From Lingula anatina (taxonomy: Eukaryota; Animalia; Brachiopoda): a DNA stretch of 64,000 bases. Positions 1 through 64,000 of the stretch are shown here, piece by piece. The stretch is from contig CM120646.1 in NCBI GenBank assembly GCA_051362555.1, forward strand, positions 17,608,001-17,672,000. The letters are read 5' to 3'. The notes under the pieces were generated by a model that saw only the letters and a program-made list of their open reading frames with translations, had not been told where the DNA came from and searched no databases. The position numbers were made by a program, and so were the translations under genes. Position 1 is the stretch's first letter. Each line of letters starts with the position of its first letter.

Positions 1-532
1 GCGCAATTATAGCCTATGTGTTGATGTTTTCGCAATAGCAGCTGATATAGAACCTCGGGAGTGATTTCAAGGCCTAAGTTTAGGGTTAGTATTAGTTGTG
101 TGGTAAGGCCACGCTTCTAAATCGACCTTATTAATTCAGTTAATGGAAAATAGTCTCAGCTTACAAAATGTGTGGCCTTAAAGTAGAAGCGCCAGTGTGA
201 GTCCAATCACTTTTGTGGTTCGGTTTTTAAGTATGACAAGTTGAAATAAATTAACCCTTTGTATTATTTATAGTATATGTTTACGGAAAAGCGTTTAGAA
301 GTTCAAGTAGCTCTGTGATAACCTGATATGCAATCTAAACCCAAGCAACGAAATTAAGAGTAGAAAATTTTGAACTTTTCAACATTTCTGACGAGCATGC
401 TTATTGCGCAGCGAAAAGTCAACACTGAGCCTATACACGGATTGGCGTTTACATGCAATTATTTATTTTCAACTCGCAAAAGACATGTTGGAAACAATTT
501 TTGATGGTTAGACAGATTTGACTTAATTTTGC

Positions 533-3065
533 TTAGCCAGTCTTGGATCTGCGGCAAACGAACCAGTGGCTTCCGATCTTCTTCTTATTGTAGACGTCCC
601 AGTAAGCATTGGGCTTTGTCGCCGAGCAAGGATCGTATGCGCAGTAGTCTGTTGCGCAGTCGGTAGGGTCGGACTTGTAGCCACACAACGCGTCTTCAGC
701 GGCCTGGATTGCTCTACGATAGGTGGCGTCGTTGTTGGCTTTGGATGAAGCCCATGCTCTGTCGTGATTGGAATCATCCAGGGTATTGTATTGGTAACCA
801 CTGGAGTATCGTTGATAAACAACCCCGCTGCAAAAAAAAAAAAAAAAAAGATGACTAGTATAAGCTCTATACGAACATTACCTCACCCACGTATTGACTA
901 ACTAATTTATTAAATATATGCCACTTACAAATACGCTCGAAAGGACTTACTTACTAATCGAATTAATTCACAAACATCTGAAAAAACTAAAAAGATCTAT
1001 AAATATCTAACCAACTACTAGTATATATATATATATATAATTATTCCAGTGATTATATGGCAATAAAGTTTATTTATAGAATCTAGTGGAACTCCCAGGT
1101 AAACCTTATTTGGGACTTATAGGGGCCTATAGTGATTGTTAATAAAACTCGGTTACTGATTTTCCATGTCTACCCGACCCGACCATTCTGCTGGCCCCCT
1201 TGTCAGGATGTTATCATAATAATCACAATAATAATATGACTAATAATAATAATGTGTTATATCGTAAAGTGCATTCCATTTTCATACATTTCAATGCACT
1301 TTACAATAAAACATAAAAGTTATTATCAACTTCAGCACTAAAACTAAAGACGATAAATAAAAGTTCTTACTTGAGTGTGTTTGGGTATCCATTGTGTTTC
1401 ACTCTGTTTACAATGGTGTACGCTACAGCCAGTTGACCAGTTATGGACTCTCCTTTGGCCTCGCCGTGGACAACCCGGCCAACAGTTTGAATGTTGGCAC
1501 TGGTGCTGTAACAGAGGGATTATCATCTTAGCATCAGTACTCGGTATGCTCCCGGTACTTTGTATGTGGTTCAAAGTATATTTAATGTGTATGTTGTACA
1601 TGTTTGAATGTATTTATGCATATGTTTACATGCATGCTCGTGTCTTTTCTTGTGTCTGCGTTTGTCCTCATTAGCACGTATTGTATGTTGCTCATAAAAA
1701 TTTAGTTCAAATATTCTACTGTATATTGAATATTTGGTTTACAGGTAATAGCTTATTAAAATACATTTGTAAAAGACAAGAAAATCAAGATCCAAACCAT
1801 AGTCCTTTTCCAGTTGCGCCGGAGCTGCCGCTTCCACTACAACTGGAACTGGTCACCAAATAGTCGCCCGCTATCCAGCCATCCTAGACAGAAAAAAATT
1901 AATAAATATTTTATTTCTATTTAATCTAAACTGTAGTATATATACATTTTATCTGTTCCCATTGTAACAGACTGCCATTTGTGTCATAAAACAACATTCT
2001 AAGTAAAAATAAAGTACAAATATTGCACAAAAATGTCGTATAAGATTTATAAGCAATCTTGCGATCAGATATAAAAGAATACAAATATTGGAGTGTTGCA
2101 AAATTCATTGAATGTCACTGTATCAGATATGAATAAAAGACCAGAATGACCTTTATTGGAGTGTTTGAGATTCCTAAAGTAAAATGTAGCTGGGTCGCTG
2201 TCACAAGCAAGATCTGATGCCAATGAAAAGAGATCAGTTTAGGGAAATATCGACAATCCGATGTCATAAAGATAAATGTTTGCTATTCATTTTGCAACGA
2301 AACGGGGCTGAGTCCACCATTTTTGTTCCGGCACGCCTCTACAATATTCCCCTATGAGGGTCATTATATCTAACTTACTTACCTTGCCATTGTAGTTCAC
2401 TTTATACCACACGTAGCCGCAGGAGGTTAACCTGGACGCTTTAGATGTGAAGCATTGGCCAGATGAAGCGGTTCCAATTTTGGTTCCACAAGCTGAAACA
2501 TAATCACCAATTATCCAATATACATGCAGACCAATTATTTCCTTGTTCCGCGGTTTGAGCGTGTTCGTTGTTTGTGTACGCACTTCTTTTGAAACATTAA
2601 AGTCCGTTTAAATTTCGGCATTTGATAATTTCAGTTGGTTCCAATAACTGGAGACACCGAGTATTTAGAAAAAAAGGTCGGAAGTCAGAGCGTGCTTTTT
2701 GCAATTTGAGAAGCAGAAATGAATCAATGGACAAGCACGTAAACGGGGAACCTTTTTTCTATATAGATCAATTCTTTAATAATATTCTGACATTTTCATA
2801 ATCTGTCAATTTAATTCTATTCAATCCTATTTTTATGGTTTTCATTTTCATTTTCATTTACCTTATATTTATTAAAAATATTACATATCTATTCAGCTCT
2901 CTAACTTTTTTCTAATCATTTTTCTTGGTAAAATCCCTTTCACTTACCTGAGCTACGCACGTTGACATTGGTCCCTGTCAAACACAAGCACTGCCCCCAG
3001 TTATAGTTAGTCGGGGTGGCCAGGCCTAAACCAACCACAGATACCAGCGCTAAAAGGAACAGCAT
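533..3065 (-). CDS. Secreted SH3b + cell-wall hydrolase (SleB/CwlJ, Hydrolase_2 family), copy 1; 5 exons, ~247 aa
   Basis: Exons 3065-2948, 2492-2383, 1883-1798, 1505-1371, 827-533. All introns are GT..AG and phase-compatible, giving 744 nt of open frame. Protein: signal peptide MLFLLALVSVVGLGLA; SH3b-like LTGTNVNVRSS...WYKVNYNGKDGWIAGDYL; Ser/Gly linker; Hydrolase_2-like VGRVVHGEAKGESITGQLAVAYTIVNRVKHNGYPNTLNGVVYQ...AAEDALCGYKSDPTDCATDY...KIGSHWF. The family call is by motif recognition (EAxGE catalytic Glu, NRV, PNTxxGVVYQ, DPT, IGxHxF). Confidence 0.88.
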
Positions 3066-3888
3066 GGCGTCGACTCTGCCCGATACTGGTGAGATACTCA
3101 ACATATGTCCGCCTACTTGGTGTTATATCAGACACGCACTGTCCCCGAGGTCAGGAGACAGTGGTGGGTACCCTGGTGATGACGATATGTGCTGACGGTG
3201 TCTTGACTCATGGTGGAAAAGAATACGTTTACCGTCGCTGTATATCCCCATTCATTCCCATCGTTTGAGTGTAGTTGATGCAGAGGGCTGCACGCGAAAT
3301 AACTACGTTATCTCACACGACATAACATGCATTGTGTTATAATATATTACAGTACATATATTTTTTATCTTTGTTATTGCGATAAAGACTTCCGGAGTCT
3401 TAACGTAATGGCGGCGGTACTGGTGTCAAGAAGCTGACTTACAACAACATCGCTTGGTGCCTAGCCCTCTGATGGTATGAACAGGTGTTTAGTTTACGTC
3501 AGGCGATGGCGTCCATAATGTCACGTCTACGCGGGGGTTGGATGACGTTTGGTGGCTTAAGATGAAGCTTTTATGGACACAAAGTTGATTAAAGGTCAGC
3601 ACACAGTTTGCGACACAAGTGAATTTGCGAAATAGTTACAAAAATAAACATGCATTACACAGATATAAATTTACACACACACACACACATATATATGTAG
3701 CAATTCACCCTCCAAGAACACGCCCCCCCCCTTCCACAAACACAAACACACACACACACACACACACACACGTTCTTACACATAGGCCTACTGTGTGAGA
3801 AATTAGAGATTCTGACAAACAACAACATTGTTTCAACTTTTTTTATTTCTTGGCTTTCTTGTTTGTAGCCGAAATCTTGTTTCATTGA

Positions 3889-6800
3889 TTAGACAATTGG
3901 AAAAGTGGCAAGATTTCCCTTAATCATATCTGCATAATACAGAAGACCGTCATGTGGATTATAATCTAACATGGTGTTGTATTTACCAGGTGGTTTGAAC
4001 GGGATCCCATTCGGTGGAAGCGACTCTTGTTTCCCAGTGTTGGTGTCATAGGTATAGCGGATGTAATTGGACAATTCACTGTAGGAATTCGTGGCGTAAA
4101 GCACGCCACATTTCATGAAAGTGTTTCCCACGCTTCCACTGCTAATGGTCGTCGCCCACGATTTCTCCACGTTGAGAGTGTCCGGGTTGATCTTGGCGAT
4201 GACCAGGTTACAGTTGTTACTTATATTCCCGTACACTAACCACAGCCCGTACTCGTCCACGGCAAAGTCAGTGGTAGTGTAACCGCGCCACGGATATGTA
4301 CACGTGTTGCCCCCGTCTACGTCCCTCATTGATGCCTCAATCATGGCAGTTCTGTTCTTGAAATCGAACTTGACTATGTTCTTCGTGAGGGCACGCTGAA
4401 AGTATACGGAATCCCTGTATACAACATGTCCAGTGCCTGCCCAGTTGTATGGGAGTCTGATGGTCTCACGTGAGTGGTTGCGCTTCATGGCCTCTACTGA
4501 GTCGAACATTATCACCGCGTTGTCTCTCACAAATCCTCTAAAAAACCACACTCTGTTTGCCGAGCTTTGATTTGTCGGTTGGGAATCTCTCATCCACGCA
4601 GACTGTCTGGAATTGGCCGGGCTGTACTGGAAAACCCCTGACGAGTTCTCTATTGTAGGCATGCCACATCCCGTTCCTTTGTAAAGTAAAATAATTGCTT
4701 CTAAATTGCAATGAGTTATTGTCATTCTCTTGATAACTAGATACTGAATGGCGATATGGATGCTTACTGACATTGTAGACATAACTTTTGCCAAGTTTTT
4801 TTTAATATTGTTTCATTATTATTTTAATTTTTGCTCACATGGGTTAGTCCCTTTCATCTGATTTAATTTTGAAAAATTGATTATATCTAATGATTATAAT
4901 ACCTGGACAAATACCTTCAGGTCGCTTGGTTCGATGACCTCTTTTATTTCCAATTTCTGTTAGGGGGATACCATAAAAACAAGTAAATGAACACTTTTTG
5001 TTTTAACTGCCCATCACAAGGTTTTGTGCTAAACGCAATGATTCCTACCCGTAAAGTAGCTAATAATGGTGTGCTTACCATTTGTATTGATCTGTTGGTC
5101 TGCCGTGCATCTCAAATAGCTCTGGGTCAAGAATTCTAGAGTGTGGCTGGCAAGGCTAATCTTGAGCGCTAACTCTTCTGATGTCACGCCATTGTACGAC
5201 GGGCTTTGCCCCACTGGGAGTAGAAAACATGACATAAGATACATCGTAGCATAAGCTTTTCAGGTTTAATGTCTCAGTCTGACAGAAAATTGGTATTGTC
5301 ATATGATCAGTCACAGTCTGTTGGTCACTTGCTGCTTGCTATTAAGCCTGTAGGCGAGCCTCTTGCTGGATTCGATTTCAAACTACAAATACAATGACAG
5401 ACAAGATCGTTTAAGATACAAGTGTTCCGGAGAAGTATGAACCGTATTGCTGGTCATGAAGTGCCCCTTGAAGCGGTCCTTGAACAGGTCATTTTAGGAA
5501 CTTTTTTTATACCTACATGTACTTATATTTCATTGGTGTATATATATGTAGCCTACCAGTAGGCCTGTGTGTGGTAAATGCCCCTTCCAAGAAGCGTGAA
5601 ATACTTATCACCATATTAATAACATAAACTCCCAACAGACAGACATGGCAGCAAATGAAAATGACATTGATAGATACGAAAAACAGATGACCGAAAGGCC
5701 CTTTCTCACCGTGCGTTATACTTAACTGGACCGGTCCACTATGACAAATCAATACCCTGTACTGGCTTTTACGTAAAAAAGTAAGTTAAATGGGAATCCG
5801 CAACAGGCAAACTTGTACAAACAGCAGGAGGCCAACTTTAGGGGAAATTGAGAAATGGACAACATCACAAACAAGGTGACCATGGGGCATTGAAGTTCGT
5901 TGAACCGAGTTTCGTTAATTAGGAGGGAAATGGCGTTTAAATATCTGGAATGAGTGCTTAATTTCATCCGGCATTTTCGATTAGTCGAAGTAATCATCTT
6001 GTTATTTTTACATTATTTTTGATAACCCAGAGAACTATCTTGATTCTAGGATGTAATATTGGGTTTCACGTTTGGGATTCCTGTTGTGAGCGTGGATAGT
6101 AAAAGTATGTACATGCACGTAACATTTAAAGAAGCAATACTAAATCAAAACAGTGATTAATTTTGTCTTGGTAGTTTCATTACTTCTGGTGGCAAATATG
6201 TACGGTAATTCTAAGTCAATTCAACCTAAGATCAAAAGTTTATCTTGCTAGTATCAATAGAAACAAGAATGAGATTCGTATGCTATGTATAGGGTAATTT
6301 TTATAATGAAAGACTGTAAAACATGGACTGACAGTAAGAAAGTGAAAAAACTCCAGAGTCAGGATATGATGCGTACGTGTATCTTGCAGACATACAAAAA
6401 AAATCGGTCCAAGGGGAAGCAGATGCCAACATATAACACTCTTAAGGAAGACCAGAAAAAACAAGCCAGTTTAATGTCTTAGGACATGTAAAGAAATACT
6501 GAAATATAAAGCAACCGGTAACATAGGGAAAGTTGGAAGGAAAAAGAGCAAATAAGTTGGATAGCTTTGCACAATAGATGGAACATACAAAAGTAACAGA
6601 TACGCTGAGAACTATCAAAGACAGAGAGTTGTAGAGGGGAATTGCCGACACTACAGTGAATATATGAAGCAGGACACACGCAGATAATGTGCAGTAATAC
6701 GTTTCCATATGAAATCTTCATTATCGAATTTACAATTGTTAAAAAGAGACTGTGTATAGATAAAACCCGATTACGTTTAAATTAATGACATTGTTTATGA

Positions 6801-7049
6801 TGAGAAACTGTAAGAGAGAGGGAGAGAGAGTTGCTTCCTACCTCTGGGTTCAGACCTCAAATAACGTGAAACCCCAGTCTGCTGGAACAGGGTTGGACAA
6901 TCCCTGCGCAGGAAATCCCCCGTCTTCTCAATCTGAACCTGTAGTTTTAGAAGCTCGAGAAGGTTGGAAAATCGATCTTGTTGACTGTGGCTTAATCCCA
7001 CGCCAAACAAAATGCAGAGAGCCAAGGCGCTGCGACCAAATAGACACAT
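3889..7049 (-). CDS. Secreted olfactomedin-domain protein A; 3 exons, ~376 aa
   Basis: Exons 7049-6842 (signal peptide MCLFGRSALALCILFGVGLS plus helical segment with Cys), 5213-5079, 4676-3889. Phase-1 GT..AG introns. OLF motifs [49 protein letters not shown]-like TATATATA near 7105-7113. Confidence 0.88.
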
Positions 7050-8680
7050 ACCGTTGCGTTTGATGTTTCCAGAGCCAGAAGCCCCAACAATTACGAACGC
7101 CAAGATATATATAACCAGGGAATAATGTATGAAGGCACATCCTGGAGAGGATTGCCAGGGTTAGAACCAACGTTCGCTGAATGAGATATTTCATTCTGTA
7201 GGATTTGGGCATCACCATGTTTTAATGTTTCAAAGAATTGGTTCAAAACGTTGACAGTAAAGTAAGTTCTCATTTTAAAATGCTTTTGATTGGGGAACCG
7301 AGTTCATTTTAAAATGCTAATCCGTTTTCTACATAAATTGCCAGCAAGCAAGAACTCTTTGTTTCAAACCTTAAAACAAAATATCCTGTCGTGATTTTGA
7401 GTCTCAATCCGTGCTTTAATATCGCAAACGAGAGATTGTGGTCGCGAACACCAAAATGCAAATCGCGAACCGTTAATCTACCCGTTCGGCACGTCCTTTG
7501 TGTTCCAGAGATTGTCTAGAGTGCATTACTGCCGCACTGAAAATAGTTTGGGGTTGAGAAAAGTAGCATTACAAAAACATAAACAACGAAAGACCCGGGT
7601 GTAAGCTGGTCAGATTGTTAGCGCTCTCGACCACTATGTTAACGTTCGCGCCACGAAATCGTGGTGTAAGTCGTCAATTCGTCGTTTGCAATCCCGAATC
7701 CCTGCCCCGAGAGACCACAATCAGAAGTTATCATTTATAAAGCCTTTGTCTTTATTATACTGAGATAGTTGAGCTCCCTATTTCATTCCGCCAGCATTCA
7801 TATCTGTAGTCATCTCACATTCTGTCTTCTTTCTTGTCATTTTTATGTATTTATTTATTTATTTATTTTTGGTGGAAATTTGGTTAGGAGGCTGGATTCG
7901 ACCTTGTTTTGGAAAAATGAAGGTGAGTAAGGTAGAAGGCGCCTATACCTAGTACCTAATACATCATTAGAAAAATACAATGCGTTTGCATTCCTGTTTC
8001 TGTATTTGTGTGTGTGTATGTGTGTGGGGGGGGGGGGGTTCGCGCAAAGTTTATACATTTTTTTCTTTTATTCGAAGGCGCTGTTTTTATTTTTGCATAC
8101 AAACGAATACTTTTCTAAAGCCTCATAAATTGAGAATATACATGTACATGTACATGTACGTTCTCTGCGATTTTCACACGAGTTGTGAGGTACAGGTATG
8201 CAAATATCTGTTGCTTCTTTTTGTAAACAGACAATTACCAATTTTCTGTTCAGAATATAAAAAATACCATTTTGTTTTAAGCATGGATAGGGATTTCCAC
8301 GACCCCCCACCCCACGCCAATCTGTGGATGTGGCAATGTAGGCCCCTACTGGTATTCAAAATCACCAATTCAAACATCGGGCGATTTAAAGAACATATGG
8401 GGATGGCACTAGTCTATGTATGCATATAAACCTCAATGATCTCTTTTATTTTGACTATGAGTATCTTTACCCTAAGACCCACCTGTCAATCAACCCTCCT
8501 GTCCAAGAACAACTTCATGCTACCCCGCTATCCAAACACGCACGCATGCACGCACACACACACACACACACACACACAAATGCTCACACACGCATTGTGA
8601 GTGAAGGAGATATTCCTACAAACAAAACTATATTTCCAACTGTTTATTTTTTGGCTTTCTTTTCTGAATACGTGATCTTG

Positions 8681-11600
8681 TTACACTGATTTGACAATTG
8701 GGAACGTGGCAATGTACCCGGGATTGTAATCTGCATAATACAGAAGGCCGTCATGGGGGTTGTAATCTAACATGGTGTTGTATGTACCAGGTTGTTTGAA
8801 CGAGATACTGTTCGAGGGAAGCGACTCTTGTTTCCCGGTGTTGGTGTCATAAGTATAGCGAATGTAAATGAATGTTTCACTGTAGGATTTCGTGGCGTAA
8901 AGCACGCCACATTTCATGAACGTGTTTCCAACTATCCTGTAATTGATGGTCGTCTCCCATGATTGCTCCACGTTGAGAGTGTCCAGGTTAATCTTGGCGA
9001 TGACCAGGTTACAGTTCGCAGTCACGTTCCCGTACACCAACCACAGCCCGTATTCGTCCACGGCAAAGTCAGTGGAAGCGTAACCGCCCCAACCATAGGT
9101 GCATCTGTTGCCACTGTCTACGTCTTTCAAGTGAATCTCTGCCATAAGCTTCATTTTCTGGATATCATATTTAGCAATTTTCTGAGTTCCATGAGGCTGA
9201 AAATACAAACTGCCTCTGTGTACGACATGTCCGGTACCGGCCCACCTGTATGGAAGTGTAATTGACGCACTTTGTATACCACGCTTCATGTCTTCAATTG
9301 TTTCGAATTCAGCGATCACATTTTCTGTAGAATATCCTTTGAAAAACCACACTCGGTCAGCATAGCTCAGGTTAGTTGGCTGAGAGTCTTTCATCCAAGA
9401 AGAGTGCAGGGACCTTGCTGGGCTATACTGAAAGACCATTGACATGTTCCCAATTCTAATAGTGCCGCCAGACAGGCATTTCGTCCCTATAAAAACAATA
9501 ATGTGTTACATAATAAAATTTACTACAGAGACAATTAATGATCAAATTGCTTCACAGTGTTTTAAAACACTTAACAGTAATATCTAATTCTTATTGAAAA
9601 GAAAATTTTGTTTAAATCGACTAAACGGTATTTTTGCCTATGTCTAGAAAACACGTCATTTTCTCTTTATAATCAAGTGCTGATGCAAGGTAAGTATTAA
9701 AATACCAAATTATCCATATTTATATATTGATGTTAAATCATTACTTTACAGCCTTAAAGTCGTTAAAATATAGACGTAGAGTCTATAGGCCTAGATAATT
9801 GAACGCATCTGTTCCACTGTGTGTAGGAACATTCCCACCATGACGTCACACTAGTCCACGTGCACCCACCTTCGTCACACGTGGCACCGGTAAAACCAGG
9901 CAAGCAGGCGCAGACAGCAGTATCCCCGCTGGCCGAGCACGTCCCGTTATTTTGACACGGTTGACTGTCACATGGATCAGGAGCTTAAATGACGAAACAT
10001 ATTGGTTTATTTTATTTAGGACGATGCCAAAATTGAACGTGGCGATACTGAAACCCAAATCAGCCTTTGCCGTTAGTTTTATAGAACATGTTTTCCATAA
10101 GCAAAACTAAAAAGTAAAGAAATGAACCTCGATAAAAATGAATTCGCAGCCACTACAAATTTAAAGATTAAGTTGATTCGTATCATCACTACCCATTAGA
10201 AGTGTTAATATATCAAGAATAAAGTTTCACTTATATTTAAAAGATGGAAACGTGGTTTATCTCTTGTAATGTAATCAACATAGGGTTTTCTGATAACACC
10301 TTTCTATTTAGGCGCCTTTAAAACGGATTCATGATATCTTGTTTCACCTTACCCTGCGTCGTGACTTTCATTGACCCGGCTTTGCACTTCAAGTAACTTT
10401 GCGTCAAGAAATCTAGAGTGTGCTGAGCAAGGATGATCCTAAATTCTATCTCCTCCGATGACGCGCCAAAGTACAGCTGTCTTTTCCCTACACATGCAAG
10501 ATAAACAATAATTTAAATTTCCTTCGATCTAGATCTAAAAAAATATCATTTCAATCTTCATAACGAAATTACAAAAGACAATACCAGACGCAAAGTTATT
10601 TCCAAGTGCTTTTTATGTTGTTTGAACGGGATCCCATGTGTGACTCTTGTTTCCCAGTGTTGGTGATATATAGGTATAGAGGATGTAAGTGGACATTTCA
10701 CTGTAGGAATTCGTGGCGTAAAGCACGCCACATTTCATGAAAGTGTTTCCCAAGCTTCCACTGCCAATAGTCGTCGGCCACAAATTCTCCACGTTGAGAG
10801 TATCGGGGTTGATCTTGGTGATGACCAGGTTACAGTTCGCAATCACGTTCCCGTACACCAACCACAGCCCGTATTCGTCCACGGCAAAGTCAGTGGAAGC
10901 GTAACCGTCCCACGGATAAGTACATCTGTTGCCCCCGTCTACGTCTCTCAATGATGCCTCAATCATGGCATTTCTGTTTTTGAGGTCGAACTTGATTATG
11001 GTCTTCGTAAGGGCACGGATAAAGTAAACAGAATTCCTGTATACAACATGTCCAGTGCCTGCCCAGTTGTATGGGAGTCTGATGGTCTCACGTGAGTTTT
11101 TGCGCTTCATGGCCTCTACTGAGTCGAATACAACCAAGGGGTTGTTTCTCACAGATCCTCCGAAAAACCACACTCTGCCGAACTGTGGTTGGGAGTCTCT
11201 CATCCACGCAGACTGTCTGGAATTGGCCGGGCTGTACTGGAAAACCACTGAAATGTTCCCTATTGTATTGTAAGCGTGCCGCTTTGCCTGCATCCCTTTC
11301 CTTTTTAAAGTGAAAACAATTCCCATTAAAGCCTCGGTCACAACCGGCCGTACGGGCTCTTACGGGTTGTTTGCGTTCAAATTTTGCACAGAATCTCACG
11401 TCCCACGCAAGTTCTTCTAACGCAATTTCGAGTTCGCAGACAGCCCGTAACCACGTACGGAGGATGTTGGACATGTCCAAAAGATTCTACGAATAGCCTG
11501 CGTAACTTGCTTCCCTCGCACAGAGTTAACGAGAGAGGCGCGCGTTGTGCAAGACGCACGTCGCAAGCAATGAAGGATCAATTGCCCTTTGCGTGTTGAG

Positions 11601-13521
11601 TAAGGCGCACGCCCTCACAACTCTGCTCTTAGTCTTTTACGTTCTTATTTTACAGGCCGGTCACAGCAGGTTATGATAAAAGGCATATTATCAAATGTTT
11701 CAGAGATAGCTTTTGGTGTGCCACAAGGCAGTGTTCTAGGACCTCTTGTGTTTTGCATGTATACCTTACCAATTGGGGCCATACTAAGACATCATAACAT
11801 TGGCTATCATATTTATGCTGATGACACACAGATTTTTACTTGTTGCAATCTAGAAAATCCAAATGAATCTATTGATATTTTGTCTGAATGTATTGATGAT
11901 CTTCGCGGGTGGCTGATTAGTAATAAGTTGAAAATTAACGATGGAAAGTCTGAACGTTTGGTAATAAGTCAGCCACATAATCGTATGATAGCACAACAAA
12001 TTCAGCTCAAAATTGGATCAAGCATTATTAAGCCAACACCACCTCATGCAAGAAATCTTGGTGTATTTTTTGATGGATCACTTTGTATGAACAAACATAT
12101 TGCCAGTGTATGAGGGTCAGCGGTTTTTAACATTAGGAACATAAGTGCAATTCGCAATCAGTTGTCTGACTCTGCTGCAGCCACAGTTATAAATTGTATA
12201 GTTACATCTCGATTAGATTACTGCAACTACATTTTATACGGTTGTCCAAAGAAACAAATTGCTAGACTGCAGCGCATTCAAAATATTTCGGCCAGATTAT
12301 TAACTCGGACATCCACAAGTATACACATCTCCCCAGTTTTAAAAAGTTTACACCGGCTACCTCTACAAGCCAGGATTTTATTCAAATTTTTAGTTTTTAC
12401 TCACGATGCTTTTTATGGATTGGCACCAACATACATCAATGAATTAGTCACTATGTTCCAATGCGTAATCTGCGGACTGTAGACCAATTGCTACTCAACC
12501 CAGTAAAAATGTGATTAAAAACCTACGGTGATATATCTTTTAAAGCTGCAGGTCCAAAGGAATGGAATCTATTACCGCTGGAAATCCGAGCAATTCAGTC
12601 TACCAAACATTTTTAAAAAGAACTAAAAACATACCTTTTTTAGGAAATATTTTGATTAACTCTTAATTGGTTTTATAAATCTTGTATTAATTGCATTTAA
12701 TTGTATGGAATAATGGCTGTTTTACCTAGATTTTATTTATGATATTTTATGTAGTATTTTTTATGATATTTTATGTAATGTCTACTGAACATTTTAAATG
12801 GATTTTAGACTTAAAATAAATTTATTATTTATTATTATTACAACTAACGAACAAAGTGGAGAGCACACCGGAAATGGGCCACACGTGCGTCACCCCCAAC
12901 TAAAATTACCGCCACGTCACGTGAAAAAAAGTTAATTATTTAGGCTAGTCGTTGCGGTAATTTTGGTTGGCAGTGTGAAACATCACAAACAGAGTCACCA
13001 TGGGACATTGAAGTCCGTTTAACCAAGTTTCGTTAATTAGGAGGGAAATGACGTTTAGATATCTGAAATGAGTGTTTAATTTCATCCGACATTTTCGATT
13101 AGTCGAAGCAATCATCTTGACATTTATACATTATTTTTTGATAACCCAGAGAACCATCTTGGTTCTGGGATGTAACATTGGATGTTATGCACCAATTTGG
13201 GATTCCTGTAGTGAGCGTGGATAGTAAAAGTACGTTCATGCATGTAACATTTATAGAAACAACACTGAATCAAAACAAGTCAGTGATTATAATGGCTGGG
13301 TAGTTTTATTACTTCTGACGGCAGATATATACCGTAATTAAAGTCAATTCAACTTAGGATCAAGAATGTATCTTGCTAGTATCAACAGAAAAAAGAGAAT
13401 GAGAACCGTACAATGCTACATAGGATAATTTCAATAATGCAGAGCTGTAAAACATGGACTGCCAGTAAGAAATTTAAAGTGAAAAACACCCGAGTCAGGA
13501 TATGATGCGTACGTGTACCTT

Positions 13522-13561
<40 letters not shown>

Positions 13562-14229
13562 CTCCAAGGGGAAGAGATGCCAACACATAATACTCTTAAA
13601 GAAAACCAGAAAAAACAATCCAGTTTAATGGCTTAGGACATGTAAAGAAAAATTGACGTATAAAGCAACTAGTAACGTAGGGAACGTTGGAAGGAAAAGA
13701 AGGAAGGGAAGGCAAAGTGCAAATAGGCTGGATAGCTTTGCACAGTAGATGGGACATACTTAGGTAATTAACAAGACATGCTGAGAACTCCCAAAGACAG
13801 AGGGCTGTAGAGGGGAATGATTGTCGACACTATAGTGAATATATGAAGCAGAGCACACGCAGATAATGTGCAGTAATACGTTTAAATGTGAAATCTTCAT
13901 TATGGCATTTACAGTTGATAAAAAAGAGACTGTGTATAGATAAAAACCGAAAACGTTTAAATTAATGACATTGTTTATGATGAAAAACTGTAAGAGAGAG
14001 AGAGAGAGAGTTGCTTCTTACCTCTGGGTTCAGACCTCAAGTAACGTGAAACCCCAGGCTGCTGGAACAGGGTTGGGCAATCCATGCGTAGGAACTCCCC
14101 CGTTTTCTCAATCTGAACCTGTAGCTTTAGAAGCTCGAGAAGGTTGGAAAACCGATCTTGTTGACGCTGACTTAATCCCACGCCCAACAAAATGCAGAGA
14201 GCCAAGGCGCTGCGACTAAATAGATACAT
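8681..14229 (-). CDS. Secreted olfactomedin-domain protein B/D, probably chimeric; 3 exons, ~382 aa
   Basis: The OLF exon 9486-8681 and exon 10487-10353 ([16 protein letters not shown]...) are intact. The only upstream signal-peptide exon available is 14229-14022 (MYLFSRSALALCILLGVGLS..., a paralog of gene A exon 1), which is phase-compatible. Joining them is inference. Confidence 0.65.
10613..11300 (-). pseudogene. Disrupted olfactomedin exon (A-type)
   Basis: Closely similar to 4676-3889. It has a 5-bp duplication (tattgtattg, ~11261-11270) that shifts the frame just after the acceptor, further indels at ~10640-10670, and is truncated before the MLDYNP motif, where it abuts intron sequence homologous to ~19740. 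Confidence 0.85.
11326..11625. mobile_element. Probable DNA-transposon remnant (one end), possibly PIF/Harbinger-like
   Basis: GC-richer insert absent from the paralogous intron of gene A. It starts TTAAAGCCTCGGTCACAACCGGCCGTACG, which resembles non-autonomous element termini. No matching second TIR was found. Confidence 0.35.
11637..12840 (+). mobile_element. 5'-truncated non-LTR retrotransposon (L2/CR1-group RT), degraded
   Basis: RT motifs GVPQGSVLGP and YADDTQ, then ARNLGVFFD and SRLDYCN..LQRIQN across stop-interrupted ORFs 11673-12113 and 12162-12482. The 3' end has AATAAA followed by an (ATT)n-like tail at ~12815-12840. Confidence 0.9.
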
Positions 14230-15276
14230 ACTGTTGCGTTTGAGGTTTTCAGAGCCAATAGCCAACACAATAATGAATGCTCAGATAAATATAGCCACGG
14301 ATTTATGCATAAAGGCACATCCTGGAGAGGATTGTCAGGGTTAGAACCAACGCTCGCCAGATGTTATCTTTTATTTTCTATGTTTTGGGCATCTTTAGGT
14401 CTTAATATTTTTTAAAAAATTGGTTTAAAACGAGGCCAGCAAAGTAAGTTCCCATTTTAAAATGTTTTTTCATTGAGGAACGCGTTCATCTTGAAATGCT
14501 AATCCGGTTTCTACACAAATTGCCGGCAAGGAGGAGCTCTTTGTTTCAAACCTTTTAAAAACGCAATATCCTTTCGTGATCTCGAGTCTCAGTTTGTGAT
14601 GGCGAAAGGACAAATACAATGCGTTTTCATTCCTATTTCTGCATTTGTATTTTTGCCCCGGAATGTATTTTTCCTCATTTCTTTTATTCGAAAGCACCGC
14701 TTTCTGTTTTTGCAAATAAACGGATATTTTTCTTAAGTCTCATAAATCGAGAATCGCCAGCTTTCAGCTGACATATACATGTAGATGTACATTGCGATTT
14801 TCACACAACGAATTGTGGGATACAGGTATGCATTTTGTAAACAATCAAATACTAAATTTCTGTTCAGAATATAAAAACTCATATAAAAATTTTTTTAGCA
14901 TGGATACAGGTTTGTAACACGCCCTCACCCTCACCCTCTTCCCGCCAATCTGTGGCTGTGGCAATGTACTGGTATTCAAAGTCACCAATCCAAACATCAG
15001 GCGCTTTAAAATGAGGTTTGAAATAATGTACGAGGATCGCCACAGTCTATATGCAAACAAGACCTCAATTAAGTCTTTTTTTTACTGTGCGTCTCTTAAC
15101 CCTCAGACCCATCTATCAATTTATATATCCTATAACAACAAAACACGTAGTGCCCTTCTCACACACACACACATAAATGCTCAAACATGCAACATGAGAG
15201 CAAGACAGGTTTCTACAAGCAAAGCCGTTGTTTTAACTTTTTATTTCTTAGCTTTTTGCCCGAAGCCGAAATCTTG

Positions 15277-17350
15277 TTACACTGATAGGACAATTGGAAA
15301 CGTTGCAATATATCCGTCCCTACTATCAGCGTAATACAAAAGACCATCATGGGGGTTGTAATCTAACATGGTGTTGTATGTACCAGGTTGTTTGAACGAG
15401 ATCTTATTCGAGGAAAGCGTCTCTTGTTTCCCAGTGTTGGTATCATAGGTATAGCGGATGTAATTTGACTGAGCATTGTAGGAATTCGTGGCGTAAAGCA
15501 CGCCACATTTCATGAACGTGTTTCCAACTTTCCTGATATCAGTGGTCGTCTCCCACGATTTCTCCACGTTGAGAGTGTCTGGGTTGATCTTGGCGATGAC
15601 CAGGTTACAGTTGTTACTCCTGTTCCCGTACACTAACCACAGTCCGTACTCGTCCACGGCAAAGTCAGTGGTAGTGTAACCGCCCCAACCATAGGAACAT
15701 GTGTTGCCACTGCCTACGTCTTTCATGTGATTTTCTGCCATAAGCGCCATTTTCTGGATGTCATATTTTAAAATATTCTGAGTTTTCAAACGCTGAAAAT
15801 GCAAATTTCCTTTGTACACAACATGTCCGGTACCGGCCCAGTTGTATGGAAGTGTAATTGACGCACTTTGTATGCCACGCTTCATGTCTTCTACAGTTTC
15901 ATATACAGAGATTACATTATTTCCATATCCTTTGAACAGCCACACTCGGTTTGCAGCGCTGAGGTTAGCTGGATGAGAGTCCATCATCCAAGAAAGGTAA
16001 TACAGTGCTGCTGTACTATACTGTAAGACCATCGATGTGTTCTCAATTCTAATAGAGCCGCCAGACATACATTTCTTCCCTATAAAAGCAATGAGTTATT
16101 TTCAATAATTATGAGCAGGTAAGAAAATGATGAATTTTACGTTCAGAGTGAATCAAGAGTGATCAAATTACTATATACGATTTGTAAAAGGTACTACCTA
16201 ACTGCTATTTAAAAGTAAAAGCGTTTTCAAAGAGGCTGAACGAGATTTTTATCTTTGGCATGACTCTTCGACCGATCGTCAAGGGGCCTTTTGAAATGAC
16301 ACAATTCTTTTTTTTAATTTTTAAATTTTAAATTTTATACAATCTTAAAGCAAACAGAAATCCCATTCCCCGAAAGAACGAGCCGGAGAATGTATACACG
16401 GTGTGTAACACCCATCTAAATAGCAAACGTACCGACAGCACACTTATGAAAGAGGCCTGGTGGCAGAATCAGCTTGATAACCGCCCTTCAAAGCATAAGA
16501 ATTCAGCAGTATACTGACTTATGAAAGCAAACACCTGTCAGACGGACTACATTGTGCCTTACGTTTTTCATGCGACAATGACCCCTGCTTGAATAATCAA
16601 CATTTGGCAAAATCAGATGAATGTTTTGGAATGCCAAAAAGTAGAAGCCCCTGTTTTTACAAAAAGGCCTCCCCGAAAGTCCTTGAGGTTTACTTAAATT
16701 AAGGAGTTGCATGAGATTGAGTTTGGGTCATTACTCTGTCAAAAACAGTTTTAAATTATGTTGGTAGCAACCTATTAATGGAGCTGACGGAATTACTTAC
16801 TTTGTAATATTTTCTAAAGATATACATTTAATACCTACAGTTTTCACAGTTCCTTCCATTGTTCGTCCCAGGGCAAATACAGTTGTATGTGGTAGTTCCA
16901 TTCACACATGTTGCACCGTTTTGGCATGGTTGATTGCGGCAGTGATCAACCACTGAAACAGAAATTGTACGACCTTCAAAGCACGATTGCGCGATTCCAA
17001 TACTGTACTTGCTGTGATTATCTGATTAATATGTCATAGAAAATTGCTGTTTTAAACGTTGATTAGAACAGTGAACTTCATTAATTTTTCAACCGCCCCA
17101 ACAAATGTGTGTGTTTTTACTGTTATTCATGTGTTATGCTACATTTTTCTAATTTACTTCTTCTCAGTAGATAGATAAGGTTGCTCTGATATTTTACGTG
17201 TACAAATAATACATCTCATTGCTTCAACTTAATTAACCTTCACATTGTTTTCCATAATGTCCAGCAGGGCAGATGCATCTATAGCCGTTAACTCAATCCA
17301 CACACGTTCCTCCCCGCTGGCAAGGCCGACTGGAACATTCGCTGATATCT

Positions 17351-17399
<49 letters not shown>

Positions 17400-17771
17400 G
17401 AAAAGAGTTTCGCTGTAATTTCGCTCTCCTTTTTGGACGAGAGAGTAACGGCAGATGGACTACATCCGTCAAATGAGCTTAAAAGTTTACATCAAAATGA
17501 CTGTAAGGGCTATAAAATGACTGTAAGGGCTATAAAATGAATGTAAGGGCTATAAAAGGACTGTAAGGACTGCGAAAGGACAGTATATACACGATTGCCC
17601 TTTTTTGCTGAAAAAATTAACAAGACATGCCTTTTTAACTAGATCATATGCTACAGTTCGGTAATGTCAGTGACTTGATTTGGTTTGATAATTTCCTGTA
17701 TTTTGTGACAAGGATTTTTTAAAATCGATTAAAATCGACAAGCGTTGCAGGAGAACACTCGGGGGGTGGGG

Positions 17772-17813
<42 letters not shown>

Positions 17814-19982
17814 TTTGTTATTTCCACGTTGGCATGCATTACTGTATTACCAAACTGGCAAAGATTCCCCGCAAAGCCTGCTGGGCAAACGCACACAAAG
17901 TGACCATGGCGGTTTTGACACGTGGATCCAGCGGTGCATGGGTTACTAGCACACTCATCAAGGTCTGAGAAAATGCACAGACCAATAAATCGGTTATTGA
18001 TTTCAAGACAATACAATGCAAAAAATATTATCAAATGCATAATAAAAAACTGATTACTTGAACATTTCAATACGACTCAGCATGTATATACAACATTTAA
18101 TAACATGGTTACCATTGGTATTATTAATCAAATAAATCTTCCATAATGACTTTGCTAATATTTATGTGTCTGTGTCATGACCAATAAAAAATTATCAGTT
18201 ATAATCCCCATGATTGCACACCGACACTTACAAAATGCATTCATGGCCATTTCATTTTTGATAGAAGAACAAGAATTAATAAATTTCAGAATAATGACCC
18301 AGTTTTGTACCCAACTCTTATCTTATAGTCAAGGCTAAACTTACTTAGCTTACCTTAGGACACGAAAAAATAAATAAAATCATTAAGAACAAGTTAATTA
18401 TTACTATTCTTATAAGTTTGTATTTTGTTTTATCTTAAACTTCAATATCAAAATAACATCAGACTACGGAGCGTCCCCTTCAGAATACTGACAAATACGG
18501 TAGTTCCTATACCGTTTGTATTCCGTGACAGTTAAACAAACTTAAATCATCTATGGCAATTGCCAATACAAAATGAACAAAAGAAAAGTAGTGAAAACAA
18601 TTACTTTACGTTTTCGACATTTCAAATAAAAATATTTACCATTCTCGCACAAATTTCCTGTAAATCCAGCCAAGCACACGCATTGGAAAGAACCCGGATG
18701 TTTTTTGCACCTGGCACCATTCACACATGGGGCGCTTGCACATTCATCGATGTCTGGAAAACATATGTCATTCACGTGTACACTTCATTATCAATTGCTG
18801 ATACCCGGTAGGTATTAAAATACCAAATTACCCATAGCAATATATTGCTGTTAAATCATTAACTTAACGTCTTAAAGTCATTTTAAGTATAGATATAGAG
18901 TCTATAGATAATTTAACTCATCTGTTCCACTCTATGTAGAACTGTTATCACTGTGACGTCATACTAGTCCACGTGCACCCACCTATAGCACACGTGGCGC
19001 CGGTAAAACCAGGCAGGCAGGTGCAGATAGCAGTGTCCCCGCTGGCCGAGCACGTCCCGTTATTTTGACACGGTTGACTGTAACATGGATCGGGAACTAA
19101 AAGCAGCGACAAATATTAAGAAAGCAAGGATTTGATAGATTCATTTCATGATATCTAGAACGATGTCAAAATTGAATGACGCTATGCTGAAACCCAAACT
19201 GTCCGCTGTCGTTTAACATATTGAATACATTGTACGTCAACTAAAATTGAAGCTAACCTCGAAAATGCAAGTCATCGTACATGTATAATTGCAAATCTAA
19301 GCTTATGCGTATCAATTTTACCCAGAGGTAGAAATGTTAATAAATTAAGTATCAAGTTTCACTTACATTTAAAAGATGGAAACGGGCCCTACCTCTTGTA
19401 ATATAATAAACAGAAGGTGTTCTGATACCCTTTACTATTTTGGCTCCTTTAAAACGGATTCATGATATCTTATGTTACCTTACCTGGTGTCGTGACTTTC
19501 AGTGACCCGGCTTTGCACTTCAAGTAACTTTGCGTCAAGAAATCTAGAGTGTGCTTAGCAAGGCTGGTCCTAAATTCTATCTCCTCCGATGACACGCCAA
19601 AGTACAGCTGTCTTTTTCCTACGCATGCCAGATAATTAATAATTTAAATTTCCTTCGATCTAAAAAAATATCATTTCAATCTTTATTACGAAATTACAAA
19701 ACACAACACCAGACACAAAATTAATTCCAAGTGCTTTTTATGCCAAAATGTAATAAAACTATGATCTGCTATCTATATTCAAATAATTAAACAAAAATTT
19801 ATTAAGTTATATTGACATTTTATCAATTCTGTTCAATTTTTATTGGTACTTTTATTGGAATGAATTTCTTCCGATGGCTAACATATAAAAATAAAAAAAT
19901 TAATATCTTTAAACATGCATGATTTCGAAATGACGGATCCAGCTTGCCAGTAGTAAAACATCGGGCATCATAATTTCACACA

Positions 19983-20032
<50 letters not shown>

Positions 20033-20263
20033 CATAACAGGTGTAAGCTTACCTATGACTGGCTTTAAAATGCTGGAGACGTCTGGCTGCTGGAAAAGCG
20101 TTGGGCATTCCTTGTGGAGAACACCACTGGCTTTCTCGATTTGAACTTGTAACTTCAGTAACTCGAGGAGTGTGGAAAACTGATTTTGGTTACTTGACGG
20201 AATGTTCTGTCCTCTGCCAAAATGAAGAAACATGCAGAGGAAAAAAACTTGAACTGTTAACAT
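15277..20263 (-). CDS. Secreted EGF x4 + olfactomedin protein C; 7 exons, with an in-frame TGA in the third EGF exon
   Basis: Exons 20263-20053 (signal peptide), 19618-19484, EGF exons 18753-18640 ([16 protein letters not shown]), 17964-17851 ([10 protein letters not shown]), 17348-17238 ([24 protein letters not shown]), 16952-16839 ([16 protein letters not shown]), and OLF exon 16079-15277. All introns are phase 1. Confidence 0.8.
17504..17580. repeat. 20-bp minisatellite (AAAATGACTGTAAGGGCTAT) x ~4
   Basis: Direct tandem copies are visible in the sequence, decaying at the right end. Confidence 0.85.
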
Positions 20264-22033
20264 AACGAAAAGATGGGTGCTTTCTGTACTACATGTATGA
20301 CAGCTTAAACCCCAGTGTGAGGATAATGTTCTCGTCGGTCGCAGTTCATAAAGAAATGTGTGGGCCAATCGTGGTGATTAGCAGTGATCATGACATAGCT
20401 TTGCAGATCGATTTCCTGAGACCGGTGTCAGGGTGTAAGCCAAAGATTGTCACGTCTCCTGATAACATTGTGAACTTGAACACATGAATTTCGTTGTTGT
20501 TCTTCAACAGACCTTGGTGTAATATTTTAAAATTTGTTTCATGCTTGATGAAATTTGACTTTATCTACACGTAGAATACAGTCACCTCAAAAGTAGAGCA
20601 AAGAACTGTGAAATCTAAATCTTTTTAAGGATTGGGCAATGCAAACAAGAATTTTGTTTCCATTTTAAGATTTTCAAAGAGAATGCTTGATACGACTGCG
20701 CTATTTTGTTTGGGAGGAAGAGCGGGTCCCAAATCCACTTTGATTCTCTTATGCAGATTATATTAATATGCAGTAAATTGAAAAGCATATTTGAAGAAAT
20801 GTACGGGGGGTACTCATCGACAGCTGTGACCCGACATTTAGACAACGGAGACGCATCTATCAGTTTTATCATCCTACATTTAATAAGTGTCATTTTCTCA
20901 TTTTGAGAGAAAGAGAGAGGGAGAGAGAGAGATTATTTTCGTCAAAAAGAAAGCTTGTGATGTATGCATGACTGCCAGAAATATGATGCATCTACATGTA
21001 CACTGTATGAAAACGTGCTGATAAATAAGGTTTATTATAAGTCCCCTATCATTTAAGACCAATGTCAATGAAAAAATGCAATTCCTTCAAAACCCAGAAT
21101 CCAAACACTTGATTCTTTAATTTATGTTGGATCCGCCCAAACCGTCTGTTGGTAGGATTTGTAGGGCCCAGAAAGGGGCCGATTTGGGATAATAAAGTGA
21201 GTAGTGAAATGGCACTTACGGGGTAGGGCAAGACCGATGGCACGGTATTAAATAATGAAAAAATAGTTATGAACGCACTTAGCGGTTTGAAGCAAGACTG
21301 ATAGAACGATATGAAAAAATGAAAAAAAAAAAAAAACGGTTGATTAGAACGTACTTATTACACTGAAAATTAGCGGCCTAGTTTGAGACTGATCACGCGA
21401 CATTATTTATTCAGGAGTTGGCACAACTACATGTACAACTTGTGGGTTTAGAAGCTGGAGAGGGATTCGTTGTTATCTAAAGGTCTTTAATTTGGAAAGA
21501 TTGTGCTTTTAAATCCCCCTGTTTAATTCGAAAGATACAAGAACTGTAGTATCTGCACTGAGTGGAAAAGTTACTCCCGTTTTTATGGACCGTTTTTCTA
21601 CAATAGTAAGACACATATGCATAAGATTGTGCACGTTGAAAAAAATTCAGTTTTATTTTTAATATATCTCCCTAAAATATTCTCAGGATGTACCGTTTAT
21701 GGCTAGCCTTCTGTGCAATCTAAAGCTAATATAAACAACAGTAAAGAGTACAGAGAATGACCATTTATTTCATAATCTTAGTTTTACCAACTTTCATTGT
21801 GCTTGAAGCTTCATTTTACCTACATTAAAAAGATAATTTGACCGCAGATGCATATAACAGCAATTACTCCGAAAGTGAAGGAATTTTACTTCTCAAGAAA
21901 TGAAAAATTTTGCTCAGTCAGCTATTCGTAAACACAGGTGTACAGTAGGCCTGCACACAAGGGTTTATTAACACTTGCATAAAGCATATTTGCAACGTTA
22001 TTTGATGAGAACGCAGATTCTTCTCATTTTTTC

Positions 22034-23759
22034 TTAACCTCTCTTTGGGCTGCGGCAAACAAACCAATGGTTCCCGATCTTCCTCTTATTGTAGACGTCC
22101 CAGTAACGATTAGATCTTGTCGCCGAGCAAGGATCGTACGCGCAGTAGTCTGTTGCGCAGCCAGTAGGATCTGACCTGTAGCCACACAACGCGTCTTTAG
22201 CGGCCAGGATTGCCCTACGATAGGTGGCGTCATTGTTGGCTTTGGACGTAGCCCAAGCTCTGTCGTGACGGGGTTCACTGAGTGTGTTGTATTGGTAACC
22301 ACCGGAGTATCGTTGGTACACCACCTTACTGTAGAAAAAGTAAAAGTAATGATTTCCCTCATGCACCCACTCACTGGCTAACGTATTTACTCGTCTACTG
22401 GCTTACTACATGTAACTTACTAATCAGTGGACAACAGAACCGATCACCTAACTAATGATCGAACTTACATGTACGCCTACTAATATCAAGGAGCTCTCAC
22501 AAAACCCCTCCCTAAAACTTCTGAGCTTAGTAACTGAATGACTTATCAAAAGACATACCAAAGAAATAGTTGATTGCAATCTTATGAAGCATGATACTAT
22601 TTTATCTTCTCTGACGGACATGTACAATGTAGGAGGAATCCGAGATAGGCGTTTTTTGTTTAGATTTATACATGTAGTAATGACAAGCAAGTACATGTAG
22701 TAAGCAAACTGGCTGTTACTTATTAGTCCATTGCTATTTATCTATTGCGTCTATCTATACAAGCAAGTTCGATAGGTATACGGTAGTTGGTTAACACGCC
22801 ACTGTCCATTACAATAAAAATTTTAAAAATCTGATAAAACGACTACTTTTAAAATCATTTAAATCGCAGCGTGTGTGTATACTGAAAAGCGAAATTGTTG
22901 CAAAAGCGTACACAATCAAGTAAGATGGACCTCTGAATATGACATCGGCAGATTAACGGATAAACAGTTAGACAAACTTGACTGTAGTCTATTTACCCGA
23001 ATAAGATGTCTATAGCCAGCAATTGCAAGTGGCGTAGAATCTAGAACAAATTTTGATTTACACTGGATCCAATCCCGCTAAAAGGCAATTACTTTGCCCC
23101 CACCCCTATCCCGCTAACGGGCGTTATTTACAATGGCGTTCGTTGTTAAGGTAAACATATTCTTACTTGAGTGTGTTCGGGTATCCTCCGTGATTCACTC
23201 TGTTTACAATGGTGTACGCCACAGCCAGTTGACCAGTAAAGGACTCTCCTCTGGCCTCACCGTGGACAACACGGCCAACAGTTTGAAAGTTGGCACTGGT
23301 GCTGTAATAGAGGGGTTAGTATATTAATCAACAGCGATGAAATGTACACTTTGCATGTGCTGTGGAATTTCAGCATAAATAAAAGATGAAAAAGTACACC
23401 TGCCTGTGCGTATGTGTGTTCATGTTTTTTGTATGCATGCGTGTCTGCGTATGTGTGTGGGTTCGCTTCCGTGTGGATGTATGCACATGTGCATAAGGCA
23501 TCCGAGAATTCATAAACCAGTGCACGGATGCGTGCAAATGCACGGGTGAGCCTTATGTTCTCTTTTACATTAAACAAATTTAACCTTAATCCTTATACTC
23601 TGTAATGTATATATGAAGATCAACAGCTTATTTAAAATACATTCTAAATAATAAGAAAAGCTAAATACACTGTACTTACCATAAGTTTTTCCCAGTTGCA
23701 CCGGAGCTGGTCAAATAACAATATAGCAAAACGAGGAATGAAAAATTGAAAATTTTCAT
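22034..23759 (-). CDS. Secreted cell-wall hydrolase (Hydrolase_2), copy 2, lacking SH3b; 3 exons, ~169 aa
   Basis: Exons 23759-23680 (MKIFNFSFLVLL...SSGATGKNL), 23301-23167 (CTSANFQTVGRVVHGEARGESFTGQLAVAYTIVNRVNHGGYPNTL), 22328-22034 (KVVYQRYSGGYQY...KIGNHWFVCRSPKRG). Open frame, with the same intron positions and exon sizes (135, 295 nt) as copy 1. Confidence 0.87.
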
Positions 23760-23872
23760 GATGTTAACGTTGACTTAAACTAACAGCTTTTTCAATCGAA
23801 TGCTACGTATAACGACCTCCTGCAACAGTAGACTACAGAGAAAACTGCGCCGCTCTCAAGGAAAACCACTGG

Positions 23873-23880
23873 TTTATATA
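23873..23880 (-). promoter_or_regulatory. TATA box of hydrolase copy 2
   Basis: TATATAAA on the minus strand ~115 nt upstream of the ATG, conserved with 29051-29058 in a homologous context. Confidence 0.55.
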
Positions 23881-24141
23881 ACGCACTTTTGGCGCCGAAG
23901 AAACCACACCTCCTTGATTTATCCTTTTCCTCTAGAAACGTGATTCGCCAAGATCGGATAGAAATGGAAGGGTTGATTGGTTAACTTTCGATCTCAATTT
24001 ACATGAGAACATAGAAGGTACTGTAGCTAGTATTATTTGTATTTACAGTTGACTACAGGTAGCATGCGTTTCTGTATCCAGCTCTCACTTGCTAAATTCA
24101 TATACTTTAATTAACATGTTTCAATACTCTAAAGGCACCCT

Positions 24142-24176
<35 letters not shown>

Positions 24177-25080
24177 TTTTGTAAAACGTGTTTAAAGCAC
24201 CCAGGATACCACGTGATTTCGCATTTTAGTACAGTGGTGAAAAGAAAGATAAAATGAAAAATGAAAGATGAAATGAAAAATAAAGGGACAAGCGGGGATA
24301 ATGGTGCTAAAACTAAATTAAAAACGAGTTTTTGGTCACGCCACTTTTTACAAGCTATATATATATTATAGGGGTATTGAAGGTATAGAAAAACACTGAG
24401 AAACGAAGTGCTTGTAATAGGTAACCATATACCCCAGTACAACATGTGCATGTTTTTTAATGGCGTATGCGGCCACCTTGAAATTTTTCAGAATTCTCAA
24501 ACTAGGATTTCTTACTACTTTTAGTGTGTCATTTTTTGTTGGAAACCACTGTGGTAAAATAACAACTGATGCAATTTGTATCCAGATTGGCACAAAAATG
24601 TCTATTTAAGAAGGGATTCTAGAAGAACTGACCTTATTGTTGACCTAAGAATATTCGTGTCACTGTCTACATTTTCAGCAAGGATAGTGCAAAAATCAAC
24701 TGAAATCATGAGACACATACATGCTATACTTGTAAGAAGAGACGTGTTTTAATATAATGAATTATCATTTTTATAAACAAGGATGAAAAGAAACCTCGCG
24801 TCTGTCCATCTTGATAAGCACAGTGTCTGGTTCCTACAGCACGTTTGCACAGACACGTGCCTTTTCAAATACACGTCTTCAGGATGCGTGTCTTTTGACT
24901 TAGAATAAATGAATAGATACATGAATAAATAAAGAAACAACGAAAAAACCAAGAACACTATATCATATCTCTGTATGTCTACTAATCCGTACAAAAGAAA
25001 GGAATGGAGAGAGACCGTGATATCTGATCTCAAGTTTGGACGAAGAATACAGAACTCACAAAATACAATTTAGAAGAGAA

Positions 25081-25930
25081 CAATGATTTTCTGTACAACT
25101 CCGAGAAAGGGTCAGTCCCGAGAAGGGGTTTGCGAAAGGAGACGACACTTAAGTCTGATCGTAAAAGCGACAGAGTTGATGCATCACAACAGGTGGGATA
25201 GAAGGCCTAGTCTGTTGAACCCATGACGGAAAAGACACGTAGTGTCCAGGTAGATTAATCACATAAGATGACTTTGATTTAATTCTGCTTTAATTCTATT
25301 ATTATTATAACTGTCAAACTGGATAAATACACTATGACCTTGGTGAGACTGAGAAAAACAAAACAGTGCGTTGTCTGAAATATCCCCAAATGTTTTTCAG
25401 TGATAAGGTTGGTCCTAGGGGATGGGCCAGGAACCCGGTACCAAGTGACAGTTTGCCTGATATCATTTTAACCGTCTGCTACTGCAAACATCGGTTCAAA
25501 AAGATATTTGGATATATTCCTCGTGTGGTAAAATAACAGTAACTGCGAAATAAGATATATCGTGGCTGATGAAATTTGCAAGAAATGAGATAAACGGCTC
25601 ATGTTTTACTGTTTATTCAGCATATCCTGCAGTCGCGTTAGTGCACAAAACTGGTCATATAACTCTTCGGGATTCAAACTTGAGAGGTCTCTCTTTAAAT
25701 CTCTCTCAAAATCTCACTGAAAACTGTAGCCTCTGATTAAGAAAGCAAAATGAATTGGATTCTTGATTTATTTTGTATCCGCAGGCTTTTTGTCTCTTTC
25801 AAAGCAATTACGATGTCAGCTGAAATCATGGTTCAGACTACCATCTTTTGTAGAGCATGTCTGGCCACCAATGTTCCTAAGAATGGTGATGCCACAGTGG
25901 TGTAACATGAACAGTGCGTGAATTTAGGTA
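25081..25930 (+). pseudogene. Decayed duplicate of GBP-like exons 1-2
   Basis: 25081-25250 aligns by eye to 31781-31960 (caatgatttYctgtacaacYccgagaaagg...gtagtgtccaggta) and 25781-25930 aligns to 32731-32875. Both have indels and no usable frame. Confidence 0.85.
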
Positions 25931-25941
25931 CCTGTAGATTG

Positions 25942-25992
<51 letters not shown>

Positions 25993-26008
25993 GGGGTAGG
26001 GTAGGGGT

Positions 26009-26274
26009 CAGGAGCGGATGGTTTGAAGGGGGGGTACGGAAACGACAGACCTCGGATGCAAAGCCGACCATCGCCCCTTTGGTGTGGGGTTCGGGGCCTG
26101 CGAAAAATTTTTGGTGTTTTGGAGAGAAAACAGTGCCCCTTGGTACGGTTTAGAACTAAAATTAAGCTAGTGAAAATTCTTATTTAAAGAGGGTAATATT
26201 GGTGTGATATATTTTTCAGAAACCGAGGGTGGGGGTCAGGACCCCCTGACCCCCCCCTCTTAATCCGCCACTTG
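26009..26274. mobile_element. Degenerate MITE of the CAGGGGCGGAT-terminus type
   Basis: Ends caggagcggat...atccgccacttg, with an internal GGGGGTCAGGACCCCC hairpin. It is absent from the paralogous GBP intron. Confidence 0.55.
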
Positions 26275-27599
26275 GGTTGCAGTGCAAACACATGTGTAGG
26301 AGCTGTGTTCTACCATATTTACTTTCTTTTCAAAATGATAGCTAAAACCAATGTGTGCCAGGATTTGTAATTCACTTCCAAAGAAATTTTGTTTTTGGTG
26401 TATGGCCGTGTCCATTTATTTTTATACTTTAAAAGACTTGTGAACAACAAAGTGTGTAAATAAACAAATTGTTTGGGAAAATGTTATAAAAAGATAGACA
26501 TTAAATGCAGAAACTCGGCCCACAAATATTGTCTACAAGGTAAACTAATGTCCAGAAAATAATTTCATCTTTGTTTTGCAGTAGGAATAAACTGTATACG
26601 TAAAGGGGTACAGCAGTAATGCTTTTCAATTTCAGGTGGTTTACTTCCAATATTTCGATGACTATCGGGGGAAGAGGATATCTAGATACCTTTTCCCTTA
26701 ACCTGAAGTAAGATGTAAGAAGGGTGTAAATTTGATTGCGGTTTCTTACCACAAAACCCGCTTGGTGCCGCATGTGAGCCTAGAGTAAATTATTATTTTA
26801 AGCAAATGTACCTCTTATCTGTCACAGACACGTTGTATCCCCTTTGTATTACGAAATAAAAAAACATTGTTCAAACATTGCATTTCTGTGCGATGAGAAC
26901 GTGGAGAAATGCACGTAATCGCTGACTCGGTTTAATCCAAGCGAGTACATAACAACCTTCATTTTAATATTAACAGGGACATAAAGAAATGAATCATAAA
27001 AGAATTTTTTTTTCATTATCAGAGTGGCCATCTACATGCACAGTGTATTTTATTGCCTTAAAGCGTGATTTTTATTGTTATTGTAGACAATTTTAAACGA
27101 AAACGACAGACATAGGTTTAGCTCTTATTTGAATATTCAAGAGGTTACCTAAATAAAATAAGATGTAATTTACTTCGATACAATTCTAACATGCAAAAGA
27201 AAACAGTAGTGGATAACTCGATTGCAAAATACACGTGTAGACACAATCGCTATTGGACTCGTGACTTTAAAAGAGCACATTCTGATGCTAAAAATATATG
27301 AGTGCTGAACGTCCTGCAGTTATATTCCGAAATTTGAGGTTAATTGCGACCAGAATCTTATCTACCACATTCAAGAGACTTTTTCCCCAGTTTACCGAAT
27401 TTTACGCACTTTTACTGGGAGAAGAATCTTTCAAATCCTTCTCAAAGGTCTCTTCTCCTCCTCCCACTAATATGCCGGTGACAGAGAGTCCAGCATGACA
27501 GACAGTCCACTTCCCATCCCACATGATGGATTCTGACAAGCAACACCATTGTTCCAACGTTTTTATTTCTTGGCTTTCTTGTCTGAAGGCGAAATCTTG

Positions 27600-28930
27600 T
27601 TACACTGATTGGATAATTGGAAACGTGGCAAAGTATACATCTTTGTAATCTGCATAATACAGAAGACCATCATGTGGGTTGTAATCTAACATGGTGTTGT
27701 ATTTACCAGGTTGTTTGAACGGGATCCTATTCGAGGGAAGCGACTCTTGTTTCCCAGTGTTGGTGTCATAGGTAAAACTGATGTAAGTGGATGTATCACT
27801 GTAGGAATTCGTGGCGTAAAGCACTCCGCATTTCATGAACGTGTTTCCAACGCTCGTGTATGGAATAGTCGTCGACCACGACATCTCCACGTTGAGAGTG
27901 TCCGGGTTCATCTTGGCAATGACCAACTTACAGCTATCATTTTTATTCGCGTAAACTAACCACAGTCCGAACTCATCCACGGCAAAATCAGTGGTAGTGT
28001 AACCGCCCCATTGATATGGGCAATTGCTTCCCGCATCCACATCGTCCATCTGCTTCTCTACCATGATCTTCATTTTCAGGGGATTATACTTAATGATATT
28101 CTGCGTATTTAATCGACGAAAGTATACATTGCCCCAATACACGACATGGCCCGTGCCAGCAAAGTAATAGGGAAGTGTAAATGACGCAGATTGAGTACCT
28201 TGCTTCATAGCTGTGAAAGTGTCGAACACAACAACTTTGTTGTAGTAATGCCCACGAAAAAAATAAACTTTACCAGCTTCTTTAAGAGTTAATGGTTGAG
28301 AATCCTTCATCCAAGCGGAGTGATAAGATCTGGCAGTGGTATACTGGAATAAGGTGGAAGCTTTTTCTATGCGTATTTTGCTTTTCGAAGAACAGTTCAC
28401 TGTAACAAGGAATAGACGAGCCATTTAGTATAGTTGTTAATCAAGAATATTTTTGTCATCTTACCATTTGAATACAAGATTTGAAAAATTATACACCATT
28501 TATGTCCAATTCGGTCAAATGTACATAACCAAGAAGCATATATAGGGGCTAAATATGACATGCACAATGTATACCAATTACACGCCCAAGATTTTGAAAG
28601 GGACTTACCTCGTCTGCAGTCCAAAAGAGCTTGCTTCATAAATTTTAGGGAATGTTTTGCCAGTTGCAGTTCAAAGTCGATGTTTTCTTCTTCAGCGACA
28701 AGCCCTCTTTTGCCAACATATTTATTCATCTTGACAAAGCGTTCTCTCTTGGCGAAGAAACCTGGACAGTTTTCAGAAATCTGATTCGTGACATACTCAA
28801 GGCGGTGGTTGATGTGAAATAATTCAATCATCTTCTTGAACAATGCCTGAGCCCCGCTGTAAGCATTTACGGCCGCGGGAGCAAATGCCACAACCAGCGA
28901 AACGAGGAGTGAAAAAGGTAGACTTTTCAT
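27600..28930 (-). CDS. Secreted olfactomedin-domain protein E; 2 exons, ~373 aa
   Basis: Exon 28930-28609 (signal peptide MKSLPFSLLVSLVVAFAPAAVNA, helical region with ENCP...GKR...LDCR) and OLF exon 28399-27600, joined by a phase-1 GT..AG intron. TATATAAA at 29051-29058. Confidence 0.9.
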
Positions 28931-29530
28931 GGTATTGCAGTTGACTTAAATTTTAAAGCAGCTTCAGCTGAAGAGAGCGTATGACGTCCTACGGAACAAG
29001 CTGTCTTTGACGAACAGTGTTTACTGCACCGCTCATCTAAAAAGCGCTGGTTTATATACCTTACGTTTTGCGCAGAAGAGATTAATTAAACGAAATCGAC
29101 CAATCCATTTTTTCTAGAGTCGTGATTCGCTACGATCGGAAAGAGATAGAGGGTTTGGGAGGGTACGTTCGACTTCAAATTATGTGAGGATATAAATGGT
29201 ATTTATTGGTTTGCAATAAGCATGCAGACAATAAAGAGAAAAGTCATAGTTTCATTGCAAATATACAAACTTGAAGTCGTTAGAGTAATAGCGATAGTTT
29301 GCAGTTAAGTTAGACTAAATTGTATTGCTGCATCCAATATGCACTTGTCAATTTTATATAATCAAAATGGAGCCCTGCTCAATAATGCTAGGACATCTTT
29401 ATTTTAAAATAAAACTGTTAAAGTTGGTCTTCCTTGGATGAGTACGCGATTAGTAGCGCACCGCAGTTCTCACTCTCGCTTATCCAAAACAAAACGATCT
29501 TTTAACTTAAATCTGCTCATCTTTAAATGC

Positions 29531-29532
<2 letters not shown>

Positions 29533-29580
<48 letters not shown>

Positions 29581-29581
29581 T
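29533..29581. repeat. (ATT)n microsatellite
   Basis: Seen directly. Confidence 0.95.
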
Positions 29582-30383
29582 AGAGTTTACAGTAAAAAAG
29601 AAAATAAATGAATAAAATGAATATGCAATATGCACAAAACAAGGTACTGTATGTCTGCCAACAATCATGGAATCCCCATGCTGTTATTTCAAATAAATAA
29701 ATGGTTATCATTTAGAAATTTTGAAACAGATGTTTTAAAGCTAATTCTCAAAAACAAGGAAAGCAGCAAAAAAATTCTTTTTATGCGCCGGTTCTGCTGC
29801 ATCGATAATACCCTTCTTAAAGACCACTGATTGGGCAAAATCTAAATAACAAACTAGATCCGAAACTTTCATTGGTACGTAAGATGCATGATTTTTGGAA
29901 AGCTAAATTATGGCAAATTTCGTATTTTAACACAAAAACAGCCTTGGTTCTTTTCAATATGGCCTTACCCCAGGAGAAACTTCTAGAAGAACTGACCTCT
30001 TTGTTTAGCTGAGAATGTGCAAGTCACTGTCTATATTTTTAGCAAAGATAAACTGAAATCATGAGAAACTGTTATAATCTTTGCTTATGCTCCAACTATT
30101 TGAATTATTTACGTAAACAAGGATGAAAAGAATCTTTGCATCTGTCCATCTTGATATGCATAGCGTCTGTCGTGTCGTGTCGTGTCGTGTCAAATACACG
30201 TTATAAGGACACACGTCTTTCGATTTGAGAGTATTGAATAGATAAATAAAAAAATAAATAAATAAATATACATATAATTGATTAACATATGAATTGATAT
30301 AGAATATACATCAAAACGTTGAGTATCAGTGTCACAAAGCACGAATACATACATACGCGCTCGTTCGCACACATACACATACG

Positions 30384-30386
<3 letters not shown>

Positions 30387-30459
<73 letters not shown>

Positions 30460-30505
30460 AGAGAGAGAGAGAGAGAGAAAAGAGAGAGAGAGAGAGAGAG
30501 AGAGA
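30387..30505. repeat. Compound (GA)n microsatellite
   Basis: Seen directly; it produces the spurious RERE/SLSL ORFs in the track. Confidence 0.95.
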
Positions 30506-31133
30506 AAGGATCCTACAAAGTTAAAAGACAATACAATCGAGCTTTAGTGGTGCTAAAATTCATTAAAACGGATTTTGATCACGCATTCGGACATTGCTAT
30601 GATCTTTTGATACAGTCTAAACGATCTCCATTACACTAATATGTGTCCGAACGTAAATTTGCATTTCAGTTTTATAGCATGTACGTGAGATGCGTTAATT
30701 TATTTGTACGCTAATTTCTGGAAAAACTGGCTTTGTCACTTTAATTTTCAATACGCCCATGCCTTACACATCATCTTTGCTTGTTGGAAAAGATGTGCTC
30801 AAACTAACTGCATTTTAATGTAAACACGTTTGAATAGAAACTTGGTATCTCTCCATCTTGATAAGGACCGCGTCGGGTTGCTTCAGCACGTTGCGTTAAC
30901 ACGTGTGTCCTCAGAAGTCACGTCTTTCGAAATTAGAATAAATACAATAAATAAATAAATATAAATAAATAAATAAATAAATAAATACACAAATAAATAT
31001 TTAACATTGAAATTATTTCAAAAGGCAAAACGTTGATCATCATTGTAATATAATTGAATAGAAACAAAGCACATATATTCACAAACAACCACACACACAC
31101 ACACACACACACGCAGAGAGATACAATGTATCT

Positions 31134-31175
<42 letters not shown>

Positions 31176-31691
31176 CAAAACCCTGCATCTGCAAATATTA
31201 AAATATTTAAGATCAAAATCACAGGCTGTGATTCTATTCAAACACTTGTTTATTGGAATTCGATACACTGCAAAACAATGCCCTTTATCGCCCAATACTA
31301 CTTAACCCAAGCCTCAGCTGATCTTCAAAGAATAACCGATCAATCATATAAATATCGATTTCCGCGATTTCGATTCCCCGTCGCAAACAAAGGAGATTTA
31401 AGATTGCACAATCAATATAGTGCTTTGATGAGTGGGCGTCGCCTGATTAGACCCTATAGCCACCTGTGGAGATCTTAGTAGGCTGGGGGGAAGGTTGGGC
31501 TACTGTACATAACCGTGAACGTACATGTAGTTGGTCCGTATAATAGCGAGTTATGGAGAGAGCGTGATTTTCAACATTATTTAAGTTTGGATGAAGTATA
31601 TTAAACCCCAAAAATAAGTGAAATAAGTAAAAATTACCGTGTCATCTGATTAGTAAAATACGGGGTAAATCGCAGGCAAATCGTCGCTCAG

Positions 31692-34600
31692 ATGGCCAGT
31701 TCGGAGCTGCGAAAACGAGGATTCCGCGTGGAGCCCTTCACGAAAGACTGTCCGCAGTTGTCCATTCCGTTGATTTTACCCAATGATTTCCTGTACAACC
31801 CCGAGAAAGGATCAGTCCTGGACGTGGTTGGGGAGAGAAGACGACAGTTAAATCTGATCGAAAAAGCGGCCGAGTTGATAGGTGGTATAGAGGGCCCGGT
31901 CTGTGTGATGGCCGTCTGTGGGGAACCCATGGCAGGAAAGGCGTATGTAGTGTCCAGGTAAGTAAATCACAAAAACCTGAATTTTTGTTTTATTCTGTTG
32001 AAATCCTGCAATTTATTTATCTATTTATTTGTCTCAGTCTTCACAACATGGTCATAGTAAGTGAAGCAGTGCGTTTTCTGGAATTTCCTCAAATATATTA
32101 AATGATAAGGTTGATCCTAGTGGAATTCTGAAAAACGAAAAAAAAGGAGAATTGTTTGCGGACAAGCTGAATGCTGAATTTGAAGCAACATGGGCGAAGA
32201 GGAGGGCAGGAACTCGAGCAGTCCCATCAGCAATATATACATGTACCTGTGAGAACTGCAGTCTCGGATTGCCCTGATCAGCCACCAGAAAAGGTGTTCG
32301 AAGGGGGGTAAGCCATGGACATAGTCCAACTGTTGCCTTCGAGGGGATGCCTCCTATCTTTGCAATCACTAGATGCGGACTGACTGTGCCGTCTGTCGTT
32401 TCTCACATCTCCAACAACAGTCGAGCGAAATTGTCTTGTGGTAAAATTACACTATAGTGTAAAATGATATATCGTGGGTGATGAATTTTGCAAGGAATAT
32501 GATAAGCGCGTCATATTTTCATGTTTATGAAAAGTTGCGTTTGAGCACGGCGTTGAGCTGTTCATATTGTATGTCAATTTATTAACACACGATGCAAATT
32601 TTAGACTCTCTTTCTCTCTCTCTCTCTCTCTCGCACACACACACACACACACGCACACACACACGTAAAACCATAACTTTTAATCTTAATTTAAAAACAA
32701 ATTGTCTCGAAGCTTAATATATTTTATATCCACAGACTTCTTGGCTCTTCCAAAGCGTTTACTGTGTCTGCTGAGTTCATGGTTCAGACAACCAAACCTT
32801 GTGGAGCATGGCTAGGCACCAGCGTTCTTAAGAGTGATGACGTCACAGTGGTTTTACTGCATGTCAATTTAGGTAGTGTCTTATGTGTGTGCAGGGGGGG
32901 TGCAGTGTATCTTGTATCGTTTAATTCTTGATTTATTTTTTGTTTGTTTGTTTATTCATCCCATTTGTGTGTGCGTGTGTTTGCGTTGCATTCATGCATG
33001 TGTGTTGATGCGATTGATCTAAAGGAATAGTCTGCCAGTGAGGTTTCGTAAAAAAAAAAGCATTTTGTGGAATTTTGTGACCTATCAGGCATAAATATAC
33101 CTGTACCGCGCAGCTGTACTCTGTCGTTTAAGACCATATTTATTTTATTTTCTAAAAGTTAGGTAAAAGCCATAAAATGACTGCCAGAATTTCTTTTCCA
33201 CTTTAAAATAAATTTCTTGTTTTTTAATTTTTTTTTTGGGGGGGGGGGAGTAGGGGGGTCATTTATTTCATAACTTCAAAAGACTTGTAAACATGCCAAA
33301 ATTAAGGTAGATTATAAATGCAGAAACCTGACTCACAAATGTGTCCACAAGGTACATGTAAATCGATATCCACAAAAAATATAAAATGTGTTATGAACTT
33401 AAAAATGAAAAAGTAAATTTCTATAATCAGCAGTTAGCATGGAAACTGTTGTCACCTGTTTTGGTGCCTCGGGTAAGGATGCTATCCGTGCAGTTCTTTA
33501 TCTTAATACCTGTACTGCGCATTTGGATTAGTAAGGCGCATTTCGATCGTTCTTAAGCAAATGTGTGTTGCATGTACATGTACAGGTGTGTAGTACTGCA
33601 CTATCTCAGTAAGACGTATGATTGGGACTTCTTACTACTATAACTATTGGGCGCTGCGTGCAAACTTATATTCAATGATTGCCTTTTTTAAAGTTTGATA
33701 CTTAAGGCAAGGGAATTTTTTATATCCCATATCTGCCGTACATCTTGTTGCTACCGGTATATAGACATGCATGCTGCTTCTCCTTTTCATTTTAACGTTG
33801 AATGCATGACTGGGCTTAATCTAAATTAAAAGAGTTAAAAACATATTTGAGTTCAACAGGCCTGAGTTAGAAGATCGATTGTAGGCTAGAAAAATCACTT
33901 TGAATGCATGATATCAAGTCACCGATACGTATATACTGTACTACCGCCTCGTTGACTGTAAAAGCCGCATAAATATTACTATAAAATGTTAAATCTGCAT
34001 GCTATAGATTGTATCGATTTTTGACCTTTCTTAACAACACCATTTTGTCAAATCTAATTAATTTAAAAAGTTTGGTTTGTCTGGAGTAACTTGATTTTTA
34101 AGCGACAAATAACAAAATTCCAAAGTGTGACAGGTAAACCTGTTGTTACTTACAACTGCAATCTTTATGTGAGATAAATAATGGTATTTTCTAGATTTTG
34201 AAGACGACGCCGGGCTATTGTTATCCACCCTGTTGATCAGCTCTGTCGTCGTCTACAACACCCTGGGAATCCCGTCGAAAAAGGATCTGAACAAACTGAA
34301 GTAAGTTCTTGTTTTGTATAAATTAACCAATAAATTGACAGGGCCGCGTTCTTGTTGAAGATGAGAGGATATTACTTCCTGCGAATTTACATGTGTTGAG
34401 ATTTACTTGTATTATATTGTTAGAGATGTAATTTTCTACGCCTTTATTGGTAGTGGGGGTATTATTTTTTACTGGTAAACACACCTCGTCCCAGCTTGGA
34501 CAAGTGCAAATAGGTTAATTACCTCCGCCAAGGAGGTTATGTTTTCACCCCTGTTTGTCTGTTTGTTTGTCTGTCTGTCTGTCTGTCATCAACATAACTC

Positions 34601-35276
34601 AAAAAGTTATGGACCGATTTTGATGAAATTTTCAGGAACTGTCAGAAGTGGGCCAAGGAAGAGATGATTAGTTTTTGGTGGTAATCCGGATCAATAATCA
34701 ATCAACAATCAATAATAATCAAAAATCGCTGCCTTGGCGGAAGTCTGCGCTCTCGGAGTGCTTTTCTAGTTAGGTGTTATTATTGAGGTTGTATACTAAT
34801 ATCTGTGCCCTGTTAGCCAAAATCGGGCTAAAAACGAAAAGCGGCCTTGTTTGGCCAAATCTCGAACAATAGATATTCTTTGTTGCCTTCTTCTTGTTGT
34901 GAATTGGACCATGAAAGTTTGTGGTACACTGGGATGGAGAAGACATAAATGCTATATATTTTTCGTAGAGTCTCGTAGAGCAAATTTTCACGCGGATGAA
35001 AATTGCACGATCCAAATAAAATCTTCGTCTTTTGTCGTTAGTTATATTACGGTTTCTGTCTTTTCTCTGTAATCACCACAATGTTCTATGCCTCGTGCTA
35101 AATGTAAAAATCCTTAGTCACGAAAGCAGATCTTTTAAAATGTAAAATAAATCTAAATGTGAAAAACATGAAATGAATATACTAATCTCCTACTTGCTTT
35201 TTAGCGCTGATAAATGCGTTTGAATAACCACTGCTAAATGTACATTCATGTATTGAGGAAATTGAAGGGACTTTTC

Positions 35277-35320
<44 letters not shown>

Positions 35321-38300
35321 TCACGTCTACTTTTCTTATTTTCCAGATTTCTTACAACGCTTGCAAAGAATCTTAGCATACAAGAGGGGCAGGTCGTCGC
35401 CGATTTGAAAGAGTTCCGTTCTCACATGCCTGATTTCATTTGGCTGTGCCGCGACGTCGATAAAAAGTTGATTTTACCGTCAACAAAGGAGTTATCAGCA
35501 AGCGATTATATCTTAAGAGTGGTAAGTATGTGGTTCGATCTGGTGTAAGGGGTAACAAGATTCGCATATGTTTTCTTTTGTATGGGTCTTAGCTAACGAA
35601 TGTGTGCCACGGTATATACACGTGTTCGAGTGCGTGGGGGTATGTACGTGAGTATTGTGTGTGTGAGTTTTTAAACATGTATTTCTGTTATATATCTATA
35701 TTGATGTATGTAATTCCATTCTGTTTTGTGCTATTTCACTTGATTTTAGTTTTAAAGTGCAATAAATAGAGAGAGACTAAGGCCGTTTCGGGCCGTCTGA
35801 TTCCAAGTTAAAGTGACATAACTTTGTATCCCCCCATTAAAAAAACTGCTTGATTTTTTTAAAAAAATACCTGATTGAAGACATATAAGCTTTCAAATTA
35901 TTGATCGTGAATCGTCTTACCTGTAGGTGTGTGGTCGTGACACGGCGGAGGACGAGCTGACCGAAGAAGACAGGACAGCCGAGGCCCTGGTCTCAGCGTT
36001 CTGCTCTGTGGATGCTTTCTGCCTTCCCTGCCCAGGACCAGAAGACGTGGTGGAGGATATCGCTAAACATGCCGACAAAATCAGTCCCAAGTTTACCAAA
36101 GAAATGGATAAGTTTCTGGATGTCATGGCACAGAAAATTCGACCTATATTTGGATTTACGGATGGCTCTGCCCTTTCTGGTGAGACAGTGTACTATTCGC
36201 TATATTACCTCCACTATTTCATCGTCTGGTCTGCAAACTGTTCCAGACCGGTTCAGTTGCTCCTCATTGCTTTCGGTCAGCAGTTTAAGTGCATTTTTTA
36301 ATACAGCGAAAACTTACATGACTGAATCAACAAAACACATACATTTGGGTTTATTTTGATTTTATTCCAGGCCGACATCTCATAGAACTGTTTCGCGTCT
36401 ATTTGGACTGTGTTAACCACCCGAAAAATGTCCCCAGTCTGTCATCTGCCTGGTCACTTACCATGATTATGATGAAACTGAAGATAGTGGACAACATCGT
36501 GGCCTTCTACAATGAAAAAATGCAGGTAAATACTATTAAAAAACACTATAAATGTAAGATGGCTTGGTACAATGTAAGTGGAATATGGATTGGCTGACCT
36601 ATCGTATGTCTATAGCACTAAGAGAAAACACGTAGCTTGGAGTACCAGGGAATCCACAATTTTTACTTTTCTAGTTGAGGTGTGATATACTAAAAATGAA
36701 AAAAAAAAAAATCAAGATTAATTGGGGGACATTGGCAATGTGCTTGATTTTTTATATTGACTTTTCTTTTGTGTTGAAGTAGTGAGTAAATAACTATACA
36801 TGTATACTAGCTTGTGTTATTTTGAATCTAGACACTGTATGAGGCGGCAAGCACGAAGAAAGGGAAAGAATCTCCCCTAGAAGAATTCTCTGATGAAGAT
36901 AAAAAACGGTAATGCCTACTCTGCTATTCTCAAACCATTTAAACATCTCAAAATTACAATGTTAATATTCCATAATAATGTATGGCACGGTTTGCACAAA
37001 AAAAAAAAGGTTCGCTAGTTGAATCTAAAATACATATTAACATCCATGGCAAAAGATTATTTATATGTCTTGTTTATATTGCAGGGACACTCTGATGGAA
37101 TTGCACAGACAGGCCGTGGACAAGGCCTTGAAAGAAATGTATCGAAGAATGGCAGGATTTGGATGCCTAGAGGAGAGAGACAGGACAGAATACATTGCGA
37201 CCGTCCCCAAGATGTTAGACAAGCTTGGTAAGTAGTCGACGATCCTTTTTAAACCATGCAATTATTTTACTGTGTATAACGTAATTCGTTGCCAATAAGT
37301 GCATCTTTTGTTAAAATTTTATAAACTTGATTTATTGAGATAATCCATATATACTCCCTAACATAAAGTGATAACGACAAAATTGATAGTGGTAAGTCTG
37401 TCAGAGCTGTAAAATGGGTGGAATTTCCGAATTCCTTTTTACCCAATTCTATCGAAAACGAAAGAAATAGTAAACATTTTAATCAGACGCTAATATTATG
37501 GCTTCACATTTTCAATCAATTTAATCATTCAATCTAAATTGTAGTCAAACTAGAGGATGAAACACTCATGTCAAAGGACCGCGACGGAAAGCCTGTAAGA
37601 CACAGCGGTCCTCTCCTGGTTGGGGGAGAATTGCTCAAGTTCCGAAAACAAAATCTCGAATCATCACATCGCTTCTGCGAGAAGATCGCGGAGAAGCTCT
37701 TCAAAGAAGTTCGTGATGACGCCATGAAATATCTGTACGATTATTCCATGGAGAAACTGTGTAAAAAGCTCGATGGCGCTAGAAAAGACTACATATCCAA
37801 GGCCAGAGGACCAGCCAAGTACGAGGTGCTCAAAAATAAGCTGCAATCACCGGATATGGAGGAATTCATTGATAAACTAAAGGTACAAATAAAGATGACA
37901 TTTGATGACAGATTTTTTCCTGCAGTTAAATTGTTCCTAGTGTCATCAGTTAGTAAGCTTTCAGGATGTAGGCATTTCGTCTAATAGTTGTTGACCTGCC
38001 AGATAGTTTCCGTTTTACATAGGGTTTCATGGCATTCTTCTCTACTGTGTGCATTGCATGGTCTCTTTAAACAAAATTCATTACAGTTGTATTGGATGTT
38101 GAAAATCTATCAGTTTAATATCTCTTTGTGAGCATAACGTAATGGTGTTCACTGCATCACAAATTATATTGTTAACGAATAACGATTACCATTTCCAACC
38201 GGGCCATTAGGCATGAATAAACGAGTTTCGAGTTATCAAGCTTCAGTTGAAGTTGAGACACGTATTTGTATAAATTGTATATTCCAGGCAATGAAGTTGT

Positions 38301-39619
38301 TCAGAGAGGCAGTAATAAGGGGGCACATAGAGCAGGAGGATGAGCACCTGAAGAACGAACAGTCTCGCCAAAAGGTCCACGAGATCGCGGAACACATGGA
38401 TCGAATTAAGTGGGAGAAAGAGCGGGTGGTAGAACTCACTGGGAAATACTATAACAAGCTGACACAAATGGTAAATAGTTTGAGGTTTGGATAGCAGCTT
38501 AGATGACGCTGTCAAACGTGACCAATTACAATATACAAGTATTATCCTCGCATTTATTTAGACTAACTATTTCATTTTTTTCATGTCGGGCTTCTTGTTA
38601 AATTCTTTTTGGATTGAAAGGATTTATGTTATTGTTCCTTTTTTATCTCTTTTCTTTTTCTCGACGCCAAGAAACCTTCCTTGGCCAGAGTAGCACAAAT
38701 AAAGCTGCTAACAGATTGATTTTCATAGACATCAAGAGACGATTTTTCCATTTAAGACGTGGCATTAAGAATATTTATGCTGTGAGCGCATTATATTGAT
38801 ATTTTACAATATATGCTCTATTGCGTAAAAGCGAATTGTCAAAAATGTTTCCAAGAAAAACGAAATTACAAATATTTCAGAAAGCGAGAAAAGGGGTGAG
38901 GCTGGGGGGGGGGCGGCTGGGGAGGGGGTTGAATAATACATGTAGGCGTTTCTTATACCACCGATAATCTCTTTAGATAAAAGAAGGTCCGGACCTCCGA
39001 GAGCAGAGAGATAGGAACAAAACTAAGCAGTTTATGAAAGCCGGAATGTTGAAACAAGCTAGGGTAAGAAATCAATGCTTGATTATCTAGTAATATTATT
39101 CATAAAGTAGTAAACGAGGAATACTATAGCAGAATCGGAATAAAGAAATGATTTGAAGTCATTTCAAAACGTGTAGCGTTTGCCTTTCAAATGAGGTATC
39201 TCAAAAATCAGCTGGTTGATTTTTTACAGTTACCAACGGGACTAATTTCAATAATCGTATATATATGGCATGATATGTAATTTAATTTAAAACGCGTATG
39301 ATTAGTATTGAAATGCACCTTGCACATGGGCAATTGCTGAATAAATTATCTAAGAATAAAAACTAAAACACAAATCACGTTTACCTAAGATAATGATATA
39401 CTTACAAAAGTACATGTTAAACTTTCTTTATAGGACTTGGAAGAAATAATGAAAAAAGAGGCCGCTGCTGTCAACCCCGCCGAACAGTGTCAATGGCTCT
39501 CGAAGGAGGCCGAAGAAGCACGGAAGATAGAACAAAAGCTTATTACCATACAGAAAGAGAAGATAAGCATGTTGAAAAACGGGGCTATTCCTAAAAGAAA
39601 AGACTGCGTTATCATGTGA
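31692..39619 (+). CDS. Guanylate-binding protein (GBP/atlastin family)-like, degenerate GTPase motifs, C-terminal CaaX; 12 exons, ~701 aa
   Basis: Exons 31692-31957, 32736-32872, 34195-34300, 35347-35521, 35927-36179, 36371-36525, 36832-36908, 37085-37227, 37545-37882, 38288-38470, 38977-39063, 39434-39619; 2106 nt open frame. GBP hallmarks: PVCVMAVCGEPMAGKAYVVSRLLG, LLISSVVVYN, PDFIWLCRD, LSGRHLIELFRVYLDCVN..VPSLSSAW, a long helical tail, ending KRKDCVIM. Confidence 0.88.
34519..34771 (+). mobile_element. Non-autonomous Helentron-type (DINE-1/HINE-like) element in GBP intron 3
   Basis: Subterminal inverted repeats CCTCCGCCAAGG / CCTTGGCGGAAG, internal (GTTT/GTCT)n, 3' hairpin GCGCTCTCGGAGTGC, ending CTAGTT in a TT context. 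Confidence 0.8.
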
Positions 39620-40965
39620 ACTGAACCTTGGCAAATGAGAGGTTGACTTTAATGATGTCAAAAAAAGTTTCATACAAGTTGCTGTGAAGTAATGCGTTTC
39701 TATGATAACATTATTTGCGATAGACAAATGGGTAAATACAGTATCACTGCCTACTGCATTGGAAACACGACCAGGTTACTTCAATAAGGACAACCTAAGA
39801 AATGACTCGGGTCAGTTGAAATTTAGCGTTTCTTCTAAAATTGCAGGGTATAATTACCCAAATCTTCTGTCTAATATAACAAAGATTCAGTGAGAAAAGT
39901 ATTAGACCTACCTGTAATTATGAATGATGAACATCGCCGACAAATCTGACCCAAATGCTATTGTGTATCGTTTTGTTGTGACATGTACGAAAAGCCTGAA
40001 ATCTATTTACTTTTAATGAACAATTTGTGGAAGTTGCTAGACCATAATTCTGCTTGTCAATGTAATACTACGGTAGTTTGGCCCTTTATAGTTTGAATGA
40101 CAAATAAATGGGTCAATGGGTATTTTTCTGTATCTGCAAAATATATGGTTAAAAAAATATGAAAAGTAACTTTTGGCGAATGCCTGTCTGCAATAAACTC
40201 TGGAAAGTAAAGATCAGAATGGCCCAGGTGGGATCTGACTAGCGGGCACCGTCAGTTCTCTGTATGTTTTAACCAACGATTTAGGTGGGTGCAATCAAAT
40301 CGTTTTTTCCTCCCTCTCTCTCTCTCTCTCGCTTTTTTTTTTTTTTTTTTGCAAGTAATATATTCTGTATTTAACTATTACTGTCAACTTTTAATAAAAA
40401 ATAATACATGTAAATCGATCGCAAAAGCAAATCCACAATTGTTTGCCTTCATTTTCGGAATATATGCTGACATGATATTTTTCATAAATCAGTGACTCTT
40501 GAAAGCGATGTGGATATTTTTCTGTCTCCGTTATTCTATGCAAGTTCCCCATGTTTTCATTCTGAAAACTATCAATACGTTAGCGCAACCGTGGGATAAC
40601 GCCGCTCAACCAGATAAGTCAGAAGTGACATATGAATGAATAATATATATGTTTTCCGTTGATAAATTTCAAAGCTTGAACCTTTTTTGAAGAGTGAGTT
40701 TGTTGAAACATGCTAACAGCGCAATGATGGAGTTGTTGTAATGTAACAGCAACCGCATTTGCACACGTGTGTGTTGGTTTGGTGCGCTAGAGAGGTGAAA
40801 TTATATTCATGCGTCACACGGTACACATTATCGATTTTTTGACAACTGTATAAAGCGTATTTGAAACTGGGTTATCACAGTGGGTAAATATGATGCAAAG
40901 AGGAAATGTCTACCTGTTTGTCACCGTTATTGTTGGGAATGTTTTGAGAAAGAAATCATAAGAAA

Positions 40966-43900
40966 ATGGCTGAAGGGTGCAGCAATATCGCTACTGGGCA
41001 TCCGCCCGTTTCCATCGACTATACGAAATCAACAGAAGCTAATGAAAAGCAGGGTAAACTAACAGGGTTGCTGACCGATACAGCAAAACAGGATCATTTC
41101 GAAAACGACAGCGACAGCGAGGCAGATGAAATTTTTCAGAAAAAGTTTTCGTACAGCAGTTTAAGACGAAGTGAAAGATACCGGAACGAAATAGATGACC
41201 TGAAGATACGTCTAGAAGAAGCAAACTGCGAAATTAGAAAATTGCGAAAGAGAGAAGAGACAATGAGAAGACAATATGAGGATGTTTGCCAAAGTTATAA
41301 AGCAGCAACTAAAACTATATTTCACCTACAGGCGTCAAATGACAATGTAAGTAAATGTTTAGAATTGCTACTGTGTAAACATGCATGGCCTTTGCAGCAG
41401 GCTCAGTATGGTGAGATCATTCTGTGCAGGGAATTATCGTAGACCATGTTCTGTGCGACCTACAGACAAGGTATACTGTACATTAAGGCTTTATACTTCA
41501 CAACAACGACATCAAACAGTCCATTCAATTGTGTAAAAACGCTTAAAATGGTCTACTTTCAAAATCGAAAAAAAAAATGCCCTTAAAGACTGCATGTCGT
41601 CATTGTTATTTTTAGACGACGGGCAGCTTTTATGTGAAAAGGGGGTTCCCCTTTGAATTGTATCACGTACGTGTCAACATAATAAAATATAACGTCACAC
41701 CTGCTGCATTTGTTGCAATGAGCCTCTACTGTAATACATGTACAAGTATGCCTATCCTACACCACCAGTGATACTTTTTGTATACGATTTGTTTTGTGAT
41801 TTTAATTTTACTCTCAAAATTACTTTGTATATCTATTTTTTCTCTGTCTGCATGTCTGCTTTCATTTCATCGTTTTGAATTTTCATTCGTCTCTTTATCT
41901 GTATACAGTATTTTGCTCATGACTTCCTCGACCTTTTGATATTTTGTTTTCGATAAATTTTTAGTTGTTTGTAAAGTTGTGTGTGATTCCTTTGTCTGTA
42001 ATTTAAATTTGTTCAAGGTATCCCAAAAAATGACTGAATCCTTTGACAAATGCCTAAGCCTAAGAACAGTGTCCCCAGACACCACGTCTGAAATCATAAA
42101 TGAAATCCAACGAAATGGACAAAATGTCATCGACACGCTGAAAAGAGAAATCAACGAAGCTTTCCAAAAGAAAGAAGCTGGTCCCACCTACGGGGTTACA
42201 GAAACTGAATTAAAAACGTTCAGCAAACTCTATGCGCCCAAATTAGGTATCTATATCAATTATATTTTAACTGCAGTAGGGCCTAGTAAGTGTGGTATTT
42301 TGTTGTTGCAAAGATAGTTGATTATACTAATTGTACCATACTAGTTAAATGATTGTCTCAAACCCCAACTTCGTTAATAGTAGTATATAACGTTTTTCAC
42401 CAACCACAATGCCACAAGATATATAGGCCTATATTTGGATAATACACTGTACATGAATGATGATATTATATCTATAAGTGCGAATTTCCAAATCTGCCGA
42501 CAAATTAAAATTGTTCATAGGTGACAGTAAATAATGCTTTATCATTAATATAAATTTATTCTATGTAACTATGAGTTTGCTGCACTGATTTCAAGTGATT
42601 ACTCATACTGCATGATAAATGTCCCTAATTCTCGAGATAGAGGAACACCGGTTCTGGTGTTCGTTGTCAAGTAGTATTTACATGTATGTACTTGATATTA
42701 TCCATTATATTCGTGCTCTCTTTTATTCTACAGATGAGAAATGGCGTTCATTTTCTCTAGCCCTTGGTCTTACGGAGGACGCAATAAATGGCTTAGGGGC
42801 TAGGCACGACCCACAGAAATTTGGTTACGAAATACTCCTGTTTCAAGTATTAAAGCACTGGTCCAGGACAACTCAAAATGTCTCTAGCCAGCAGATCATC
42901 CAGGCCGCTGAAGCCGTCGGGGTGGAGAGGGGTGCTGTGGATTCTGGTTGTGCAAGTATGTGTAATTCATAGTTTTAGCTTTATTTGACTTGCAGGGAAG
43001 AAAGGTGCGCATACACGTGCGCACGTGATATAGCCTACGTCCGTGCGTGTGTGTGTGTGTGATAAGAGAGAGAATCTTGTCATATGTAAGCCTCAATAAA
43101 AGTGTACCATGTAAACAGACAAATAAGAAAGCGTAGGTTTTATTATTTCCATCTCGTCTCAGACGTTCCAGATGTGGCTGACGTGAAAGCCGTCTTTAAA
43201 GCTGACCCTGGACTAAAAGGCTTTTGCTCCCGATTAGCCGAAAGCCTAGGTAGGTTAATAACGACAACGCTCAGGTACTTTTTTCACAGACCATCGCAAG
43301 CGTTTTCTGTTTTAATCATAGTCCTCATGGAATTTGCCTCTGTTTTATTAAAATTATACTCGAACAGTTATAAAAATGGGGAAAACATCGAAATTTGTTT
43401 ATCATCACGGGAGAGGAGTTGGTGTTGAATAATCACAGTTCGGGGTTACAAAAATAATTGCATTTTCTCACAGTGTAATGAGTCATGGGGATTAGGTGCA
43501 CGCCACACTGGGCATTAAAATAAGTCGCCCCGTGATTATCTTGTGTCAATCATTCATTAGCTTGCTGTGCCGCAATAAGTGGGTGTATATATATGCTTCT
43601 TTCTTTCTTTCTTTCTTTCTTTCTTCTATAATAATTATAACTTTAGACTGCAATTCTTGTAAAGAGCACCATCGCTTTTTATGCTCAGAGTTTAAAACCC
43701 ATTTAAATCAATAAATATCTTTGGCATGCATTTCCGTTTTTCACCACAGGTTCTCAGTGGCGACATCTTGCGAGACGTCTCGGTATGCACGGAGAATACC
43801 TGGACAGGCTTGAAGTCATTTATGGGAAATTTGGCAGCAGTGAGCTTGTTTGGTGTGTACTAGAACATTGGGTTAAGACTTCAAAGACACCGTCTAGAGA

Positions 43901-46275
43901 CGATCTTGAAAGGGCCGTGCATGAGATTGGAGCTTTTTATGTCCAAGGTAATTTTTCCTTTTTTTATCGGGGGGGGGGGGGGGGGGGGCTGGGGGGGGGG
44001 GGCTGAGAAGCAACTCTATACATGTAGACTTATTCTGGGCATTTTAAAGTAACGATGTCCTTAAAAGACTTAAGTACATGTAAAACCCTAAGATTTTAAT
44101 TGAGTAAAATATAGTGAACTGACACATTAATATTTACTTTATAGTCAGTTTGCTAGTAGTCTGTTAAAAATAATGGTTACCATACGCAAAATAATATTAT
44201 TTTTGGCGTGGGTTTGATTTAAAGGGAAAATAAACATGCCTACATTGCAATACGCACAGAGGTACACCTAAGGTATAATGTAAATTGCTTAATATGCTAG
44301 TGGACGACCAATACATGTAAAATTATTTTCCTTATATAGAAGACATCGCTGTAAATATACGTAGCGATAAAGACAAATGCCCAATAGTGCACGTACAGGT
44401 ACTTATCTAAACAATGCATTCCATCCACTTCAGACGAGCCCATGGAACCACTTCACCGAGATGTCATCCACCACAATCTCGCCTACCTCTACAAAGAACT
44501 GATGTCAGTAGAGCTTCTCTTCCCCGGGCTGCTGCAAAAGCGAGTTATTAGTCAAGCCCTCGTGGACGAGATCAAAATTTGTCGAGGAGACTCCGAGAGA
44601 AAAATGAAGTTCCTCGCTATGCTTCCAAACCTTGGGTGTCGGGCATTCCCTGCTTTCATAGAAGAAGTAGACCGACGCCAGAGACACGTTGCACAAAAGC
44701 TTAGAGGTACTTCCTGTCTTTAAGTAAACACTGTTGACATTCCTTATTAGTTCAAAGTTTTTATAAGTGTTCGGACTTTGAGTTGAACTGAACATAAAAT
44801 GAGTCAATTATTTTATCAAAAATAGTGGTTAAAATTATGGCAAAAGTTGTAAACGGATGAGAATTTCAAAGAGCCATCCCCTCTCCAAGCTTTCTGAATT
44901 TTGGGGGTTGTCATTGATTAAAAACTTTTTCCATGTGCAGATGTCTCTTTCTTTTCCTTCAAGTTCAACCGGCCCCAAGGTGATTGCCATAGGTAGTACA
45001 ACTACATGTAATCTGCTGTATTGTAGGCCTTTAACCCCCCCTCCCCCCACCCCCCCAAAAAAAAAAAAATTGTATAATAAGTTCTCAGTCTACGCCCACA
45101 CAAGCACCACTTTTGGTTGACTAATCCGATTGCCCTTGTTTTGCTACTTTTACATTTCTGTCAACATGTTTACAATGACATTTATCTAATTTCTTTGGGG
45201 TAGTATAACCTACCAGAAGGTAACGATTTATAATATAATTATAGTTCAGACGTAAACTATGTAAACTGTGGTCATATGGTTTTGTAGAGGATGTTGCTAG
45301 ACGAGGAGGTGACCTGGGAGAACCAGAGAAACCAATGGTCAACACTGAAACTCAACCGTGTCAACACCAAGTTCCTTCTGGAGAGCCCCAGAACTGTGTA
45401 ATCAATGACTGTTCTACATCTAAAAACAGAAGACGTCCAACCCAGCTAAATGTCAAGAAGAGGATTCGTAAGGGCACCCAAGGTTTAATTCAAATTAAAC
45501 ATTAATTTAATTCACATTAATTCAATTAAACGTGTTATTGGACGGCGGATAGATTAAAAAATTATTTTCCTTTTTACATGTTTAAGATACATCATTGTAA
45601 GTGTCAATTTAAGATTGACAGGAGCGAATCCTTTGACATTTTAGAACAATGTGTTGCATGACACTTCAACGGTCTTTGATTTATAATTACTTATTGTATA
45701 TATGTATCTATATAATAACTTTGTTGTACACTTCCGCAGATAAGGTGCCGATGCCAACTGGTGAGCTACGAAACATGGAGGGTGCCCTGGTTAGTGCTGA
45801 ATCCGATTCCAGTCATCTCACTATGGCCAACAACGACCAACAACTATGTACGGTGAATGGCGATGACGCATCAGGAAACAGACAAATATTGAATCAAAAT
45901 GGCAACGAGCAGAACGGTTAGTCGACTTTACAGTTTTTTTTTCTTTTTTTTGCTGGACCCTTTTTCTTCTTAAGCTTATTTAATCTTTAATCTTCACTCT
46001 TGCATGAATGTAATAATTGTATTAAACATAGTAAGAACATGACCAAATGATTTGTACCTGCTGAGCTTGTAATAAGTTGGTTTCTGTGTCGAATCAATTT
46101 TATGATAAGTGTGTGCGTCATTATTTTGGTTTCAGTTTTGCAGCAACGTCGTGTCAACTGCGCTTCCAGTAACACTTTGATGCAAGGCGGCGCCCACATT
46201 GTACGAGTGCCACGCAATAGAAGACGCAGACCACAGGAAACTGAGAAAAACAGAAAGTGTTGCGTTGTGTCTTAA
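40966..46275 (+). CDS. Coiled-coil + two death domains + CARD adaptor with C-terminal CaaX; 9 exons, ~630 aa
   Basis: Exons 40966-41346, 42018-42246, 42734-42955 (or 42946), 43163-43249, 43750-43947, 44434-44706, 45288-45467 (or 45482), 45740-45916, 46136-46275; phases are compatible. DD1 KLDEKWRSFSLALGLTEDAI...VLKHW; DD2 SLGSQWRHLARRLGM...VLEHW; CARD MEPLHRDVIHHNLAYLYKEL...LAMLPNLGCRAFPAFIEEV; ends RNRRRRPQETEKNRKCCVVS*. Confidence 0.8.
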
Positions 46276-46473
46276 TTGGTTTATTTATTATTATTATTAT
46301 TATTTTTAATGTGATATGGTTGTTGAAAATGTTAAAATATTCTTACGTTTAAGTGTGTTGACTCATTTCTTGGTACACATTCATCTTGCCACGTACCCTG
46401 TAGGAGAGATTGCAAACAAGACATATACATGTGTAAGAGGGTACGTTTCACTTGAAACTGAAATGAGCAACAG

Positions 46474-46739
46474 CAGGCCTACCCAACTACCAGACTCGGC
46501 ACATAAGGATCCTGAATTAACCAGTATATATCGGACCACACTACCCGTTTTCAAGGTGTGTGTCAGATCGCATTTCGCAGTATCAGACAGAACACCGACC
46601 GGATGAGCCTGCGGTCGTCCTACAAAATTTCTTCTGGGGTATGATACTCCGAAATGCGATCTGACACACACCTTGAAAACGGGTAGTGTGGTCCGATATA
46701 CCGGTTAATTCAGGATCCTTATGTAGTTGGGTAGGCCTG
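46474..46739. mobile_element. Foldback MITE with ~110-bp TIRs and 5-bp TSD (AACAG)
   Basis: Termini CAGGCCTACCCAACTAC / GTAGTTGGGTAGGCCTG with long near-perfect inverted arms. AACAG lies at 46469-46473 and 46740-46744. Confidence 0.88.
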
Positions 46740-46789
46740 AACAGTGACAAATCCGTGCAAGGATTAAATTTTTATGTCCTCCTAATCTT

Positions 46790-47225
46790 ATTATTCCCAT
46801 AAATGCATCGGTCCACGTGGATCGACCCATGCCAATTCTGCGTCGATGAGTGCACTCAGCTTAGCAGATTAGCACGCCTCTTGCTAGCGTAAGGTAGAAG
46901 AGAAAAGCTTGTGGTTATACGAGTGCGTAGGGAACAAGAAGAGGCGTGTCATTCAATTAACCTAATTTCACTAGACAAGAGTCTCCGCAAGAGTTGGGTC
47001 GATCCACGTAGACCGATTGTGCCTTTGACCCTATTCCCATAGATATTTAGATCGATCTATCTCCCTGGGGAGTCTCACTAGATTGGTGTCAGCTGAACAG
47101 GCTTAAATGTCTGTCCCGCCTACTAAAAGCTGTATGGTGCGCGCTCGGCTGACAGCAATTTAGCGTGAACCCCCAGGGAGTTAGGTCGAACCAGATGGAT
47201 CGATCTAAATCTCTGAGAATGCAGG
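46790..47225. mobile_element. Two adjacent related palindromic MITE-like elements (both begin TATTCCCATA)
   Basis: Element 1 (~46790-47020) has arms TCGGTCCACGTGGATCGACC / GGTCGATCCACGTAGACCGA. Element 2 (~47030-47225) has arms ATTTAGATCGATC / GATCGATCTAAAT and CTCCCTGGGG / CCCCAGGGAG. Related half copies lie at ~54820-54930 and ~51675-51720. Confidence 0.65.
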
Positions 47226-47610
47226 CTTTATGTGAATGGGGTCTTAATTGACAGGTAAAGAGCTGACATCATGTTCCAAAAATTTTAAGTAACCAAAGAC
47301 ATTTAAATACAGGATATTATTATTAAGAATACTGGATTTCTGAATGCTAGATATTCAAAATGTAATGCTCTGAATACGTACAGCATCGAATACAGGATAC
47401 CAAATACAACATATACTAATACAGGATTGTCAAATACAGGGTAATTTTTTACCTCATACGTTATTTCAAATTTATAGATAGTCATTATTTATTAATTTAA
47501 ATTGTTATTGCATATAATAATGTGAAACTTCTACACGCTTGAGATTAGCTGCCTGTTTCTTAAAATCTTTGCGTTAAGAGACCTGATCATTTTTAGAATC
47601 TTGTGAAATT

Positions 47611-47649
<39 letters not shown>

Positions 47650-48219
47650 TATTTTTTCACAAAATATAATCAAAAAGGAATTTTGCAAATTGTCTCATGG
47701 CAATTCCGTCTTCCTGTCAATGTGTGCCAACTGGCTCAATTTATCAAATAACTTTTATTCCTCTCCTTATATTTTTCTGGGACTGATTTTAGAGACAGTT
47801 AATGTTATTCATTCCATGTACAAAAAGTTACTGTTTCTGCATTTTAAGTTAGATTGAGTTTACGACGGCTATTATTACTGTACATTCGGCCTCACCAACT
47901 GCCTTCTTAACGAAGTCTATCTATAGCTTCGTATAATCCTGACACAAGGATTCTTTATTTTGTACTATTTTGATATTCCATTTGAACTGAGTCGATATCC
48001 ACATGTTGATTGTTTATTGTTTTCCTCGTCTTCAATAAAATAACATGTTATCCAAAACCAGGTCTTCATTCGTTATATTTATGCAGTGTGTGAATTGCTA
48101 AAAAATTTTTTTGTTGGAGTTACATGAGTGTTTCAGAGCTACCAGCAACAGGTTTATGCAGAACTTTCTGTGGATAAGTGTTATCCTAACTTGACATCAG
48201 AATCTGAAATAATTAGAAA

Positions 48220-48890
48220 TGTGCACAAGAATCCTCTTTGTACATTTTAAAAATGCCATCAAACAATGGCATGTGCTGATCAAAGTATTTATAAAACAAT
48301 ATTTCATGCACTAAACCTTTTTTTAATTTATTTAAAAAAACTAACACCAGACTAAAGCACGTGCTGAAGCATGAGGAAGAAAATATCTCATGCACAATAA
48401 TTTGTTTTGTTCTTTTTTTATTAAATTGTCAGCAAACTAGGACGTGCTGTGACATTTGCAAACCAATATACCTGTATCTCGTGTACAAGAATTAGCTTTG
48501 TTCTTTTTTTAAACTAGACGCCAGCACTTTCATAAAAACAACATCCAAATATCATTTTTCTTCCTTCTTCTAATTATGTTGACGTAAGACTAATTACTGT
48601 GTTCCAGCTTTCATTAAATAATACCTTTTGCACAAGAATTAGCTTTATTTTTTTACTAGACATCAGCATGTGGCACGTGCAGAATCACTTACAAAACAAC
48701 ATCTCGTGCACAAGGATCCTCTTTCTTCCATCTTTTAAACTGACATCAGATTAAGGCACGTAATCTGACTTTCATAAAACAAAACATTGTGCACAAGAAT
48801 TAACTTCGTTCCTTTTTTACTAGACACCAGCGGTATATATGGCACGTGCAGAAACACTTACAAAACAATATCTCGCGCACAAGACACCAA
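48220..48890. repeat. Degenerate tandem repeat, ~60-bp units (AAAACAAYATCTCRTGCACAAGAATTAGCTTTGTTCTTTTTT...)
   Basis: The core TGCACAAG plus AAAACAA..TCTC recurs about ten times; an alternating higher-order pattern is likely. Confidence 0.7.
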
Positions 48891-50179
48891 AGTTTAATTT
48901 ATAACCCTTGTACAGTGCACATGTACTTACTGTATTGTAGTAATTAAATTTATTACAATTTCATAACTGAATTTCTCTAAAACCATTGAGATTAAATATT
49001 TGTATTTCTTTAGCAAGAAATGGTAGTTAAACGAACGTTCACGTATTCAGATCATGAGATCATGTTTCTACAGAAAAACTCGGTACGCACAAAACTGTGC
49101 AACAAACTTCAGGTACGGGTAAATGCTATGTAATAAATCGCTCTATTGTCAACGTTTTATACTTCGTTTTCAAATCCACAGGGTGGAAGATGGCCATGGG
49201 GAAACAAAATGCCCCATTCATATATAAACACACGAGAAGACATTCTTTTTTATCACAGTAAATTTTAATTAAAATTTACAATGAAAACGATAGAGACGTT
49301 GCCCAAGTCGCTCCTTCCAGGTAGCCTGCCCCGGTACGTACAAATTACAATGTGTTAGGAGTCAAAATGTGGTTATTCACTCAATGAAAATAATCAACAC
49401 ATCCCCAATCCGTTTCCTTTGTATTCATAGCGTTTAATGCACAAATCTAGAGCACTGGTCAGCTTGGCATTTCGTCCTTACCTAACACATTTCATTCATC
49501 AAAATGGAAAAAGCAACATGATGTTAAATAGTTTTTACAATAAACAATTGTACATTTAATTTACATAAGAATAATATTGCATTGTTGTCTGCAAAATACC
49601 CAACAAAAACAGTACTTTCATTTTGTATGATAAGTATAATATAAACAGTGACCCAGTGTGTCACTCAGTTTTAATTGGTTATTTTTGGTTTTTATAGAGT
49701 CACCATATTTCCCCCCATCAAACTTATCATTTAGTTGTGTTGACTCTCAATCAAGTGGATAACTTTGTAGGTGTTTAATTACTGGTGCCAAGTTTCTGAA
49801 CACAGTAAAGTGTATTTTGAACACCAAAAGAAACTTCAGACATCGTTTTAAGTTTTATCTCTTGGACACAGCGTTTATTTAAAAAAATCAACCTGGGAAA
49901 AATATCATGTATGTATACAGGGTCTGGCACATACCCATTTTCACTTCCAATCCAGCACATCAACGATTTGTGCTAAAGTTCACGTAGAAGAGTTAGGGGA
50001 GGTTTGTATGGTTTGGGGATCACAGCTGCCGACTCTCCATTAAGACCATGTAGGCAAAGTCTGAACCCCTACCCCATTTCACTTCCTCCCTTAGAGAGGA
50101 TTTGACTGAGTGCTCACACATATCAGTCCAAATGAACAGTTTACTGCAATATCAGATGCTTCATCAAAGGAACAGTTCA

Positions 50180-50180
<1 letters not shown>

Positions 50181-50227
<47 letters not shown>
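50181..50227. repeat. Poly(A) run (poly-U in the presumed ETS 3' UTR)
   Basis: Seen directly. Confidence 0.95.
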
Positions 50228-50229
<2 letters not shown>

Positions 50230-51881
50230 GGAATGCTTCATATACCCAGGTTCAATCTCCAACATTTTCCTGTTTATCCATCATCACATAGCGGATGGTA
50301 AATGTATATCAATAACAAAGAATAACATCTTCAATAATTTGAATTTTGCTAAAATATACCCGGTTCAAGAAGCCTTATGTAGCTCGGCTGTACATAAGAG
50401 ACACCTAAAGAGATTCAAATGACATGAACCAGTATTGAGGAAACGCAATGGCATGAAAGAACCCAGGGCATTTTTGGGGAAGTGTCACATAGCTTGGTAA
50501 TGTATCTCTGAAAATGCGTTACTAGATGTTCACTCTGACTGTTGGAGGTTGAAGGTTTTGTTTGTATTGAGCAGACCCATGTTCAAATAGATTTTATGAA
50601 TTGACAGACCAAGATGCATCTACTAATAGAATCCTGGATATGCCATTGGGACATCCATATATACATTGTGTATATGTATTAGTAGCCGATTGTCAACTAA
50701 AGTATAATTTGGAATGGAACAATATTGCACATTTTCTAATACAAATGAAAATAACTGAGAGTAAATTAATAAGATTATACATCTAACAAACTGAACAGAT
50801 AATCAGTAAAATGTAACACGTCATTCTACAATCCAAATAAATATAATCTACCTGTAGGATCAAATGAACAGCATGATAAGTGAGTCTTAAGTGAAACAAC
50901 ATTTAAAAAGATATCCTGTGTATGTACATGTAAATGCTGTAACATTACAATTAAGCTGAGGAAGATTAAACATAAACTTGAATACTTAAAAAGGCAGAAA
51001 AATTCCAACAAAAAATGGGAATGGCACAATGTTGGCACTGTTACTAAATACAAAATGTGTTCACCAGCGTTCTCGAGTTGTAAAGAAAGCACCATATGAG
51101 ATTATCACCTGTAAAGACATGAAACACAACTAGTAGACACAAATAAATGCTTTAATAAATTACTAAAAATTCTCAAGGAGGAGTGTCAGACAAGCAAGCT
51201 GATTCCACTAAATGTAATTTAGCTCCTGCAGAGTTGGATCAATCCAGCTGGTATAATATTTTAATCTGACTGTGGTCAATGATGCCATTTACTGCCTTTG
51301 ATATGCTTATTGGCACCCTAAACATAGTTACAACATGAAAGGTTCCCACCAAAAAAAGCTCTGCCCAACCTGGTTGTAAATGCACTTGGTTAAAATGACC
51401 TGATGTAAAACTGTATTATGGGGAAGTGAAATAAAATATTTACTTTTTAGATAAGATTTTGATACACAGAAAAATATGAGATCTGACAACAAGTTCATTT
51501 GTGAAAAGAATTCTTGTCAAATGGACTTAATGACTTAACAAATGATTAATAATACCCTAAATTTTACATGAAATATTTCCACTTATTTCAAAATGTTTCT
51601 GGTTATGACCTTCCAGAAGCTTCCACAAAAGATAATCCCCCCATGCTGCTTGAGGAGGCATGTATTTCTGCTAATCTGACAGCATTCAGTGAGATTCCCC
51701 AGGGAGTTAGATCAATCTACATACAAGAACAGCCCTAATTAGTTTATATACATTTCTATTTTTAATCTCCAATATCTAAATGTATTTCTAATATATATGT
51801 GAATAATAACAATAAAAAATCCTCACCAGGAGTAACAACAAATGTCACTTTAATATTGGGTTGGGAGTGGGGGTAGGAGTG

Positions 51882-52050
51882 CAGGGGCAGATCCAGAGAT
51901 ATTTTCTGACAGTCTTCCTAATTATCTTTGTTACCATCCTACATTTTTGACCGTCTTCCTACAGAAAAAATAGATACCTGTCAATGTAAAATTGAAAACC
52001 TGACTGCATGTCTTCCAGAAGACCCAGAAGACAGCCTAAATTTACCCCTG
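51882..52050 (-). mobile_element. MITE with CAGGGGC termini and 5-bp TSD (GAGTG); inverted relative of 62806-62962
   Basis: GAGTG flanks both sides. The internal sequence is the reverse complement of the 62806-62962 element (e.g. GTCTTCCAGAAGACCCAGAAGAC). Confidence 0.85.
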
Positions 52051-52358
52051 GAGTGGGGCAGTATATTTAGTGATGTCCAGAGCAGTAATTAACCCAGACA
52101 GCATGCAAACATTGGCCCTATATCTCCCAATGTTGCCTTGGTTGATACGCAGATGCTGTGCCAACAAATTAAAGCCAACTAAATTTTGGTTTTTCTACTT
52201 TGGGTTTCCATATATACAATTTACAGTGTATTAGTTAGTGCTCATTTTGGCCCATGAGTGGCCAATGTGTTTTCCAAACACTTGTAATTTTCTTTTTTTT
52301 TTCTTCAAAATTGACAGTCCTGCAACATAACTGCACACTCTGTGTTAGTTTGACTTAA

Positions 52359-55300
52359 TTAGTAAACACAATTATTTATATATTGCTGTGGTGTTCCATA
52401 TACTCTGGACAACTCTTGCATGTAGTCTTGAATATTGCCACCAGATGCTGCTGTCATCTTTTCAGGATGAGCCTGTTCTGAATTCTGAGAGCTCAAAGAA
52501 CTTACACAAGGGGGTGACAAAGTCTGTCCTTGATTTTGATTGTGTAATATAGTCTCCCCATGAAGTTGTTTGCTCTCTGACCTTTCTCTTTCAATTTGAT
52601 TCCGTGATGTCAAAGCCAGAGGCTGCTCAGTCATGTTGCTGCCTTGGGAACTCTTTTTTGTTTGATCAGATGATTTGGTATAGTCAGTTTTAAGAACAGG
52701 GCGCACATTGTCTGGGAATGCCATCGTAAAAAGTGCATCAGGGTCACAAACAAATTTATATACATATCGTTCTCCAGCCACCTTCTGCATTATACCTGAA
52801 AGCAAGTAAGCTTTGTGTTACATTTTTCCATGAGAAAATGTTTTGTATACATTTCCATGGTTATAATATCTATAAATAAATATTATAATTGCCATTTTCA
52901 ATATTTCTGAAAATGGGAGGAAATATGTTGAAATATTTTAACATGTTTACTCTTTAATAAGACAGTCAGTTGCAGAGACAGAAAATATCAAAATATCTAA
53001 AAAACAGATACTAGAAAGAAAAAATCCTTCTGTGGAGTCTTTGCTATTTGATATTTTATGAAAAAAAGTTATACATTATGCCACAAGCAACCTGAAGGCC
53101 TATGCTCTTACCTTTTTCATAGTAATATCTGAGAGACCGGCTCAATTTGTCATAGTTCATGGCAGGGCGGTTCTTTTGAATTCCCCATCTCCTGGCAACC
53201 TGCAAAAAAAAAAACACAGCAGAAATGAATGAATGAATGAATTTATAGCTTGAACAAAAAATAAGTATAAATAATGTATCAAATAATATACCATGTGATG
53301 GGAAGATTACCATATTCAAATTTTAACCATATTGTAGGGGTATCTGATTGTGTTTGGATGTGACCCACACAACATCTCAACTAACACAATGTAACCTAAA
53401 ATCTGTGCTGCATCATTGCACACAACATTATTAGTATGTATATAGCAAGGCAGTTGTCAGCCCAGCTGGAAGTCACCTAAGTTAGTGCAATGAAACTGTG
53501 CAGGGGCGATCTTCTGCGAGGCTGGCAACATAAAATGTCCTTAAAACCAACCTATTTTACACGCAACAAAATAACTTCAATTCACTACAATCTAATTACT
53601 CAGATGAACTGGTAAAATATAACATGCAATGATACCAATGTGATTTTTGTAAATAAGAAAAAATGGAGGAATATTTACAACCACTAAAATTTTGCAGCAC
53701 TGTAATCAAACATGGATGACGGATTCATGATCTTTTCAATTACCTCCTCTGGTTCAATAAGTTTAAACTCTAGGCCCCGTCCTGTCCAAGCAATGAAGGG
53801 AGTATTGGAAGGATCATCTAGTAGCGCCACCAGGAACTGCCACAGTTGTAGGGAACCTCGTCTCTGGTACGGAGGAGGCCCGTCTCTTCTGTAGCGATCC
53901 ATGTAGCCATAGATGTCCGCACGACCCAGGCCTTAAAAATGTTTAAATGTTAATTACAATAATATATAATTGCCATATATTTCCTTTGTCAGATCATAGT
54001 AATTGTATCAAAATGTGCTTGCATCAATAAATCAATAAAGTAATTTAATCTTAAAACATTACAATCACAATATAGATAAATTCAATTATAATTTAGATTA
54101 AAAAACAGGAAATAATGCTTTACAGATAAAGTTTCTTAAATTTTAGGCCAAATAAAAAATACAGATTTAGCAAAAGCCAAACAGAAAACATTTTAATCAT
54201 GTAAAAGCCAGTTATAAAACTTAATAAATACTATATAATGATATCAGTGAGATCAAATAATAACAATATCAAAAACAGAAAGCAGATCAAAAATAAAAAG
54301 GGGGATCATTGATGACAGAGGTGGAAATTATTTATTGATTATTTTATCTCCTATCTAATTGACTTATCAGTAGCAATTCCTGATACAAAGTATGCAAAAC
54401 TGCCCTCTCATCTTATATTTTGAAATCTAAATTTGTGCTATCTCTTTCATGACCTTAATTTTATTTCAATTTAATATTGTTACTAATTTTTGTACACTCT
54501 CATATAAATTGTATTTTACACTGAGGCAATTGTTGTTTAACAGTGCAGAGGTATCTATGCTACACTGGACGAGGTCTGAATGCTAAATTTCTCTCTAAAT
54601 ATCAACAAAATTGATTTAACATATATCTCACCTCCCAAAAAATGGTTTACTTATAATGCCTAAAATGTTGCTAAAAATGTGCACAGAAATAAGGGTAACA
54701 AGTTGGAATTTTTTTTGTTATTGTTTGTTTTTTATTTTTGATTCTAAAAACATAAATTCATTACATCATACTATATAGCAGTGCAGCTTAATATTAAAAC
54801 AAGTTTCTTTCTGGTGCATTTGAAACAAGAGGAGGCCTTGGTGTCATTAAGTTAAGCTGATTGGACTCAGCAAGAGTCCCCGCAGAGTTGGATTGCTCCA
54901 CGTAGACCAATGGTGTCTATGGGAATGAGGTTATAGATAAAGATGGAGCACAAAATCCATGTGTTGGCACTCCTATGAACAGTTTCGGTGCATATATCAG
55001 AAACCATAACGCATGAATTCCATGCTAATAAAGATGGTGTATATTAATATCAATTATCTCAATGGTACAAATTAGACAACTCCTGCGTTAATCTTTTCAG
55101 TGCTGAGGAGTAATTGGAGGCCATGATGGATGCTGTGTGCCAGGTTAATGACACACAGGACGGCTCCAGTGTAATGGTCTTTACTCCTTGGAGGCTTTCG
55201 GTAATGCCTTTACCACCCTTTACAACTTTAAATGTCATATCTGCGCAGTATTTTGCTGTGTTACGAATGCACAGAGGGTAAAGTGAAAATGATGATACCA

Positions 55301-55984
55301 ATAACAATAGACAGAGGAATAGAGAAAGACAGTGTGACTGTCTATAAATTAAACTACCGAGAGGGCAATCAGATTATCTGGCTGGGTACCTTAGGGGATG
55401 AAAAACTAAATGAATATCAAAGACCTCGTTCTGTTGAATGAATTAGGTAGAACTTCTACTTGTACTTGTCTTTGAGATTGATCATCTTAAAACTGATGGG
55501 CAATATGTTATTGCACTCTGCATCAATGAGAGATTTTAAAATTTCTTGTGCTTTACTTCAACAATGATGAAATGAGTGAAAGATGCCCATTCCCCACCAT
55601 TGCTAATGCTTCTCACTATCACAGAGGTGCCAATGGATGCTAAACCTGAAACAACTGCCATCATTTGCATATGCATCCATTTAACAAGTATGCATAACTA
55701 TTATTTTATTATTGTTGTGATTATTTATCGAGTTTTTCTGCTAGCTGTTCTGTTTCAAAAGCTGTCAGTGCTTGACTTCTCTGTCAGCATCAAAAATAAT
55801 CAATTTAAGCAACCAGAATGATACTTAAAAAATAATTCTCAAGATGTAGATCTACCTGTGTAGAATTAACCTTCATCTATATTGTATGCAGGTAAAGATC
55901 GAGAATGTGTCCTGTATGTGTTTGCATTTGCATGTGTATATGTAAGTCTGTGTGCACATGGGTGTGTATGAATGTGAGCATGTG

Positions 55985-56036
<52 letters not shown>

Positions 56037-57033
56037 CGTGTGTGTGTGTGTGTGTGTGTTTGTGTGTAAACCTCAGATTGCATGCTTTGAAATGCTTTTA
56101 CCTTCATACTTGCTACTGCAGTGCTTGTCTTGGTAGAGACTCTCCGAGTACCTCAGGTCGTCGTGAGAATAACTTTGCCGCATACTGTCACAAGGATATG
56201 GCACACTGCCTAAAAGATCAAGCACACGTGACTATAAGAGAAATAAGAACCGGCCACTAAACCTTTATAAAACCAATGATTCTACAGTTGTCATTACTTT
56301 TACCAGACAGGTTTTTGGATTATAAGAAAATGCAAATACCTCAGATAGTAGGAAAAAAATTGGTTAATTGGTTGCCTTACTTTGAGGGATCTGGGGTCAG
56401 ATTAAAAAGTATAAGCTAGTGCCAAGAAAAACTGTCACAAAAAGATGACTCATAGCCTTTACTTTTGCCCAAGTGATTATTGAAACATTTTGCCTAATGT
56501 CGAATTTTGAATATTGCTTAATAGCTACAGTGAAACAGAAACAACTGAAGCAATTTCATTTTTACTGTCATGGATTAAATAAAGTAAATCTGTTATAAAT
56601 TCAGTGAATTTAAAATTTAAATAGATTTTATAACAGGAAGGCCGTTTGTCAAAAGATCTATTTAAATCCCACAGAGACAGCATGAAGGACATAGCTGGAA
56701 GAGCAACTGTAACCACATTTAAGTATCAGCAATAATTATTAATCTTATTATCACAATGTGAGATTGATAGCCATGAAGGGTGAGGGGATAGGGTTCTAGC
56801 CAAAAAAGCTTTTGTTTTTCTTATCAGATCTTTAACTAACTGATCAATACATTTTTCTTCTTTTTTGTAAAATAATTTTTCACAACTTTCATCTATGGAC
56901 ACTTTTTTAAATTTCCAATTGTCCAAGATGTAGATCATTTCATTACAATAGATTACGTAAAATATGTCACTATTGTACAAATTGGTTATGTCATAGTCTT
57001 TTTGTAAAAAATTTGCTAGGACCAATAAAGATG

Positions 57034-57076
<43 letters not shown>

Positions 57077-60000
57077 TAGCTGTCCAATCCTTTATCTGCC
57101 AAAATAATTTCATGTATTTTATCCCTTTCCCGTGACCTCAAATCACCAAATCACACAAACATACAAGCTGCCAGTATGTAATTAACCGTATTCATCAGCT
57201 CCAGCTTTCATAATGTAGGTGGCATTAATTTTCCTTTTATCAGTTAATGAACCAGCTGGTTCAGGGCCCATAACAATGGTCCCTCCAACCTGAAGTGTCA
57301 TTAAATTGTACCGATCACCTAATGTGTTGTTTTATTGCTTTGAAAGCAGTTGAGCAGAGAGGTGGACTGGGTACATTTGGAAGAATTACGTATGATTGCT
57401 GGTGAAGAATGTAAACATTGTCTAATGATGGTCACATGGACTGTGAACTTCAGTGGGCATCCTCACTGAGATATGAGCCTGAATTAAATGAAATTTTCCT
57501 ACCCTCTAAAACAATTTTCTATAGGTAATGCATACATGTTATCAATCATTCCTCTCACAACCTGCAGGAGACGTCAATTATGTTTGAATTAAATTAATCT
57601 CGCTTCATGGTCACTTGTGTTGCTATCATTTTCACCTGTGGTTAATACACTGTGTAACAGTGTGACACTGTGTAACTTTTAGCTTTTGGCCTGTTTTTGT
57701 TATAACAAGAAAACAGAAAATATAAAAAACTCTATTACATCTCTTTTCCCTTTAAGTTTACAAAATAAATGCAATTTGTCAAAAAAGTTATATATTTGCT
57801 TCTTGATTTTTTTTCATATGACAACTTCTTTAAAAATAGTAAAGAAAAAATACTTATAAAATAGCTATATGAAAGTTTTTAATGCAAAAAAGGTACATTT
57901 CATCTCCCCTATTTCAAGACAATGGAAACAATAGCTTAACCTACAGTATCCTTTGCTTCATGACAGACTGATATCAAAACTTAATAGTATAAGTTACTTT
58001 CAAATTTTGATATTTTTTAAAAATATACCAAAGAGATCATCTGGTAATTAAGTTGAAGATAGACCCCTCTGATACTCTAGGGAATGGCTGTAATTTTTGT
58101 TCCAATTTGCAGAAATGTTAAGTGAAAGCTGTGAAGCATATTAAGAGGAAATAATTTCCTATCAAAAATAAAGCATTTACAGCCAGTTCAAAGCAACAAG
58201 CAATGTATTCTCTGTCACAGCTACCATGTTATTGCCTACCAATAAGCCTTTTTCACCCGAGTTATCATCTATGATTAAGAGTAACGTGTGAAATTAGTGC
58301 AGACTTAATTAGCTGTAGCAGAGCAGTGCGTGTCAGTAATTCATTAAGCATTAGTCAGTTTATAATGGGCCACTTAAATAATGTGAGCATTTCATGAGAG
58401 ATTGATTTTGCCCTGTATGCTGATAAAATGTTTCTTGTCTTCAAGCACACATGATGGTGATCGCATTAATGGGGGGAGTTTTCTCATGAGCGATCACTGT
58501 TGTCAATTTATTGACGAACAGAACACATGCACATCAAACCAATGTGGCACTACATAATCTGATGCTTCATGATGCTTCCGTCTTCTTCTTTGTTGAAATA
58601 GAATCATATAACACTAACAGAGTGTAAAATAATGTTTTATGTGTACAGTATTAGAATGAATGATAAATCTATGATGTTAAAAAAAATGATATTTGTGTCA
58701 ACTACTAGTACATGTAATACATGTAATGTAGTTTTAACACAAAAAATAACTCCCTTAATACAGTTCTTATACAGTCAGCTTACTATATAATAACAGACTA
58801 AACACATCTATGTACAGTATGTACATAGACATGTAAGCAGGATCTGGCTTGCATTAAATTTTGAAACCATAGCAAAGCCTATATGCAAATATAATACATG
58901 TACTGGTTACTAAACTGCACAAAGCATTAAGTCAGATCAACTGTACTATTGAAATACACTACTCAGACCACTGTATATAGGTAAGTGTTATAATATAATA
59001 TGATAATAATTCACTTCTTAAAACCCCAGTACACATGCCTCTTAGCACTGTTTACATATTATGTAGATAAATCTATAACTACACAGATAATTAAAAACCA
59101 ATATAAACTAAATGATACACCTTAACCAAAATATTATTTAAAGGTTTTTAATAAATTCTTTTTTTTTAATGTGCAGCTGTATATGTATAAATAATCATAA
59201 AATATATACATGATATACAGAACACTCACCCTCTGGTGGGCTGCTGCGTATAGAGAAGTCCGACCTAGGAAAACTGACACAGGACGGGCCCTCTGGAGAT
59301 ATAAAATATTACAATAAATATAGATTTGTTCAGATGCATTAGGTTATTAATAGACCGAATAAACTTTTTAATCCGCTTTGATTATTAAGGAAAGAACTAT
59401 TTAGTTTAACTTTACACAAATCAACTGCAAATTGTTTTTATCATTTACCTTTTCTTTTCCTTAATTTGTACATGTATTTTACATTGCGATGTCTATTCTG
59501 AACATATCTGGATCTTACAATCTAAATAAATATCATTATTATTTTAAAAAATGGAACATTATATTTTCTTATCACATTATATTATCTTATTATCAAAAAT
59601 GGACAAATTCATCATTTTTTATCACAATATTAAACAGAAAAAGGCACAGTGTAATGGATATTTTTTATGCACAATTGAGCTTCAGACCAGAATCATAATT
59701 TTTATATAACGGAGACTCAAGTAAAACAACATAAAAAAATAAAATTTTTAGTAAACAGTGAGGTACATATATATTTTTTGAGAATGCATTGGAAAGTTAA
59801 AGAGGAATGCATATACCAGCTTGTATAAAAACCATCAATGGAAAATTAACAAGATTAAAAAAAACACTGGAAAATTTGCTAAAAATTTAGTAGAATAGTA
59901 TCGTGCCATTACCACTGGAAGTTCAAAATCTGGTCATTATGGACAGAGCTAGTAATGCTCCAGTCTCCTACCTTCTTCACAACCGATCTCCCGAGGTTCT

Positions 60001-60210
60001 TGTTTCACAGCCAGCAGCCCCCCCTGGTGGTGATATCCAGAGTGTCCCGCCGCTGCCACCATGTTGTAGGTACTGTTGGCAAACTCCTGTTTAAACATGG
60101 GATGGTGGCCATACAGGGAAGAGGAGGTCATCTGTCGGTTGTAGCTGGCCATTTGTTCTGGGCTCATATAGCTGGAGAGGTTGTCTGCTGAACTGGTGGA
60201 GTGTTGGTAC
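52359..60210 (-). CDS. Pea3: ETS transcription factor, PEA3 subfamily (ETV1/4/5 ortholog); 3' exons only
   Basis: Exons 60210-59972 (..MFKQE..VKQEPRE, psiKxE SUMO-type motifs), 59292-59230, 53931-53744 ([40 protein letters not shown]), 53199-53112 ([29 protein letters not shown]), 52795-52359 ([30 protein letters not shown]..). These are diagnostic PEA3-group sequences. The 5' exons were not located. Confidence 0.95.
57034..57075. repeat. (ATT)n microsatellite
   Basis: Seen directly. Confidence 0.95.
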
Positions 60211-62695
60211 CTGGACGCAATAATATTTTTTATTAAGCATCACATAGTTATGCTGAATTAACACATTGCAGCTTAACTGACCTACATGTAGCTATCAAGG
60301 CTGAACCAATGAAGCATATCAGCACATTCATATTTGGTTTGAGAACATTAATAAAATTTAACAGACATGAGCCTGGATTTAAAAAAATACCTTAGAATTA
60401 GCACTGTGGGACCAAACATTTTATCTTGTCAATGATAAATCTCAGGACTCATTCAAATTAAATTTAAAATCTTGGAATTCTGTAATATCTGGCAGAGAAA
60501 GTTCATGTCTGTTCTGATAAAATAATAAGTCAATCTTCCTTATGGTAGAAACTGGATTGCTTACCTCAAATTAGAAAAAAAAAAGAACAGTCAACCAAGA
60601 AAGACACAAAATGTTTCTTTTTCAGCATTTATACAGACTTGTCTTGCTATATATTGATGAAATTACATGTAGTTGTTAAATTGTATTCCATGTATTTACA
60701 CTATTTGCCCTACAGCCAAAATTGATGAAATGGAAACACAAACAAATTAAAATAAAATGGTTTTCAAAACTGTAAACCATATCTGATGCATGAAGCTTAA
60801 TATTATGTATTACTGTTTCAAATAACATTGTATGGTACCACAATACGTCAGCAAGGTAAATAAAATATAAATAATGAGGACATTATTTAACCTTTCTATT
60901 TATCTTTTTTTAAACCATTAGACAAATAATATATTTTTACTATCATAACACACACACACACACACTCACTGATGATGAGGTTATCAATACAATAAACAAT
61001 TTTCTCCAACAGTGAGAGAAATAAAATTACACCAAACTTTTTACTATGCTTTTTATTAAATTTAAGTATTTGTTGTCAAATTATTGAACAAAAGAAAAAT
61101 TCATTTTTTAACTACATTGTTTGCAACGCAAGCACATATGTAACTTGTACCAGTAGTATTAAGCCTATATTAGCAACATCTCACTGTAACTGCAGCAACA
61201 ACCACAACATTATCACACTCTAACACCCAATCTTTCACATTTCATAAAACAGAAATACTCAAAAATATCGCCAACTTGGATAGCTAAACCTAGCTTAATA
61301 TCTTACATCTTTGACACTGTGGTCCTCGCCAAATCTTCCGTCAAATAATACCAAGCCTCTGCTGGATCAGTAGGAGTTCATACTTCTCTGTTCTCCAATC
61401 TCTTTCTGAACCGCCAATACCTCTTCATTGCCAATTATATCCACAATTGGGTAAATGATAAAATGGCTTAAAATAATAGCCCATTACTCTCTGCCGCAGA
61501 TGTAAAGAATTTGTTCACAGCGTGCTGACCAAATTAGTTCATCTGTATACTGAGTGATACAAGAACAATTAGCCAGCAATATCCTCTTGGCCCATCACAA
61601 AGCCACATCAACAAGTGTCGACCAAGTTCAAGCCATTCACGTATGAGAATTCTAAGAACCATAATGTCAATTAACATAACTGCTAGCTTTTTCTGAAGAT
61701 TTTAAAGCTGAATACGTGAGCCCATTTGAAAGTAGCACACAAAAACTTAGAAAAACATAATCGTAATATAGATATGGATAGGTAAACAAGAGAATCAATA
61801 TACTGTACCTACATCTCTGGGTCTTAAACACCAACAAAAAACATTTTCCATTTTCGTATTTTACGTCAATTTACTAGTAACAAAATTGTCATATAACAAC
61901 CATGTAAAAAAAGATTAAAAAGAAATTAAGTATTTCTAACAAAAAAGTCCAAATACTGTGTGGTGAAAATTAAAATTGCAAACCTGATTTTAAAAAAATG
62001 TCATTAAATGCTACATGCTTCAATTCTCTGTACCTGAAAAGCCACTCTAGTGCACATGTTCATGTGTGAGTATGTTGATACATAACTGATTAAGAATAGA
62101 AGTATATTTGCACAGTCCATTGAAATGATCATAAGAAGTGTGTGGGCTCAGATACACATGTACTGTAATTTGTGAGTATATGTAACACTACCGGGTAATC
62201 ATCCGTGTAATTATTTCACTTACCGCCCATATTTATTCAATTACAGAACTCGTAAATCAGTCAGCCGTAAAATGCTGTGTAAATTTTCATATCCATGCAG
62301 AAGTCCTTAACTTTCATCAAATGAAAAAAATGTCATCTTTGTCAGATCTTGTAACTGCACTTAGCATCTAAAGACTAACAATGACATGTTATTAATTATG
62401 GTCATTTCTGTTTGTGTCAAATAACCAAAGAAAATTTTCCTAATTCTACTTTAAGGACTACACTTAATACATTAACTTTCCTTTTAAACCAAAGGTATTC
62501 CATACAGCATATACAACCAGCCTTCCCCACAACACATCAAATATGACAAAAAAAATGAATAGAAAAAGAAAAAAAAACAATAGTGATACAGTTTGTTTTA
62601 ATACTAATTTTATCACTTCATGTACATGCAACAATAAACCAATGATAAGCTTTGCAAAAATGAAATCCATTTTCTGTTCAAATATTTTACTAGTC

Positions 62696-62726
<31 letters not shown>

Positions 62727-62805
62727 AAAAAAAAAAGAAGATTTCAGATAGTATATCCCTTGGCATACAGTGATATGTGGCCATATATTATAAAATCACA
62801 GTAAC

Positions 62806-62962
62806 CAGGGGCGGATTTAGGCCGTCTTCTGGGTCTTCTGGAAGACGGTCAGATTTTCAAGTTTACATTGTCAGCCATCTAATGAAGACGGTCAAAAATC
62901 GAAGATGGATCAACAAAGATAATTTGGAAGACTGTCAGAAAATATCTCTGGATCCGCCCCTG
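62806..62962 (+). mobile_element. MITE with CAGGGGCGGAT TIR and 5-bp TSD (GTAAC)
   Basis: Termini CAGGGGCGGAT / ATCCGCCCCTG; GTAAC at 62801-62805 and 62963-62967. Confidence 0.9.
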
Positions 62963-64000
62963 GTAACAATGAATGATAAACTAAAATTTTATATGTCAAA
63001 TCATCATAACCATGATATACAATATACTACTACTATATAGTTTAGTACTGATTGCTTTTTCTGCAAAATGCCATATAACACAATTTTAATCATTGTCCAA
63101 TTTGATGGATTCAATTTGACCCCTTTTCAGAACAGCAATGTAATTTTGGGTGAAATTAAGAACAATTTCTGTTAAAATTCTCATTTTCATAACGATTTTA
63201 ATCATCAAAATTGATTAGATAGCAATTAGATCCTGATTTTACAACCCATGTTAGTAAAAATAATCAATTCTCAGAGTTGTTTTGAGTTGGGAAGTATATT
63301 GTAAAGAAAGGGCAATGAGACAAGCTAGTAAAACAACATTAATTTGTTTTAAAAAGGATGAAACACAAACTTTATGTTTTTCACAGTGTACTCTAGGAGG
63401 TATATAGTGAGATAATGAAATCAAAATCTAATGATTAAAAAAGGAAAGTAGAATTCTAGAAGAAGGAAAGAAATTTTTAAAGCATTAATCCGTGCTCCTA
63501 ATGGACATGATCCTAGATATGTTTTAAGATCATTTATAGATATGTTTTGAGGTCATTTTAGATAGAGAAATGGAACTAAAATTTCACAAGAAAATCTCTG
63601 AATTCATATAATAAATTCTGGCAACAGTTATTTAATTACCCTTACTGCTAAAAGGCAAGAAACAGGATGTAGCATAAAATCATCATTATGCAGATAATTC
63701 CCTATAATCAATCTTCATCACTGCCCTGCAACTTGAAAAATGTTAATTTTACATTTAAACTCATTGTCAAAACCCTGCAGCAAAGCATTGATTAATTACC
63801 ACTATTTACTTTTCACATATTATTCCAGAGAACCCAGAAAATCAGTCTATGAAAATAAACTAGGAAATAATGTACAAACAGAAATTTTTTGTCTTTATTA
63901 ATGAACTAAATGAAAAATTAACAGGCATCACATGAGTGAATATCAGTGAAGTTAAATTAACTGTAAATAATTTTGTGTAGTAATAATTAAAAACCCCTGG

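What the first reader, a model, noticed from the sequence alone, without database searches (positions are those of the whole stretch)
22034..24030. Chimeric gene birth: hydrolase copy 2 captured the promoter, 5' UTR and signal peptide of olfactomedin gene E
Seen: 23712-24030 is homologous to 28882-29200. Examples: agcaaaacgaggaatgaaaaattgaaaattttcatg vs agcgaaacgaggagtgaaaaaggtagacttttcatg, and shared gttgacttaaa, ctggtttatata and tctaga..cgtgattcgc.a.gatcgga. In contrast, 23680-23709 matches the linker end of hydrolase-1 exon 3 (cagttgc.ccggagctg). The in-frame junction lies inside exon 1 near 23710 and removes the SH3b domain. Inference: unequal recombination produced an SH3b-less enzyme under olfactomedin regulation, and the open frame suggests it was retained by selection.
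Basis: partly seen in the sequence, partly recalled or inferred. Interest (0 to 1): 0.82.

Follow-up and report, generated by a model that had tools for sequence, protein, structure and literature searches.

The report
Chimeric lamp-shell antibacterial enzyme gene
In the lamp shell Lingula, a transcribed and spliced gene joins a start shared with the neighbouring olfactomedin gene to the catalytic exons of a bacterial-type cell-wall hydrolase, likely making a secreted antibacterial enzyme; it is a good new example of a familiar way that genes are born.

Summary
The chimera is real. 23712-24020 aligns with 28882-29201, 23709-23576 with hydrolase-1 (H1) exon 3 and intron, and the copied block runs on to 26542/33354, including a decayed copy of the neighbouring gene's first exon, which marks the H2 side as the likely copy. 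H2 is a 169-codon, three-exon open frame. It is already annotated in Lingula anatina RefSeq as uncharacterised. RNA reads cross the junction and splice both introns in 2 of 3 runs. It keeps the SleB-type fold and glutamate, and shows purifying selection (dN/dS 0.34).

Three corrections. (1) Only about 16 codons of the signal peptide are olfactomedin-derived. (2) No homology spans the junction, so classic unequal crossing-over is unsupported. (3) 'Olfactomedin regulation' is not seen: OLF-E exon 1 had no reads in 4 of 4 runs, including both that express H2 (divergent alleles are a caveat). The SH3b-less product is the usual form in molluscs. Direction is not proven without an outgroup. Verdict: new member of a known kind.

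The parts
23680..23850 (-). H2 exon 1: 5' UTR, ATG at 23759, 26 codons plus 2 bases (hybrid signal peptide and linker end)
   Evidence: RNA depth to about 23850 and joint 23680>23301
23712..24020 (-). OLF-E-like part: proximal promoter, 5' UTR, codons 1 to about 16; homologous to 28882-29201
   Evidence: 67-75% identity over aligned columns
23874..23880 (-). TATA box (TATATAA), also present in OLF-E at 29058; about 30 bases above the farthest RNA coverage
23931..23958 (-). Best-conserved upstream stretch shared with OLF-E; possible promoter element, function untested
   Evidence: alignment
23576..23709 (-). Hydrolase-like part: Ser/Gly linker end, splice donor and start of intron; homologous to H1 1698-1827
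23167..23301 (-). H2 exon 2, holds the GEA motif with Glu42; 12 differences from H1 exon 4 in 135 bases
22034..22328 (-). H2 exon 3 coding part to the stop; 46 differences from H1 exon 5 in 295 bases; 3' UTR continues to at least 21950
24617..26542 (.). Rest of the duplicated upstream block, collinear with 29981-33354
25081..25249 (+). Decayed copy of part of exon 1 of the head-to-head neighbour gene (5 indels, frame broken): polarity marker
25786..25906 (+). Copy of exon 2 of the neighbour gene, 77% identical, no internal gap, no stop in the parent's frame
27600..28930 (-). OLF-E, likely 5' donor: exon 1 coding 28930-28609, exon 2 28399-27600 with OLF domain
533..3065 (-). H1, paralogue with signal peptide, SH3b, linker and Hydrolase_2 (five exons); matches P0001
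31692..31958 (+). Intact exon 1 of the neighbour gene (GBP-like; label from recalled motifs, only a weak PDB hit, E 0.74, for a later exon)

Best explanation
H2 is a transcribed, spliced gene whose promoter region, 5' UTR and first codons are homologous to olfactomedin gene E and whose remaining exons are homologous to hydrolase H1; it likely arose when a duplicated copy of the OLF-E upstream region was joined, without long homology, to the linker exon of an H1-like gene, and it is predicted to encode a secreted SleB-type lytic transglycosylase that cuts bacterial peptidoglycan. Shown: the two-source anatomy, the open frame, spliced transcripts, the family assignment and constraint on the coding exons. 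Inferred: a local duplication of about 4.5 kb (from an intron of the neighbour gene to OLF-E codon 16) fused to hydrolase exon 3, either as duplication followed by deletion or as one replication template-switching event; loss of the SH3b wall-binding module at that step; a hybrid signal peptide (OLF n- and h-region, hydrolase linker as cleavage region); survival because it gave the enzyme an expression domain that, today, differs from both parents in the runs tested. Predicted: antibacterial role, by analogy with ladybird cwh1 and the Vibrio-induced mussel gene.
For: Anatomy. Polarity: the block on the H2 side holds a frame-broken copy of the neighbour's exon 1 (5 indels in 158 aligned bases) while the OLF-E side holds the intact gene. 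Transcription: X19 444 reads, X16 31 reads, both introns spliced CT..AC, X16 strand pattern fits a minus-strand RNA. Selection: H1 vs H2 dN 0.10, dS 0.30, ratio 0.34, Fisher p 0.0002; among the 17 listed X19 coding variants 9 silent and 8 replacement, p 0.012 against 3:1; H1/H2 differ at 1 of 64 family-conserved columns and 22 of 77 variable ones; no indel in 430 bases of exons 2-3 against 31 gaps in 1071 bases of seven duplicated non-coding or dead blocks; similar branch lengths, 0.13 and 0.11. Family: Pfam Hydrolase_2 61.6 bits over cut-off 27, PDB SleB E 8.5e-11 with Glu42 aligned and invariant in 24 of 24 rows, model pLDDT 87 matching only SleB at E<=0.001. SH3b ancestry: signal-plus-SH3b modules of other animals end in the same kind of Ser/Gly tail, whereas named mollusc hydrolases go from signal peptide straight to the catalytic domain.
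Against: No outgroup genome was available (no genome held; H1 and H2 are sisters with no other brachiopod row), so direction rests on internal evidence. OLF-E's similarity to other olfactomedin first exons starts only at residue 28, after the signal peptide, and its 5' region matches none of the other OLF genes in 1-21000, so the shared start is not proven to be native to olfactomedin. The proximal promoter is no better conserved (68-70%) than other duplicated blocks (70-84%). The SH3b module is mobile in animals, so H1 could have gained it late. No enzyme or secretion test exists.
Confidence: 0.7

Rival explanations
1. H2 took the OLF-E 5' end, but its ancestor never had SH3b: H1 gained the mobile SH3b module after the H1/H2 split, so the event in H2 was a promoter and signal-peptide swap only.
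For: 1 of 21 hydrolase hits carries SH3_3 (H1 itself); the same module sits in front of amidase/PGRP and other domains in other animals.
Against: H2 keeps a Ser/Gly linker end like the tail of that module; no close Lingula donor of the module turned up among 135-433 aa proteins; SH3_3 plus Hydrolase_2 is also a bacterial and phage architecture.
Confidence: 0.13
2. The direction is reversed: the shared promoter and start belonged to a short hydrolase gene beside the GBP-like gene; after duplication the first copy had its body replaced by an olfactomedin, so OLF-E is the chimera.
For: OLF-E's signal peptide and promoter resemble no other OLF gene in the window; H2 has the family's usual architecture; H2 is expressed and OLF-E was not seen expressed.
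Against: Needs two fusion events of similar age (OLF-E gains the start; H1 gains a new start with SH3b); H2 sits on the side with the decayed neighbour exon; OLF-E is an old paralogue (57-65% identical to the others) whose signal peptides could simply have diverged.
Confidence: 0.1
3. One reading: unequal crossing-over made the gene and it is co-regulated with OLF-E.
For: TATA box and an upstream stretch are shared; the arrangement is tandem.
Against: No extended homology at the junction; OLF-E exon 1 had no reads where H2 had 444 and 31.
Confidence: 0.05
4. H2 is a transcribed pseudogene or an assembly artefact.
For: 8 replacement changes among 17 listed variants; C-terminus differs by two residues between assemblies.
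Against: Junction in DNA contigs and RNA of separate studies; two RefSeq models; constraint tests.
Confidence: 0.02

Closest known systems
Chimeric genes from tandem duplication in Drosophila yakuba (PMC5460883; passages read)
   Same: 5' end of one gene joined to the 3' end of a neighbour; the paper reports 24 of 76 chimeras with raised expression and a duplication-plus-secondary-deletion case, with parental genes unchanged.
   Different: Those are young polymorphisms; H2 is older (non-coding K about 0.2-0.4), shared by lineages roughly 5% apart in the reads, and under purifying selection.
Antarctic fish AFGP from trypsinogen and AFPIII from sialic acid synthase (PMC3449122; passages read)
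   Same: A 5' end and first exon reused to give a secreted product; hybrid first exon.
   Different: Those made new protein functions from one parent gene; H2 has two parents and keeps an old catalytic domain.
Ladybird cwh genes, Hydrolase_2 (PMC7807722; passages and section 5 read)
   Same: Same Pfam family in an animal, with introns; recombinant cwh1 limited Bacillus subtilis growth.
   Different: The active form tested lacked a signal peptide; the paper covers ecdysozoans and has 0 occurrences of Lingula, mollus- or SH3 in the main text; no chimeric origin.
Bivalve 'spore cortex-lytic enzyme-like' proteins (Crassostrea, Ostrea, Potamilus, Mytilus)
   Same: Signal peptide plus Hydrolase_2, 49-67% identical to H2 for the named rows; a mussel gene of that name is strongly induced by Vibrio (PMC6697025, passages).
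   Different: Their signal peptides are not known to be borrowed; that the mussel transcript is the same family was not checked by sequence.
Bacillus SleB catalytic domain / CwlJ (PDB 4F55, 4FET; PMC12331253 passages)
   Same: Fold and glutamate; CwlJ is a natural catalytic-domain-only member, as H2 is.
   Different: 27-29% identity; spore germination role; H2 has extra cysteines and a eukaryotic signal peptide.

Membership tests
Hydrolase_2 (PF07486) / SleB-type lytic transglycosylase | Pfam score above the curated cut-off | tested here: met
   61.6 bits vs 27 for P0024
Hydrolase_2 (PF07486) / SleB-type lytic transglycosylase | Catalytic glutamate kept | tested here: met
   Glu42 aligns with the first Glu of SleB's GESRGE and is invariant in 24 of 24 rows; that this Glu is the catalytic one is recalled, PMC12331253 says only that SleB has an essential catalytic glutamate
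Hydrolase_2 (PF07486) / SleB-type lytic transglycosylase | SleB fold | tested here: met
   3 of 3 matches at E<=0.001 are SleB, TM-score 0.61-0.66 by target
Hydrolase_2 (PF07486) / SleB-type lytic transglycosylase | Cleaves peptidoglycan to 1,6-anhydro products | not testable with these tools
   needs an assay
Chimeric duplicate gene | Reading frame drawn from two different genes | tested here: met
Chimeric duplicate gene | One transcript across the junction | tested here: met
   runs X16 and X19
Chimeric duplicate gene | Derived status shown against an outgroup | tested here: inconclusive
   only internal polarity; no other brachiopod row in the tree
Unequal crossing-over (non-allelic homologous recombination) | Extended homology between the parents at the junction | tested here: not met
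   longest shared word 5 bases, chance 0.71
Promoter capture with donor-like expression | Co-expression with the donor gene | tested here: not met
   0 reads on OLF-E exon 1 in X16 and X19; limited by two runs of unknown tissue and by divergent OLF-E alleles
Secreted protein | Cleaved signal peptide | tested here: inconclusive
   hydrophobic core, best 9-residue Kyte-Doolittle mean 2.46, weaker than OLF-E and H1 at 3.09; no SignalP-type tool here

The most novel reading that the evidence does not exclude
The Lingula cluster is a working site of module shuffling for antibacterial enzymes: a bacterial-type hydrolase first carried a mobile animal SH3b module (H1), then a copy shed it and took a neighbour's promoter and leader (H2), and the chimera became the main expressed form in a tissue or state where both parents are nearly silent, with a different substrate range (for example not needing SH3b-type wall binding).
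Probability: 0.3. Interest if true: 0.6.

Novelty: new member of a known kind. Interest (0 to 1): 0.4.

Why it matters
It is a checked case of gene birth by 5'-end capture outside flies and vertebrates, with both parents, a polarity marker and expression data within 33 kb. It gives a natural paired test, H1 versus H2, of what an SH3b module adds to an animal SleB-type enzyme. It also points to a spiralian branch of Hydrolase_2 enzymes that the ladybird paper's main text does not mention. The mechanism class and the product's architecture are both familiar, which caps the interest.

Tried and rejected
Microhomology at the junction: looked plausible by eye, but a shared word of 5 or more bases arises in 71% of 2000 shuffles; dropped. 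An [olfactomedin + hydrolase] unit duplicated as a pair: OLF-E's 3' flank matches OLF-A only to 27529/3808 and not H1's promoter, and OLF-E is no closer to OLF-A (64%) than to B or D; not supported. Ordering the two duplications by divergence: ranges overlap (K 0.18-0.43 for the upstream blocks, dS 0.30 and intron K 0.33-0.44 for H1/H2; alignment-dependent, and the 24021-24616 block does not align above shuffles). Promoter conservation above background: not seen. Whole-genome search: no genome held. No RNA holder was indexed; RNA runs came by species label. X13 gave 0 reads on H2. Earlier findings: none. One OLF-D translation was in the wrong frame and was ignored. GBP label: Pfam found nothing on three single exons, PDB one weak hit and none relevant for another exon. 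Literature: searches listed no paper on this gene; the library lacks most subscription papers and no supplements were read, including those of Lingula genome papers. Complex prediction was not used: no binding is claimed.

Full report
Setting. The window is animal DNA (37% GC). Its first 30 kb hold, on the minus strand, a tandem array of olfactomedin-domain genes (A-E; Pfam OLF E 2e-61 and 5e-65 for E and A) and two Hydrolase_2 genes: H1 (3065-533) and H2 (23759-22034). H1 matches P0001, Lingula anatina LOC106178286; H2 matches P0024 and P0004 (XP_013383169.1, XP_013404488.1), both 'uncharacterized' and two residues shorter at the C-terminus. The gene is thus annotated; I found no paper describing its origin.

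Observation. H2 24020-23712 aligns with OLF-E 29201-28882 (score 199, shuffle maximum 59), and H2 23709-23576 with H1 1827-1698 (88 against 41). The first 36 coding bases match OLF-E at 28 positions and H1 at 9. Similarity to OLF-E ends near codon 16, with a one-base gap just before; the rest of exon 1 is the hydrolase Ser/Gly linker end and splice donor. The three exons give an open frame of 169 codons. The H2 5' region matches no other OLF gene in 1-21000 and nothing in 30000-64000.

Extent and polarity. The copy is larger than reported: collinear blocks run from 23712 to 26542 against 28882 to 33354. On the OLF-E side this covers exons 1-2 of a head-to-head plus-strand gene (GBP-like by recalled motifs; weak support) that continues beyond 36 kb. 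On the H2 side exon 1 is partial with five indels and nothing follows exon 2. The H2 side is therefore the copy of that upstream segment (inference). This does not strictly prove which body, olfactomedin or hydrolase, first sat behind the promoter: OLF-E resembles other OLF first exons only from residue 28 on. The reversed reading needs two fusions and is given 0.1.

Mechanism of origin. The parents share no long homology at the junction and the 5-base words there are chance-level, so homologous unequal crossing-over is unsupported. Duplication followed by deletion, or one template-switching event, fits; these cannot be told apart here. Divergences do not order the events.

Transcription. Laid at 80% likeness on 21950-24110, X19 gave 444 reads, X16 31, X13 none (6-25% of each run read). 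Both introns are spliced (78 and 75 reads in X19; 9 and 1 in X16), depth is level across the junction, no loose ends lie at 23710, and coverage stops near 23850, 30 bases below the TATA box. X19 reads are mostly 90-99% alike, so a diverged lineage shares the chimera. On 26020-29500 at 88% likeness, the bins from 28126 to 29500, covering OLF-E exon 1 and 5' UTR, had zero depth in 4 of 4 runs; exon-2 reads fit only partly, and the X19 letters match OLF-A at 11 of 14 listed sites. So H2 is on where OLF-E is not seen.

Selection. H1 versus H2 over 141 codons: dN 0.10, dS 0.30; this averages both lineages. H2-specific signs: 9 silent and 8 replacement changes among the 17 X19 coding variants shown (p 0.012; partial list), 1 of 64 conserved against 22 of 77 variable columns differing from H1, no indels in 430 coding bases against 31 gaps in 1071 duplicated non-coding or dead bases, and branch lengths of 0.13 (H2) and 0.11 (H1) in a tree of 24 proteins where the two are sisters at 100/99. 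This shows constraint, not positive selection for the fusion.

Protein. H2 passes the Pfam cut-off, aligns with SleB with Glu42 kept, and its model (P0024 first in A1; pLDDT 87) matches only SleB structures at E<=0.001. Named bivalve relatives are mostly signal peptide plus catalytic domain; only H1 among 21 hits has SH3_3, and one oyster form has a different Cys-rich front (P0026). So the SH3b-less product is the common animal form. H1's SH3b scores just under the Pfam cut-off (25.3 against 27). A full-library search found the same signal-plus-SH3b module, at 35-48% identity, in the annelid Owenia, the bivalve Dreissena and unnamed records, two of them in front of Amidase_2, with Ser/Gly tails like the linker that H2 retains (10 such rows scanned, 9 read). 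SH3_3 plus Hydrolase_2 clusters also exist in bacteria and phages (a lead only). Loss of SH3b in H2 is the likelier reading, late gain in H1 is not excluded. Function is predicted by analogy: ladybird cwh1 limits B. subtilis growth (PMC7807722, section 5), and a mussel transcript of the same name rises about 4000-fold after Vibrio injection (PMC6697025, passages).

Verdict. Observation confirmed; interpretation partly supported. Chimeric genes by 5' capture after tandem duplication are an established class (PMC5460883, PMC3449122; passages read). This is a well-supported new member, with a modest twist in that its expression appears to differ from both parents. Interest 0.4.

Noticed in passing
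window 1798-3065 (H1 exons 1-3): H1's signal-plus-SH3b front belongs to a mobile animal module also found before amidase/PGRP and other domains in an annelid, a bivalve and unnamed records. H1 may itself be an older chimera and is the rarer architecture.
   Followed up: partly
window 1790-1798: H1 intron 3 appears to use a weak donor (GTTTGG); the H2 equivalent is GTAAGT, and the alignment shows a 7-base gap in H1 there. The RefSeq protein P0001 implies the weak site is used.
   Followed up: no
window 10613-12650: OLF-C's last exon looks truncated at about 10613 and a decayed reverse-transcriptase element (RVT_1, E 2e-12) lies at about 11600-12650; 9640-10617 duplicates 18750-19742, so OLF-B/C is itself a mosaic.
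   Followed up: no
window 28609-28930: OLF-E encodes in one exon what OLF-A, C and D appear to split over two, and an OLF-E-like start in another assembly (P0025) is only 84% identical at the protein level: fast-evolving alleles or a further paralogue.
   Followed up: partly
   Followed up: no
P0023, P0025: Older gene models fuse H1 with an olfactomedin-EGF gene and MsrB, and OLF-E with H2; probably annotation errors, but they suggest the same gene order in another assembly.
   Followed up: no
window 26020-26270: A short interspersed repeat draws partial RNA reads from elsewhere in all four runs.
   Followed up: no
window 46474-46739: A 266-base self-inverted (palindromic) element, 77% arm identity, possibly a MITE.
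   Followed up: no
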